DNA of 63,668 nt, filler included, from Klebsormidium nitens (lineage: Eukaryota > Plantae > Klebsormidiophyceae): the NCBI GenBank assembly GCA_000708835.1. It is 5 parts of 5 records of this genome, joined end to end, with 100 filler letters (N's around TTAATTAATTAA, not from the genome) between each part and the next. Parts side by side here need not be neighbours in the genome. Positions count along the whole stretch, not along the records: positions 39,707 to 46,396 come from DF238411.1; 4 more parts are not named here. The stretch is one strand, 5' to 3'. This document shows positions 1-63,668 of the stretch, piece after piece. Positions within the stretch are counted from its first letter, which is position 1, and each line of letters starts with the position of its first letter. The translations under genes were made by a program, and so were the position numbers. The notes under the pieces were generated by a model, which saw nothing but the letters and a program-made list of their open reading frames with translations, was not told the origin of the DNA and made no database searches.

Positions 1-2511
1 AGTCTGAGTTTACGGCAAGAAGTGTTGGTCTAGAAGCTTCGGTGCTCGGCCGGCCATAAGCTTAGTCTAAAAAGCTTATCGTACGGTTCCCAGGCGCGCG
101 GTGCACGTGGGTCTTTATCGAACGGTCACTCGGTGAAGCAGTAACCTGGACACGTGGCGTGTAGTGATTCAATAAGTCGATAGCGTATAATAACGGACGA
201 TGCGCGGCCGCGAGTTCAGCGCGCAGCCGGGAGTCGGTGCGCAGTCGTGCCGTTACAGAGGAGATCCCACACTTCGAGCGCCTTTCCCTTGCCCAATGGG
301 ACGAACTGAGCGCATTCTGTCATTCGTTCCTTGTGTGTCCCTTTGACGCTGTCTTCGACCACGGGCTGTTCGACCTCGTGCGCATCCTGGATCCGCCACG
401 TGTCCTGGGCGACGCAAGCCCAAGCTGCGGTGCGCGCGTGAGGACCACGCATGCCTGGAGTCTACAAGGATTGGTGATGGCCGGCCCCCGCTTTTATGGA
501 GAGGGATCTGCAGAACTCGTTTTTGCCAGCCGCGCTGATTTGTGCGTATCAGTCTGTCGATTCATTCTTCTCTGTGCGTATGCAAATGTTTTCTGCCTCC
601 TTCTCACTGCTCGCCTTGATCCCTGCTGACCCCGTCGTGTGTCGGATTGGCCGACATGCCCAGGCGAGCCCAACGTGTTACCCTTGCTTTACAGTCGGGT
701 CGAGCTTCGGTTGACGTGGGGCTCTACTGCAGAGATGGGCTTGGAGGGTAAGTCATCACTTTGGCATCTCGAAAGCATTCATGTGGGTCCTGGATGAGCT
801 CCGGGTCCACTATGTGGCAGAGCTTTGTGAAATGCTCAGTGGTGGAAGCTGAAGAAATCATCAGAGTCCTGTCATTCTCGACTTTCCGTTCCTATGATTC
901 GAGCCAGCCGCTTGCTGAAAGTAGCTTCTGATGACGGCCGCCAAACTGCGCCTTCTCAGCAACGTGGCGTACAATCAGGCTGTGACCATTTCAAAAGAAG
1001 TGATCCGCCTCTCTGCCCTTCCCGAAGCAGTCTTGCAAGCTTACGACGGCGCTAGAGAATGAATATCGCAACGAGTCAATTCAGGGAGGTCATCTCGGTG
1101 AGCTCGAGACTGCTTAGCGAAGGAGGATGCACTCTCAAGGAACGGTCATGCCCTCGTGCATTGCCTAGGTGCATTCCGCTCCGTACTCTCGATCCGCTCC
1201 GACGCTATCCAGTTCATCACCTTGACCTCTGCTGATGTCACATGCAGACACCAACCCGGGCGTGCTGACGTGTACCTGCGGCGGGCTTCGCTGGAGACAG
1301 CTTTGTGAAGCTGTGCCTGCAGGTCGGCCCCATAGCGGTACCTGCATCATTGAGAGGGCAGTCCCCGCGGGCTTAGTTTCGTTGGGCTTGATAATATCCA
1401 AACCTCTTTACCTTTTTAGGGCAGACAGTAGAGCTTTTAAACAAGCGACCGTTGTTGAGAGTGGTTCTGAGGAGTTCGAAGTTTCTTGAAAAGAAATCTA
1501 TGTTGTCAGGCATGGAACACCTGCAATGATCAGTTTCAATAACCAGGTTCGACCATGTTTGCCAACACATACCCGTACAGCAGATATCAGCGGAGTAGAC
1601 TTAAGCACGGGGTCTTCGGTACCTCATGCCTTGCAGCAAGGAGTGCTTACGGTCGCGCTTGGCTATCTTTCTTCCTCCCAACCAGAGAAAGGCACGCGTT
1701 TGAGCTACATGGTAGAATCAACCGATCCTGACTGGTGCGTTTCTACCCTTACCTTGCTCTTTCTCACCTGCTATGCACGGCACTTCCAAGCGCATGATGG
1801 GCCATCAATGACGCGCTGCTAGGCCGGCTGTCACACGCTCAGTATGTGTGAGATGCTATGTGGAACACTCAGGCGCATTTGTGTCTGATGTGAATTGATG
1901 AGTGTGCCTCGCAGTTGCTAGTCATTCAATGATTGTGGGGGATGCGGCTCGAAGTTTGCCTTTAAGGATGCATGTCGGATGGCCGGAATGGACAACCAAT
2001 TCGGACGGCACTGCGCAGAATACCGGTCTTCTCATTGCGTATACAAGCGGCGCGCAGCAGAAAATCGCATCGCGTCCCAGTAACAACATGAGCGCGGTTA
2101 CTTTGAGTTTGCACGAGGCTGGCTCGGGTTGTTAAAACGTGCATGCATCGCTCCCGGCGCCACCTTTTAGAGACGAAAAGGGCCCAAGCAGTGTGCGCGA
2201 AATTTGAGAATTGTTGCGCAATCGAATCATTACATTGCTAACGTGAGTTTGCCGCCCGGCGGAACTCGTGCATCATTGCATGCATGAGGCATTTTGATAA
2301 CGATCTGGATTCGATCAGATGAGTATGAGGATGTGTTCGGCAAATTGAGCAGAACTTGGGAGGTTGATGCCGATGAACTAGCATTGATGGTCTCTTTTCG
2401 AATCGATCATGGCAGTTTAAGACGCTATCGGAGTAGCTAAACATGAACCTAGACAAAATGATGACAGAATGACATAATGAACAGCATATTTACTACATCG
2501 AAAACGCGTTC

Positions 2512-4211
2512 CTAAGGACCGGGGGCGGGGTGTGCCTGGAGGTAGTTCTGGAAGGCTGCCACCTGGTGTCCAAGCCAGTAGAGGCCCTCTGCAAGCAAGT
2601 TGTGACGGCTAAAATCAGGTTGATAGACATAGAGATTGACAACAATACGTAAATGGAAGATAGTCTGGCACCAGACGCGATTAAGCGAGGTGGTTGAACT
2701 GTACACGTTTGCAAGATAAGCAAGCGCGGAACAGCGAGCAACAAAGCAAATCAGGTCAGAGAGAAGCGTAGCTATGATTCATTCTTTATCCGAACTTGCT
2801 GGAGGTTCGGATGGGTCGAGCAAGGCTGGAGGAGAGCGCAGTACTCACCCGCCCGGAAGATCACGACAGCCAGCAGCTGTAGGTCGGTGACTGGCTGGGG
2901 TGCCTGGTGCCCCAGGCCAGCTGTGAGGCCTGAAGGAGGACGGAAAAACCGTCATACGCTGACTGGGGAGGGTCTTCTGCTTTCAAAAGCGTCGCAACTT
3001 CCTTCAGGACAACTTTTGCGTGTTTCTGTTGCGTCGGGTCAATCTTTGGCTTCTTTCCAAAGATGCATCATCGTGTTCAGAGCCAGACCGCTATGCGAAC
3101 AACTCATCGCAGAATGCGGAACTTTGCCGGTCAACATATGAGCCTCGAAGTTCAGGCGGTATTTCACTGCAACAGGCACTCAACCTTATAAAGTGTCACT
3201 TGCATCAACGTGAAAAACAGGACTTTTGATTTTACCGATGGCTTTGATCACCGTTAGAAGCATGACAACTCCTTTTGTACAGCTGTACAGTGGTCTCATA
3301 GGCCCTGTGATTATCATTTTCGAGGTTGAAGGTTTTGCCGATGGCATGAAAGCATTATCGACACAAAAGAGCAGAAGCCTTTCAATGCATTCAGAGACGT
3401 CTTTGGAAGCCTTGAAGTGCTCCTCAAGCTCTGCTTCTGAAATCCCCTTGAATTTCCACAGCAATCCTTGTTCATCCAGCAAGATGCTGTATGACCAGAC
3501 CGAATCTATCTGGACGCTCACGCTCCATAGAGTAGGCCAGGTCTTGACCCAAAAAAAGGTTAAAGGACCCTACTTTGGGGAATTGACACCTGAATGAACA
3601 TCCAAAGTCACCACAAGGCTGGACTGCAGACGGCTGAAAGGTCTCAATTCATCATGAGTGAAAACAAAACAGAGCGTACGACAGGATGATGGGCCAACCG
3701 AGGAAGGAGCCTAATGAGCGGATTGCACTCAATGTTATAGCTAGCAAAGCAGGAGGTGAAGGACCAGAGGTGACTCACCACCAAGAGTACCGGTGTCCTC
3801 CACAGGTCTGTATGCGACAACTGGACTCCCTGCGGGCGCCTGAGGCGCCATCACCACCACATCGTGCAGATATCCGAGTCCCATGAGAGCGATGGGGCTG
3901 CTCGAGGCAACCAACTGGATCATCCGCTGAATTGCACGCGTCACCCGGCGCTGAACCTGGGAGACTGCTGTGGAAGCCCGGCAGACAAAGCCGAGCCTAA
4001 AGGAAACGAGAGCCCCTGCGGCTCTGCTGAAGATGGGGCTGCTAGAGAAGGCGAACTCCCATGGCAGCGTCGCGTGCACGCTGACGTGCCACATCATCCA
4101 TGGGTCAGGGTCCACCCACTGCAGGAGGCCCTCGGGATGTGCATCCTCTACATCCGAGTCGTCATCCCCCCTGCTCCGCTTCCCTAAGGTGAAGCGGCTC
4201 TCAGTCTCCAT
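2512..4211 (-). pseudogene. Possible decayed or unknown spliced host gene (several exon-like ORF fragments)
   Basis: Protein-like minus-strand ORFs at 3741-4211, 3186-3521 and 2512-2706, with donor-like sites (GTGAGTC near 3772-3779, GTGAGTAC near 2840). No family recognised; exon chain not verified. Confidence 0.3.
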
Positions 4212-5303
4212 CTCCGTGCGTGCGTCCTGAATTCAGCTGTGTGAGAGAGCGGAAATGGACGTACCAAAGGGAAAGATATCCTTTGTGAAAAGAAGTCAGA
4301 CTTCTGCTAAACGGCCAGCTGTCGCACACTCCAGAGGCCCTTTTGCAGAAGAAGCCGTTGGCCCGACCGCGGCAACGCCCTCGCTTCGTCAGATGTTGAA
4401 GTTGGACGGTCACGATTGGCGCGCGCGCGCGGCTTGCACGAGAATCTTCCCCAGGGGGCCTTGTTTCCTCGATCGTGACCGCTCAAAGGCTACATAAATT
4501 CTGACCGTGTTCCCTGCGGAGCTGGCCTTGACTAAGAACATATATAGACTGATAGGCGCTGATTGATCACTTCACTCCTTTATAAGACATGACCTTGCCA
4601 AGAACGCTAGACCCGTTGACGCTTACCAAAGAGGTCGGACATAGCTTCGGTATGCAGATAAAAGCACGCAGCCTGGCCTTCGAGGAGGCCACGTGGCGAC
4701 ACACAGTCAACTAGGAGGCAGGAAGCCGAGCGCGCGCGCATATTGCTCTCAAGCGAGCAAGCGAGTATCCAAGGAGCTGCCTCAATCCAGCTGTCTCGCA
4801 AGGAATTGGGACGAGCCGACCTGCTAGCAGCTACACCAGCACCAGTTTGGTTCCTCAAGAAAGACTCGAAACAAGCTTAAGGACTTTGACTCGGAGTCAC
4901 CTGGAAATCTGCGACTTAGCGCCTTAGGGCAGATCAATAAATATTGCAAGTCAGTTCCCCAGTGATCAAGCACCCATCACGCACTAGTACTTACCATGCT
5001 GCCGGGCTTTTCATGAGAAAAAAAGCCTACATTGTGGCAGTTTGGGGGGCTTGCCAGGATCGGCGCCCTGCTGGCCTCTGGGGCCTGCGGGCCCACGGCC
5101 TCGGAACCATTGCCGCCATTCGCCAACCTCACATACCATTTGCAAAATAAAACGCGGACCATAGGCGCGCACCCTAGTTTCCGCGAAATTCGGGATTGCT
5201 TGCTGAGAATTGTTTGCTGCATGGTTTCGCGAACCTCCACGTCCCTAATCGAATGGAATGCTGCGTCGAATCGACATTCACTTTATCGCCTTTGATCGTA
5301 GAC

Positions 5304-5753
5304 ATGTTCACGTCCTGCTTGACAGAATTTGATAGACACTATGCATATGCCGATGGCCCGCGCGAAGACATTCGCCGAAAATCAGCTTTCTGCATACTCA
5401 GCGCATGCCTCCCATGCGTGTATATCGAGCACATTTGTCGCTACTTCCGGAGTGCGCGTCGAGCAAAGCGAGAGGCCAAAAACGTAGAGCTCCGGCATAA
5501 GGTTCACGAATTTGCAAAATCACACCCTGAAATCAACTTTTGGGACGACCTGTACCGCAAGTATCTCGCAGAGGTATCTGGCATCTCTTCCGAAACGTTC
5601 TTCATCATCGTACACGACATACAAGGGAGGTTTAACCGACATAATTCGACACGTTGGCGATCTATCCGATTTGGGGGTCTTCTCTTGTTGGCTTATGAAG
5701 GTCGAAAGGGCTTTCATCATTTTCACAAACATTGGCATCACTTATCCCTCTAG
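5304..5753 (+). CDS. Hypothetical protein (intronless, first ORF of virus-like island)
   Basis: Open frame 5196-5753; first true ATG at 5304. Stop overlaps the convergent HNH-like ORF by 4 nt, typical of dense viral packing. Confidence 0.5.
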   Translation: MFTSCLTEFDRHYAYADGPREDIRRKSAFCILSACLPCVYIEHICRYFRSARRAKREAKNVELRHKVHEFAKSHPEINFWDDLYRKYLAEVSGISSETFFIIVHDIQGRFNRHNSTRWRSIRFGGLLLLAYEGRKGFHHFHKHWHHLSL

Positions 5754-6346
5754 CCTTTCTGACAATCGTCGTGCATTGACATAGGTTCTCCGCATGATTG
5801 CCGCGCGAGCTCCTTTCTAAGCTTGTCTTCTAATACCGTAGGGCTGAGGTCTTCAGATAAACCTCTCTCTACGGATTGTATAGTTTCTATCATCATCTTC
5901 TCGTATTCAAACAACTCTACGAAATAACCTTTTCCGCGGTTGCAGAAATTGCACACCCAGGAAAGATTGTCGGCATAGGTATTTACAGCTACATCTAAAC
6001 GATCAATCTCAGGGAAAGCACCGCGGCCCCACAACCGTCTGTTCCATTCCAATGGATTGTTGCAGATATAGCATCTGCCCTTTTGCTCGGTCCACTTGGC
6101 CACAGCTGACGACTTGTCTAGTGGAACGGTATCCACATCCACATAACGCTCTCGCTGTCGCATATCGCTATTGCGTGCTGTCACACTCTGACGAATGAGT
6201 TCCTCGTAGTGATACGCAGGAAAGAATCTCATGTGGTGATTTCTCACCCTCGTGCGCTTCCCACGGATTCCGTCGATCACCCCACTCACTTTCTCCAATG
6301 ATACCAGATCGTTATGGTCTGGAAGGGTGTTCTCCAAATGATCCAA
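5750..6346 (-). CDS. HNH-like (beta-beta-alpha-Me) Zn-binding endonuclease
   Basis: Motif string CYIC...PEIDRLD...YADNLSWVCNFCNRGKG matches the CxxC / IDR / N..CxxCN..K pattern of phage and giant-virus HNH-like nucleases. Confidence 0.7.
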   Translation of the reverse strand: MDHLENTLPDHNDLVSLEKVSGVIDGIRGKRTRVRNHHMRFFPAYHYEELIRQSVTARNSDMRQRERYVDVDTVPLDKSSAVAKWTEQKGRCYICNNPLEWNRRLWGRGAFPEIDRLDVAVNTYADNLSWVCNFCNRGKGYFVELFEYEKMMIETIQSVERGLSEDLSPTVLEDKLRKELARQSCGEPMSMHDDCQKG

Positions 6347-7095
6347 GTCATTTGCATGATGGATGTCGTTGGGTCCAAATCTCGTTCGATACTGTCGTTC
6401 TGAAATGGTATCAGTTCGTTGTGTTCTTGAAGGCCGTTCTCTACTTGTTCCAGGTCGGAATTCGTCGTTTCCGACTCTCCTTCGACACCTTCATTCGTTC
6501 TAGCTTGCGATGCACTTTTTAGTACTTCCATTATCTCCTCCAATGTTTGGCAAAGTTCATGCAACGACGGTTTGGACGCCGTATGGCAAATCAGGCTTTG
6601 TAGTAATGCGTCTTTTTGCACCCGCAACTCTCGTAGTACATCGTTCCTCTTGACAATCCTCTCCAGCTCTTTGAAGCATGAGGTGCACATCCACTGAAGC
6701 GTACCTCCGTCATCGAAGATGAGGGAAACTTCCTTCAGATGCAACACCTCTGCACATAAACCACAAGATCCTCCGTAGTCTGGTACATGTAGATTGGCGG
6801 GTCTCTCAGTCTTGCAGTACATAGCCTCCAACTTTATCCTCTTCTGAAGTTCCGTCGTTTTGATATTCATGATTAATCCCTCCTCATCGACTCCCGCAAC
6901 GACATCCCTCATCTCCTGCAACATCTGCTTGATATCTTCGACCACCGCCAAAATCTTCGCTATCTTTTTGGCCTTTTGTTCCTTCTCCTCTACCTCCCTG
7001 CACTCGCGAGCCGTCATCACACGCCGTTTCTTCGAGTAGTCCTCGGTCGAGTAATTTATGCGCACGTCGTCCCGAGATTCGCTCTCATCGACCAT
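6286..7095 (-). CDS. Hypothetical coiled-coil protein with CxxC...CxxC putative Zn site
   Basis: 269-aa ORF, E/K/Q-rich heptads, CGLC and CTSC pairs; overlaps the next ORF by 61 nt. Confidence 0.6.
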   Translation of the reverse strand: MVDESESRDDVRINYSTEDYSKKRRVMTARECREVEEKEQKAKKIAKILAVVEDIKQMLQEMRDVVAGVDEEGLIMNIKTTELQKRIKLEAMYCKTERPANLHVPDYGGSCGLCAEVLHLKEVSLIFDDGGTLQWMCTSCFKELERIVKRNDVLRELRVQKDALLQSLICHTASKPSLHELCQTLEEIMEVLKSASQARTNEGVEGESETTNSDLEQVENGLQEHNELIPFQNDSIERDLDPTTSIMQMTWIIWRTPFQTITIWYHWRK

Positions 7096-7300
7096 CGTGG
7101 CACCACGTTCCTCCTTCCTACCTTTGAAATCAGGCGACGATGTTTCGACGAACTTCGTACACGAGATCTCGCCGGACGACTAGGATACCCATCCAGAGTT
7201 CATACAGACGCCCTATACCAACTTTGAGAAACTTCCGATCAGGTTATGGCATCGAATATATTGAAAGTCTTGCTGACGTCCCAATGCTCGCATGTTAGAA

Positions 7301-7858
7301 TCAAACGTTTGCCTCTACAGGTTTGTAAAAGGTCTGCTCCGGAAGTAGAAAGATGGAGTAACGGTCGGCGGCCTCTCGTGTGAAGCGATTCGTTTGGACG
7401 ATTTCCTCAAGAATGATCGTCGTTTGTTGAAAATTCACTCTACCTATGCACTTCGTCAGACGCTCTGGTTCATCTGTAAGCAGGTGCAAGGGGACTTTGA
7501 ATTGGTGAACGATGTCAGGATGAGGAGTCCAGTTGCTCGTGAAGTGTGTGTAGTACTTATAATTGATTACGTACTGGCTCACTACAGCAGGATGATCAAT
7601 CCCTTCAGTGCACATTTTGAGCAAGTAGTGAAGAAGGTTATTGTCCTCCAGGTATTTGAGCAGTTCCTCCTCTCCCTTTCCCAGAAAGCGCGGATTCTTG
7701 ATGTACACTCCATCTTTTACATTGGATTTGATATCGAGGATCAACGTCATCAGTGTCCTAAACGTACTTGAAATGACGCCGTATCTGTTCCGTGGGATGC
7801 CGAGGAGATCACAGACTTTATGTGACAAGGGAGCAACGATATTGCAGTTGATGCACAT
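7301..7858 (-). CDS. Hypothetical protein
   Basis: 185-aa intronless ORF of globular composition in the co-directional gene run. Confidence 0.55.
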   Translation of the reverse strand: MCINCNIVAPLSHKVCDLLGIPRNRYGVISSTFRTLMTLILDIKSNVKDGVYIKNPRFLGKGEEELLKYLEDNNLLHYLLKMCTEGIDHPAVVSQYVINYKYYTHFTSNWTPHPDIVHQFKVPLHLLTDEPERLTKCIGRVNFQQTTIILEEIVQTNRFTREAADRYSIFLLPEQTFYKPVEANV

Positions 7859-7975
7859 ATTTCTACATTTTGCTCAATGTTAAATTGTGTTTGTACTGAA
7901 CGCGCGTGCGTTTGGGCAGGTTGTGCAAGCCATGATTCCTTGATAGATTTCTTGTTGTATGGATCAATAACCTGC

Positions 7976-8173
7976 CTATTGCCACGAAGTGATTCTATCT
8001 AGGTGGTTCTCTAGTTCATCAATACTGGTCAGAACTTGCTTCATCTTGCTCGGGCTGTCGCGCAGAAGAACCCGCATTCGGCATCGAAGCTGTTCAAACG
8101 CTTCTCGTGGGTCGCCAGTGATGCTAACATCAGGATCCGAGGTGTCATGTTCGTATGGATAGTCGTACTCCAT
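7976..8173 (-). CDS. Small hypothetical protein
   Basis: 65-aa ATG-started ORF with acidic N-terminus and amphipathic helices, co-directional with neighbours. Confidence 0.4.
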   Translation of the reverse strand: MEYDYPYEHDTSDPDVSITGDPREAFEQLRCRMRVLLRDSPSKMKQVLTSIDELENHLDRITSWQ

Positions 8174-8327
8174 TTTCGTAACTTGTCACTTAGCTAGATT
8201 TTTTTTGTGGTAAAATTCGTCGCGGTGAAGGCTTAAAATCGCAATACAACACAAACTGTACGAAAGATGTACCACGCACACATGTCCGATTACCATATAT
8301 TTTCGTGGTGTCGTAGTATGACCATTC

Positions 8328-10058
8328 ATGCATCAGCCGTCGTCGTGGAAGAAACCTGCCAACTGGCTGCAAACTCTATCAGTCCTGATAGCTTACTATA
8401 GTCTGGCACAACTCAGTAGGCTTCTCGTCCAAAAAGACACACACTCCGTCCCCGTTTGGGCTCCATCTGCGATCGGACTGGCAGCGGCCCTACGTTTTGG
8501 CCGTATACAAGCTGCAGGAGGTGTCTTCACGGGTTCCATATTGCATTTAACCGTCATGTTTTACACGTCCAAACGATATCGCCATCCTAAATTCCTCGCG
8601 ATCGCTCCTGTGATCGGCCTCATCAATGGCTTGGAAGCGACCATATCCTGTACATTAGTCCGCCTGCTGAGTGGACGCACTAAGAACTGGTTCGACACGA
8701 GAAATAGTGCATTCGCATTCTTCGCGGCGATGCCCATCGCCCCTCTGATATCGGGATACAGCATCGCTATCCTCTTGGTCGCAGTTCGCATCAGCAACGC
8801 GAAGCAAATAGGGCTCTATGGTGCGGCTCTATTCTTAGGACGTCTCGGTGCCACGTGCGCTTTAGTCCCGGCACTCACTCAACCTTGGACTGGAATGGAC
8901 AGACGTCGGATCGTCTCATTGAGTGCGGTCTACCTGGCTATCGTCATCGTATTCTCTTTCGTCTTTCTGAATAGATATGGGCTGGTCGAGAGCGAACAAC
9001 TCCGACCCCTCGTCTTTCCCGCATTCGGGCTCGTTCTCTTCGTCGCCTCTACCATCAAGGACATACGCGGCGTCACTGCAGCAATCTTGCTGGCAATGAG
9101 CTTGGTGATTGTAGGAAGTTCTAACGGAAAGGGTCCGTTCAGTGGCAGTGTTCACTCTCCTTTCTTTTGGCTCGTGCTGGAACAGAGCTTCATATGCGTC
9201 GTGAGCACTGCGAGTATATGCATGGCAGCTTTAGTCTGCGAACAGGATGCCACCAACTTTACGGTCGCGACTTTGAACAAGCAACTTCAGGCACATCTCC
9301 ACTACCGCACCCGTGAGTCCGCGTCTGCGATGGACCGCGCGGAGGACACTGGCCGCCACAAACTCAGTTTCATACGCCGCATAAAAGAAGAGGTGCGGGC
9401 ACCGCTAGCAGCCTTGAGCTTTTCAGGAGAGGGAAGTATTCCGAACGACCGGGAGAGCATCGAAGTTCTCGTCTCTAGATTAGACGATCTCATTGAAGTC
9501 GGAGTCGCTGAGACCGGACGGATGTCTATCGACGAGTACGAGTTCGACCCCATCGAGAATTTCCGCCTCGCTTTGAGTCAGTCACGACCGGACCTCATAA
9601 ATTGCGCAACCTGGAATACGACGGACGATGTTCCGAGGAAGGTGTATGGAGATGCGGTAAAACTCCGCCGCTGTCTCATGGAGATGATCATGGATACTTG
9701 TTTCAGGGCTGGAAAAGTGGACGCCTTGGACCTCAAGGTCAGAGTGGTCCCCTTGGAGGGCAGTTCATTCGGTTCCGATCATCCAAAACGTCAGATTCAA
9801 ATTCGATTTAAAGTCTACGCGGCAGCTCCTTCGAAAGCGGTCGATTGGAAGAGTGTCATTCCAGAAGAAGATACACTTTCAAACGATCGTCCACTAGCTC
9901 TTTGTGAGGAATTGGGAGGCAGCCTGTACCGCTCATTAGACGGACGAGGGACGAGACTCGACATGCGATTTCGACGTATGTTGTCAGACACGGCGGCTGA
10001 AGATCCTCGACACCTGCCGGCAATCACAGAAGGAGCGTTCAGCATAGAGAGTGCGTGA
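8328..10058 (+). CDS. MASE1 membrane sensor fused to degenerate HisKA/HATPase (pseudo-histidine kinase)
   Basis: N-half: multiple TM segments with MASE1-like PVWAPSAIGLAAAL, GLINGLEAT and GKGPF. C-half aligns with hybrid-HK consensus (LNKQLQ..RTRE, KLSFIRRIKEEVRAPL, ETGRMSIDEYEFD, VPRKVYGDAVKLRRCL, EELGGSL..DGRGT) but H-box His, N-box Asn and G1/G2 boxes are lost. Confidence 0.8.
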   Translation: MHQPSSWKKPANWLQTLSVLIAYYSLAQLSRLLVQKDTHSVPVWAPSAIGLAAALRFGRIQAAGGVFTGSILHLTVMFYTSKRYRHPKFLAIAPVIGLINGLEATISCTLVRLLSGRTKNWFDTRNSAFAFFAAMPIAPLISGYSIAILLVAVRISNAKQIGLYGAALFLGRLGATCALVPALTQPWTGMDRRRIVSLSAVYLAIVIVFSFVFLNRYGLVESEQLRPLVFPAFGLVLFVASTIKDIRGVTAAILLAMSLVIVGSSNGKGPFSGSVHSPFFWLVLEQSFICVVSTASICMAALVCEQDATNFTVATLNKQLQAHLHYRTRESASAMDRAEDTGRHKLSFIRRIKEEVRAPLAALSFSGEGSIPNDRESIEVLVSRLDDLIEVGVAETGRMSIDEYEFDPIENFRLALSQSRPDLINCATWNTTDDVPRKVYGDAVKLRRCLMEMIMDTCFRAGKVDALDLKVRVVPLEGSSFGSDHPKRQIQIRFKVYAAAPSKAVDWKSVIPEEDTLSNDRPLALCEELGGSLYRSLDGRGTRLDMRFRRMLSDTAAEDPRHLPAITEGAFSIESA

Positions 10059-10106
10059 ACAGCCCCCAATGGGTCGCGTTCTCTTCCTCACCTGAAAATA
10101 ACATCT

Positions 10107-10844
10107 TTGCAGGAGAGAGACATGGAACTCGCATGCACGGACTCTGAGTGGGCACGGATAATGATCGTTTTCCTCAACATTCAGTGCTCGTTGAAAGACT
10201 TGCTACCGCAGATCTTTCCCGATATGTGTTCCGAGCGGATTGCTCTGATCGATACCGTCTTATTGTCGTGGAGACTAGAAGACGCAGAGCAGCACCTTAT
10301 ATGGAAGCAAAAAGCCAGAGAATGCACTAGATACATCAATTTGTTGAACTCGTTGGGCTGGATCTCACCGTTGATCCAGCTCGCTCTTCAGGTAGTTTCG
10401 ATGTGCCCTGAAAGCTCCATGACACCGTGGATAAAACGTACCCTGACTGGCAGATTCAGTGCATGCCGTACATCAGCAGCCTCTTTATTGCTTCGGATCA
10501 CCAAGCGACTCTCCAACATCCTGTGTGGGCTGTACGTCTCAGCTCAATCTACGGCTCTCCGAAAGAATGCAGCGAGACAACGAATACTAGCAAACGGCTA
10601 TTGCCCGTTTACTGCTCCTTCTCTGCGACTTTCAGCTAAAATCGAAAGAGAAGCCATCGCAGCCCTCACGCGACTAAGAGAAGCTTTCGTAGATGAGGAT
10701 TATGGGAGGAAAGTAGGATATTGCGAAAATGGTGAACAGATTCAGTGCTTCATAGATATTCTAAATATGTCTAGTGTCTGGCTTCGAGAAGTTTGGGAGC
10801 ATTGTGCCCTCATATCGGGTGAGTTTACGGTCCACCCATCTTGA
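10107..10844 (+). CDS. Hypothetical protein
   Basis: 245-aa intronless open frame starting 49 nt after the MASE1 gene; true start uncertain (TTG at 10107, ATG at 10121). Confidence 0.5.
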   Translation: MQERDMELACTDSEWARIMIVFLNIQCSLKDLLPQIFPDMCSERIALIDTVLLSWRLEDAEQHLIWKQKARECTRYINLLNSLGWISPLIQLALQVVSMCPESSMTPWIKRTLTGRFSACRTSAASLLLRITKRLSNILCGLYVSAQSTALRKNAARQRILANGYCPFTAPSLRLSAKIEREAIAALTRLREAFVDEDYGRKVGYCENGEQIQCFIDILNMSSVWLREVWEHCALISGEFTVHPS

Positions 10845-11110
10845 ACGTCATGGAAAGTTAACCAACCGGGGAAGTTCGACGAATATGTGTGGTATCCGCG
10901 GACGGTTTCGAAATCGAAGCCTGAAAAATTGGGGAAATTTCCATAAACCGAGCAAAGTGAACAATGTGTGGTTCATGGCAGTAGGCAGTTCTCAACGGAA
11001 GCACTTGAGTCGATATAGGCAGAACGATTGACTAGGAAGTTAGCGATAAGCGCACGCATGGACGCCCACCAGTTTATTCAGCAACACGACAAGGTCACGA
11101 GCAGTGGAAT

Positions 11111-11467
11111 CTACAGCTTCACAATCGTGAAGAGCGCACAGATGAGCTCAGGCTGTAAAGACGAATTGAGGACGCTAGGATTTGCACTAGTCGAGCACTC
11201 TGGCATATGTGAGATCAGAAAGCTCTCACGTCCGATGCATGCACCCATGCCCATTTGCACCCAGAACTTGCCATCCAGCCCTTTCTTCCTCGTTCCAATG
11301 GTAAAGTCGAGTGCACTGCGAGCGGGCCCCTTCCTGCCTGGCTTAGCTTTGGGCTTGGGCTTTGCCTTCGTCTTAGCCCCGGCCTTCGTCTTGGTCTTTC
11401 GGTCTTTCACTGTCATCCTGCCATAAGTCGTTTCGGCATGTGACTTAGTGATCGACGGGGACCACAC
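11111..11467 (-). CDS. Lys-rich basic protein with RKGP..SA..F.IGT.KKG.DG..W motif (giant-virus-type)
   Basis: KTKTKAGAKTKAKPKPKAK tail followed by RKGPARSALDFTIGTRKKGLDGKFWV, a motif I recognise from uncharacterised nucleocytovirus proteins. Confidence 0.55.
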   Translation of the reverse strand: MWSPSITKSHAETTYGRMTVKDRKTKTKAGAKTKAKPKPKAKPGRKGPARSALDFTIGTRKKGLDGKFWVQMGMGACIGRESFLISHMPECSTSANPSVLNSSLQPELICALFTIVKL

Positions 11468-11488
11468 TCGAACACATACGGTGTGGCG

Positions 11489-11881
11489 TTATGTCGAAGA
11501 TAGGAGGGCCGCTGGAACCTTTTTGGCCTGGTCTACCATTCTGACGAAGAAATACAGGCAGAGACCTTGTATGAAGAAATTGAGAGCTATCTGCGCAAAC
11601 GGTCCCCAGTTCACGACCAACGCTTTATCTTTCTTCGCTTCCTCGAACGAGTCGTATGGCGCATTGGGGCCGTTCTTTATAGTATAGAACGAATTATCTA
11701 AGGTGTGAGTGGATACCAAGGACAAGAATGGTCCGATGATGTCTTCGACGAAACTAGTGACGATCTTGCCGAACAGCCCACCTAGTACCGTACCTACGGC
11801 GAGATCCAACATGTTGCCACGGCTGATGAAATTCATGAAATGACAGCACTCGCCCTTGACCGCTCCGCCGATCGAAGCCAT
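11489..11881 (-). CDS. mscL: Large-conductance mechanosensitive channel
   Basis: Canonical N-terminal/TM1 signature FMNFISRGNMLDLAVGTVLGGLFGKIVTSFVEDIIGP and TM2 region NWGPFAQIALNFFIQGLCLYFFVRMV; 130 aa. Confidence 0.92.
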   Translation of the reverse strand: MASIGGAVKGECCHFMNFISRGNMLDLAVGTVLGGLFGKIVTSFVEDIIGPFLSLVSTHTLDNSFYTIKNGPNAPYDSFEEAKKDKALVVNWGPFAQIALNFFIQGLCLYFFVRMVDQAKKVPAALLSST

Positions 11882-11912
11882 TCAGTGACATAGAAGTCAT
11901 CGAGAAAACTTT

Positions 11913-12138
11913 CCGAATCTCGATCTCGCGATCAAAGAGCTGCTGATTAGACCATGTACCACACATAATCCTATGTGTTTTCAGACAATTTACATCCTGC
12001 AAATGTACACGGTCATTATGGGACCGATGGATCAATCACTGAACAGACCGCGACATCGTTACAATCATCCAGTGGTCTGACAGGCTAAGCATGACATATC
12101 TGCCATGGCCCCATCTTGCAGTCGTCCCGAGGGACGAA
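11913..12138 (-). ncRNA. Predicted omegaRNA/fRNA scaffold of the Fanzor2 element
   Basis: Non-coding ~225 nt directly 3' of the Fanzor stop with stems at 12122-12137 (7 bp), 12044-12049/12074-12079, 12011-12025, 11991-12007 and 11961-11978 (7 bp). Ends in TTCGG. Position matches established TnpB/Fanzor architecture; the 3' boundary is inferred. Confidence 0.65.
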
Positions 12139-13983
12139 TCATCGTCTACGAATCGCACGTAGTAAGATGTTCCGAGCACCATTGCAGTCCCGATCTACGA
12201 CTGCGGAGCAGCTTCCGCATCTGAAAGTCCTCGCGGCTCCCAAACCTTCATTCACTTCCCCGCATCTGCCACATGTCTTGCTCGTGTAGTGGTCGGAGAC
12301 GATCAAAACTCTCACTCCTCGGTCAGCGGCTTTGGCTATCAGCCGCTGCTTAAACTTGTAGTGCGACAGAAAGGACATCTGCCTGACGGTCTTGCTCCCG
12401 ATGCGACGTCGGATTTTTTGAACCATCTCGCTGGTCTCGAATGACGGTAAGAGTATAACCTTGGCCTTTCGAGTCAGGAACTCTGCGACCTTATAATGCA
12501 TCTCGTCACGCAAGTTAGCGATCTTCCTCCGGACCTTGATGATTCTCAGTCGCACCGATCGTCGCTTCCTGCGGTGTTCCTTCGGGATGCGCTTTTCGAA
12601 GGCCAGGAGTCGATCTAAAGTGATGGCTAATGAGAAGAGACGCTTGGCGCACCCATCGCCCAACTTGTATGCCTCGCTGGGGCTATACGCTGTCTGGAAC
12701 GTCCTCACCGCCGGATCGAGGGCGATCACGGCCTCCTTGGTTTCGTTGATAAGGGACTTGCTTTCGCTCCTCACTTTCATAGGGCGAGCTTTCCGATAGG
12801 GGATGAGGAGGTAGTATCTGGCACCATCGAACTGTAGCCGACAGTCCTTCGTAATCTCACCGATTGCACCCAGCGTCTCGAACTCCCAAGGACAATAGTC
12901 TCCGTAGATGATCAAGGTGCGCTTGCCTCTACTCTTGATAGCGGTCTTTGCTACACCAACACACCATTCTTTAGAATCTTCCTCCTTTCTCGACTTGAAG
13001 GCGAGCTCGAAATGAGCGATGTTTCCGCGTGCGAGACTAGTGAAGCAGGCTTTTGCATTGTTGGCCGCTTCGAAGACTGCAGCGGCCCTCACGTCCTTGG
13101 GTGTATTCAAGAGGTGTGGTTTGTCTCCGTTCACCTCAGCCGGAGTAATGAGGTCCCGAAGGTACATCTTATTGAAGCTCGCTGTCTCGTTCATGAGAAA
13201 CACCGCCTTATTGTAGCTGTATCGAGCTGAGTGCCTCCAGTCGTTCAGGATTCTCTTCTGATACTTCTTTGGGAGGATCCGAACCTTCCTCATCCTGATT
13301 AGCTTCTCCTGGTCCTTCTCCACCTCCTCTTCGTCGCTCTCCTGGTCGTCCTCGTCCTTTTTCGGCACAGCTCGTATCTCTTCCGTATCGTCTTCCGTTC
13401 CATCGACAGCCGAACACCTGAACGACCGCGAGCACGTCCTCCGCCAGCTCTGCTTCTGGAGACTTATCGTCTTGTTTGAGAACCACGAGTTGGACACCGT
13501 GTCTCTCGAAGAACCATAAGAGAAGATCGAATCCGAAACGACACAATCTGTCTTTTGAGGCAACCACAATCTCTCGTACAAGTCCTCTCTCGCTCTGTTC
13601 CAAAAGGGATAAAAGTCCCTTCCTCTTGAAGCTGAGGCCTGATCCGATGTCGCAAACAACTGAGTGTCTGGGATATTGGTCACGCAGATGCGCCTCTTGA
13701 CGTCGAAGGTCATTCTTCTGCTTATGACTGGAAACTCGGACGTAGACGTAGGAGGCACGCTCACCGGATGGATCGAGACTCTTGAGGTCGTAGATCCGCT
13801 TTCCTCCGGGACTTCGCTCGACCTTAATCTTTCCAGCGGCCTCCCATCTGATGAGGGTCCTGGTGCAGACACCGAAGTGACTGGCGGCCTCAGACAGTCT
13901 GACATATCCCATCCGACTCGACCTTGGCATACCCCTATAGAAAAGGGTGTGGGATTTGACCGCACTTGTCTGCGTTTGTTCAT
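12139..13983 (-). CDS. tnpB: Fanzor2/TnpB RNA-guided nuclease (IS607-associated)
   Basis: RuvC-I VIALDPAVRTF, rearranged RuvC-II ILLPSF, Zn finger TCGRC...CGSC, RuvC-III DRDCNGARNI, plus N-terminal PFWN..LWLP.KTDC..SWFS segment typical of IS607-linked viral/eukaryotic Fanzor2. Frame is open for 614 codons; in-frame ATGs at 13983, 13905 and 13713. Confidence 0.95.
   Translation of the reverse strand: MNKRRQVRSNPTPFSIGVCQGRVGWDMSDCLRPPVTSVSAPGPSSDGRPLERLRSSEVPEESGSTTSRVSIHPVSVPPTSTSEFPVISRRMTFDVKRRICVTNIPDTQLFATSDQASASRGRDFYPFWNRAREDLYERLWLPQKTDCVVSDSIFSYGSSRDTVSNSWFSNKTISLQKQSWRRTCSRSFRCSAVDGTEDDTEEIRAVPKKDEDDQESDEEEVEKDQEKLIRMRKVRILPKKYQKRILNDWRHSARYSYNKAVFLMNETASFNKMYLRDLITPAEVNGDKPHLLNTPKDVRAAAVFEAANNAKACFTSLARGNIAHFELAFKSRKEEDSKEWCVGVAKTAIKSRGKRTLIIYGDYCPWEFETLGAIGEITKDCRLQFDGARYYLLIPYRKARPMKVRSESKSLINETKEAVIALDPAVRTFQTAYSPSEAYKLGDGCAKRLFSLAITLDRLLAFEKRIPKEHRRKRRSVRLRIIKVRRKIANLRDEMHYKVAEFLTRKAKVILLPSFETSEMVQKIRRRIGSKTVRQMSFLSHYKFKQRLIAKAADRGVRVLIVSDHYTSKTCGRCGEVNEGLGAARTFRCGSCSAVVDRDCNGARNILLRAIRRR
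13208..13912 (-). CDS. tnpA: IS607-family serine recombinase/transposase
   Basis: N-terminal wHTH (YVRLSEAASHFGVCTRTLIRWE), catalytic YVRVSSHKQ..DL.RQ, DIGSGL..KRKGL, SKDRLCRFGF, ELAEDVLAV. Likely ATG 13912 (alternative 13930). Confidence 0.95.
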   Translation of the reverse strand: MGYVRLSEAASHFGVCTRTLIRWEAAGKIKVERSPGGKRIYDLKSLDPSGERASYVYVRVSSHKQKNDLRRQEAHLRDQYPRHSVVCDIGSGLSFKRKGLLSLLEQSERGLVREIVVASKDRLCRFGFDLLLWFFERHGVQLVVLKQDDKSPEAELAEDVLAVVQVFGCRWNGRRYGRDTSCAEKGRGRPGERRRGGGEGPGEANQDEEGSDPPKEVSEENPERLEALSSIQLQ

Positions 13984-13987
13984 TCAA

Positions 13988-14539
13988 TCACGAAGCAGTT
14001 ATTGGGACCTTCCGTCGTAACCCTTCATAATGTAGTAGCTGAGGATCGAAAGCTATATGTATGATACGGTACTTTCCAGAGGCAGCTTTTCTTTCCAAAA
14101 ACTTTCGACAATCGATCGAGACCGAACCACCCGTGACGTCGCTCCTGTGAACTACGATCACCGCACCTAACAAACCACTGAGAGCTAACAGCTCCGTGTG
14201 ACCGCCGAATGTTTTGCGATGCCGCATGTACTTTGCATACGATATGGGTCCTCGGACCGACTTGGCTGCGTCTTCTCCCTCGGCAGATTTGTACTCTAGT
14301 TCGACCAAGTCCCTCCCCGTCGGATTCCCTCGGACGCCTCCCAAAGACGACCGCCAAAACCTCAACACATAACCGATCGCCGCATCTCTCAACCGTCCCG
14401 ACACTCTCTTCAATTCGTCTGGTGTCACGTCTCTACCAGCGAGGGTGGCCGCAATCGCATGAAACATGCAGGATCCGTCCGCGGGCACCTCCACGCATCG
14501 GAAGTTGCTCCGCTTTTCCATGACCCCTTTGATATACAC
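13988..14539 (-). CDS. OTU-family cysteine protease / deubiquitinase
   Basis: VEVPADGSCMFHAIA (catalytic D..C box), FGGHTELLALS.LL, and terminal HYEGL (catalytic His). Confidence 0.88.
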   Translation of the reverse strand: MYIKGVMEKRSNFRCVEVPADGSCMFHAIAATLAGRDVTPDELKRVSGRLRDAAIGYVLRFWRSSLGGVRGNPTGRDLVELEYKSAEGEDAAKSVRGPISYAKYMRHRKTFGGHTELLALSGLLGAVIVVHRSDVTGGSVSIDCRKFLERKAASGKYRIIHIAFDPQLLHYEGLRRKVPITAS

Positions 14540-14623
14540 CAGTCAAACGGTTATCGAGCTTCTGTGCGCGTTTCGTGCGGTTCCAATCGGTCCCTGCTTT
14601 CGAGGGTCTATCCTAGGGGTTAC

Positions 14624-14923
14624 ATGTCGGGCATTCCGAAAGAATGTCGAACGATGTTGCTGGTTCTGGTTCCCTACACATATGCGGTCTTGGGATTTCT
14701 CACGTACCACACACTTTGGTATGGAGCCGATCACCTATATCAAACCACCTGCACACGCGGTTACTGGAGATCTTTGCTAGTTGCTTCGAGCGGTCCGTGT
14801 ACCGCACTCAAACGGTTCGGTGATGCTTCCCTCGCTGCATCGACTGGGACGGCCTTAGCATTGGGCAGCATGGCCACAGTAGCGGTTCTGCGTAACGTCG
14901 GAGATGTAATAGTCGCTACTTAG
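14624..14923 (+). CDS. Small membrane protein resembling a nucleocytovirus ORF family
   Basis: Hydrophobic segments flanking HLYQTTCTRGYWRSLLVASSGPCTAL (Y..C...G......SP.C..L pattern recalled from giant-virus ORFs); ATG at 14624. Confidence 0.45.
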   Translation: MSGIPKECRTMLLVLVPYTYAVLGFLTYHTLWYGADHLYQTTCTRGYWRSLLVASSGPCTALKRFGDASLAASTGTALALGSMATVAVLRNVGDVIVAT

Positions 14924-14931
14924 GACAATAT

Positions 14932-15312
14932 GTGCAAATGGATGAGCATACCATGGGAGACACCGCGTGCTACACATGTAGCCCCTCTACACCGCGTGCT
15001 CTGGCCTATATCATCGCCGATGGCCTTCTCGGGAGGCTCCACTTCGACCTCAAGCAGAGGACATACCTTATATACACGACATTCATGCACGTGAGGAGCC
15101 CGACGGATCTTCCCCCGCAGATCTTGGCGGATGCCCTTCGAGAGATCGAGAGGATGGTCACGGAGTTTTCCTAGGAGGTTTCCTTTGAGGTGCTTTACAA
15201 CAAAGGGCTATGGAATTCTCACCAACACTGCCACTGGAAAATCAGGATAGACGAGAGGAAGTTCCGGAAGCTCAAGCGCGACCATCTGAAAGCATCTTGT
15301 CTTTTTCAGTGA
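14932..15312 (+). pseudogene. Hypothetical gene interrupted by an in-frame TAG
   Basis: 80-aa ORF ends at TAG 15172-15174, but the same frame continues 45 sense codons (EVSFEVLYNKGLWNSHQHCHWKIRIDERKF...) to TGA 15310-15312. Confidence 0.45.
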
Positions 15313-15789
15313 TGCACCAGAATCTCACTCTATATAAGGCCACCGCCGTGGAAACAATCTGTTAGAAAGGTCGACTGCATAAAGTGATCGAAACGGACAA
15401 GCCAGCACGTTTTTCGAGAACGATGTTTGCTTACATACCACCAGCTGAATTTTCGCGACTCTGGTTGATATGAATGGCAATTGATCTGGTAGTCTATCCG
15501 ATATTTTTGAGATTGGTCTGGAACCACGCACTCGTAGACGCTTCATCCCTTGGGTTATCCAGAAGCATATGCTTTGGTCGCCGCCAAGTTTAAGCTGTAT
15601 ATTCACAAACAATGTATCCTTCCATGGCCTAAATGTAACCCTTCTATCGTCAAAGTACTTTTTCGACTGTCGGCCCACAAAACCCACCAAGGCTGAGTTC
15701 GCCAGCTCCTAATCACGATATTCGATATCGAGGCCCTAGCGAGGCAGAGCCCTCCAGAGGCCCGGTCGAAACCGATCCCCCTGTCAGGC

Positions 15790-16549
15790 GCTGATGATGC
15801 TTCAAGTATATGTTCCTCCCTCCACTGATGTCCCGGTCCATCTTCACCCGGCACCAACCGCACTCGAATACTTTCCTCCCTCCGATTGTCTCATGGATCC
15901 AACCACAATTCGTGCATGTCCCTTACGGCTCATCCAACACCATCAGATTGACCCCTCGCTCCTTGCACTTCATCGCCAACTGGGCCCTGGAAGTATAGTG
16001 CGACCAGATGGACATCTTCCTACTCGTGTCTCTCCCGATCCTCCCGGCGTGTACCACGTATATTCCGAGTGCACATCCTCGTCGTTCCGAATGGGGGCAA
16101 GATTAGGCTCCCGAAAGTATCCGTGAGTATCCGGCACTGGAAGATCGTGCCGTCTTCCAGTGAACTTTCGACACCAGATTTCGGACCCTATCATGCACCC
16201 TCAGCTCCGCTTTCTGCATCCGCCTGGCATAGGCCCTGCTCCGTGGCGGGCAGTCGGGTGATCTCGGAATGAATCCGATCCGCAGTGTCCTCGAGACGTA
16301 TCAAGCGTTGGATGCACCCTGGTGCTATTCGGATGGCCACTCCTAGGGTCGGACTGTATCCTGTCAGGAAGGTGCGTACAATCGAGAGTGACTATCGCGT
16401 CCCCTTGGTTCTCGAGGACGGTCACATCCTTCTCGACCGGAGCGTGAATGTGGAAAGTGACCGAGTTTGTTCATGACGAGCCTAGCATCGAGTTGGACCT
16501 TCCCCGATGCGTTCAGCAACTCGTTTCGATACCATGAAGAGGGCGTCAT
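15790..16549 (-). pseudogene. tnpB: Second, degraded Fanzor2/TnpB (C-terminal half)
   Basis: Manual frame-hopping gives DARLVMNKLG..., IVTLD[PG deleted]VRTFLTGYSP, RRMQKAELRVHDRVRNLVSKVHWKTA, ILPPFGTTRM, RIGRDTSRKMSIWSHY...VLDEP*GTCTNCG...FECGWC..MDRDISGGRNIYLKH. All RuvC and ZnF landmarks are collinear with the intact copy. Confidence 0.88.
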
Positions 16550-16680
16550 AGATAGATTAATGACATAGATTAGATCTATGATTTAGATCCGTCCAATCGC
16601 CATGAATTAGATTGCCATGAATTAGATCCATGAATTATATATGATATAAATGCTAGATTAGACATAGAGGACGCCATTGC
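16550..16680. repeat. AT-rich short direct repeats (CCATGAATTAGAT x3; TAGATTAGA)
   Basis: Copies near 16600, 16615 and 16628, directly upstream of the truncated Fanzor. Confidence 0.6.
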
Positions 16681-16921
16681 TTTTGCCCGCAAAATCTAAC
16701 CTTCCAAATTTCCTCATGACTTGACATGTTCTCGATTGTGTTTACAGTCTGTCCAGAATAAAATGGCACACGTAAAATTGTGCCTGGACGACAGGCGCTA
16801 ATCTATTGGTTGGCCATTAGTCTTTTAACCAGTTACGAGTCTGCCACCTCTTACGATACGATGACGAGGTGTGGTTGCGCCGGATCCGCGCACAGCGACG
16901 CCGCCTTCAGCTTCAAATCGA

Positions 16922-19900
16922 CTAGAATCCTGAGAGGCTCTGGAAGTCGAATAAGCCTTCCTTGACGACCGGCGAATCTTCGACGACTGAGGCACGCTCG
17001 TCGCAGTCGAGCAGCGGATCATCCGCAAGCGGGTCCTGCTGGCAGAATGGAATATCGTATAAGGGTATTTCCATTGCCCGTATATTCTCACTAACGCCTG
17101 ACTTCAACTTCAGCCGACCCGTTGTCTAACGGCAACCTGACAGCCTCTTTCAAGCAAAGTGAGCCGCAATTGATGGAATCAGAAGCTTGGAGGACTACGA
17201 TTTGCTATGAGCTCTTACAGGCGGGTGGGCAGAGAAGGAGTCCCAATTCCACTCGTCCTGGTCAATTCGGGTAGGTTCGGGGAAGGCAAGTGTGGCGAGG
17301 GGACCGGGAACGTCCATTTCGCTCACATTGTAATTTACCGTCTGCAAAAGAGAGAAGGTTCTGAGGCCGAGTCAGGTCTCATTCTTTTCGAGATGGGCAT
17401 TGTGAGATGAATGCTGAAAGACAACTTGCTAGAGGCATCCGATACTACTGCCCCTGCTTGCCGACAAGGCTCCGAGCATCAGAAGCTTGAAGGACCAAAA
17501 TGCGCTATTATGCGCTCTTACCGGCGCGTGGGCAGAGAAGGAGTCCCAGTTCCACTCGTCCTGGTCAATTCGGGTAGGTTCGGGGAAGGCAAGTGTGGCA
17601 AGGGGAACGGGAACGTCCACTTCGCTCATATTGTAATTCACCGTCTGCAAAGAAGAGAAGGTTCTGAGGCCGAGTCGGGTCCTCATTCTTTTCGAGATGG
17701 GCAATATGAGATGAATGCTAAAAGACAACTTGCTAGAGGCNNNNNNNNNNNNNNNNNNNNNNNNNNNNNNNNNNNNNNNNNNNNNNNNNNNNNNNNNNNN
17801 NNNNNNNNNNNNNNNNNNNNNNNNNNNNNNNNNNNNNNNNNNNNNNNNNNNNNNNNNNNNNNNNNNNNNNNNNNNNNNNNNNNNNNNNNNNNNNTNTATC
17901 NCCNANAGNAAGGTCCTCTACCGTCCCCGTAGGTTGGGTCCCTTCCGTCGTCCCTTTCCCGAACGATGGCTAATTGTGAGATAGAATGCTAAAAGACAAC
18001 TTGCTAGAGGCATCCGATACTCCTGCCCCTGCTTGCCGACAAGGCTCCGAGCATGAGAAGCTTGATGGACCAAAATGCGCTATTATGCGCTCTTACCGGC
18101 GCGTGGGCAGAGAATGAGCCCAGTAGAGTCCGGTTTTCCGGGTAAGTCTGGGTGGAAATTTCCACCCTTGAAATGGGCTCAAGCGCTTCAAGGTCGGCCA
18201 TGGGAATGCCGGTTTCACTGACGTTCAAGTCCACCATCTGCACAAGAACAAAGTGGTGTCTGAGACCCTGCGCAAAATTAAGCAACCAAAGAGAACTCTA
18301 GTGGGCAATGATAGAAGAAATTGAGGACTCCGACTCTTTGAGGTGCCAGAGTAGGCCTTGCTCTTCTTAGCTGGGCATGAGTACCCTGAATTCAACCGGA
18401 AAAACCTGCTAAACACATTCTTGAAACAGATTGCCGTACTTCCTTATTTGCCTTCTCCTTTAGTGTATTAGACGAAGGATACTCATAATAGAATTATTGG
18501 TAGATTACAATAAAGAAAGACAGCAGCTCACACTGTTTGAAGCGTTTACGGCCATGTTGGCTGGGGCGCTGCTGGAACTGTCGTCAAGCTGGGGGAGAGC
18601 GTCTGGGTCGTTCGCCATGTGTGAGAAAATAGCATTGAGGCGAGCTCGGGTGCCCAAGTTGCACTCCACAGTGCGATGTGTCCGCAAGTGGTCAATCAGG
18701 CGATCCCAGGTAAACTTGCGAAGCTCGGAGTCTTCAGCATACCAGTCAAAGAAGACGTCCAATTTGGACATCATCAGGCTGCGCTTAAGGTTCTGTCCAC
18801 GCTTTGCCCCAAAGTCCGACCAGTACAGCTGCAAAAATGAGCACCAATCAGACATGGGGTGGCAAGACGGTAAGGGGGGATTGTATCAGATCATTGATTG
18901 AATTCTGGTTGCAAAGTCAGTTGAGAATCATCTTATCGCATGAATAAAAATTTGTCTGCGATAAAAATTGGAGATCTTGTCTGGCTTTAGAGTGCTAGTG
19001 TAGTGCCCCTTGAGACACTGTGTGCCTGGAAGCATTCTGACCACCATCCTGTACGAAGAAGCTTGTTGAAGCTGCTGAACAGCAGGGTAAAACATGTAGG
19101 AACAAACAGAAGTTTCAGTGCCCAGAATAACATGAGAAAGGCGCTGTACTGATAAATTGGTAAATTTTGGTGTGCGTATAAGAATATGGGCTGTATGCTG
19201 CAGAAGTCGGCTGCATAGCACTTTCTGACCAGTGTCTGATGAAAAGCAAAATATGTTATTCCTACATGCCTGTATCCAGCTCGCAAAAACCTACCTGCTC
19301 CAATCCCTTGTCTTTGGCATACTTGTTGTACGCCTCAAACATTCCCACGAGAATGATCTCCACTGACTTGTTGTTGCTAACTTTCTTTGTGAAGATTGCA
19401 GAGGCTGGCAATCTCTTTCCCTGGCTGTCGGTCACCTTGAAGTCTCTGCAGCGAATACAGCGGGGCAGCCATGTCTTGCTGTTGGCGCAACCCGAGTTTG
19501 AATCGAACTTGCGCAAACCATAGCCAAGTTTAGGCTGACTCCTGAACATTGCCAAAGTCCCACTTCTGATCAAAGGGATACTTTGTGCCCAAACTTTCAG
19601 CAGTACATGCTCGCAAACACAATTCGGAACATACAAATGCTGCAATCAGGAGAGGATTCAGTAGACAAACCCTTCGCTTGTTGCCTTGGTGATGTCGTCT
19701 GCCAAGGCCGATGCGTAGAACTCCAGAATATGCGCTTGCTCCCCAAACAATGAATGAAAAAACTGCAACAGAAGAACGCTTAGCTGCACTACGGATACTT
19801 CCTGGGCATCCGCCATGTTGTCGTCCGCCATTGGGACACTTGAACTTCGCGGCATCGTTCAGCCAGCTCGATGTAGACCAACTGTCCAGCAGCCCGCCGA

Positions 19901-20072
19901 GAGAAGCGCAGTAGAACTCTGATGAATCTAGAGATTGGGCATGGCGAAGCCCTAAGGAGCTGAAGGAAATGAAACATTCTCTGGCTGTTCTGCTTTTATA
20001 ATGCTGATCACTTTGGAGCATCTCCATCGTTTTTAGCCCATGCAGACTTTCATGTGAGCAGTAGTCCTCCAT
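16922..20072 (-). pseudogene. Decayed or unknown multi-exon gene
   Basis: Exon-like ORFs at 19530-20072, 19262-19645 (ends GAGCAG/GTAGGT), 18505-18855, 18004-18285 (acceptor TTGTGCAG) and 17429-17728 (acceptor TTTTGCAG). No family recognised. Confidence 0.35.
17177..18120. repeat. ~300-bp tandem repeat, at least 3 copies, interrupted by an N gap
   Basis: ATCAGAAGCTTG...GGCAGAGAAGGAGTCCCA...GAAAGACAACTTGCTAGAGGC recurs near 17180, 17480 and after the gap (17985-18110). Confidence 0.85.
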
Positions 20073-20199
20073 GGGAGCGTCCTTAGGGGAACTCTTACTC
20101 CTCCTCTTTTTTAAGAGGAGTATACCCCGTCGCCTGCTCCTCAGTTTCCCTGGGGCAGGAACTCACGAAATCCTGCATTCCTGAAATGAAGCAAAGCAT

Positions 20200-20470
20200 T
20201 CCTGAAATGTCGTCGGGTCGTCCGATGGGCCGGGTATTAGCTGAAATGTCGTCGGGTCGTCCGATGGGCCGGGTACTAGCTGGCAGCATGATCCGAGGTT
20301 TTCTGGTAGCGCCGGTAGCGCCGGTAGCGCCGGCAGCGCGCTCGCTTTTGCGTAGTTGTCAGCAAACCCGGCATTCATGGAATGTCGGGTCGTCCGACGC
20401 GCCGGGTATTAGCTGGCAGCATGATTTTTTGTTTCGGTAGCCCCCGTAGCGACCGTAGCGCGCTCGCTTT
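20200..20470. repeat. 39-bp tandem repeats and GTAGCGCCG mini-repeats
   Basis: CTGAAATGTCGTCGGGTCGTCCGATGGGCCGGGTATTAG twice at 20201-20280 plus a degenerate third near 20381; GTAGCGCCG x3 near 20307. Confidence 0.8.
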
Positions 20471-20760
20471 TGCGTAGTCGTCAGCATGACGCAGGTAGCG
20501 CCACAGGCGTCTCGGTTCAATTCCCGGCAAGGCCACTGTTTTGGGGATCCGTTTGTCGCGAGAGCTGTCCTGCCCAGCCAGATAGTAGTCCAGGAAAATG
20601 GATGCCCCAGGCTGTAACTCCTCAGGTGGACGCCCGGGTGGGTCTGGTTTCCCAATGAACCGCCCCCGGGGACGAGACCCGAGGAAGCCGAAAAAATAGG
20701 TAGAGGGGTTGCGACTTCCTCGAAGAGAAGGTGGCCGGGGTTCAAATCCCTGGGCGTAGT
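20465..20760 (+). other. Two degenerate tRNA-like segments (possible tRNA-derived SINE heads)
   Basis: B-box/T-arm motifs CGGTTCAATTCCCGG (about 20513-20527, followed by CAAGGCCA) and CGGGGTTCAAATCCCTG (about 20736-20752). Cloverleafs are incomplete. Confidence 0.4.
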
Positions 20761-21120
20761 TGGCATGCAGGGTGCACCTACCTGCTCTACCGGTGTGCCA
20801 AATGGTGCCCGGGAAAAAAAAGAAAAAGAAAAAAGGCCCAAACATGTTTTAATTTTTGTCACACGGCTGCAAGAGCAAGATGGTTAGGGAAACATTCAGA
20901 GGTAGCACAATCAGCGGTGGCAGAAGCCCTCACAGGGAAGCGGGACAGATCGTTACAAGGTCACATCCTCGATGGCTGTAGACATCTCATGACTTGCAAT
21001 CAGCTTAGAGCAGACTGTTTAGAGCAACGACAGCCTTTATTAAGGGACGTGTGTGAAGGTTTTGCGTCCCTACGCCTATCTCACAAAATTTCATCGGACG
21101 AGCAATCTGCTATTTTGTAG

Positions 21121-22471
21121 TCCGAAAGCCATGGATGGTTGGCAAAGTGGACACTATGTTAGGGTTGAGGCGCACGGACTTCCTGGTAACAAGTTGCTAA
21201 ATGTACCTCGGGGAATCATGAAGCGGGTTGAAGATTCCAAGAGAAAAGCAGTGTCAGAAACTGGAATCGAAGCAAAACATCTGAGAGGCCCCTTCAGTTT
21301 TGAAGTCACAGGAAGAATAAATAAGAAGGTTTGCTACTCACCACCTCCATGGATGCAGACAGAAGAGAAGCTGAGACCACAGTACATCGGAGCATCAGCT
21401 GCGGCAGATGATGTCTTTGTGCACATCCTGGGAGGCCGCCTCGTAGAGGTAAGATTCAGGTGCCTGTGTAACCTGAAGCTTATATCTCATTGTTGCAGAA
21501 TGCCATCATTTAAATATTCGGTTTCTTGGAAGCCGCTCTGCACTGTTGGCGGTTGCTGAAGTCGTGTCCAAAGGTCCCTCCAATTCGAGTGCAATCTGAA
21601 CGTCTAAAGTCATGAAGCATCATATCATGTTTCCGACATCTTGTTTCTTTTGAGCTGTATTATCATGTTCCTGTTTATTGCTGGGTACATACTCAAAGTG
21701 TTTTCCAAGTTAACTCTTTGTCCTGGTCTGGGAAGCTCTCAACAGTTAAACATTTTGATTTTGCTTCTTTTGCAGGATTTTGCTGAGAGGAGGAGGATAA
21801 AAGGGATCATAGTTGCGGCTATAAAATCGAGGAGGCTGCAGATGCTGGAGAATCTGCTCAAGAGCAAAGGCAAAGGCGCGCATAAACGGGCAGCGTTGGT
21901 TTTGAAAACAATTGTAGAGACGGACGAAGTTGATCGAAGGGCGGTCCTGGAAATGCTGGTGGAGTTGTTGGGAGGATTGAGCGAGGTTGTGCAGTGGGCG
22001 GCACTTTTTCTGCTTGAGAATGTTGCCAAGTGTGACTTCCGTACTTTACTCACAGTGCAGGGCAGCCTTGAGAGGCTGGTGGGCCTGCTGGGGAGCAATG
22101 ACGAGATTGTGCAGGAGGCGGCAGCGGGGTTGCTCTCGCACCTGAGTGAATTTTATTTGTGCGCCATAGCCATAGCCGCCNNNNNNNNNNNNNNNNNNNN
22201 ATGGGCGCTCTCTAGCCTGGCTCATGATGCAGCCAACAGTAGTGCCATAGCCGCTGTGCCGGGGTTCCTGGAGAGGATGGTGGGCCTGCTGGAGAGCAAA
22301 AATGAGAATGTGCAGGCGGAAGCAGCGGGGGCGCTCCGGATCTTGGCGCTTGACGCTTGGCGAGCAAGGACAAGTAATGTTCCTGGCAAGGAAGCAGACT
22401 ACGAAGCACTCTGCCACTCAATATTGAATGAAGTCATACCAGTTGGACAGGTCTGTACAGACATTGCGTGA
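21121..22471 (+). CDS. Armadillo-repeat protein (spliced, partial; N run inside)
   Basis: Exons 21121-21448 and 21776-22471 join in frame (VE/DFAERR). ARM repeats GSLERLVGLLGSNDEIVQEAAAGLL and GFLERMVGLLESKNENVQAEAAGAL. 5' end not resolved. Confidence 0.7.
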
Positions 22472-23399
22472 CCGAAATGTCTGAAATGCTGGAGCTTACT
22501 TGTCCTTCACGAATTCGGTACCTCGAATCAGACAATCTGTGCACGACATGCATGTTTAAGGGTGAGTTTGAACTGAACAATTTGTGCACGAACAGTAGAA
22601 CAGTTTGAATATGTTATTTGAAAAGCTGGTGACGGCATCACGTACAATCGCATCTGAGTTGCTACTCTCAGGAATGCTTCCAATAGCACCATTCGATCCG
22701 GTCGTTCTAATAATCAATTCTCATTTGTAGGCGGCGGGGCAGACCTGGTAAGTCTGGTAGCTAGATGCTGCAGCTTTGTAGCTGGTAGAACGGACTGAAC
22801 GGGGTCTGCAATGGCAGCGCAGGTTGCTTGACTTGTGTGAGAGGCCGGTAAAAGCGACACATATGTGTGCACAGGAGATCCTTGACTCAGATGATTCGTC
22901 GAAAGACTAAGGTACACAGAAGCCAATTGACAAATCGAAGGGAGGCCCACAACTTACTGACCCGAATTAAGCGGGTTTCTATGAAAACTTGTTTGCATAC
23001 CAGGCTTGCTAATATCTTAATATGGAGCAGGCAGAACAGGCGGGCCCCAGAGGAGGCTTCTGAACAAGCTTAGTTACACGTTGTAAACCGACCCTGTAAG
23101 CAAAACTTTGGGCACCACCCACGAACCCACTGACATCCTTCGAACCGTCGACTGGTCGCTCGGCTGTCGATCGGACGGCTTGCATGCAGCGCGCCGGGAA
23201 ATGCGGTTTCGTATAGCAGGTTCGTGACCATCGCACTGGCCGGCAACTAGGCCGGCGCGCAACTTCCGGGGAGCGCCGGCACCAGCANNNNNNNNNNNNN
23301 NNNNNNNNNNNNNNNNNNNNNNNNNNNNNNNTTAATTAATTAANNNNNNNNNNNNNNNNNNNNNNNNNNNNNNNNNNNNNNNNNNNNCGGGGCGCTGCG

Positions 23400-26300
23400 C
23401 GATTCCACCGGGCCAAACCGAGGCCAAATTCTGACCAATGAGGGCCTCACAAAGTGGACACGCGTTGGGCATTGAGCATGCCACTCGTGGCGAGAGCTTC
23501 ACAGGAAAAAGTCCCCTACCAGGGATTATTTACCTTATGGGGTCTCTGTGGTACGCCCCTAGCAGCTTCCCTGGCAGCTTCCCCGGCAGCGCTCCAATTT
23601 GGGGGTTCACTGGGTCGTAAATGTTGTCTGCAGCCGGCTCTGGGGGCGGACCTAGGCAGTGTCCACTAGGGCACTCGGATCATAAATCATTCCCTGTCGG
23701 CGTGGATCGTCCGACGGCAGCTCCTGAAAGCCCTGAGGTAGAACACGTGTTCTGGTGGTCCCCTGGGCTGCGCTCTTAGCAGCGTCTTCTGATGCAGCTT
23801 CCTTCTCCTTTCCCTTCGCCACGCGGTAACCTCCGGCACGGCTGTCTGGGCGGAATCTGGCTCTGCGCGCTGCTCAGCTTCGGCTGGCTCGGCATGCCCG
23901 GGTCTCGTCGGAATGGAAGCCCGAATAAAGTCCTTGGGCAGATAGCTCAGCGGCATGTCAGCGAGACGGCCGCGACGTCGTTCGTTCTTAGGGGCATGTC
24001 GCGTGAAGGCGCTGTGCAGCTCAGGCGCGGTCTCGCGTGAGGCGGCTGGCCTACTAACTGGCTGCTGCTTGCCCGTTCTGGTTGCGGCGCGCGCTGACAT
24101 CACGCAGGCGCCAGATTCTGTGACGCGTCCATAGTGGGCGTCCCAGAGCTCCTANNNNNNNNNNNNNNNNNNNNNNNNNNNNNNNNNNNNNNNNNNNNNN
24201 NNNNNNNNNNNNNNNNNNNNNNNNNNNNNNNNNNNNNNNNNNNNNNNNNNNNNNNNNNNNNNNNNNNNNNNNNNNNNNNNNNNNNNNNNNNNNNNNNNNN
24301 NNNNNNNNNNNNNNNNNNNNNNNNNNNNNNNNNNNNNNNNNNNNNNNNNNNNNNNNNNNNNNNNNNNNNNNNNNNNNNNNNNNNNNNNNNNNNNNNNNNN
24401 NNNNNNNNNNNNNNNNNNNNNNNNNNNNNNNNNNNNNNNNNNNNNNNNNNNNNNNNNNNNNNNNNNNNNNNNNNNNNNNNNNNNNNNNNNNNNNNNNNNN
24501 NNNNNNNNNNNNNNNNNNNNNNNNNNNNNNNNNNNNNNNNNNNNNNNNNNNNNNNNNNNNNNNNNNNNNNNNNNNNNNNNNNNNNNNNNNNNNNNNNNNN
24601 NNNNNNNNNNNNNNNNNNNNNNNNNNNNNNNNNNNNNNNNNNNNNNNNNNNNNNNNNNNNNNNNNNNNNNNNNNNNNNNNNNNNNNNNNNNNNNNNNNNN
24701 NNNNNNNNNNNNNNNNNNNNNNNNNNNNNNNNNNNNNNNNNNNNNNNNNNNNNNNNNNNNNNNNNNNNNNNNNNNNNNNNNNNNNNNNNNNNNNNNNNNN
24801 NNNNNNNNNNNNNNNNNNNNNNNNNNNNNNNNNNNNNNNNNNNNNNNNNNNNNNNCCGCGACGTCGTTCGTTCTTAGGGGCATGTCGCGTGAAGGCGCTG
24901 TGCAGCTCAGGCGCGGTCTCGCGTGAGGCGGCTGGCCTACTAACTGGCTGCTGCTTGCCCGTTCTGGTTGCGGCGCGCGCTGACATCACGCAGGCGCCAG
25001 ATTCTGTGACGCGTCCATAGTGGGCGTCCCAGAGCTCCTAAAGCTTCTGTAGTGTGGGTTCGCCGACTCCCAGGGCTTCTAAGCGGCCGGGGCCTGCGCG
25101 GCGCGAGCGTTCGCAAGGGGCGGCGCTGATGACGTCCCGTGCTGTAGTGCCTTGCATTCGGTCGAATTTTGTGCACTAGAGTTATGGTGTGTGCACCATT
25201 TCTCAAGCGCACCAGGAACCCAGTGGCCAACTTCTCCGCATTCGTTACACTCGTTTTCAACCTTCGCTGAGCCGCCGCGCTGTGGCGCTGCAGTTGCGTT
25301 GGCTTGAACCACTGGGGCGATATCACCCTTCTGCGTCGCGGTGGTGACCCGCAGTTCCTGGCGATGTAGCCGAACTAGCCACAATTGTGGCATTGGCGGT
25401 TGCCAACGGCCCTTTGGGGGCCAGCCGACTTTGCGGCGAAGCCGCGTCCCGCGTACTTGTGTGTGCTCGGCTAAGAGGCCGAACTCCAGAGCGCTTTCTG
25501 TGCAGCGCTTCTTCTCCAGGCGGGTTGCCACCTTGCTAATCTGTTCGACTGTTAGGTCGTCGTCGCCTGTATCCTCGGCCCATACGACCCTCCTGACCTC
25601 ACTCTGACACTCCTTCGGCTCAATCGCATCAAGCAGCTTCTGGGCGGCCATGCCCTCTGGTCTCCGTAGCGTTTTCATCCTCTGAGTGAGGCTCGACATG
25701 CTCTCATTCGTCTGCATACGGAAGCTGTTGAACTCGTTTATCCGCTCAGTGGACTTTTCTAAAAAGAGGTCTTTGATCATGGCCCAGAACTGGCCGACTG
25801 GATCGTCATATACTTCGAGGACCGCTGGTTTCTACGGCTTGATCGGCGCAGTCGCAGCTGCGCGCATCATGCTTCTCTTTGTCACGCTCATATTCGGCGA
25901 GCTCGCGCTCGAATGCGCGGAGGCGCGCCTCATTCCGTCTGTCCAAATCGTCGGCCATGCGACTCTTAAGCTCGCCGGCGCGATTGCGAACCTGGGCCGA
26001 GGTCAATTCAACAAGGAAATAGAAGTAGTCATTCTCATTCAGATTTTCTGTATTCGGTGGCAGCTTTAGCTTTGACATCATTGTTTTATAGCTCTGTCGC
26101 AAATGCGGCACACTCATCCCGTCTGGCTCGCTAGTAAAGCGGCCAGCAAAATGCTGCGCATGCATTGTTGGATTTAGGTAGTACTACTATCGTGTGAGTA
26201 CGCCCTAAGATCCTAGATGATTTCGTAGCCGTTTCATTGAGTTTGATAGAGTGGTAATTACCCCCTGGCAATTACCCCCTGGCAATTACCCCACTGGCAA

Positions 26301-26583
26301 TTACCCCCTGGCATTCACCCCCACTGGCAGTTACCCCACTGGCAGTTACCCCCACTAGTGGCAGTTACCCCCTAGGCCAGTGTGGACCGTTAGATAAGCA
26401 TCTTTGTGGAATATTGGAGGCTAGGCCGTTGATGTATGAGTTGACTCACATAGAGCTAGAGTTGGACTCGACCAAGTAGACCTAGCCACGGATTTATGAC
26501 TTGGACGATTGACTTGTATTAGTTACTCATTCCTAGTAGTTGTGCTTGACTTGAAACGCGCTCTAAGGCGCTTGCTTTCAACA
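23400..26583 (-). mobile_element. Degenerate LTR retrotransposon: candidate 5' LTR, gag remnant
   Basis: Candidate LTR 26583-26381 (TGTTG...CCACA) followed by TGG (PBS-like). Gag-like INEFNSFRMQTNESMSSLTQRMKTL and knuckle CNECGEVGHW, split over ORFs 25806-26165 and 25079-25780. No RT/integrase seen. Confidence 0.6.
26254..26375. repeat. Tandem 14-17-bp minisatellite GGCA(A/G)TTACCCC(A)CT
   Basis: About 8 copies between the candidate LTR and gag start. Confidence 0.9.
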
Positions 26584-29500
26584 TGCCGACATTGTGAAGA
26601 GGCTTGGTAAATTACGGGTCAAGAGGTTTTACCGGCTAACATGATGCGCGTTATGTATATTGCCAGGTGATGCACTCTTTTTGGTTTTCAATGTACTCCG
26701 GAACCGATCGGGTCTGGTTGCAACGAGGACTAGGCCTCGATGTGTTACGGTGTTGGCGTTATGCAAGAGACTACGCTCTAATATTTTATACAATCCGTAG
26801 CCGCCGATCGGAGCTGTGGGGAGGCAAATATCGATCGTAGGATGGCAAGTTATTTGGTGAGTTATGCACGCAATATCGACCGTCCGATTGTTAGTTGAGT
26901 CAACTGATTCAGGAGCCCCGACCACTGATATGTAGTAGCCCCGACCTAGTATTACGGTACTACCGACCATCTCGGTGTATAGTACTACCGACCACGAGGA
27001 AGAGCTGACATGATCAGAACAAAGCATGGGAGCTTTCGCCAAATGAACGAGACAGAGGCCAAGTTCGTCATAGCCGATGCCTTTAGAAGCGCATGGATTC
27101 GTTATAGAACCCCTTGAAACGGTTGAGGACCTAGAGCGAGCGAGGCCTCAAATGCACAAATTGGGTGCTAAACCTGTTTCAGTGACAAACCTAATATGCC
27201 TCATCAAGAACGAGGCCGAAGGACTTGCTTATTAATAGCCGTTTGTTTGTCTGCCCGCTCCCTCTCCGACTACAAACATGTCCATCAATGGCTGGTCTTT
27301 TTGTGAAAAGGCCTGACAAGAGATGCATCCATGTTCTTACCAATCCAGAGATGCAACGTACAGGGTCATGTGACCCGACCAAAGCAACCCATGCTCATCT
27401 TACGACCAAGTCGCAGGTACGTGCTTCTTATGGAGGCCTGCCAAAGCTTACGAGGTGCTCAAAACCTTACCTCTTGCCGATCCAATGTACATACGTGTCC
27501 ATTCTCGCGCCCGGCTCGAAAGTGAAGAGCGGGATGGTGGGAATCTGGGGGAACTTGACCCCCACTTCCAGTGGACGGCCGCCAGATGGCGCCGTTGCTT
27601 CGTCAAATAGCGCTCGTCCTCAAATGTCCACAGCAGCGCCTGATAGCAGAAGGAGTCTTCTTATTGGGCCACTGCACAAAGGCCATGTTTGAGAAGACGC
27701 TTGTGTATGTTGTTAGGAAGAGATGGATTGATGGTGTGTTGTCAATGTTGGCTGCCCCACAGCGAAGAAAAAAATAATGAAAAGAGCTTATAATTCATTA
27801 GGCCCGAATGTCTGACGGGGATACTGTGACCAAAGCGTTCCATGACGCCAGTACTGGCTTCCAGCACAAGCTTGAATTGGCCTCTTCACTAAATTTCTAA
27901 TAGATGCAGTGCATCCAATCTCTTTGACAACGAATGCTACTGATAGCTTGTCACTGTTGCAGCGCAGCGCAAATGACCCTTCTAGTGCTCGTTTTTGTCC
28001 CTACTTTCTTCCATGGGATGCCGCGCTCAACCAAGAAAGCACGCTTAAGCCTTTGCTACTCGTGAGTGCTTACCGGCGTACCATTTTTCCTTCATGTGGT
28101 CCACACCACTTTAGCAGGGTGGTGCTTCCCGGGATGTCTCCACCCGACCAGAGGATTTCGCCCTTGTGGACCTACAGCAGGTGCTCTGTCTCGATGCGCT
28201 TCCGCTAGAGCACAAATTTCTCGTCCCGCATGCATGCCAGTGAGGCCCGTGCGGATGGGCTCCTCGAGCGGCTGTCCTCTCCAAGCCTCTCCTCGAACTC
28301 CCGACGTGCAGCTTCCAGGGCCTTGTTGCACGCATGACGGAAAGAGGGGGTGGCATCAGGAGTCCTTATAAAAAGCAGTCTAGTAGTGAACGAAGTTGGT
28401 GGTGCTCCATTCAGCACGTTACAGCGATGACTTTTCAAAGTGATCAAGACGAGAAAAGGCCATCTGTGACCTTCATTGGAATTCGGTGATTATAGTCAGC
28501 CGAAATACGTCAGATGTCAGGGTTCGGCCCGAGTTAGTGTTTTCAGCGCGAGCGCCGGCGTGCGTGTACGGTGGTTAGGGGGTTAAGCCGTTTGGCGGTT
28601 TGAAGATTAAGCGGTTGGAAAAGCTGTCGGTGTCAGCCGTAGATGAGTAAATCGAAGGCTAAGATTGAGTACGACTGTGAGCTACGCTAGCAAGACTGAT
28701 TGTGTGTCACTTGGGATAGTAAGCCGAGTAGCCTAATGAGCCTAGTGGAACGGGAGAGACCCGTGGAACATATGGAGGTGAAAACTAATAATGTGATACA
28801 TTATCCTAAGACAAGTTTGTGGGAAGAAGGAAGCCGCTTGTGAGGCGCTTCGTGTGTTCCTCTCCAAATGCTTGGCTGCCATCAATATGTGATGAGCATG
28901 CATGGGTGCCGGGCAACACAATACGCTTCAACAATTACACTACGAGTCCCTTACCATGAGTTTTAACAACCTTGTTGATCGTTGCTGCAACGCCCTGAAA
29001 ACTAACTGGGAATTGGCATCAAGGAAAAGACGGCAGCCGATTCCACAGTGCGTGTAAAAGCTTTTGTGCGCAGACGGCATGATAATCAGGTATGACTGAC
29101 ACCGTTAAGAGGTTAGGAGGACTAGTGCTTCGTCCGGCCAAAGCAGATTCCGAGGATGTTAGAGGGACTGCAGTACACCAAATGCGGCGTGATTGATGTA
29201 ATACTCCCCTTTCCCCACCGCCAAACAGAGCCCTCGAGCACCGGGCACATAGACCAAGCACCGAAAGCTTGAAAGCAGACATAAAGCAACCCACAGTACA
29301 GGCCCATCTTCCAATCCACTACATTTTGCTCTTTGGAGCACGGCCCACGCCCTACTGCCGCACGCCTGAGGATGCTTTCGAAAGACGCAGTTCGATGGGT
29401 AACTTGATGCAGCTGGCGGAGGGCTATTGCTGCTGGTGGAGGTTGGTTGAGTGGCAGTCGGCGGCGAGGAATGTTGGATTGGGGGGAGGCCGTGAGGGAC

Positions 29501-30806
29501 ACGCGCTCGTACAACGCAGGCTTCCTTTGCAGGTTGATCACCAAGCCAAACGAGATAATGGACCAATTTCAGTAACGTGTATAAGAAGGCACTGATATCG
29601 CACGGCGGAGGAACTTCAAGTCTGCAACCCTCTGGATCAAAGTACAGCCACATAAAAAAAGGCAGCGAGTGCAGCCAAAGTGCTCGGGAAAGTACTCACT
29701 GTAGAGAGGGGGCCGCTTCTTACGCCAGCAGCATTGCTTTGCACAGGAAATGGCTTGCAGATATATGCGTAGAGTATTAGATAGACAAAACAACTGATGG
29801 CAAGTCGTATCACACAGAAAGGGTTCGCCACACACTGGAAGTATCCATGCGGCTTCCATGCGGTGTGTATAAAGAATACGTAATGCATGGATACGGTGCC
29901 TTGCCAGCTGAAGCAAGATTCAGGATGAAGTGTAGCCATACCAATGTCCGCAAACTTCGGGATGGGCAGTCAAGCGTTCCCAACAAAGACACTCCATCAA
30001 CAAATCTTGCCAACTCAGAACCCTTTACCCTTTGCTTCTACTAGCAATCATATAAAGCATGAACCAACTTTCAAGTATCTCAAAGAAAGGGTTTTTAGAT
30101 CTTGACGCAATCTGCAAAGGAATCAAGAGAGTTCCTGCCAGAAATGGTGGCCTTTTCACGCAGTTCGTCACGTGGCGGCAAGAACACGGTTGCTCTATGA
30201 TGCAATATTACCAACCCTCTTCTTTTGTAGCTGGGCCCGACCCAATTTCGATTCAACTCTCATGGTCCTCTCAGCAAAAGGGGTCCTCGTCAAAGTCAAC
30301 GTTGGTCTAAAGCTTTTGTTAGCCACTTTGTTCAAATAGGGAATGAACGACATTCTTACTGGTGGGAAATGACATCCACACTCTAATGTCCACCCTGCAA
30401 TGCGTCGCCCTCCGCCCCACAAACCTCCAATCCCATAGCCCGCCGAGCGTTGATTCTGAGATGCTTGCACCAAGCAGGCTCCCCGTTTCCAACCCTGCAC
30501 CGCTGCCGTTTGAAGACGATACATCTATCCTGCCCAATTCTGCTGTTGCCTGACCTTCCGGCTCAAAGCTCGCGTCCTCTAGCTGGATGTTCTCTGCATT
30601 TCTCAAGCCTGTCGCCATGCTGTCCGGGAACTTGTCCGCTGCTAGCATGTTGCGGTGATATTTAAAAATGGCGTTAGAGCTTAGGGTTGCTTTTCAATTG
30701 CATTGACACTGACGGCTGTACTCACCGAGGCTGCGACTGCATCCCACGTTTGTCATCGTTACTGCAAGCGGCTATGTTAAGGGGCTCCACGGCGAAAGTC
30801 CTTTAA

Positions 30807-31769
30807 CACTAGGACCGTGACAGTTTGGTCCTCAATTGAGGACCTAATGTCTAACTCAATGTAGGCTCCATTTCTTACATTTTCAATTCTCGATTCTCAT
30901 AGTAGCTTGCATATGGTGTTTACAACATACCTCAACACCTAAATCAAGGCTTTTTGAGGTGAGGCAAGCACCGAAGATGAAATCCAAGTCAGACAGCAGT
31001 TTCTGGATTTGAGTGGAGACGAAAATGGTCCTCAATTGAGGACCTTTCCATTTTTCGTCTCAAATTTCGGCAAAATGACCATTTTTTCATTGGGGGCGTT
31101 TTGTGTGGTCTGCAAACGATATATGCGCGACATATAAGCACTTATATCAAGGGAAAGTCGAAAACGGTTAGTATTGAAACCCAAATATGGTTCCGAAACT
31201 GGGGCAAAACTGCGTCTGCACTGAGGAAAGCCCCAACTTCATCAAAGGAGGTTGCGGCCGAATTTCTGGCCGCATAGAGTATCGGCGCATTCGTCAGGTC
31301 GAGGGGTACCTTTGGTACCAAAATGGGGGTCTGGTTTGAGGTTTTGTTCGAATTCCGTGCTACGGAAAACTCATGGTCTATAACCTAGTCACAAATAGAT
31401 ACCGATTTGTGTGTTTCGTACATACCGAAAATGCAATATTTCATAAAAGTGCTCGGATCCGGTCCGTACCCCAACCCGAAGTACTCCGAGTACTAAAAAT
31501 TCGCGAATCCGGTCCCGAAAATTCCGGAATCGGGCCGAAATTTGAGTTTCCGACCTGTAACCAGTACTGTTTACTAACCCGCTTAGTAACCCAAGTTGTC
31601 GCGACTTACTCCAAACCCGAATACCTCGGAGCTCATAAGTGGCTACTCAACGACCCTCTATGCCAAATTTATTCAAATAGTCCAACGACCGTCGGGAAAA
31701 GTCGCCCATTTTGCCAGGTCCTCGATTGAGGACCAGGTCCTTAATCAAGGACCAGTCACGGTCCTAGTG
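30807..31769. mobile_element. Non-autonomous CACTA-type TIR element (~960 bp)
   Basis: 15-bp perfect TIR CACTAGGACCGTGAC (30807) / GTCACGGTCCTAGTG (ends 31769). Sub-terminal palindrome GGTCCTCAATTGAGGACC near 30828 and 31028, with variants at 31717-31752. Right TSD is hidden by Ns. Confidence 0.8.
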
Positions 31770-32734
31770 NNNNNNNNNNNNNNNNNNNNNNNNNNNNNNN
31801 NNNNNNNNNNNNNTTAATTAATTAANNNNNNNNNNNNNNNNNNNNNNNNNNNNNNNNNNNNNNNNNNNNCTAATCTACCAACCAAACGCTATCCCGCAGA
31901 ACCGGGACTAGCACCAATTCTACGACTCTAACTACTGGTGGTCTTCATCGTCGCCGTCGACGCCTGAACGCCACCCAAATATCTTCTCGGTCGCCGGCCG
32001 CCGCGCGAAACTCCTTCCGCGCGCGCGCGGGCTCGCGTACAGCAGGGGATGACGAAGTGGCACTGTCCGCGAGGGGGTGACTCTTGGGCAGCACACATTC
32101 CAGAAATATTTAACCCTTCCGGAAATCCGGATTTGTGACTTTCCGAATGCAGATAAATATTTACTTATTCGGAATCATTACCTTGGACTGCGGTAGCGCA
32201 GTACGTGGGAATTGTGACTGTACACAGTACAATGGACATGTGAATCAGGTTTAGGTAACTGTCGCCTGTCACTGTACCTGTACAGTATATTTTGACGTAA
32301 ATTTGAAATGTTAACCGTGTAGAACGTGGCTAGCAGTGCTAGACCATACGTTTTGAACTTGTTAGCTGAGACCTGAGTACCCGGGAGAACTGCCTATACC
32401 CGGGAGAACTGCCTCCAGTAGGCTGGCCAGTCCCGGGAACCAGGGCAACTTCGGCTGAAAATGTTGGCCTGAAAGGTGTCGGGACTCGGAGGGTCCGGCA
32501 GGACCGTGTTATCGACGGCCTGGATTGTCCGGAGATTGCGGGCCTGGATCCAGGCCGGCCTGGATTGATACTATCCCTTTTCTTTGTCACCAACTCAAAG
32601 GCATGTTGTACGTCATCACGGTCACAGTAGATGCGGTTGCTTAGACCATTAGACTGTTGCTTGTGACTGCCGGCAGCTTTTTAAAACCGTAAAAGAGCAA
32701 AAAAAAATCAATCTTGCAAAAGACTTTTGCCATC

Positions 32735-32811
32735 TTCACCTGCCGGATTCGAACCAGTGTCCTATTGCCTTCAGGCCTGCCACCTTAACCACCTGAGCTA
32801 CCTCATGTGTA
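32735..32811 (-). pseudogene. tRNA-like pseudogene / Pol III unit
   Basis: A-box TAGCTCAGGTGG and B-box GGTTCGAATCC, imperfect acceptor pairing, CTGAAG in the loop position, and a T-run about 30 nt downstream. Stems are mismatched. Confidence 0.45.
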
Positions 32812-32959
32812 TGCACTTTCAGCGCCAGCTTAAAATATCTATAAAATTAAAGCAGATACCAGCATGAAGAATTCCACCGTCGCATAGGACTAGACGCATT
32901 CGTTTGATTCGTTAGCCTAAGTTTGTCTTCAGAAGCTCTTTGAAACCAAATCGAAGTAT

Positions 32960-35900
32960 CGTTGATGATTTCCAACAGTTCTGATCCGTTTACGTCCAAA
33001 AAAGCTCAGCATATACCAGCTCTTACGTTCTCGTGGCCCGTCTTGCGCACCGCAAAGATGCTTGCTCCTTGTCAGCCGCACTTCAAGTGGCGTTGCAGCT
33101 CGCCCCGACGTCGCACGAATACAAACTTTGGTTCTTCACAAAGCCCTTTAATTGTAAAGATAACATTTGAAATTGAATAGAAACAAAAGTCGGAGAGAGC
33201 AGATGAGCAGGCCGGGACGACAGCACTTCTCGTGGCCCGTCCTGCGCACCGCAAAACTGCTTGCCGCTTTTGAGCCGCACTTCAAGTGGCGTTGCAGCTC
33301 GCGCCAACGTCACACGATTACAAACTTTGGCTCTCTACAAAGCCCTTTAAGTGTAGATGATACAAAAAAGGTCCAAAAAGAAAAGTCGAACTGAACAGGC
33401 CGGGACTCACAGCATCTCGTGTGGCCCGTCCTATGCCGTGCAAAACTGGGTGACGGTTTTGAAGCTTTTGAGCCGCACTCCAGAAGGCCTCGGAGCTCGC
33501 CCTGTCATTTGCACGATTAGTAACTTTGGCTTTTTACAAAGCCCTTTGAACGTAGATAATATGCCTTGGTCACACAACTAAAATTCGAAGTGAGCAGGCC
33601 GGGACGACATCACGTCTCGTGGCCCGTCCCGGCGCAGCGCGAAACTGCTTGCCGGTTTTCTGCCGCACTTAAAGTGGCGTTGCAGCTCGCACCGACTTCG
33701 CACGATTAGACACTGTGGCTCTTTACAAAGCCTCTTGAATGTAGTTGATATGCACCGGGCCCAAAACGAAAACTCGAAGTGAGCAGGCCGCGCGACAGTG
33801 TTCTCGTGACCCGTCGTATGCGGTGCAAAACTGGCTAACGGTTTTGAGCCGCACTTCAAATGGCGAGGGAGTTTGCGCCGATCCCGCACGCCTTCGTGGT
33901 TTGGCACTATGAAAAGCCATTTAAATCTAGATGACAAGAACGAGGCCCGGAAAGCGAACTCAAAGCGAGCAGGCCGGGGCGACAACACTTCTCGTGGCCC
34001 GTCGTATGCGGCGCAAACTTACTGGCTGCCGGTTCTGAGGCGCACTTCGAGTGGCGGTTGCAGCTCGCCCCGAGGTCGCACGATGACAAACTTTGGCTCT
34101 TTTCAGAGCCCTTTGTATGTAGAAGATATAATTTGGGACCAGAAAGAAAATTCGTGAGTGAGCACGCCGGGACGACATCACTTCTCGTGGCCCGTCTTGT
34201 GCGACGCAAAACTGGGTCACGATTTTGAGCCGCACTCCAGAAGGCCTCGACGCTCGCCCCATCATCGCATGCCTACAAACTTTGGATCTTTTCGAAGCTC
34301 TTTGAATGCAGATGATATGCCTTGGGCACAAAAGTAGTATTCGAAGTGGGCAGGCCGGGACGACATCACTTCTTGTGGCCCGTACTGTGCAGCGCATAAC
34401 CGCGTGCCGGTTCTCAGCCGCACTTCAAAGGGCGTTACAGCTCGCCCCGACGTCGCACGATTACAAAATTTAGCTCTTTACAAAGCCCTTTGAATGTAAA
34501 AGATACTATTTGGGCCCAGAAAAAATAGTCGAAGTGAGCAGGCCGAAACGTCTGCACTTCTGATGGCCCGTCCCGTGAGACGTAAAACTGGGTGATGGTT
34601 TTGAGCCGCACTTCAGGGGGCGTTGCAGCTCGTCCCGACGTTGCACGATTACAAACTCCGGTTCTTTACAAAGCCCCTCGAATGTAGACAGTACTCCCCG
34701 GGCCCAAAAAGAATAACCGGAGTGAGCAGGCCGGGGCGACAGTTCTTCTCGTGGCCCGTCCTATCCCACACAAAACTGGGTGACGGTTTCAAGCGGCACT
34801 CCAAGATACCTCGAAGCTCGCCCCATCGTCGCACGACTGCAAGCTTTGGCTCTAAACAAAGATCTTTGAATGTAAATCATACTTCCTAAGCCCAGAAACC
34901 AAATTCGAAATGAACAAGCCGGGGCGACAGTACTTCTCGTGGCCCGTCCTATGGCACGCAAAACTGGGTGACGGTTTCAAGCCGCACTCCAAAAACCCTC
35001 GAAGCTCGCCCCATCGTCGCACGACTGCAAACTTTGGCTCTAAACAAAGCTCTTTGAATGTAGATTATACGTACTAAGCCCAGAAACCAAATTCGAAATG
35101 AAAAATCCGGGGCGACAGTACTTCTCGTGGCCCGTCCTATGCCACGCAAAACTGGGTGACGGTTTCAAGCCGCACTCCAAAAACCCTCGAAGCCCGCCCC
35201 ATCGTCGCACGACTGCAAGCTTTGGCTCTGAACAAAGCCCTTTGAATGTAGATCATATGACATTGGCCCGGAAACCATGTTCAAGACGAGCAAGCCGGGG
35301 CGACAGCACCTCTCGTGGCCCGTCCTATGCCGCGCAAATTGGCTGCCGGTTTTTGGCCGCACTTCGAGTGGCTTTGCAGCTCGCCCCGACGTCGCATGAT
35401 ATATTACAAACTTTGGCTCTTTACAAACGCTTTTGAATGTACTTAATAAGCCTTTGTCGCAGAAAAAGAATTTGAAGTGAGCAGGCCGGGACAAAAGCGT
35501 TTCTCGTGGCCCGTCCTATGCGGCGCGGAACTGGGTTTACAGTTTCGTGGCGCACTGCAGGTGGCGTTGCAATTCGCGCCGATCCCGCACGATTTGGGTC
35601 TTTGACTCTATATACAAAAACCGTTGAATGTAGACGCTACGCAGTGTGCCCAAAAAACAAAGTAGAAGTGAGCAGGTCGGGGCGGGAGCAAGGCTCTTGT
35701 GGCCCATCCTATGCCGCGCAAAATTGGATGACGGTTTTGAGCCGCGCTTCAAGTGGCGTTGCAGCTCGCTCCAACGTCGCACGATTACAAACTTTGGAGG
35801 CTCTTCACAAAGCTCTTTGAATTTGGATGATATGCCCCCGGACCAGAGAGAGAAGTCAGAGAGAGCAAGCCAGGGCGACTCGTACTTCTCGTGGCCCTTG

Positions 35901-35960
35901 CAATGCGAAGCAGAACAGACGTGGCTGCAGGTTTTCAGCCGCGCCACACTAGGCTGCGTC
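32960..35960. repeat. Satellite array, about 16 units of ~190 bp, two intermixed subtypes
   Basis: CTCGTGGCCCGTC (or variant) recurs every ~190 bp from about 33030 to 35890. Subtypes are GCCGCACTTCAAGTGGCGTTGCAGCTCG and GCCGCACTCCAGAAGGCCTCG. Confidence 0.92.
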
Positions 35961-36179
35961 GGACAGGGCCGTCGTCCGATTTAATGCCAAGCTAATGGGC
36001 TCCTCAAAGCTCGTTCGATTTACGCATCAACTGAAAATTCTAACACCCATCGCTTTGCACTTCTGTATACCAGCTTTCATTGATGTAAAGCTCTTTCACA
36101 TCAATATCATTTACCTTTCGTTTCTTTCTACTCTTTGATGATATCAAAAGCTTCGAAATACGTCACAGCCAGTGGTCAC

Positions 36180-36870
36180 GGGTCCGTAGAGGCTGCCCGG
36201 CTAAGATGGCCGCACTTCTCAAGATCGGACGGCTTTCGTAGGGCCGAGTTCTTTGAGTAATCTCATGCAAGTGCTTTAGTTCCGTATGAAGTTCTTTAAA
36301 ATCCGGATGATCAATTGACTTTTGCATCTGATATTGGCCTCTGTGACGTCAGCAGCGTCGGGACACGTCCATGAGGTGACGGACCGGAACGGACATCCTG
36401 AGGCTGCCCATTTACGAGGGCCGCACTTTGGCGGCTTCTGTAGGGCCCGGTTTCTAGTTAGAGAAATATCAAGTGCTTTATCTCCTAACACTCCGCTATG
36501 AATTTTCTTTTGAACAACTTCTGCATTTCATTTTAAGTCCCTCTCTGTACTGGCGTCACCAGCTTTGGGACACGTCACATGTGATGGACCGTAGCAAACA
36601 TCCAGGCTGCCCGTCTCAGAGGGCCGCACTTTGGGGGTTTTTGTAGGGCCCCGTCTCTTTAGGGCGGACTTCTTTCGAAACTTTCCAGTGCTTTGATTCC
36701 TTAGGAAGCTTTTGGAACTTGAACCCAAATTAACTATTGCATCTCCGAGTCGTTCTCCTCTCTACAATGACGCCAGCAGCTTGACCTTCGCGACCGGGGG
36801 GACGGACTGTAGTGGACATCCAGGCTGCCCGTCTAAGGGGGCCGCGCACTTTGGCGGGTCCTGTTGGGCA
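36180..36870. repeat. Second diverged ~200-bp repeat, 3-4 units
   Basis: AGGCTGCCC...GGGCCGCACTTTGG recurs near 36190, 36400, 36605 and 36820. Confidence 0.6.
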
Positions 36871-39385
36871 GAACTATTAAAAATATAGAATCAAGCGCTT
36901 TGCTTCTGCAAAAAACTCTTCAAAATTAAAGCACATGCAAAGACGTGCACTGTAACGGACAGTGATTGGCAAGTTCCATTGAAACCGTACCCCCTATTTT
37001 AAACTACTGCAGTCCGTTTCAGATCCACGGTCGTGCTGGTCCGCACAGCGGGCGCACAGCTTTGCAGCTTTGAAATGTATTAAGCATGATCACAACGTGA
37101 TCAATCTCTCAATCGAGTCTTGTAAACGCCTTAAAAGTAAGGTTCAAGTTTGTTGTGTTATGCATCATACGATTCGTACTGTTTGCCAATCAATGATAAA
37201 TCGACGAGCTCAATTACTAAACGAGATATTAAACGAACGTAAGGTTGGCAGAAAGTTGTTCGTCTTTAAATAGTATCACCATGCCCTCGGAATCAACATG
37301 ACCCAAATCATTCATGCTGGGTTCACAGTGTTCACATCACGTCAATCGCAGAGCTGTTTGAGTGATCCCAAGAGCTGGATTTACTGAAAGTACGTGCCGG
37401 TACAGCAGTAGTAGTTTTTATATATTTTGGCTTTGTGGCAACTTCGAATCAACCGTAATCAATTATGGGTCGTAACAAAATTGGCAACGCGCGCGGTTGC
37501 GGGCGCGATAACGTCAGTTCGAGCTTGGGTAGGATCACTGTTTTTGGCAGACCTAGTTCCTTTTTGCACCAAATTTATAGTTTTTGGATGACCCCTGCGC
37601 TTCTCCAAGTTTACCCGTAACTATCATTTTGTAGGATCATTGGTCAACCAATGTGATCAGCAAACTGCGTATCTTCGTCGTTTTGCATAGAATGCGTCAC
37701 AAGCTGCATGCTTCATTTACCCAATTGTCATACTAATAGGGGCGTTGTTTCTAGACCCTTTCTAGAATTGTTTTCCAGTACCAATCAGATCACCGTACTA
37801 CCATATGCAAGGCAACTCATCTACTCATCAAGCATGATGTATGTGATGCGGCCGTGCACTGCCAGTTGTGCCAACCAATCACACAATACTACTTCTACTA
37901 CGAAACTTAATTGAGCAACTTTCAATCGACTTGGCCGTGCATCGTCCCCACGTGTCGTCGATTCCATGCAGCGTAAATGTTCGAAAGCACGGCCCGCCGC
38001 TGCAACGACCCGCGTCATTCCGATGGTGTGAGTTTGGCAGCTTGTCGCACCAATGACCAAGGCGGCCTCACTAATAATTCTTTGGTAGTATGGAGGCCGG
38101 CCGAGGCACCGAGGGGCTACTCAACGTACCAAGGCAGCCAATTTGGTGATTGCCCCCCGGACTTTAAAGTTATAAACCGTGAAGAATTACGCCGGGCACC
38201 ACTTAAATTGTTCAGATTTGTGTTGCAAACCTTTAAGCGCGTCAGCATACATCATCCTCAGCAAATATCGCTGCACACGACGTGGTGCTGCAGGCCCGTG
38301 GTGCTTATGAGAGGTTGGTCGCAGGTGCGCCGGCAGCCGAGCGGGGCGGTCCGGGACCAGCCTTCCGTACTTTCGGAACCGGCTCCTCGCCCGGGCCCGG
38401 CATACCGACTCGGTACGGAGTTGCGAATAACCGGAATTCGACGTCGCGACAGAGTCTCGACCGGCGCGCCCGACCACGTCTGTAATATGTACTGTATCAG
38501 CTATGTTTGATCAAGCTGAATAGGAGCATTGTCCACCGTTGGATTGATCACGAGGGCAGTTGCTATTGCCACGTGCTTTGATCGACGTCTACAATAGAAC
38601 CTCGGACTAACTTTATTTGGCTGCTTAATTGCAAGGTGCAACGGAAGCAAGGTGCATCAGTAATAAGTATGGGTACGGCGGTATTGGTACAACGTCACTT
38701 CTGCCAGTCAATCAATTATGATCCATAGTACCTAGGAATAGTACCGTCTTTGCTGCGTTCTGTACGCATTATTCTAGTATTCTGTACTACCGTACCAACC
38801 TACGGTACCCTGGTAGGTACTTCGTACTCGCATTGCAGGGTGCACAGTGGGCGCAGACGGCAGGCTGCCGCCAGCGTCACTTTTGTCAGATTGGAATAAA
38901 GTTCGGACCCGCTTCCCCTCGCGGCGAAACCATGTACCGTACGGCTCGGCTCGGTTCCGAGCAGGCCGTAACTGGCACTGCATTTAATGGCACTATTAAA
39001 TCTGTACGGACAGCGTCACTTTGGTCAGAGTCAAATGTCATTTTTAATACGCCGCAGCTGATCTGCAGAATATATATATGTCACACATGGTGTATCGAAA
39101 TCGAAATCGAAATCGAATAATCATATAGACTGACATGTATATATGTAACGCATGTAACGCTTTCGACAAATTGCATCGAAGCTGTCTCGCGATGGTTCAC
39201 GACAGGCAAGAACATAGGAATTCGACACGTGTCCGCGACATCCCTTTTAGGGGTTGAGACTTGAGTCCCGAAGAACTGACGTTCCTGCCAGGACTCGATC
39301 ACTGGACCTCGAGGCTCGAGCCGTCCGACCAGACTCTTTGCCGACTGGGCTAAAAAGAGCGCGTACGTTTACGGAACCTTCCAAA

Positions 39386-39606
39386 TCTATATAATAAAAG
39401 TCTTCGGCAGTGTACGGCCGTAAATCATGGAACCGATATCGACGACCGTCATTCCTTACACGTGGCAGATTCCTATGTTCTTGCCCTGTCGCAACAGCAC
39501 GAGAGCAGTTTCAACGTTCGACGCGGTTCGGTACGCTTAGTCGATATTCTGCGTTTGTCATCCAGAGTCAGCTCCGAAGATATCTAAACTTCCGTTTTTT
39601 TTCGAT
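39386..39606 (+). mobile_element. Possible Helitron 5' end running into an assembly gap
   Basis: A|TCTATATAATAAAAG matches the Helitron 5' TC terminus pattern; no 3' hairpin-CTAG was found. Confidence 0.4.
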
Positions 39607-39751
39607 NNNNNNNNNNNNNNNNNNNNNNNNNNNNNNNNNNNNNNNNNNNNTTAATTAATTAANNNNNNNNNNNNNNNNNNNNNNNNNNNNNNNNNNNNNN
39701 NNNNNNTCATGCTACCATCTGCTGTAAGGATTTGCATAAAGATATGTACAC

Positions 39752-40237
39752 TCAATGCCACTCAGTGAGATCCTCATCAACGGTAGTACCGTAACGGCTC
39801 AATAAGTCAACCTTCATGCTCTTATAGCTTTGCCAACCAACGTAGCCTCCTTTGGCCCGTCGTTTCTCGAGAATCCTTTGCAACACAAGGTTCTGCATGG
39901 CGGCCTTTTCTCTCTCGTTCGAGGGAACCTCTTCAGCTCGCAGGCCTGCTGCTTCTGGATTACTGGCAATCTCAGAGACCTCTGCAGCAATCATACTCTC
40001 GACAGCTAGGCACGTCATGATCCGCTCCTTGCGTGCGGCCTCCATCGCCTCCCAGAGGGCCTCTGCCATCTCCAATGCAAGAAGCTGCTGTGGAGGGCTC
40101 AGGTCCTCTGTGGTCCGGAAGTCGAGGTCCATTCTGTAACCTACATGAGAAAGCAAGAAAAACTTGCTCATGCACGCGTCCGTGTTGGGAGCCATCCAGG
40201 GAAAAAGACATGGCAGTAAAGAGAAGCCGCTCGACAT
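39752..40237 (-). CDS. Hypothetical helical protein (probably last exon of a spliced gene), divergent from the WNK-REC gene
   Basis: Acceptor TTTCTCATGTAG near 40140, then DLDFRTTEDLSPPQQLLALEMAEALWEAME... to a stop at 39752. Confidence 0.45.
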   Translation of the reverse strand: MSSGFSLLPCLFPWMAPNTDACMSKFFLLSHVGYRMDLDFRTTEDLSPPQQLLALEMAEALWEAMEAARKERIMTCLAVESMIAAEVSEIASNPEAAGLRAEEVPSNEREKAAMQNLVLQRILEKRRAKGGYVGWQSYKSMKVDLLSRYGTTVDEDLTEWH

Positions 40238-40498
40238 GCCGTCCGGGCGGCCAGCTCGAGAACACGGAAGAGCTCTGAGGTGGCTTCGAGCTCCTTCCTC
40301 ACCATGTACAAGGGTGCGAAGGTTGCGAAGTGATTGCTATTGCAATTGCAAGAGATGCCGCCTTTTTTGTTCTGAAGCTCACTTGACGTAGTGTACGTGA
40401 GGCTCCGTCAAGGGCCGCAAGCTTCCCTCGGTCCTCCGTTCAGATCCGGAACTCGGGAGCCGAAAAAAAAGTGAGGGCATGACAGCACACCGAGAGGG

Positions 40499-41686
40499 AT
40501 GCAGAGGTACAGCAAAAGCGACCATATCCTCGGCTCATCCGAGTTTAAAACCTTCTACTCCGGTTTTGACCACAAGCAGGGTGTGGCTGTGGCCTGGTCT
40601 GTGATTGATCTGAAGTCAGGGGAATGCACTGACCAGCTGGTGCGGACGCTCCAGCTCATCCAGAGGGTCGAGCACGACCACATCGTGCGCATCCACGACT
40701 GGTTCTTGGACCCAGACTCGGGAAAGATGCACGTGGTCACTGACCTCTTTAGGCCTGGGAACCTGCGGGACCTGCTAAAGGCTGCTGGGAGGATCGATGA
40801 AATCGTGCTGAGGAGGTGGGGGTGCGACCTGCTGACTGCCATCTCCTTTGTCCACAGCCTCGACGGCCCTCTCCGGATCCGGAACCTGCGCATGGGGAAC
40901 GTGTTGGTGCATCAGGACGTTGGGGTCATCAAGCTGGATCTGCTGAGCGTCTCGTTCCTGTTCACATCCCACGGGTATGCCAGGGAGAGGGTAGAGGCGA
41001 TCAGGGTCATGTCCCCTGAATGTTTGCTCGGCCCAACCGATGAGAAGGTGGATATCTACGGATTTGGTATGGTCATGCTAGAGGCAGCCACCAGGCTCCA
41101 ACCGTACAAGGAGTGCAGCACGGTTGCGAGCCTCTATGACAAAGTGACCCACTTCCAGCCCCCGAAAGCTCTCGGTCAGGTACAGGACAAAGGCCTGCAG
41201 GACATCATAAAGAGGACGCTGCTGAGGGCGTCCGAGCGGCCCTCTGCGCACGACTTGCTCAACCTCCCCTACTTTCGTTTCGAGCCTAGCCTCTGGGGTA
41301 TGCATGTGGTGGTGATTGATGACGACCCAGTGAACCTCAGGATGTGCACCAGGCTTTTGGAAAAGGAGGGCGTCACCGTTGTCCCCTGTAACACCTTCAA
41401 CGAAGTGATCACCCTGCTGTCCACCCGGGCTTTTGCAGCTCTCATTACTGACATCGTCATGCCTAACATGGGCGGTTTCGAGATGAGCGCAAGTTTGCGG
41501 CAACTGAGGTACAACTCGCTGATGATTATTGGGATCAGTGCGCACAAGAGAGAAGACCTTGACGAGCGCATGGCAGAGAGTGGGATGGATGCCTTTGTGC
41601 AGAAGCCCTTTACATTCGAGAACCTGCGGATTGCTTTCACAAAGGCCCGCATGAGGAGAACTTCGAGCGCAAGAGACAATTGCTGA
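40499..41686 (+). CDS. WNK-like pseudokinase fused to a C-terminal response-regulator receiver domain (intronless)
   Basis: WNK N-lobe RYSK...LGSSEFKTFYSGFD..QGVAVAWS, with HRDLK degenerated to IRNLR, DLG to DLL and APE to SPE. Receiver has VIDDDPVN, ITDIVMP (phospho-Asp), ISAH and QKPF intact. Confidence 0.88.
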   Translation: MQRYSKSDHILGSSEFKTFYSGFDHKQGVAVAWSVIDLKSGECTDQLVRTLQLIQRVEHDHIVRIHDWFLDPDSGKMHVVTDLFRPGNLRDLLKAAGRIDEIVLRRWGCDLLTAISFVHSLDGPLRIRNLRMGNVLVHQDVGVIKLDLLSVSFLFTSHGYARERVEAIRVMSPECLLGPTDEKVDIYGFGMVMLEAATRLQPYKECSTVASLYDKVTHFQPPKALGQVQDKGLQDIIKRTLLRASERPSAHDLLNLPYFRFEPSLWGMHVVVIDDDPVNLRMCTRLLEKEGVTVVPCNTFNEVITLLSTRAFAALITDIVMPNMGGFEMSASLRQLRYNSLMIIGISAHKREDLDERMAESGMDAFVQKPFTFENLRIAFTKARMRRTSSARDNC

Positions 41687-41699
41687 GTCTCGGAAGGTA

Positions 41700-44600
41700 G
41701 ATTATGTACTGTACTATATTGCATCTTTTTCGGGTATGGCCTTACATACATACATATCGGCAATTGGAAACCAAAGGGGAAACTCTGTACTGCTAATCTG
41801 TTATATTCTCTTCTCCAAAAAGTAGGTTACAATATTGCATCTTTTTCAGGTATGGCCTTACATACATAGATATCACCAATTGGAAACCAAAGGGAAAACT
41901 CTGTACTGNNNNNNNNNNNNNNNNNNNNNNNNNNNNNNNNNNNNNNNNNNNNNNNNNNNNNNNNNNNNNNNNNNNNNNNNNNNNNNNNNNNNNNNNNNNN
42001 NNNNNNNNNNNNNNNNNNNNNNNNNNNNNNNNNNNNNNNNNNNNNNNNNNNNNNNNNNNNNNNNNNNNNNNNNNNNNNNNNNNNNNNNNNNNNNNNNNNN
42101 NNNNNNNNNNNNNNNNNNNNNNNNNNNNNNNNNNNNNNNNNNNNNNNNNNNNNNNNNNNNNNNNNNNNNNNNNNNNNNNNNNNNNNNNNNNNNNNNNNNN
42201 NNNNNNNNNNNNNNNNNNNNNNNNNNNNNNNNNNNNNNNNNNNNNNNNNNNNNNNNNNNNNNNNNNNNNNNNNNNNNNNNNNNNNNNNNNNNNNNNNNNN
42301 NNNNNNNNNNNNNNNNNNNNNNNNNNNNNNNNNNNNNNNNNNNNNNNNNNNNNNNNNNNNNNNNNNNNNNNNNNNNNNNNNNNNATGGCCTTACATACAT
42401 ACATATCACCAATTGGAAACCAAAGGGGAAACTCTGTACTGCTAATCTGTTATAATTCCTTCCCTGGAGAAGAAAGAAATTATAACAGATTGTAGTATGA
42501 AAGTCTTGGACCCTCGGCCGATTTGCTGATATGTATGTATGTAAGGGTCCCCCCTATCAAACACAGGGAAAAGAGAGAGGGATGGACGACTCACCTGCTC
42601 GCTCCCACCCCCTTTTGACTTTGCCCTAAGCCCCTGATAGCTGCCCGCTCCTCCCTCGCTCTCCTTGTTCCTAAGCCCCTCGTCGAACCCGTTGCTCGCA
42701 CTTCTTTCTTGGCATGCCTGCCTCTTGGCTCTGCGCAGATGCACGGGTCGCGCAGGTGTTCTGGACCCCCTCGTATAACAAAGGATTCGAACCTCAGAAC
42801 TTGAAAGTTCGTCACCATGCATGTGTTTGCACAAGTCTTCCGTCATCTACAACACCCAACCAGCATCTTGCAGGGTGTGGCCTTACATACATACATATCG
42901 GCGATTGGGAACCAAAAAGAAAACTCTGTACTACTAATCTGTTATATTCTCTTCTCCAAAAAGTCGATTACAATATTGCATCTCTTTCAGGTATTGGCCT
43001 TACATACATACATATCGGCACTTGGAAACCAAAGGTAAAACTCTGTACTGTTAATCTGTTATAATTCCTTCCCTGGAGAAGAAAGAAAAAATAACAGATT
43101 GTAGTATGATAGTCTTGGACACCCGGCCGGTTTGCTGATATGTATGTATCTAAGGGTCCTCCCTATCAAACATAGGGAAAAGAGGGTGGGATGGGTGACT
43201 CACCTGTCTCGCCCTTTTGAGCTGCCACCCGCTCCTGCTGGTCCGCCCTTCTGAGCAGGTCCCTCTCTCCCTAAGCCCCTGATGGAAGGTCGCCACCCGC
43301 TGCTGCTTGTCTGCCCTTATGAGCAGGTTCTTGTGTCCCTAAGCCGTTTGGCAGGTCACCAGCCGCTCTTGCTGGTCCGCTACTCTGAGCAGGTGCTTCC
43401 TTTTCAGTGGGATCGGCCGAAGCGTTCTCTGCCAACCGTGCAGCTCCTGTTGAGGCGCCAACAACGCTCGAAAGGGCAGGCGATTGGAGCGTCCGGAATG
43501 GTTGTCTTCGGCGCGTTCTGGAGAGCGACAGGGTGTGGGTGAGACTTTCCTAAGGCTGGAAGAATGAGAATTCGTGGGGCCTTCTTGAGCTTAAATATCA
43601 AACCCTGGATGGCACGCAGGGACGGGTTGGTGGCAAAGGCTGGCTTACCTCCTGCCAAAAGACGCCAAAAAATGCAAGAGCAAGCCATCTTCAAGGTGGT
43701 AAAACCATGCACTCACAAGTTTCTTGAATCTGGGGAGGCTCACCTACCATGCTGGGTGAGTGTTTACAAGTGAGCAAGTGGGCCGCGCACAGGGACAGAG
43801 GCTTGATCGTCGACTTGAAGGTAGTAACAGAAGAAGTACGGGCGTCCTGTTTTTTCGTGCGCTTCCTAAGTTACGCGCGATGCAATAAAGTCGAGAACGA
43901 AAGACTATGCGTGCAACTTGGGGAGACTATCCTTTCGGTACTCGACATATAATGTGGCTGACCGCCGACGCCATCGTGTATCACAGCGCCAGCGCTGCGT
44001 TCCACGAGTTTTCCAACTTTTACACTTCGAACCTGCAGTACCACCATGTTGAGGGCTTTTTCCAGGCAGCCAAGTTCCAGGGCACCGACCCAGAGTACTT
44101 TGAGCGAGTGCGTCTCACCAGCTGGCCGCGATCCGCGAAAGCGCTCGGGCGGCGCCGTCGCATGACGGCAGAACAGCTCAAGGCCTGGGAAGCACGCAAG
44201 GACGGCGTGATGGCAACAGTGCTGCGCGCCAAGTTTGAGCAACACCCGCAGCTGCGGGAGCTGCTCTTATCCGACCGGCGGCAGTCCACTGGTAGAGAAG
44301 CCGGCACGCGGCGATAGGTACTGGGGGTGCGGCGCGAAGGGAGATGGGCGGCCAGAGGAAAGCCAGTTAACTCTGGTATTGTTGCCATTTTCTGCTCTCT
44401 TTCTTTCCCCCGTTACGTTACAGGGGCGACAATTTGGGCGAAAATGGTGATAAGTCCCAGTTCAATAACTTTGCTTGGAGCATCTTTCAGCAACAACTAA
44501 TTGGTATATAGCAGTCAGTCCAGAGAGATGAAATTTCAAAGTCCCCGGCATGCTCTGCTCAGATACACGGATAACAAGCAAAATTCCAAAGGTCCTGTCA

Positions 44601-46320
44601 GAATTGAAAAGCAGACTTAGGGGATGGGCGACTCACCTGCTCGCTCCCGCCCCCTTTGACTTGCCCTAAGTCCCTGGTAGCTGCCCGCTGCCCCCCACTC
44701 CTTCGGGCCGCTCTCCTTGTTCCTAAGCCCCTGGTCGAACCCGTTGCTCGCACTTCTTTCTTGGCATGGCCTGCCCTCCGGGTCGTGCAGGTGTTCTGGG
44801 CCCCTTCCTATACCAAAGAATTCGAACCCCGAACTCAAAAGTTCGTCACCATGCGTGTACTTGCACAAGTCTGCAGTCAACTACAACACCCAACCAACAT
44901 CGTGCAAGGGATGGCCTTACATACATACATATCGGCTATTGGAAACCAAAGGGAAAACTCTGTACTACTAATCTGTTATATTCTCTTCTCCAAAAAGTCA
45001 ATTACAACATTGCATCTTTTTCAGGTATGGCCTTACATACATACATATCGGCAATTGGAAACCAAAAAGAAAACTCTGTACTANNNNNNNNNNNNNNNNN
45101 NNNNNNNNNNNNNNNNNNNNNNNNNNNNNNNNNNNNNNNNNNNNNNNNNNNNNNNNNNNNNNNNNNNNNNNNNNNNNNNNNNNNNNNNNNNNNNNNNNNN
45201 NNNNNNNNNNNNNNNNNNNNNNNNNNNNNNNNNNNNNNNNNNNNNNNNNNNNNNNNNNNNNNNNNNNNNNNNNNNNNNNNNNNNNNNNNNNNNNNNNNNN
45301 NNNNNNNNNNNNNNNNNNNNNNNNNNNNNNNNNNNNNNNNNNNNNNNNNNNNNNNNNNNNNNNNNNNNNNNNNNNNNNNNNNNNNNNNNNNNNNNNNNNN
45401 NNNNNNNNNNNNNNNNNNNNNNNNNNNNNNNNNNNNNNNNNNNNNNNNNNNNNNNNNNNNNNNNNNNNNNNNNNNNNNNNNNNNNNNNNNNNNNNNNNNN
45501 NNNNNNNNNNNNNNNNNNNNNNNNNNNNNNNNNNNNNNNNNNNNNNNNNNNNNNNNNNNNNNNNNNNNNNNNNNNNNNNNNNNNNNNNNNNNNNNNNNNN
45601 NNNNNNNATGGCCTTACATACATACATATCGGCAATTGAAAAACAAAGGGAAAACTCTGTACTGTTAATCTGTTATAATTCCTTCCCTGGAGAAGAAAGA
45701 AAATATAACAGATTGTAGTATGAAAGTCTTGGACCCCCAGCCGGTTTGCTGATATGTATGTATCTAAAGGTCCTCCTTGTGAATCATAGGGCAAAGAGGG
45801 TGGGATGGGTGACTCACCTGCTCGCCCGGCTGCCTTACTACGTGCAGGTCCCTTCCTTCCTAAGCCCCTGATGAAAGGTCTCCACCTGCTCCTGCTTGCG
45901 CTGGCGGGTCACCAGCCGCTCTTGTTGGTCCGGCCCCCTGAGATCAGCTAGAGCACCGCGTAGTCCTTGTTGAGGCGCCACGCTCGAATGGAAGTCTCTG
46001 AGGCGCGTTCTGGGGGGCGGCGAGATGTTGCAGCGGGTGAGGTTTCCTGAGGACGAGAAATGAGAACTATTGGGGCATTCTGAGCTTATATATCAAAACC
46101 TGAATGGCGTGCACCGGGGGCGGGTGCGCGGCAAGGGCTAGCTACCTGCTGCCAAAATACGCCAATGAATGCACTTGCAAGTCAATCAAACATACAGAAA
46201 AGAGGGTGGGATGGGTGACTTGCCTGCCTCGCCCGTCCTTCTTAGCACATCACTCTACCCGCTCCTTGCTGGTCCGCCCTTTTGAGCAGGTCCCTCTCTC
46301 CCTAAACCGCTAGTTCTAAG
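41700..46320. repeat. Complex nested repeat: ~118-bp units within larger tandem exon/intron-like duplications
   Basis: GGCCTTACATACATACATATCGGCAATTGGAAACCAAAG units in three blocks (41.7-42.5, 42.9-43.2, 44.9-45.8 kb). Minus-strand donor-like CAG/GTGAGTC recurs near 42590, 43200, 44630 and 45810. Confidence 0.8.
43952..44350 (+). pseudogene. NADAR/YbiA-family gene, frameshifted and 3'-truncated
   Basis: FSNFY, YHHVEGFFQAAKF, PRSAKALGR, W...KDGVM..VLRAKFEQHPQLRELLLS. A +1 nt near 44273 shifts to TGGSPLVE...DRYWGCG; the terminal N.LG..LM motif is absent. Confidence 0.85.
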
Positions 46321-47850
46321 CTGAAATTCGTGAAGCTTCATCAACTTCAGCTCCTAAGCCCAGCACCTATATCGTCAAGTTGCACGGCGAGATGCCNNNN
46401 NNNNNNNNNNNNNNNNNNNNNNNNNNNNNNNNNNNNNNNNTTAATTAATTAANNNNNNNNNNNNNNNNNNNNNNNNNNNNNNNNNNNNNNNNNNNNTCCC
46501 GCCCACCTACCTTACTCAAGAAAGAATACTGACAACTGAGTGAGTATACCCGTGGATACCTATTCCAAGCAGCCAGGCCTGCCTAACAACATGGCTGTGT
46601 CAAGCAATATCAGGGATATAATGACAAATACTGTTCTCCTTCCTCATTTGCCTACCTAATCCCACCTTCTCGCCTCTTTTCCGCCCTTTGAAAGAAACCA
46701 TCTCCCCTGTCCAGGCTGGCGGGTTTGGCGGCCATTGTCTAGGTGAACACTTCCCTCCCTTGCCGGCTTGCCAGGCTCCCTCCTTCCTCTCTCCTGCACG
46801 GCGCACTCCTTGTAGGTAAGTTTGTTCACGGCATCCGATTGTAGGTAATATCTTGAAGAGGACTCCCAGATCATTCCATGTACCGTTCGATGGAACCCGA
46901 TCCACGGCATTCAAAGCCCCACTCTTATACAAGATCTTTTGCAATTCAAGTTTTGTGCAGGAGTGGGTTTTTCCGCGCGACGCGTGGCATACTAATAGAT
47001 TGGAATAATTTGGAAAGTGCGCTTTTCCTCTCCGGTTACAAAAAGTCGCCAACTTTGGACTCTGGAGGCTGGCCTTGCCATAAATGATGATTCGGCCCGG
47101 TTCGGGGCCCGAGCCCGGGGCAATCAGATCCGAGATCAGATGATTCTGAACACCTGCAACGATGTCTGATCGGATTTGATTGGGGCTCGGGGGACCGGGC
47201 CGGGGAAATATGATCATTGGTACCGTACATCTATGCCCCGTGAAAATGGGGATCTGGATTCCAGGAGTACAGTAGGTACGTCATGACTCCGCCTGACTCA
47301 TGAGTCATGCCTCACGTGACGTTGGATACTGCAGTGGCAAGAGTGACGTCTGGCCGCCGGCGCCTGCTCTGCATGCCATATGGCAAGTCGGCACTGCATT
47401 CCGCATGATCCGTGCAGTGACTGTGCAGCAGTGGAACTTGAAGTTGGAACTTGGAAGTTGGAAGTCGAAGAGCAGCATTGCGTCCTGTCGTGAACCGTGA
47501 GTTGAAGTCCACCTTCTTGAGCGACGATACTCTTCTTCGACTCACAAAGGGGAATGCTGTGTGTGAGGGCTGCAGAGCCGGCGTGCTCCCCCCTACGACT
47601 CCAAATAGTTTACGACGGCAACACTTTCAAGCACCATCCCTTTCTTTGGCGCACCACTCGAAATCACTATCAAAACGCCACAAGCAGAGCTCCTGTACGC
47701 GCAGTTGAACCAGCAACCCTTTTCGCGGGGCCGCATTGTCCTGTGCTTGGCCAGTCCTTTTGCAATAGCGTGAGAAATTTTCCACGGCCCCGCCGTCTTG
47801 TCCGCATAGCGACACCATTGCCGCCAGCTGTCGTTTGCACGGGTGCCCAC

Positions 47851-53268
<5,418 letters not shown>

Positions 53269-54256
53269 GTGAAGACATAAGAATTGATGGAAGAAGAATA
53301 CCGTATTGCTTAGTCGTTGTCTTTACCCAACTAAAAGTTTCTGATCGATGGTTTTGCGGCTTTAGTCAGTTGAGATAGATGAGGCCTGCATACCACGCCA
53401 AATGTGAGTCCAGGTCAAGGCCGTCTTCTGGCCGAACACGGTGTCTGTGCGAAAAACAACGAAGCAGGCCGAGCTGACATGCAAGAGTTCCATGTGTAGG
53501 ATTCACATGTAGAAACGATAGTCGTCGCACCTGTACACGGAACACAAATGTGCGCAGATGAAAGCAACGTCCCAAGGATCCTTTAGTTCGGGGGTTCTTT
53601 GCATGTGCAATCGTAACGCAAGATCTGCAGATTTGACTAGCTGCATCACAACCTGTCCACATGTCACTTGCATGGAATCAACCTCGCTATCTTAATAGCT
53701 TTTGGCTGCTGGCGTAGGACGTGCACGTCCTCAAGATCTGATTGACGGTGCAGGGAGCCCAAATCTGCCGAACTTCCGATCCGATCCGTCCAGAAAAGAC
53801 TCAGACTCACTCAGTGTGCATTTCCCGAGCTTTGAAACCCGACGCCCACTTCAACCCGCGATTAACATCGTTTTTTGATCGAGCGAGCTATATCGCATAT
53901 ACCAATTTTGCGGCAGATATGTGATTTAGTTCCGAGTTCAAGAGCTACCTAAGCTCCTGAGCTCGATCGAGAATGTCGCTTCGATGCGCCCATGCATGTG
54001 AGATCCAATCTATCATTGCTCTTCGTTCAGTTGCTGAAGCCTGAAGCTGACGTTCCCTCTCCGGCGAATCTAGTTCCGCTTGATGCTTGGTGTCGGCGGA
54101 TTCCGCTCCACAGCAAAGCGTTTTCCAGCTGCATGCAATATCGCAATCCAGCTCAGGCGGGAGTCGATCAGCTCGGAAGCGGGTTGAACGAATGCCTTTC
54201 TAGCCTTTTAAGGTCAAATTATGGTGGCACACGAAGGCATCTAAGAGCATGTCAGC

Positions 54257-57200
54257 ATGGCCAGACTACTCCGCTTTGCAGCTGCGGGGGCTTTTTTACA
54301 GCCCGTAAAGCGAGGCGTCAATGGCTGTCCAAGTTTTGTGCTCGCATATGAACGGAGGCTGGTCAATGGATGGGAAGGCCTCAGGTACAGCTGTCAATTT
54401 GCTGCAGGCCCCAGAGAGCCATTGGCAGGAGCTCAGTTGTCAGCTGTGCAGCCTGTGCCCTTGCAGGAAAGAGTTTCGGAGGCATTGCAAGCAATTCAGT
54501 CCAGATTAGGGTTTGGAAGCTCGTTCAGGGGGAAGCATCCTTCAAGCAATCCAGCTTCGACCCAGCTTCTTCTTGGTACCCAGCAGCAAACGCATGCTAA
54601 TGCTGCTAAATGTGTGCAAGCTCAAGGGTTTACTTGGTTCGGCCATCTTTTAGACCAACCTGCTCTTCATACTTTCAATAGTGAGTCCAATCCGCGCGCC
54701 AGCTCTGGGGTTTGCAGGAGATTCTCCTCAAGTACTGGGGAAGATGTTGAGCCCAGAGAGGGCATGGACTACGATGTTGTGATTGTTGGAGCCGGCCCTG
54801 CGGGGCTGTCTGCTGCCATTCGCTTGAAGCAGAAATGCGCGGAGGAGGGAAAGGACCTGAGCGTATGTGTGGTGGAGAAGGGGGCACAAGTAGGTGAGTA
54901 TGCTGTGCTGCATAAAAAAAAGGTTAGGCCCTGGAAGGTGGTTCACGTGACGAGATGTCAAATAGGTAGCAAGTTGTAGGAAGGCCCTTCATTGGGGTGG
55001 CTATTTGAGGTGGGCTAATAGCTGCATCTGCAGAGCTGAAGGTGGTCAAGGTGATGTGTCGACGAATACCTCTCGTCAACTCCTCACACCAGCTGGCCAT
55101 CTCAAGTGCGCTCCTTGAGAAGGTGGTAGTACTGATTAGTGCCAACCCTTTTTGTGTTGTTTTGTTGTTCAAGTCCTTGGAAAAGTCATCATTTGACATT
55201 AGAGGGAGAGCTTGCAACTGGGGAAGCGTTGGGCAGCTGAATACATCACCTGCAGTTGTGGGTGCCTTCAGAAGTTCAACAAGGAAAAGATGCTGTGTGT
55301 TTAAAGAGCCCCTCTGCTTGCAGGCGCGCACATCCTGTCCGGAAATGTCCTGGAGCCCCGTGCACTAGATGAGCTCCTCCCCAACTGGCGAGATGAGGAA
55401 GTAAGCGCTGCTACTACTGAGTGCGCTTCAACACCCACTCAAACTCTTGCAAGCTGCCCAACTCATTCAGACATGCCATATCAGATCGCCAAGGATTCCT
55501 CTGCCTTGTAAATCTTGTGATGTTGACGCAAGGGAAAACCAATGCTTTGGATCACTCTATGCTTTTTCGGGTCATAGTATGCTCTACTTGCCCTGCAGTC
55601 CCCCATCAAGGTCCCTGCGACCAACGACCGCTTCTACTTGCTGACGGAGAAACGTGCCATTCGGATGCCCTCTCCCTTTCAAAACCACGGCAAGTTTGTA
55701 ACCAGGCAAGGGCCACCGACCAGCTTTGTGCCCGTTTTCAATTGTTCCAAAGAAACTTTCTGGTTGTTCCTGTGGTCAACTTCTTACCGTGAAGTTCTGC
55801 CTTCTGTATGATGCACTGAATATGCCCTGTGGGTTGCATGCTCCGAAGCTAGATGTGATTGAATTTGTGGATTATGTTAGCCTCTAATTGTTGTCCTTGC
55901 AGTCTGAGTGAAGTCACACGGTGGCTAGGCTCCAAAGCGGAGGAGCTCGGAGTGGAAATCTATCCAGGATTTGCAGCGGCTGAGGTGAGGCGACACCAGA
56001 GATAATTCATACCCACTTGCGTGTCTAGCTGTCTTACACTGCGTGTTATTCTGAGAAGTTCGAAGACGATACTACTTGGTCGAAAACCGAAAAGGAGTAG
56101 GTTCCCTACAAGGCGAGAAGAAAGATACAGAACGGTGTGAGGCTTTGTGACTGGCCTTGATCGAAATCGCTCTGCCAAGCTTGAAGACGAATCCCAAGGA
56201 GGGCTATGTGGTCTCGTGCACTAGAGGACATCGCTTGCACGGGACGAGATACACCACATCTCCTCCTGACAGCTTGAGCTTTGAGTCGTTCTCGTCTTCC
56301 AGCCTCGCTCTCAGCCCTGAAGTCCTTTCAAAGCAAGACTGCAAGTTGGAATCGAGACGTCTGGTATGGGTACCCTCCTCCCCAATCTCACTGTGGCCCC
56401 CATACACCTCTCTGAGAACCCGATGTCTTGCAAAATTACGAGCCGCAGAATCTCATTGTTGCTCGTCTTGGTGCACAAGGTGCTGTACTCGGAGGAAGGG
56501 GCGGTGAGGGGCATCGCCACCAACGATATGGGCGTAGCAAAGGACGGCTCGCGCAAGGACAGCTTCCAGAGGGGGATGGAACTGCGAGGTGAGGCGTGCG
56601 TTAGAACATCTAAGGAAAGCACCTCGGTTCTTCCCGGAAAGCCGTTTGGCGAGCTGGAAAAACGGTGGTGTAAAGAGGTCAGAGGGCTCGGAAAGAGGTC
56701 CGAGGGTCGCACCCTTGTCCAAGTATTGACCGTGCTGTTCTTGCCATCTCTGAAGGGAAAAGAGCATATGGCAGACCCGGAAGCATTTTCTGCCTGTTCT
56801 TGATTACTACAACGATAAAAAGCTTCCTCTGCTCAAGAACTGTTCCTCTGCAGGCCGGGTGACGCTCTTCGGCGAGGGTTGTCGAGGCTCGCTGTCAGAG
56901 GTAGTGCCCTTCCCCTGTCGTCCTTTCAAGCGGACTCTCGATGACAGTCCTCGCGAAATTCCTTTGATTGAGTACGTCTTGCGATTGCCAAGCCTTCCTT
57001 TATAAATGTTTGTTAATCAAACCGCTGTCATGGCTGACTTTACGTATCCGTCCAATCGCATCAGGACTTTCACTTGATGCGGCATGCTTTTTGTGAGAGC
57101 TTCGAGTTTGACGGCTTTTGGCCTCTGCTGGCACTACGATCGTTCTGGCCTCCACATTTTATTCCACGAAGGGCTCGTTTTTTGCAATATGCCTCCCTTG

Positions 57201-60200
57201 TGATCAAACAAGCGAGTGTTCGAGAGTGAGAGAGAAAGAATGACAGAGTTCGAGACGTTTTGCACAAGAACCAGTCGTGAATCCTGTCGAGTCTTTCACG
57301 GTCGTGTGCCAGCGGCTCTTGCAATTGTCTGTTTGAACTGCTCTTGCATTGTTGGAAAACGGTTATCAATAGAGTGGCATCCACTTGCAGACGCTGATGA
57401 AGCGGTTCGGGTTGCGAGAGAAGGCCAAAGCCGACCCGCAGTCGTACGCTCTCGGCATCAAGGAGGTGAGGAAGCACAGGCCCTGCCGGCCCAGGGCCGT
57501 CATCGTAATTGTGAAAGCGGGCTACTTCAGTTCAGGAGTACATTCCTCGTTTCCGTCACGTTTGACAAATCGAAGAGTCTACCGTAGACTTAAAAAGGTG
57601 GCTTTTGTCCTTTGTCGAGATTGCCTCTTCAAATTGCCGTCAGCATCGGATGGTCCCCCCTCATCTCAGGTCAGCGGCTGATGTTAAGCTTTGCGCGCTG
57701 ATATTTGGGATGGCCCCCGTAATCAGAACACCGCGCGTTTTCGCGTATGCATTGTAGCGGGTCTCGCTTCAAGAGCAGTCAGTGTCAACAGGAGAGAATC
57801 AGCATTACGTTTTGTGACCAGTTACTCGTTGGCTGAAGAGACGCAACAAGCGTCAGCAACCTTCGATGATCTGACATAAGGATGTAAACACGCTTCTGGC
57901 GGCTCAGGTTTGGGAGGTCGACCCTGCCAAGCACGAGGCTGGCTCGACTATTCACACTGTGGGCTGGCCCCTGGACCGGCACACGTACGGCGGGTCCTTC
58001 ATCTACCACATGGCGGACAACCAGGTGAGTGATGCTCCGGTTCCGTTTGATTCCCGTTTTCCGCTTCCGTTCCGTTAAGTCTCTTTCCACCCGTGAGCAT
58101 GTATTATAGCAATATAAGACTGCACCGAGGAACTTTCCTTACGATTGAGAAGTTTTCAACAGACTTTCTGCGTCCGGAGGCTCGACAAGTGTTTCCAGGC
58201 CAGTGTGTCGCTTCCATGTACCGCCTAGGCGCTGAAGTATCTTCGTATTGCCGCTGATCGGAGGGGATCTTGTCTCGCGGATCGAAGGGGTCGAGCTGAG
58301 GCACCGATCCGCCTTCGTGGATATCCGCTCGTGCAGGTTGCGATTGGGTACGTTGTGGCCCTGGACTACAAGAACCCGTACCTTAGCCCCTACCAAGAAT
58401 TCCAGGCAAGTCGGCCCAAACTGGTCGTCGAATGGGCCGTCAACTGGTCGCTGTGGGAGTTTGCTGCCAATGTAGTGTTCGCTTTGCTCATATCACGCGC
58501 CTTTTATGCGACTGCCGCAGAGTTCGGAAAGTTCTTTCTTAAGGTGCCGCAGGATAGCACGCTTTGTTGGGTGGATACTACTTTCAAAGTTCGACGCTAT
58601 CAAAGTGATTGAAAATGATGCTTTAGGAATGAGTCAAAGCGGTGTTGCTATGCGTTAAGCAGCATGACTTGAGGTGAAAGCCTAGGCGAGGAGGCGGCAG
58701 TGCACATAGCGTCCGAAGGCAGGAACACCAGCGCCCCGCTGACGGACACGTGACTGACGTGTGCAGCGGTTCAAGCTGCATCCGTTTGTGCGGCCTCTGC
58801 TCGAAGGGGGAACCTGTGTGCAGTACGGCGCGCGGTCCCTTAACGAAGGAGGCTATCAGGTAACCGCTCTCCTTGAGTCGGAACCCCTTGTAACACCAAA
58901 CCATACGACGGAACGATTTGTGATCTCATCAATAAAAGAAACGGCGGTCATACCATCCTTAAATTTTAAAAAATAACGGCGATCGTCTCAAACCCCTCTG
59001 CTATTCCAAGCACATGGTATAACAATCAAGCTCTATGGTTAAGAACGGAGGGGCAGTACAAGGGCGTAAATGACATCCCAAAGTCTGGGAAGTCTGAAAT
59101 TCGAAGTTTGAATGTGCGAACGCACCCATTTGCAGAAGTTTGAATGTGCGAACGCACCTATTTGCAGGCCGTCCCGGAGTTGGCGTTTCCTGGCGGCGCC
59201 CTAATTGGCTGCTCGGCGGGCTTCTTGAACGTTCCCAAAATCAAGGGCACCCACACTGCCATGAAGTCAGGTGCGATTGACCACTCTGTGGATACTCTGT
59301 TGGTCTCTGACCGCTTGGGCTGCCGCTTTGTCCATAAGGCTAGTAGTCTGCACGGCGACTTGTGATTATATTCCGCTCTACTTCATTGCTTTTGGTCAGG
59401 AAGCCGTTTGTCCGAAGCGGACCAGGGAACAGAGCGGCTCGGCAGACTGGCGGGCATTTGGCTCTGCAATCCGGCTGGCTCTGCTTGAGACTTGGAGGTT
59501 CAGATTCGCTCTGATGTCATGCCCTTTACGAAGGTCTGAGATCACCGCTTACGCAATTTGGCCTACTCATCGTTTACCGGGGACCTTTGTCTGTATTTTT
59601 TACCGTCCAGTGCTCTGTGCTGCCGTCTCCGCGCAGGCATGCTTGCAGCGGAAGCGGCCTTCTCTGCTCTCGCCGCGGACGAGACGGCCGGCACAAGCGG
59701 TGGCCGGGACGTCATGCTGACGTCATACTCCGACGCGCTCAAGGCGTCCTGGGTGTGGGACGAGCTGTATCAGGCCAGGAACATTCGGCCGGTACGTGGC
59801 TTTGCTATTCCTTTCTTTTTCAGTAGAGAGGTGTTCTGTTCCCTTCCTTATGCATTTTTGCTCTTTGCCTTCTGCCCTCCTCCTCAACCCCTCCCCCCTC
59901 CTTTGTCTAATTAACGGAAAGACGGAGGGAAATGCGCTTCATGATCTTCAACCTGTGGGTTGGCGCTGGAGCGCCCCAGCCAGTGTTGCTACACCTACAC
60001 CTTTCGAACAGCGGGGTCATGCATTAGGGAGAAGATGTTCACTTCGAAGCAAATTGGTGTTTGGTATCAGCATCGGAATTAGCCTCGTTCTGGGGCCCTG
60101 AGCATCCCACCAGCTTTGAAAGCCACGATCTGAGAGAATGCTTTGCTAAAACACGATTTCTGCCCAACAACGGAAGTCGTTCTCTTCAAGGACTCCGTCT

Positions 60201-62350
60201 GCTACCTCGTCGTATTCGTCACTCCCCTCTTCTGGGTTGCGACTCGTGCTTGTGGCTGCATTCCCGTTGCCCACGTGTCTGCCAATGCATGCTCACCCGC
60301 GCTTCCGGCTATGTTGTGCAGGCTTTCCATGCCGGGCTTTGGGGGGGGCTGGCCTACTCCGGCTTGGACCAGTGAGTAGCCCCGACGTTCGCCACCGAGG
60401 ATAAGCTTTCACACGGCTTATGTTCGATATTTTCTCGATTGTTGCCACACCTCTATGCCTCTCCGTGCTTCATCGCCACGCCTGCACAATGTGAAGTTCA
60501 TGGGTGCGTGTTTGCCGTGCTACCTCAGCTTCGACAAATGCTCCGCCTCGTTTCTGCAAACAGAATCCCCCATCTCTAAGCTGAATTTGTTTTTAAATGC
60601 ATCTGCCCGCCCGTCTTGTTGGCTGGCCTGCCTATGGGCACGCACACGGTGTCGTCAGCCGTAGCCGTGTCGGTCCTTTGCTGACGCCGGCCGGGTTGTT
60701 TGGTGTTGTTCAGCTACGTGCTGCGCGGGCGAGCCCCTTGGACGTTCCACTGGAAAAAACCGGACCATCAACACCTAGAGGTAACGTGGCCGATACGACG
60801 CATCCTGGGACGGTGCACTGTGGCGCCGGCAACGTGGCATCCAAAAAATGCTCGTGACCATTTGGTTGTTGCTCGTGGAATCGGTATGAACACGGCTTTC
60901 GTGCAGGGTCCTAGATTGCAAGGCAAGGTTGTCGCAGTTGGAAGTCTCAATCAGCACAACAAAATCGATTACTAGGGGTGTTTGACTATTGTTGCATACC
61001 CTATAGTAAAATGTCAGCTGGGCCTTCTGTACCTGGTTCGCTGCTCAGGGTTTTGCGGAGGGAATCGCCCCAACTGGTGATTGTCGAAGCGGCTTTCGGA
61101 TTTGAATCTGGGATGTCTTGAAAGCAAGCTGCGTTACATTCATATTTGGGCTTTCAGCACCGCTGCCTCTCGGCTGTGACGCACAGATCCGACGGAGCCT
61201 AATTGAATTCTGCCCTGCTTTGCCCTGCAGCCCGCATCGCGGCATCAGCCGATTGAGTACCCCAAACCAGATAACGAGATCACGTTTGACCTTCTAACAT
61301 CCCTGTACAGGTAAGGCTTTCTGAAGGTTTGTTCGAAGTTCATTCAAGAGCGTCTTGCTCTCTAACAGTCTGGAAAAACATGTTCGAAATCCTTCGGCAG
61401 CACAAGGTACCACATCTGATACTGACAGGTTCATCTGCCTACATTTTCAGCAAAAATCGCGCATTGTCGGTCATTTTGCTGCGCTTTGACACTTGGCAGC
61501 ATCTCGTGTTTTCACACGGCGGGTGTGGCGTGGTTGCAGGAGTAGCACCAATCACGACCACAATCAGCCGGCCCACCTCCGATTGCGGGATCCCTCCATC
61601 CCCGCCACTGTCAACCAGCCGGTCTACGCAGGACCCGAGGGGCGCTACTGCCCAGCGCGCGTGTACGAGTGAGCAGGACGACCGTTTCCTGCTTTTCGTC
61701 CGTTCTGAATTTGTGTCCACGACGTCATCTGAGCCGTGCAGCTAATCAGGCGGCTTCGGCAGCCGTGCATGTTGTCCGGATTGTTTGTTTGGACTCTAAA
61801 GGCATGAGGCGCTCAGAGCTTTACGCTTGCCGCAAACGAGTTGTGATGAGGGCGTTTTTAGCGACTACCCATGTCACCATGTTGTTTTGTGCTACCTGCA
61901 ATGTGGCACCCCATTGCGTCGTTTGATTTCGTTTCCCGCCGCAGATATGTCCCCGACGAGAAGAACCAGCCGCAGCTGCACATCAACGCCCAGAACTGCC
62001 TCCATTGCAAGGTGAGAATCAGTCAACGGTGAAAGCAGCGACTGCGTGACAAACGGTCGGCCAAGCCGGAGATTCTCAAGGGCGGCAGCCGCTCTTTCCA
62101 ATAGTGCTCAAACTCACCAACTTGTTTCGCCCGTTTGTACCACCGCTTTTGTGGCGTTCTTGGAAACATGCGGGGACACATCTTGCTGCGAGAAGGTAAA
62201 ACGCGTTCGGCCTAGAAGGGTCCTCTTTTAATGAAGGGGGTTCTTCACCCGCCTCCGGCTCTGCAGGCATGCGACATCAAAGACCCGACTCAGAACATCC
62301 AGTGGACCGTTCCGGAAGGAGGCGGGGGCCCTGGGTACTCCGTCATGTAG
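54257..62350 (+). CDS. ETFQO: Mitochondrial electron-transfer flavoprotein:ubiquinone oxidoreductase
   Basis: Exons traced: ...-54893, 55324-55400, 55599-55705, 55903-55984, 56480-56588, 56854-56900, 57391-57465, 57908-58024, 58337-58405, 58767-58859, 59168-59270, 59637-59791, 60321-60371, 60714-60780, 61231-61310, 61540-61668, 61945-62011, 62267-62350. Motifs [55 protein letters not shown]. 5' exon structure less certain. Confidence 0.95.
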
Positions 62351-63668
62351 CATGCAGGCTCTTTGCAAACAGGGTCCCAAACGGCAGGAGTCGTAAATCG
62401 ACTCTCACATTACTTCATTACTTGGAATGGGGAGTAGCGGTGTGCATGGTCTGAACAAAGGATGCGAGACGTGAAACAAGATCAGTATCAGATGTCAAAT
62501 CAGTCGCAGGGACATATGCGGAATTAATAGTGCTAGCATAAGCCAGGTTACAAAGCAAAAATTGCACGACCAACCACGACCAGGCTCGAGCTCAGCTCTG
62601 CCATGTGCATAAATGCGAGAGGTGGGGACTCCCCATGCGGAGTCTGGCTCCCCATGCATATGCGCATAAGATCAAGTGCTTGCAAGCATCCATGAGAAAG
62701 ATAACCGGCCTTCAATGTTAACATTCCTGATTGATTCAATCTGGTCCACTCAAGTGCCCTCCGGTGCACCTACTTTTCTCATAAGGTGCACGTGGCACAG
62801 CGGCTGGGAGACGCCATCAAGGTGCCCTCAAGCTCATGAAAGGGACTGCCGATTACTGGCAGGCTACGTCCGATCAGATCTAGTTTTGTGTCGATTGTAA
62901 AGGCAGCCTCCGATGATGAGTTAGGCGCGCATATATGACCGCACCAGTGGCAGCCTATAGGTCCGCCTATAGACATGATCAAAACAAAAAAGTTCGCCCT
63001 GAATACTGGCCCTATGCCAAAAATCCCATAAACGTTTGTTCGAGTTGCCTTTCAGTCGTGCAACTTGAAGGCTTCCTTGAGTTCAGCGGTTTTGTGTTGT
63101 TCGAGGAGAACTAGACCGTAACTTAGTATGATGTACCTAATACCTAGAGGTACCCTGTCAGGATACCATTGGGCATTTCGAAGCCTCACAAGGATATCCT
63201 ATTTGACATTGGTAACCCAAAAGTCTAATGCAAAAGTGTCATCATTGGGTGCCAGTAGCGAATCAGGTTAACTCGACTCGAAATCTTACTAATCGCATCT
63301 AGCCGGCCATTTTCACGTAGTGCCAAGTGCTATCCAGTGCTGTCCGTTGAAAGCTTCTATCATCAAAGATATTGTTGAGGAGCATTGTAATCGGGACTTG
63401 TAGTTTGATGCGGTGTACTACGGACCTCTGGTAGGTAGGCATAGGCTAGCCGCTTAAAAGCAGTCCAAGAAAGACACACACTCATCCATGTATGCCATGA
63501 GAAGCCTATGGCCTATTTGGCTACGGCGAGAACGAAAAGAGACCATCATCGTTAGCCTTTTAAAAAAGCATGCTCACTTTGATGCCAATGTGGAGATCAA
63601 ATAAAAAACTTGAGGATCGAGAGATCATACGCACCCTGCTAAATAGCACGAGGTGGCAACTCAAATTT

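What the first reader, a model, noticed from the sequence alone, without database searches (positions are those of the whole stretch)
11913..14022. Apparently complete autonomous IS607-Fanzor2 element
TnpA has all serine-recombinase motifs, the Fanzor2 frame is uninterrupted with RuvC-I/III Asp and a four-Cys zinc finger, and a structured 3' ncRNA follows. The class is known (IS607-linked Fanzor2 in giant viruses and some eukaryotes; from memory a Klebsormidium Fanzor has been tested, so this may be the same or a related family). A full element with both flanks is still a ready candidate programmable nuclease.
Basis: partly seen in the sequence, partly recalled or inferred. Interest (0 to 1): 0.8.

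Follow-up and report, generated by a model that had tools for sequence, protein, structure and literature searches.

The report
IS607-Fanzor2 transposon with nested genes
This is a structurally complete IS607-type transposon of a green alga's giant-virus-like DNA that carries a Fanzor2 RNA-guided nuclease, and its nuclease gene turns out to run right across the transposase gene in a second reading frame, an arrangement shared with hundreds of viral and bacterial relatives that I did not find described.

Summary
On the minus strand of this 23,287-bp Klebsormidium nitens scaffold lies a roughly 1.98-kb IS607-family element (about 14007-12024). It has an intact MerR-HTH serine-recombinase tnpA, an uninterrupted Fanzor2/TnpB-type ORF, GG at both junctions, and a roughly 150-nt 3' RNA scaffold conserved in eight loci.

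Three corrections:
- **Nested genes.** The Fanzor frame does not start after tnpA. It is open across the whole of tnpA in the +1 frame (588 codons from an ATG 7 nt after the tnpA ATG). That stretch encodes a disordered N-terminal extension with a conserved FW-LW-SWF module. The same nesting occurs in 55 of 56 giant-virus loci and 24 of 29 bacterial loci. Stop-codon depletion, suppressed synonymous change in tnpA, and TnpA-less Fanzor2 genes that keep the module all show it is selected.
- **Catalytic residue.** This copy alone has Asp where 179 of 179 relatives have the essential alternative RuvC-II Glu. It is therefore not the best nuclease candidate; the two K. nitens paralogues keep Glu.
- **Published enzyme.** The published KnFNuc is described as a Fanzor1 with a TTA TAM, so it is probably another family.

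No RNA contig covers the locus in four runs laid. The neighbourhood is giant-virus-like.

The parts
14008..14009 (-). GG dinucleotide at the left junction, the probable crossover site. The left flank reads AAGG, which is the predicted TAM-side sequence.
   Evidence: A GG sits at the same aligned column about 21 nt upstream of the conserved TTGAATGAAC block in 7 of 8 loci. IS607 recombines at GG at both ends (PMC10711439, PMC6188088).
12024..14007 (-). The IS607-Fanzor2 element, counting the right-end GG: about 1,984 bp.
   Evidence: blastn homology to seven related loci stops at 12022-12024 on the right and starts at 13987-14001 on the left.
13913..14007 (-). Left end (LE). A semi-conserved first 20 nt is followed by the conserved block TTGAATGAAC..CGCAGACAAGTGCG from 13987.
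   Evidence: The reading frame of this block differs between loci, so it is conserved as DNA, not as coding sequence.
13208..13912 (-). tnpA: serine recombinase of 234 aa, with an N-terminal MerR-type HTH and a C-terminal resolvase catalytic domain.
   Evidence: Pfam. It is intact in the window and in L001, L002, L003, L005 and L006.
12139..13905 (-). Long Fanzor2 ORF: 588 aa plus stop, from an ATG 7 nt after the tnpA ATG, in the +1 frame relative to tnpA. tnpA lies wholly inside it.
   Evidence: There are no stops over 175 tnpA codons, where synonymous shuffles expect 2.7-4.2 (P of zero stops 0.002-0.03 per locus). The same layout occurs in 55 of 56 viral and 24 of 29 bacterial loci.
13480..13605 (-). 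FW-LW-SWF module (residues 101-142 of the long form), encoded over the tnpA catalytic-domain codons.
   Evidence: W102, W114 and W141 are invariant in 33 long forms of 30-35% identity. The module profile finds 1,321 cluster representatives. tnpA third-position divergence falls two- to three-fold here.
12139..13293 (-). Fanzor2/TnpB core (384 aa from the internal Met): WED, REC, RuvC and zinc finger.
   Evidence: It aligns full-length to 9b0l (ApmFz2), E 2.2e-26. AlphaFold pLDDT is 80-95 over residues 203-588 of the long form. The top Foldseek hit is 9b0l.
12715..12717 (-). RuvC-I Asp (D193 of the core, D397 of the long form).
   Evidence: It aligns to D324 of ApmFNuc and is invariant in A5 and A6.
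12292..12294 (-). Alternative RuvC-II position: Asp (GAC) here, where relatives have Glu.
   Evidence: It aligns to E467 of ApmFNuc. Glu is found in 23 of 23, in 179 of 179 proteins, and in 90 of 92 locus translations.
12208..12273 (-). Four-Cys zinc finger (CxxC...CxxC).
   Evidence: Pfam TNB domain. C341, C344, C359 and C362 are conserved.
12187..12189 (-). RuvC-III Asp, in the motif DRDCNGARN.
   Evidence: Invariant column D369/D573.
12024..12174 (-). omegaRNA/fRNA scaffold together with the right end. It ends ...GATCCATCGG.
   Evidence: Nearly invariant in eight loci. Pair counts are 97% paired with three compensatory pairs. The covariance model matches once in the window. There is no Rfam family.
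12004..12023 (-). Right flank, the predicted guide-encoding sequence of this copy.
   Evidence: Sequence diverges between loci immediately after the terminal GG. The guide position is inferred from IS607 TnpB and ApmFNuc (PMC10711439, PMC10530073).
13988..14539 (-). Upstream neighbour: an OTU-like cysteine protease ORF. Its last six codons lie inside the left end if the GG boundary is correct.
   Evidence: Pfam OTU 4.3e-08; sequence.
11489..11881 (-). Downstream neighbour: an MscL-like channel ORF.
   Evidence: Pfam MscL 1.6e-23.

Best explanation
The locus is a structurally complete IS607-family insertion sequence of the Fanzor2 branch. It sits in giant-virus-like DNA of the Klebsormidium nitens assembly.

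**Shown**
- An intact MerR-HTH serine recombinase (TnpA).
- A Fanzor2-type RuvC/zinc-finger nuclease ORF.
- GG at both junctions.
- A conserved, partly covarying 3' RNA scaffold that ends at the right end.
- tnpA lies entirely inside the nuclease ORF in the -1 frame. The nuclease's first roughly 200 codons (a disordered extension with an FW-LW-SWF module) are overprinted on tnpA. This layout is under selection and is shared by giant-virus and bacterial IS607 relatives.

**Inferred by homology with IS607, ISXfa1 TnpB and ApmFNuc**
- TnpA excises the element as a circle and inserts it by crossover at GG.
- The 3' transcript is processed into a guide RNA whose guide is the right flank.
- The nuclease-RNA complex cuts element-free sites that carry a G-rich TAM (predicted RRGG) followed by the flank sequence. 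This favours copying the element back.
- One capped mRNA could give both proteins by leaky scanning, because the two ATGs are 7 nt apart.

**This particular copy** carries Asp in place of the essential alternative RuvC-II Glu, and no transcripts were seen. It is most likely a silent copy that is weakened or inactive as a nuclease, although both genes are open.
For: - **Identity of the two genes:** Pfam; PDB by sequence; fold.
- **Host and paralogues:** the annotated K. nitens protein P0003 is 100% identical and comes from a 23,287-bp contig. P0001 and P0015 are paralogues.
- **Ends:**
- **RNA:**
- **Nesting:**
  - +1 ORFs of 580-633 codons in 7 of 8 close loci.
  - Stop depletion.
  - The same codon at identical residues in 0.53-0.76 of tnpA positions against 0.41-0.60 of the core.
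  - tnpA third-position distance of 0.13-0.36 over the module, against 0.29-0.57 upstream and 0.39-0.61 in the core.
  - Invariant Trp residues.
  - 1,321 representative clusters carry the module, and 10 of 10 sampled are TnpB-type.
  - 55 of 56 viral loci and 24 of 29 bacterial loci share the layout.
  - The real +1 frames beat all 100 synonymous shuffles in 12 of 13 loci.
  - The module is kept in TnpA-less Fanzor2 genes of Naegleria and of a 150-kb contig.
- **Virus-like context:** EsV_1_7_cys, mRNA capping enzyme, PolB, DUF5764 and DUF5901 genes lie next to relatives. One window ORF is shared with such contigs.
- **Asp for Glu:**
- **Silence:**
Against: - No expression, protein or activity data exist for this locus.
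- The long isoform is inferred from comparative sequence only. The K. nitens copies also have an internal Met (13293) that could give a 384-aa form.
- Synonymous shuffles of tnpA still score 15-33 bits against the module profile. Part of the +1-frame similarity is therefore a by-product of TnpA conservation.
- The exact left boundary is ambiguous (14007 or 13987).
- AlphaFold gives no confident structure for the extension (pLDDT about 30), so its role is unknown.
- An Asp may still support some catalysis.
- RNA runs were available only as assembled contigs, and none was confirmed to be RNA.
Confidence: 0.8

Rival explanations
1. Only the short, 384-aa Fanzor (from Met 13293) is ever made. The open +1 frame over tnpA and its motif are side effects of TnpA protein conservation and codon usage.
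For: - An internal Met exists in the K. nitens copies.
- In the +1 frame, two of the three nucleotides of each codon are fixed by the TnpA residues.
- Synonymous shuffles keep 15-33 bits of module score.
- The extension is predicted to be disordered.
Against: - The internal Met is absent in many relatives.
- Stop depletion has P of 0.002-0.03 per locus.
- Synonymous sites of tnpA are two- to three-fold slower exactly over the module.
- Real scores exceed every shuffle in 12 of 13 loci.
- Fanzor2 genes with no tnpA beneath them keep the module.
- The three Trp residues are as invariant as the catalytic Asp residues.
Confidence: 0.12
2. The copy is fully active and autonomous: a ready programmable nuclease and a currently mobile element.
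For: Both ORFs are open, both ends and GG junctions are present, and the RNA scaffold is intact. Asp is chemically close to Glu.
Against: - It is the only Asp among 179 proteins and 92 locus translations at a residue whose Ala mutant is dead in ApmFNuc.
- No RNA contigs cover the locus.
- The copies differ by about 19% or more, so there is no sign of recent transposition.
Confidence: 0.15
3. The scaffold is not part of the algal nuclear genome. It would be DNA of a giant virus, or another organism, co-sequenced with the culture.
For: - It is a short scaffold with compact intron-less ORFs.
- Relatives sit in contigs with giant-virus hallmark genes.
- RNA-type runs of the species hold none of its words.
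- The annotated gene model is an artefactual chimera.
Against: - Several DNA runs of the species label hold it, but they are all of one sample.
- The scaffold also has an Arm-repeat ORF, tandem repeats and a decayed second Fanzor relic, which suits old integrated DNA.
- A paralogue lies on an 89-kb scaffold beside long kinase and SNF2 gene models.
Confidence: 0.25
4. It is the already characterised KnFNuc locus of Jiang et al. 2023.
For: It is the same species. KnFNuc is multi-copy and intron-less.
Against: - KnFNuc is described as a Fanzor1 with a TTA TAM.
- This protein is closest to Fanzor2 by sequence and fold, with SpuFz1 only at rank 47.
- It is linked to an IS607 tnpA.
- It has GG junctions, which predict a G-rich TAM.
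Confidence: 0.07

Closest known systems
Acanthamoeba polyphaga mimivirus IS607 element with ApmFNuc/ApmFz2 (L79; PDB 9b0l)
   Same: - IS607 TnpA plus a Fanzor2.
- Full-length core alignment (E 2e-26) and the best fold match.
- A rearranged RuvC site, with Pro or Gly at the canonical position and an alternative acidic residue near the zinc finger.
- A 3' guide RNA ending at the right end.
- A G-rich junction (GGG TAM in ApmFNuc).
   Different: - Only about 22% identity.
- The ApmFz2 N-terminal domain (RuvC-R and thumb) does not match the FW-LW-SWF module.
- The window copy has Asp at the E467 position.
- The RNA scaffold here is about 150 nt, against about 205 nt.
Bacterial IS607 TnpB clade related to Fanzor2 (e.g. 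ISXfa1; Yoon et al. 2023)
   Same: - GG crossover and a right-end guide RNA.
- A rearranged active site.
- 30-34% identity to cyanobacterial and Chloroflexota homologues.
- These homologues also carry the module and the tnpA-nested layout.
   Different: The host is a eukaryote or giant virus. The papers read on this clade do not describe the nested frame or the N-terminal module.
NlovFz2 (Naegleria lovaniensis) and other TnpA-less Fanzor2
   Same: The core is 35-36% identical. The N-terminal disordered extension has the FW...LW...WF motif.
   Different: There is no tnpA under the extension, the elements are non-autonomous, and the extension is shorter (96 aa was reported as 'disordered').
KnFNuc (Klebsormidium nitens Fanzor1, Jiang et al. 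2023)
   Same: Same species, intron-less and multi-copy.
   Different: It is reported as a Fanzor1 with a TTA TAM. The present family is IS607-linked Fanzor2.
Overprinted (overlapping) genes of viruses
   Same: A younger, disordered protein region is encoded in the +1 frame of an older enzyme gene, with suppressed synonymous change in the older gene.
   Different: Here the overlap covers a whole transposase gene inside a DNA transposon and is conserved from bacteria to giant viruses.

Membership tests
IS607-family insertion sequence | TnpA is a serine recombinase with an N-terminal MerR-like HTH and a C-terminal catalytic domain. | tested here: met
   Pfam MerR at residues 32-66 and Resolvase at 80-196. 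IS607-family TnpA structures 3ilx, 3lhf, 6dgc and 6dgb match at 1e-11 to 5e-26.
IS607-family insertion sequence | Catalytic Ser and the DRLxRFG motifs are intact. | tested here: met
   YVRVSS, DIGSGL and KDRLCRFG align to 3ilx. The ORF is unbroken at 234 aa.
IS607-family insertion sequence | No terminal inverted repeats, no target duplication, and a GG dinucleotide at both junctions. | tested here: met
   No terminal inverted repeat was found. The right end finishes in GG in 8 of 8 loci, and a GG sits at one aligned column at the left junction in 7 of 8. The left boundary is ambiguous by 20 nt.
IS607-family insertion sequence | tnpB-type gene on the same strand, 3' of tnpA. | tested here: met
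   The difference here is that the gene begins 7 nt after the tnpA start, in another frame.
IS607-family insertion sequence | TnpA-dependent excision and insertion. | not testable with these tools
   Copies differ by 19% or more. No empty site was found.
Fanzor2 | TnpB-like WED/REC/RuvC/zinc-finger core, closer to Fanzor2 and IS607 TnpB than to Fanzor1. | tested here: met
   9b0l is top by sequence and by fold. SpuFz1 ranks 47th.
Fanzor2 | Rearranged RuvC site: an inert residue at canonical RuvC-II and a conserved alternative Glu. | tested here: not met
   Pro at the canonical position is present and invariant. However, the alternative Glu is Asp in this copy, where relatives have Glu in 179 of 179. 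The family has the feature; this copy has lost it.
Fanzor2 | Conserved structured RNA spanning the 3' end of the gene and the right end, with the guide in the flank. | tested here: met
   Expression and binding are not shown.
Fanzor2 | Encoded in a eukaryote or a eukaryotic virus. | tested here: inconclusive
   The scaffold is from the K. nitens assembly and the neighbours of relatives are giant-virus-like. Integration in the nucleus is not shown.
Fanzor2 | RNA-guided, TAM-dependent DNA cleavage. | not testable with these tools
   The TAM is only predicted (RRGG) from the left flanks.
Fanzor1 (including the published KnFNuc) | Membership of the Fanzor1 clade, carried by eukaryotic transposons, with an A/T-rich TAM. 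| tested here: not met
   The element is IS607-linked, has GG junctions and has a Fanzor2 best match. The KnFNuc sequence itself was not available.

The most novel reading that the evidence does not exclude
In the IS607 branch that gave rise to Fanzor2, the nuclease is a roughly 560-600-aa protein whose first third is overprinted on the whole transposase gene in the +1 frame. That third carries a conserved FW-LW-SWF short-motif module of unknown function. The layout is ancestral, being present in cyanobacteria, Chloroflexota, giant viruses and this alga. The module is retained even after tnpA is lost. The nesting would couple the two genes physically and evolutionarily. In eukaryotic hosts it would let one capped mRNA yield both proteins from two ATGs a few nucleotides apart.
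Probability: 0.7. Interest if true: 0.75.

Novelty: new variant of a known kind. Interest (0 to 1): 0.62.

Why it matters
IS607-Fanzor2 elements are known, and several Fanzor2 enzymes have been used for editing, so another copy is ordinary in itself. The gene layout is what is not ordinary.

- **Wrong starts.** If the nuclease really begins next to the tnpA start, many annotated and tested TnpB/Fanzor2 constructs of this clade may lack a conserved N-terminal module, or may have been given the wrong start.
- **A built-in constraint.** The transposase and the nuclease cannot evolve or be lost independently without cost.
- **An origin for the 'disordered extension'.** The N-terminal extension reported for Fanzor2 enzymes has a traceable origin. 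The module is a defined target for mutagenesis, covering RNA processing, partner binding, localisation and regulation of TnpA against the nuclease.
- **Practical choice of enzyme.** The window copy is the wrong one to express, because it has Asp at the essential Glu. The paralogues on K. nitens scaffolds DF237727 and DF237338 keep all catalytic residues.

Tried and rejected
- **Single-protein scan of viral contigs:** no relative found. The alignment-based scan later worked.
- **Exact DNA pattern from the RNA scaffold:** no match in viral or metagenome contigs.
- **Rfam:** no family matches.
- **Covariance model of the RNA:** it found only its own training loci. There is no second copy in the window and nothing in the distant loci L009 and L010.
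- **Supplement of Jiang et al.:** not held, so KnFNuc could not be compared.
- **RNA evidence:** 18 RNA-type runs of the species label hold next to none of the words. Four of them, laid on 10800-15200, gave no contig. This is weak negative evidence only.
- **N-terminal module against PDB and Pfam:** nothing found, including the ApmFz2 N-terminal domain.
- **One hmmsearch step in a script returned no rows:** it was replaced by a motif scan and later by profile searches.
- **Idea that the left junction had mutated to GA, which would block excision:** rejected. A conserved GG lies 21 nt further upstream in 7 of 8 loci.
- **Idea that the nesting is a eukaryotic adaptation:** rejected. The bacterial relatives have it too.
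- **Glu in the FET motif as a canonical RuvC-II residue:** rejected. The canonical position aligns to the invariant Pro, and the FET position varies (E, R, D, K, Q).
Full report
**What is there**

The piece is a whole 23,287-bp scaffold of the Klebsormidium nitens assembly GCA_000708835.1. The annotated protein P0003 is 100% identical over the shared part and comes from a contig of exactly that length.

That gene model is a chimera. It joins pieces of four separate intron-less ORFs through spurious introns: an OTU protease, tnpA, the Fanzor and an MscL channel (Pfam).

Everything that matters lies on the minus strand (sequence).

**The two proteins**

- **TnpA.** The gene runs 13912-13208 and encodes a 234-aa protein with a MerR-type HTH followed by a resolvase catalytic domain. 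This is the inverted domain order typical of IS607 transposases. Its best solved relatives are the catalytic domains of ISC1904, ISC1926 and IS1535 TnpA, with E down to 4.9e-26 and the RVSS, DIGSGL and DRLxRFG motifs aligned.
- **Nuclease core.** It runs 13293-12139 (384 aa) and aligns end to end with mimivirus Fanzor2 (9b0l, E 2.2e-26). It aligns more weakly with Cas12f and TnpB structures.
- **Fold.** An AlphaFold model built on 33 homologues is confident over the core (pLDDT 80-95). Its best fold match is again 9b0l, followed by IS607 and ISDra2 TnpB. Spizellomyces Fanzor1 ranks only 47th.

The protein is therefore a Fanzor2-type enzyme, not a Fanzor1.

**Ends and RNA**

Related loci were fetched from K. 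nitens (L001 and L002), from ENA assemblies (L003 and L004) and from JGI metagenomes (L005-L008).

- **Right end.** Homology to all of these loci stops within 2 nt of 12024, after the invariant ...GATCCATCGG.
- **Left end.** Continuous conservation starts at 13987. A GG also sits at the same aligned column about 21 nt further upstream in 7 of 8 loci (window 14009-14008), followed by a semi-conserved A[AG]C[TA]G[CT]T.
- **Favoured boundary.** IS607 elements recombine at GG dinucleotides at both ends. I therefore place the left boundary after that GG. The element is then about 1,984 bp.
  - The OTU ORF would run six codons into it.
  - The left flanks read AAGG, AGGG or TAGG, so the predicted TAM is RRGG. 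This is in line with the GGG TAMs of ApmFNuc and ISXfa1 TnpB.
- **RNA scaffold.** The 115 nt between the stop codon and the right end are more conserved than the coding sequence, even in L002, whose protein is only 57% identical.
  - The consensus fold has four helices, 97% of pair cells are paired, and three pairs carry compensatory changes.
  - A covariance model finds exactly one copy in the window, and Rfam has no matching family.
  - Taken together this is what a Fanzor/TnpB guide-RNA scaffold looks like. Expression has not been shown.

**The nested reading frame**

The nuclease frame is open far upstream of the internal Met: 614 codons in the window.

*In the close relatives*

- It is equally open in 7 of the 8 close loci (580-633 codons).
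- These ORFs start at a conserved ATG 7 nt after the tnpA ATG (ATGGGnTATGTC reads MGYV in one frame and M-S in the other).
- Several relatives have no internal Met at all.
- tnpA is therefore wholly contained in the nuclease ORF, which reads in the +1 frame relative to it.

*Why this is not an accident*

1. Synonymous-codon shuffles of tnpA expect 2.7-4.2 stops in that frame. The probability of none is 0.002-0.03 per locus, and the +2 frame has 2-9 stops.
2. At identical TnpA residues the same codon is used more often than in the non-overlapped core, in every comparison (0.53-0.76 against 0.41-0.60).
3. tnpA third-position divergence falls to 0.13-0.36 over codons 91-175. It is 0.29-0.57 over codons 1-90 and 0.39-0.61 in the core.
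4. The slow stretch encodes, in the +1 frame, a module of the form PFW-x9-LWLP-x-KTD...SWF. Its three Trp residues are invariant in 33 long forms of only 30-35% identity, which is as invariant as the catalytic Asp residues.
5. Locus L009, whose TnpA is only 40-49% identical, uses the same synonymous codons (ATT GTG GTT ... AAA GAC ... TTG TGT) and so keeps the sequence KLWLPTKTGCV.
6. Fanzor2 genes with no tnpA beneath them keep the module. These are Naegleria lovaniensis (L010) and a 150-kb virus-like contig (L011).

*A necessary caution*

Two of the three nucleotides of each +1 codon are fixed by the TnpA residues. Shuffled tnpA genes still score 15-33 bits against the module profile. The real sequences nevertheless exceed all 100 shuffles in 12 of 13 loci.

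*How widespread it is*

- The module profile finds 1,321 cluster representatives at E <= 1e-3 among 1.84 billion. Most are proteins of 550-680 aa with the module near residue 100, and ten of ten sampled are TnpB-type.
- In IMG/VR giant-virus contigs, 55 of 56 loci with a same-strand tnpA have a +1 ORF of 466-641 codons across it. The +2 ORFs at the same place are 4-99 codons.
  - One such contig has the length I recall for chlorovirus AR158. This is from memory.
- Among bacterial and archaeal genomes, 24 of 29 loci with an adjacent tnpA show the same +1 overlap of 100-630 nt. They are mostly cyanobacteria and Chloroflexota. All 15 sampled carry the module.
- The layout is therefore ancestral to this IS607 branch, not a eukaryotic invention.

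*Structure and literature*

- AlphaFold predicts the first 202 residues as disordered, apart from a weak helix between the FW and LW motifs.
- Neither PDB nor Pfam knows the module.
- The papers read describe 'disordered N-terminal' regions or a mimivirus-specific N-terminal domain, but not the overlap with tnpA.
- No paper in the library combines overprinting or overlapping-gene terms with TnpB, Fanzor or IS607.

**State of this copy**

- RuvC-I Asp, RuvC-III Asp and the four Cys are present.
- The canonical RuvC-II position is the invariant Pro, as in Fanzors.
- The alternative Glu corresponds to E467 of ApmFNuc, whose Ala mutant is inactive. Here it is Asp, at 12294-12292.
- It is Glu in 23 of 23 aligned relatives, in 179 of 179 homologous proteins, and in 90 of 92 locus translations. 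The two exceptions are canonical TnpBs with Pro.
- The K. nitens paralogues in L001 and L002 keep Glu and have an intact tnpA and long ORF.
- The closest copies are only about 81% identical in DNA, so there is no sign of recent transposition.
- Runs of the species label that are probably RNA hold next to none of the element's words. Four of them gave no contig over 10800-15200, flanking genes included. These are assembled contigs whose RNA status is a guess, so this is weak evidence of silence.

**Context**

- Relatives sit beside giant-virus genes: EsV_1_7_cys, dCMP deaminase, mRNA capping enzyme, PolB, DUF5764 and DUF5901.
- The window shares one anonymous ORF with such contigs, and it holds a second, badly decayed Fanzor2 relic at about 15790-16400.
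- It also has an Arm-repeat ORF, a MASE1-domain ORF, tandem repeats and an assembly gap.
- I read this as giant-virus-derived DNA, probably endogenous. Co-sequenced viral DNA is not excluded.

**Known or new**

The class is known: Bao and Jurka 2013, Saito 2023, Jiang 2023 and Yoon 2023. The K. nitens enzyme tested by Jiang et al. (KnFNuc) is described as a Fanzor1 with a TTA TAM and five copies. The present family is Fanzor2-like, IS607-linked and GG-flanked. It is therefore probably different, but I could not compare sequences because the supplement is not held.

**Verdict**

This is a real and structurally complete IS607-Fanzor2 element, and as a copy it is ordinary. It probably has a weakened nuclease. 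Its anatomy exposes a conserved nesting of tnpA inside the nuclease gene that I did not find described.

Noticed in passing
window 15790-16400 (-): A second Fanzor2/TnpB-like gene, broken into short pieces in different frames. Fragments include ...MKMDRDISGGRNIYLK and ...WSHYTSRAQLAMKCKERGVNLMVLDEP. They are 40-57% identical to the C-terminal part of several Fanzor2 proteins. It is a decayed relic of another subfamily, and the covariance model finds no matching RNA scaffold.
   Followed up: partly
window 11489-14539 (-): The public K. nitens gene model (P0003, 554 aa) is a chimera. It splices together parts of the OTU ORF, tnpA, the Fanzor and the MscL ORF. P0001 and P0015 likewise join the tnpA and Fanzor frames through false introns.
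   Followed up: yes
window 13988-14007 and 12004-12023: The first bases after the left GG (TCCCAATAAC) resemble the right flank (TCCCATAATGAC). L006 shows a similar likeness, but the other six loci do not. This could be chance or a target preference of TnpA. If the GG boundary is right, the rebuilt empty site would end the OTU ORF two codons after the junction.
   Followed up: partly
window 8328-10058 (+): A 576-aa single ORF with a MASE1 sensor domain, a mostly bacterial membrane sensor domain (Pfam 1.5e-11), in an algal or virus-like scaffold.
   Followed up: no
window 5750-6346 (-): An anonymous 198-aa ORF with no Pfam match. It is shared (about 34% identity over 130 aa) with the virus-like contigs L004 (8638-9027) and L005 (16783-17100).
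   Followed up: no
window 17200-18120: Tandemly repeated units, each opening with the same ORF start (MLKDNLLEASDT...). They are interrupted by a run of N, which is an assembly gap.
   Followed up: no
L113:2446-4185: In one Dehalococcoidia locus the tnpA match and the tnpB core lie in the same 580-codon frame. This could be a natural TnpA-TnpB fusion or a frameshifted copy.
   Followed up: no
L009:4001-4300: In this distant relative, the part of the nuclease ORF overprinted on tnpA carries several basic clusters that look like nuclear localisation signals (GTKRRRLEP, SRKRKAS, TTKKKT). The window copy has no such clear cluster.
   Followed up: no
L066, L071-L073, L078, L080, L081 (chlorovirus-sized contigs): Several Fanzor2 copies in contigs of 330-369 kb match only from residue about 200 of the long form. 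They are short forms without the extension, in the same genomes that also hold a long, tnpA-nested copy (L026).
   Followed up: no

Follow-up and report, generated by a model that had tools for sequence, protein, structure and literature searches.

A 6,690-bp scaffold assembled from the streptophyte alga Klebsormidium nitens carries an intact, single-exon open reading frame in which a WNK-like pseudokinase is joined to a CheY-like receiver domain (positions 40499-41686, plus strand; 395 amino acids plus stop). The entire 6.7-kb scaffold forms one piece of the window, the 63,668-nucleotide stretch of DNA that was analysed and along which all positions are counted. We consider it fairly likely that the fusion represents a gene family of phycodnavirus-like giant viruses (Nucleocytoviricota) of Klebsormidium-type algae, encoding a response-regulator switch with a dead WNK output, and the copy in the window most likely lies in viral DNA endogenised in the K. 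nitens genome. Pseudokinases, receiver domains and the histidine kinases of phaeoviruses are already known; the joining of a receiver to a WNK-type pseudokinase was met nowhere outside this family in a search of 1.84 billion representative proteins. The giant-virus DNA in which it occurs is associated with an alga closely related to land plants.

Architecture of the fusion protein

Both domains are recognized by Pfam: a Pkinase match covers residues 8-259 (E 5e-22, far above the curated cut-off) and a Response_reg match residues 270-378 (E 4e-21, 75.6 bits vs a cut-off of 30.2). The pair is not a chance juxtaposition, since 11 further proteins have the identical architecture. The sequence-only reading of this DNA had described an intronless fusion of a kinase with a receiver, and the description holds for every K. 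nitens copy; as for the introns annotated in these copies, that in L001 is an N gap and that in L007 a frameshift bridge. The NCBI protein P0001 (K. nitens) is identical to the ORF across 93% of ORF length. The 507-residue NCBI gene model is a chimera in which the ORF is joined, across an N gap, to a frameshifted NADAR gene, and this splice displaces the conserved C-terminus of the fusion. The present finding corrects the model.

The pseudokinase domain (residues 1-262, positions 40499-41284, plus strand) was characterised by Pfam, PDB search, alignments and Foldseek, and its nearest kinase family is clearly WNK, by sequence as well as by predicted fold. A phmmer search of PDB sequences retrieved the kinase domains of WNK3 and WNK1 at E-values of 7e-36 to 6e-32, with MAP3K2 as the next family at 1e-15; WNK1/3 rank first among the 60 PDB sequence matches listed, and NRBP1 is not one of them. 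Comparison with human WNK1/WNK3 and plant WNKs gives E ~1e-36, and identity to plant, green-algal and protist WNKs amounts to 29-35%. In Foldseek, the 30 structures that best match the AF2 model all belong to WNK1/WNK3, and the predicted fold resembles WNK kinases with a TM of 0.8-0.84 on target. The top kinase-only matches contain OSR1_C or CCTL2_WNK domains or are WNKs by name, and OSR1_C is present in the bona fide WNKs P0031 and P0097. In the fusion, by contrast, Pfam found only Pkinase and Response_reg and no OSR1_C/CCT-like domain downstream of the kinase domain, which is followed by a receiver instead. The fusion further differs from WNK kinases in its length of only 395 residues, its lack of introns and its viral context.

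At the level of individual positions, three of four catalytic residues are lost and the WNK-type lysine is retained. The Gly-loop reads G-S-S-E-F-K-T instead of GxGxFKT; its second glycine is gone, and Lys17 in strand β2 (F-K-T) is invariant in all family members. Strand β3 has the motif A-W-S, with Ser34 at the Lys/Cys position aligned to the A-W-C of WNKs, and therefore lacks a β3 lysine, as WNKs do. The catalytically competent core is replaced throughout: Thr50 occupies the αC Glu position, HRD has become I-R-N with Asn129 in place of Asp, and Leu148 stands at the DLG Asp (K-L-D-L-L-S). The catalytic-loop Lys is likewise replaced, by Arg131, whereas the catalytic-loop Asn and the S/A-P-E motif of WNKs are kept. 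A glutamate that is invariant in the family (E163) aligns to the activation-loop Ser, which we take to be Ser382 of WNK1. Dead motifs recur in every member including the distant P0028 (38% identity), in the form of I-R-N or a deletion, K-L-D-L-L-S, and Thr/Ser in αC. The kept FKT lysine, the HRD Asp-to-Asn exchange and the degraded Gly-loop had all been recognized beforehand; the losses of the αC Glu, the DLG Asp and the catalytic-loop Lys come in addition.

The receiver (residues 270-378, positions 41306-41632, plus strand) had been judged catalytically intact, and D274/D275, the phospho-acceptor D318, S347, F366 and K369 are indeed all present; they are invariant or nearly so in the family and retained in P0028. 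The AF2 model contains five strand-helix units between residues 269 and 389 with pLDDT mostly 87-91, giving a (βα)5 fold, and a conserved C-terminal helix with an R-T-S-S tail extends from the receiver to the stop codon. The best solved relatives are of the hybrid-histidine-kinase type, namely RcsC (8e-15), AHK4/CRE1 (4e-11) and SLN1, whose receivers exchange phosphate with HPt proteins. Canonical receiver chemistry and fold are shared with these and with response regulators that have non-DNA-binding outputs. In contrast to response regulators, however, the receiver lies C-terminal to the presumed output domain, which is a pseudokinase of WNK type. This pairing did not turn up elsewhere in the set of 1.84 billion representatives. 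A free-standing receiver protein on the viral-type contig L013 is not an obvious domain donor, as it has no significant similarity to the receiver of the fusion.

Family and genomic context

About 12 relatives with 38-91% identity have the same architecture and dead motifs. In an exhaustive search of the 1.84 billion representatives, P0010, P0028 and two fragments alone span both domains, the next 146 matches are kinase-only WNKs, and no WNK-receiver fusion was found outside this small family. The earlier statement that no such fusion was known therefore stands, and the architecture is not common, though the K. nitens entries at NCBI already bear the name 'cheY-homologous receiver domain containing Ser/Thr protein kinase'. 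A scan of IMG/VR with the family alignment returned merely a 45-residue receiver match and no true relative, so the family is absent from that viral collection; we know of no isolated virus that carries the gene.

Both domains are under purifying selection, with an NG86 dN/dS of 0.11-0.17 against the K. nitens paralogue (dS 0.30-0.46) and of 0.11 against L002 (dS 0.99). The fusion family is monophyletic. In the kinase tree its clade has an SH-aLRT of 100 and a stem branch of length 2.09, and it is placed beside virus-context WNK-like kinases at a support of 85, a sister relation that involves long branches. Free-standing WNK-like kinases (P0030 and P0176) have intact HRD and DLG motifs and the same A-W-S in β3, and are encoded on contigs of the same kind. 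No donor lineage can be named for the kinase domain, because the named top WNK matches are taxonomically mixed (angiosperms, chlorophytes, metamonads and others), all at 32-35% identity.

The contigs of the relatives are dense and intronless, and their gene context comprises major capsid, A32 ATPase, DNA polymerase B, Erv1, TFIIB/A2L, P11 minor capsid, mRNA triphosphatase and EsV-1-7 genes. On the 93-kb contig with P0008, Pox_A32 (34 bits), Capsid_N (31 bits) and EsV_1_7_cys (98 bits) occur together with RNase III, dUTPase, cyclin and DNA polymerase B, all at most 13 kb from the fusion gene. L008/L010 contain Capsid_N, Pox_A32, polB and EsV_1_7_cys, L013 contains mRNA_triPase and TFIIB, and the contig of P0028 (L012) encodes P11_C minor capsid, TFIIB with an A2L zinc ribbon, Erv1/Alr, SET and dUTPase. 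A giant-virus context is thus found for two members that share just 38% identity. Since the DNA polymerase B gene of the 93-kb contig is in at least six fragments, even the best viral context may belong to an endogenous element in decay, as opposed to a virus that replicates.

The K. nitens assembly holds three copies of the fusion, two with intact reading frames and one pseudogene. Scaffold DF237577.1 is collinear with viral-type contigs (CAP, two ORFs, Methyltransf_24, a small ORF, then the fusion), and the scaffold bearing the pseudogenised copy is collinear with contigs of the relatives. On the 6.7-kb scaffold in the window neither viral hallmark genes nor a host-virus junction were seen; it has only the small ORF, the fusion gene, repeats and the frameshifted NADAR gene. 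With no hallmark gene of its own, it is assigned a viral status from synteny with the relatives. Phycodnaviridae-like core genes have been reported in the K. flaccidum/nitens assembly, and K. flaccidum contigs were among those examined, for the genes around NCLDV core genes, when eukaryotic genomes were surveyed for integrated NCLDV DNA (PMC5294986).

From its single exon, the sequence-only reading had derived three possible origins for the gene: retroposition, capture by a transposable element, or viral or horizontal transfer. The last is strongly supported by the capsid, A32, polB, P11 and Erv1 genes on the relatives' contigs and by the collinear K. nitens scaffold. The others find no such backing: in all closer loci the ORF keeps its upstream neighbour and its downstream repeat, no poly(A) tract follows the stop codon, and no intron-bearing parent gene was found among the family loci or the 1.84 billion representatives, which leads us to reject a processed retrogene and likewise TE capture. 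The result flags three K. nitens scaffolds as viral-derived.

Proposed function and competing explanations

The protein would work as a switch of the response-regulator type, with a WNK-like kinase domain that is catalytically dead as its output module. Asp318 may receive phosphate from a histidine-phosphotransfer protein or a hybrid histidine kinase, of the host or of the virus, and this phosphorylation would alter partner binding by the dead domain. Candidate partners are an active WNK-type kinase or its substrates, towards which the dead domain could serve as allosteric partner or decoy, and the virus might thereby tune ion, osmotic or stress signalling of its host during infection or latency. 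The function is, we infer, probably that of a phosphorelay-gated WNK scaffold or decoy. A functional model may be seen in the pseudokinase NRBP1, likewise a dead relative of WNKs, which binds the WNK pathway and activates it (PMC12266122) and so acts by binding and not by phosphorylation, although it is a metazoan host protein that has no receiver and works with TSC22D adaptors.

Two-component parts in phycodnavirus-like viruses that integrate into algal genomes have a precedent in phaeoviruses, which encode 3-9 histidine kinases (EsV-1, FsV-158, FirrV-1 and brown-algal endogenous viral elements), likewise of unknown function (PMC11890097); the EsV-1-7 cysteine-rich protein on the 93-kb contig is a further likeness. 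The phaeovirus enzymes consist of HisKA and HATPase and their hosts are brown algae, whereas the fusion combines a receiver alone with a pseudoenzyme of Ser/Thr-kinase fold and is associated with a streptophyte alga. Inspection of ~40 kb of viral contig revealed neither a histidine kinase gene nor an HPt gene. If the mechanism holds, it would represent a compact, 395-residue system for phosphorelay gating of a pseudokinase scaffold and hint at what the long-unexplained two-component genes in giant viruses of algae do.

A broader and tentative idea, which we regard as rather doubtful, is that giant viruses of streptophyte algae carry a WNK kit, composed of free-standing active WNK-like kinases and the receiver-gated pseudokinase, through which a His-Asp relay signal of host or viral source would reach WNK-type ion, osmotic or stress control in cells under infection or latent infection. 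If true, it would add a previously undescribed output class of response regulators and show a virus taking over host signalling in a new way. Complex prediction that paired the P0008 pseudokinase domain with the viral WNK-like P0176 lent weak support, on which we place no reliance: the score was 0.36 against 0.00 for the best control, in a procedure whose mark 51 of 78 solved pairs reach, as do 2 of 108 mismatched ones, and whose passes at or below 0.60 are more often wrong than right. The pLDDT of the partners is at least 74 and the runs agree in at least 54% of contacts. The weak score could reflect memorised WNK dimers.

Regarding expression, sampled words of the locus are absent from all 24 same-species runs, and transcript contigs from four runs in four studies contain nothing on window positions 39707-41720 at a likeness of at least 90%. 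Contigs lose rare transcripts, so their absence is no proof of silence; the copy in the window is probably silent in K. nitens. Two short Logan contigs (L014, L015) were discarded as expression evidence, as they include neighbouring ORFs and look like DNA. Silence coupled with a dN/dS near 1 had been named in advance as one of two outcomes that would speak against the idea, the other being an architecture already common and annotated in algae: the missing transcript contigs agree with the first part, and the second fails at a dN/dS of 0.1-0.17. The implied algal signalling gene fits poorly with a repeat-rich 6.7-kb scaffold that has a frameshifted NADAR neighbour and yields no transcript contig in four runs.

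These observations bear on where the gene belongs. It appears unlikely that the fusion arose in Klebsormidiophyceae, or was long domesticated there as an output of an algal phosphorelay, and was then captured by viruses. The three copies, two of them with intact frames, and the dN/dS of 0.12-0.17 between two K. nitens copies would suit such a history, the host is said in the K. flaccidum genome paper to have two-component signalling, and the GC3 of 0.75 in the window copy, against 0.56-0.68 in metagenome relatives, could reflect amelioration towards host composition. However, all copies are intronless once the N gap and the frameshift bridge are discounted, one is a pseudogene, the neighbours are of viral type and collinear with capsid, A32 and polB contigs, the 38%-identical member sits in a giant-virus context too, no transcript contigs were found in the four runs from four studies, and viral-origin genes of K. 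nitens are enriched for repressive methylation (PMC12344493). The scaffold might also lie outside the algal genome, as co-assembled DNA of a virus, an episome or a co-cultured organism, and would then say nothing on K. nitens biology; this we hold to be quite improbable. Its mere 6,690 bp, with repeats at the end, two N gaps and no host junction, and the missing RNA contigs in the same four runs fit that explanation, but a pseudogenised copy and a frameshifted NADAR neighbour are expected of decaying inserts, the paralogue scaffolds, 42-50 kb long, have LRR, SNF2 and Usp genes as well, and K. flaccidum contigs figure in the survey of integrated NCLDV DNA (PMC5294986). Moreover, a single contaminant would explain the presence of three diverged copies in one culture less well than repeated endogenisation does.

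WNKs themselves once seemed to be without a catalytic lysine. Along these lines the displaced residues Lys17, Asn134 and Asp147 (one position before the DLG Asp) could phosphorylate substrates under receiver control; they are invariant or nearly so in the family, the fold is confidently predicted, and WNKs provide a precedent for relocated catalytic residues, as described in PMC13686953. An active kinase nevertheless seems very unlikely to us, given that the αC Glu, HRD Asp and DLG Asp are all lost together and the second Gly-loop glycine with them. In divergent members the HRD region is one residue shorter or reads L-S-V, so there is no conserved catalytic base, and the length of the stem branch (2.09) is in keeping with a loosening of catalytic constraint and the later gain of a new function.

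Other features of the scaffold

Divergent from the fusion lies a small conserved ORF (39752-40132, minus strand; 126 residues from the Met of 'MDLDF') that adjoins the fusion gene in all closer relatives and is absent beside the distant member P0028. It was therefore rejected as an obligate partner, and we make no claim of binding. It was also dismissed as an HPt protein, as it has no Pfam match and no H-x-x-K-G motif was seen by eye in the alignment. Further downstream, the NADAR-domain gene (43907-44450, plus strand; Pfam NADAR) is split by a frameshift, one frame (43907-44317) matching profile positions 8-113 and the next (44235-44450) positions 114-138.

An array of ~116-bp repeats starts directly 3' of the stop codon and runs into an N gap (41712-41908). 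The repeat recurs at 42385-43310, 44907-45083 and 45608-46229, and is also found 3' of the fusion gene in L001, L007, L002 and L006. The divergent intergenic region contains a 315-bp insertion (40141-40455) that is missing from the K. nitens paralogue scaffold, where its flanks are adjacent (L001 5955/5957). Between this insertion and the ORF, the proximal upstream region (40456-40498, plus strand) is common to the other loci and has an A-run followed by CATGACAGC; these elements are located 15-35 nt 5' of the ATG and, judged by sequence conservation, are possibly a promoter element.

Architecture and residues of the fusion protein

A 6,690-bp scaffold of Klebsormidium nitens, entire at window positions 39707-46396, carries an intact plus-strand ORF of 395 aa (40499-41686). 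Pfam assigns its residues 8-259 to Pkinase and 270-378 to Response_reg, both well over the curated cut-offs. Against PDB sequences, the kinase domain matches those of WNK3 and WNK1 best (E 7e-36 to 6e-32), with MAP3K2 as the second-ranked kinase family (E 1e-15). Together with the residue alignments, these matches confirm the WNK pseudokinase-receiver architecture claimed in the sequence-only reading. NCBI annotation already names the domain pair; in the open-access literature we found no description of the fusion's WNK affinity, pseudokinase state or viral context.

AlphaFold2, given a 36-sequence alignment that included WNKs, returned a confident model (mean pLDDT 86.2, pTM 0.74) with a predicted bilobal kinase fold and a predicted receiver of five beta-alpha units, joined by a short, lower-confidence linker near residues 261-268. 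The top 30 Foldseek matches in the PDB were all WNK1 or WNK3, with MEK1, MEKK2 and Nek2 ranking behind, a check that is only partly independent because WNKs stood in the input alignment.

Residues were assigned from alignments and coordinates. The Gly-loop (G-S-S-E-F-K-T) has lost its second glycine, the WNK-type beta2 lysine is kept as Lys17, and beta3 (A-W-S, Ser34) is without lysine, like that of WNKs. Threonine (Thr50) stands in place of the alphaC glutamate, HRD reads I-R-N with its aspartate lost to Asn129, the catalytic-loop lysine is changed to Arg131 and the asparagine is kept (Asn134). In the DLG region, K-L-D-L-L-S, Leu148 occupies the aspartate position. The earlier observation of catalytic loss was thus right, and the kinase is even deader than stated then, with Thr50, Arg131 and Leu148 as further changes. 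Glu163, invariant in the fusion family, aligns to the main activation-loop serine of WNKs such as WNK1. The canonical receiver residues are all present (D274/D275, D318, S347, F366, K369), and among solved structures the closest are hybrid-histidine-kinase receivers, namely those of RcsC, AHK4, SLN1, AHK5 and RpfC. Judged by its residues, the protein joins a receiver predicted to be switch-competent to a structurally intact, catalytically dead WNK domain.

A fusion family in giant-virus surroundings

A word-based search identified 11 proteins with the fusion architecture at 56-91% identity, two of them further K. nitens proteins and the others from JGI, ENA and Logan assemblies. One distant member with both domains, P0028 (411 aa, 38% identity), came from an exhaustive phmmer search covering 1.84 billion representatives, which yielded no other WNK-receiver fusion; the remaining matches were kinase-only WNKs, which any such fusion should have outranked. 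The dead motifs are common to all members, the divergent ones having an HRD region one residue shorter or reading L-S-V and D-L-L or D-I-L for DLG, and the receiver residues are kept in every member. Pairwise Nei-Gojobori dN/dS in unsaturated comparisons is 0.11-0.17 for both domains, also against the K. nitens paralogue; both are under purifying selection.

The previous suggestions on origin and role held in part: the gene context is that of giant viruses and supports a viral origin, and neither retroposition nor an ordinary host role found support. The relative P0008 (68% identity) is encoded on a 93-kb metagenome contig of intronless, tightly packed genes. Its neighbours include, at distances of up to about 13 kb, genes for DNA polymerase B, a Pox_A32 packaging ATPase, a Capsid_N protein, an EsV-1-7 cysteine-rich protein, RNase III, dUTPase, a cyclin, a RING protein, and DUF5759 and DUF5764 proteins. 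Similarly, the 33.6-kb contig of P0028 encodes a chlorovirus-type P11 minor capsid domain and a TFIIB with an A2L zinc ribbon, with Erv1/Alr directly upstream of P0028, together with SET, cyclin, dUTPase and YqaJ genes. In K. nitens itself, scaffold DF237577.1 shares more than 7 kb of collinear gene order with metagenome contigs: CAP, two ORFs, Methyltransf_24, small ORF, fusion. This context agrees with the Phycodnaviridae-like DNA polymerase, capsid, ATPase and VLTF3 genes published from the K. flaccidum/nitens assembly, and such genes were also found in Entransia, Interfilum and K. subtile transcriptomes (PMC5294986).

The 93-kb contig is probably an endogenous, decaying element too, though its fusion gene is intact, because its DNA polymerase B (12280-17521 of contig part L010) is split over at least six collinear ORFs, and a second assembly breaks at largely the same places. 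One interruption of about 730 bp carries an antisense ankyrin-like ORF. Another part of this contig (L008, 8971-11722) encodes a CAP/PR-1 family protein as well as a full-length GH9 cellulase (473 bits), which could plausibly serve a virus of a walled streptophyte alga in acting on the cell wall or the host.

The best kinase-only match is the P0030/P0176 cluster from viral contexts (313 aa, labelled WNK in JGI), which has HRD and DLG intact and the beta3 A-W-S of the fusion. P0176 shares its contig (L013) with genes for an mRNA triphosphatase, TFIIB, a DNA methylase, a RING protein, another WNK-like kinase and a stand-alone receiver protein, for which no similarity to the fusion receiver was found. 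The contig's two free-standing WNK-like kinases (890-1810 and 8001-8942) have intact HRD/DLG and a WNK-type beta3 (A-W-C or A-W-S). In an 87-row kinase-domain tree (IQ-TREE quick search, SH-aLRT), the fusion family forms a single clade (support 100) whose stem is very long; its grouping with the kinases from viral contexts (support 85) is tentative because long branches meet there. Named cellular WNK matches come from angiosperms, chlorophytes, metamonads and other protists, all at 32-35% identity, so uniform that no donor lineage can be named.

A possible phosphorylation-controlled scaffold

We propose that an HPt or hybrid-kinase donor would phosphorylate Asp318 of the receiver, which would alter how the dead WNK domain interacts with its partners; candidates for these are active WNK-type kinases of the virus or the host, or the substrates of such kinases. 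NRBP1, a pseudokinase related to the WNKs, both binds and activates their pathway (PMC12266122) and offers a possible parallel of working by binding; phaeoviruses, whose genomes carry 3-9 genes for histidine kinases of unknown function (PMC11890097), offer one for viral two-component parts. A complex prediction of the P0008 pseudokinase domain with P0176 gave weak support, scoring 0.36 against 0.00 for the best control, a level at which passes are more often wrong than right. Partner pLDDT was at least 74 and runs agreed in at least 54% of contacts. The predictor could also have memorised solved WNK dimers.

The Klebsormidium copies and their flanks

Sampled words of the window copy occurred in none of 24 same-species runs, and assembled contigs of four runs from four studies contained nothing covering 39707-41720. 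Repressive methylation is reportedly enriched in K. nitens genes of viral origin (PMC12344493). Most economically, the window copy can be read as a silent, relatively young viral insert, so that the low dN/dS mostly reflects selection within the virus lineage. GC3 is 0.75 in this copy (40499-41683) versus 0.56-0.68 in metagenome relatives, a difference that could stem from amelioration towards the composition of the host.

At all closer loci a small ORF (in the window at 39752-40132, minus strand; 126 aa, without Pfam match) stands upstream of the fusion gene in divergent orientation; it is 50-87% identical among closer relatives. In the window copy, the short divergent promoter region is interrupted by a 315-bp insertion (40141-40455) missing from the K. 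nitens paralogue scaffold, and no more than the ~45 bp next to the ATG on its upstream side are common to this copy and the other loci. The insertion's 3' end resembles the small ORF's 5' end, and it may be a partial duplication of that ORF. Arrays of a ~116-bp repeat (41712-41908, 42385-43310, 44907-45083, 45608-46229) start after the fusion stop codon and flank both N gaps. The repeat also lies 3' of the gene in both other K. nitens loci and two metagenome contigs (L002, L006), and was not found after it on the 93-kb contig; since it follows the gene in other loci, it is part of the element and not a host-junction mark.

Each copy is a single ORF without true introns. The annotated 'intron' of P0002, the paralogue, is a 463-N assembly gap, and that of P0007 (9980-11172 of DF237577.1) hides both an in-frame stop and a frameshift that follows '...VVTD', making this third copy a pseudogene. 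The NCBI model of the window copy, P0001 (507 aa, 40499-44317), is 100% identical to the ORF where aligned. It omits the family-conserved C-terminus (K-P-F-T-F ... R-T-S-S), and its splice crosses an N gap into ORF 43282-43542 and a NADAR ORF that is itself frameshifted. P0001 is therefore a chimera, and the true gene is the plain 395-aa ORF. The NADAR-domain gene (43907-44450) shifts frame near 44290, its first frame matching Pfam profile positions 8-113 and its second 114-138; it is a pseudogene unless the shift is an assembly error. ORF 43282-43542, an exon in the NCBI model, overlaps a 68-bp tandem repeat (43225-43399; 2.6 copies, 77% matches).
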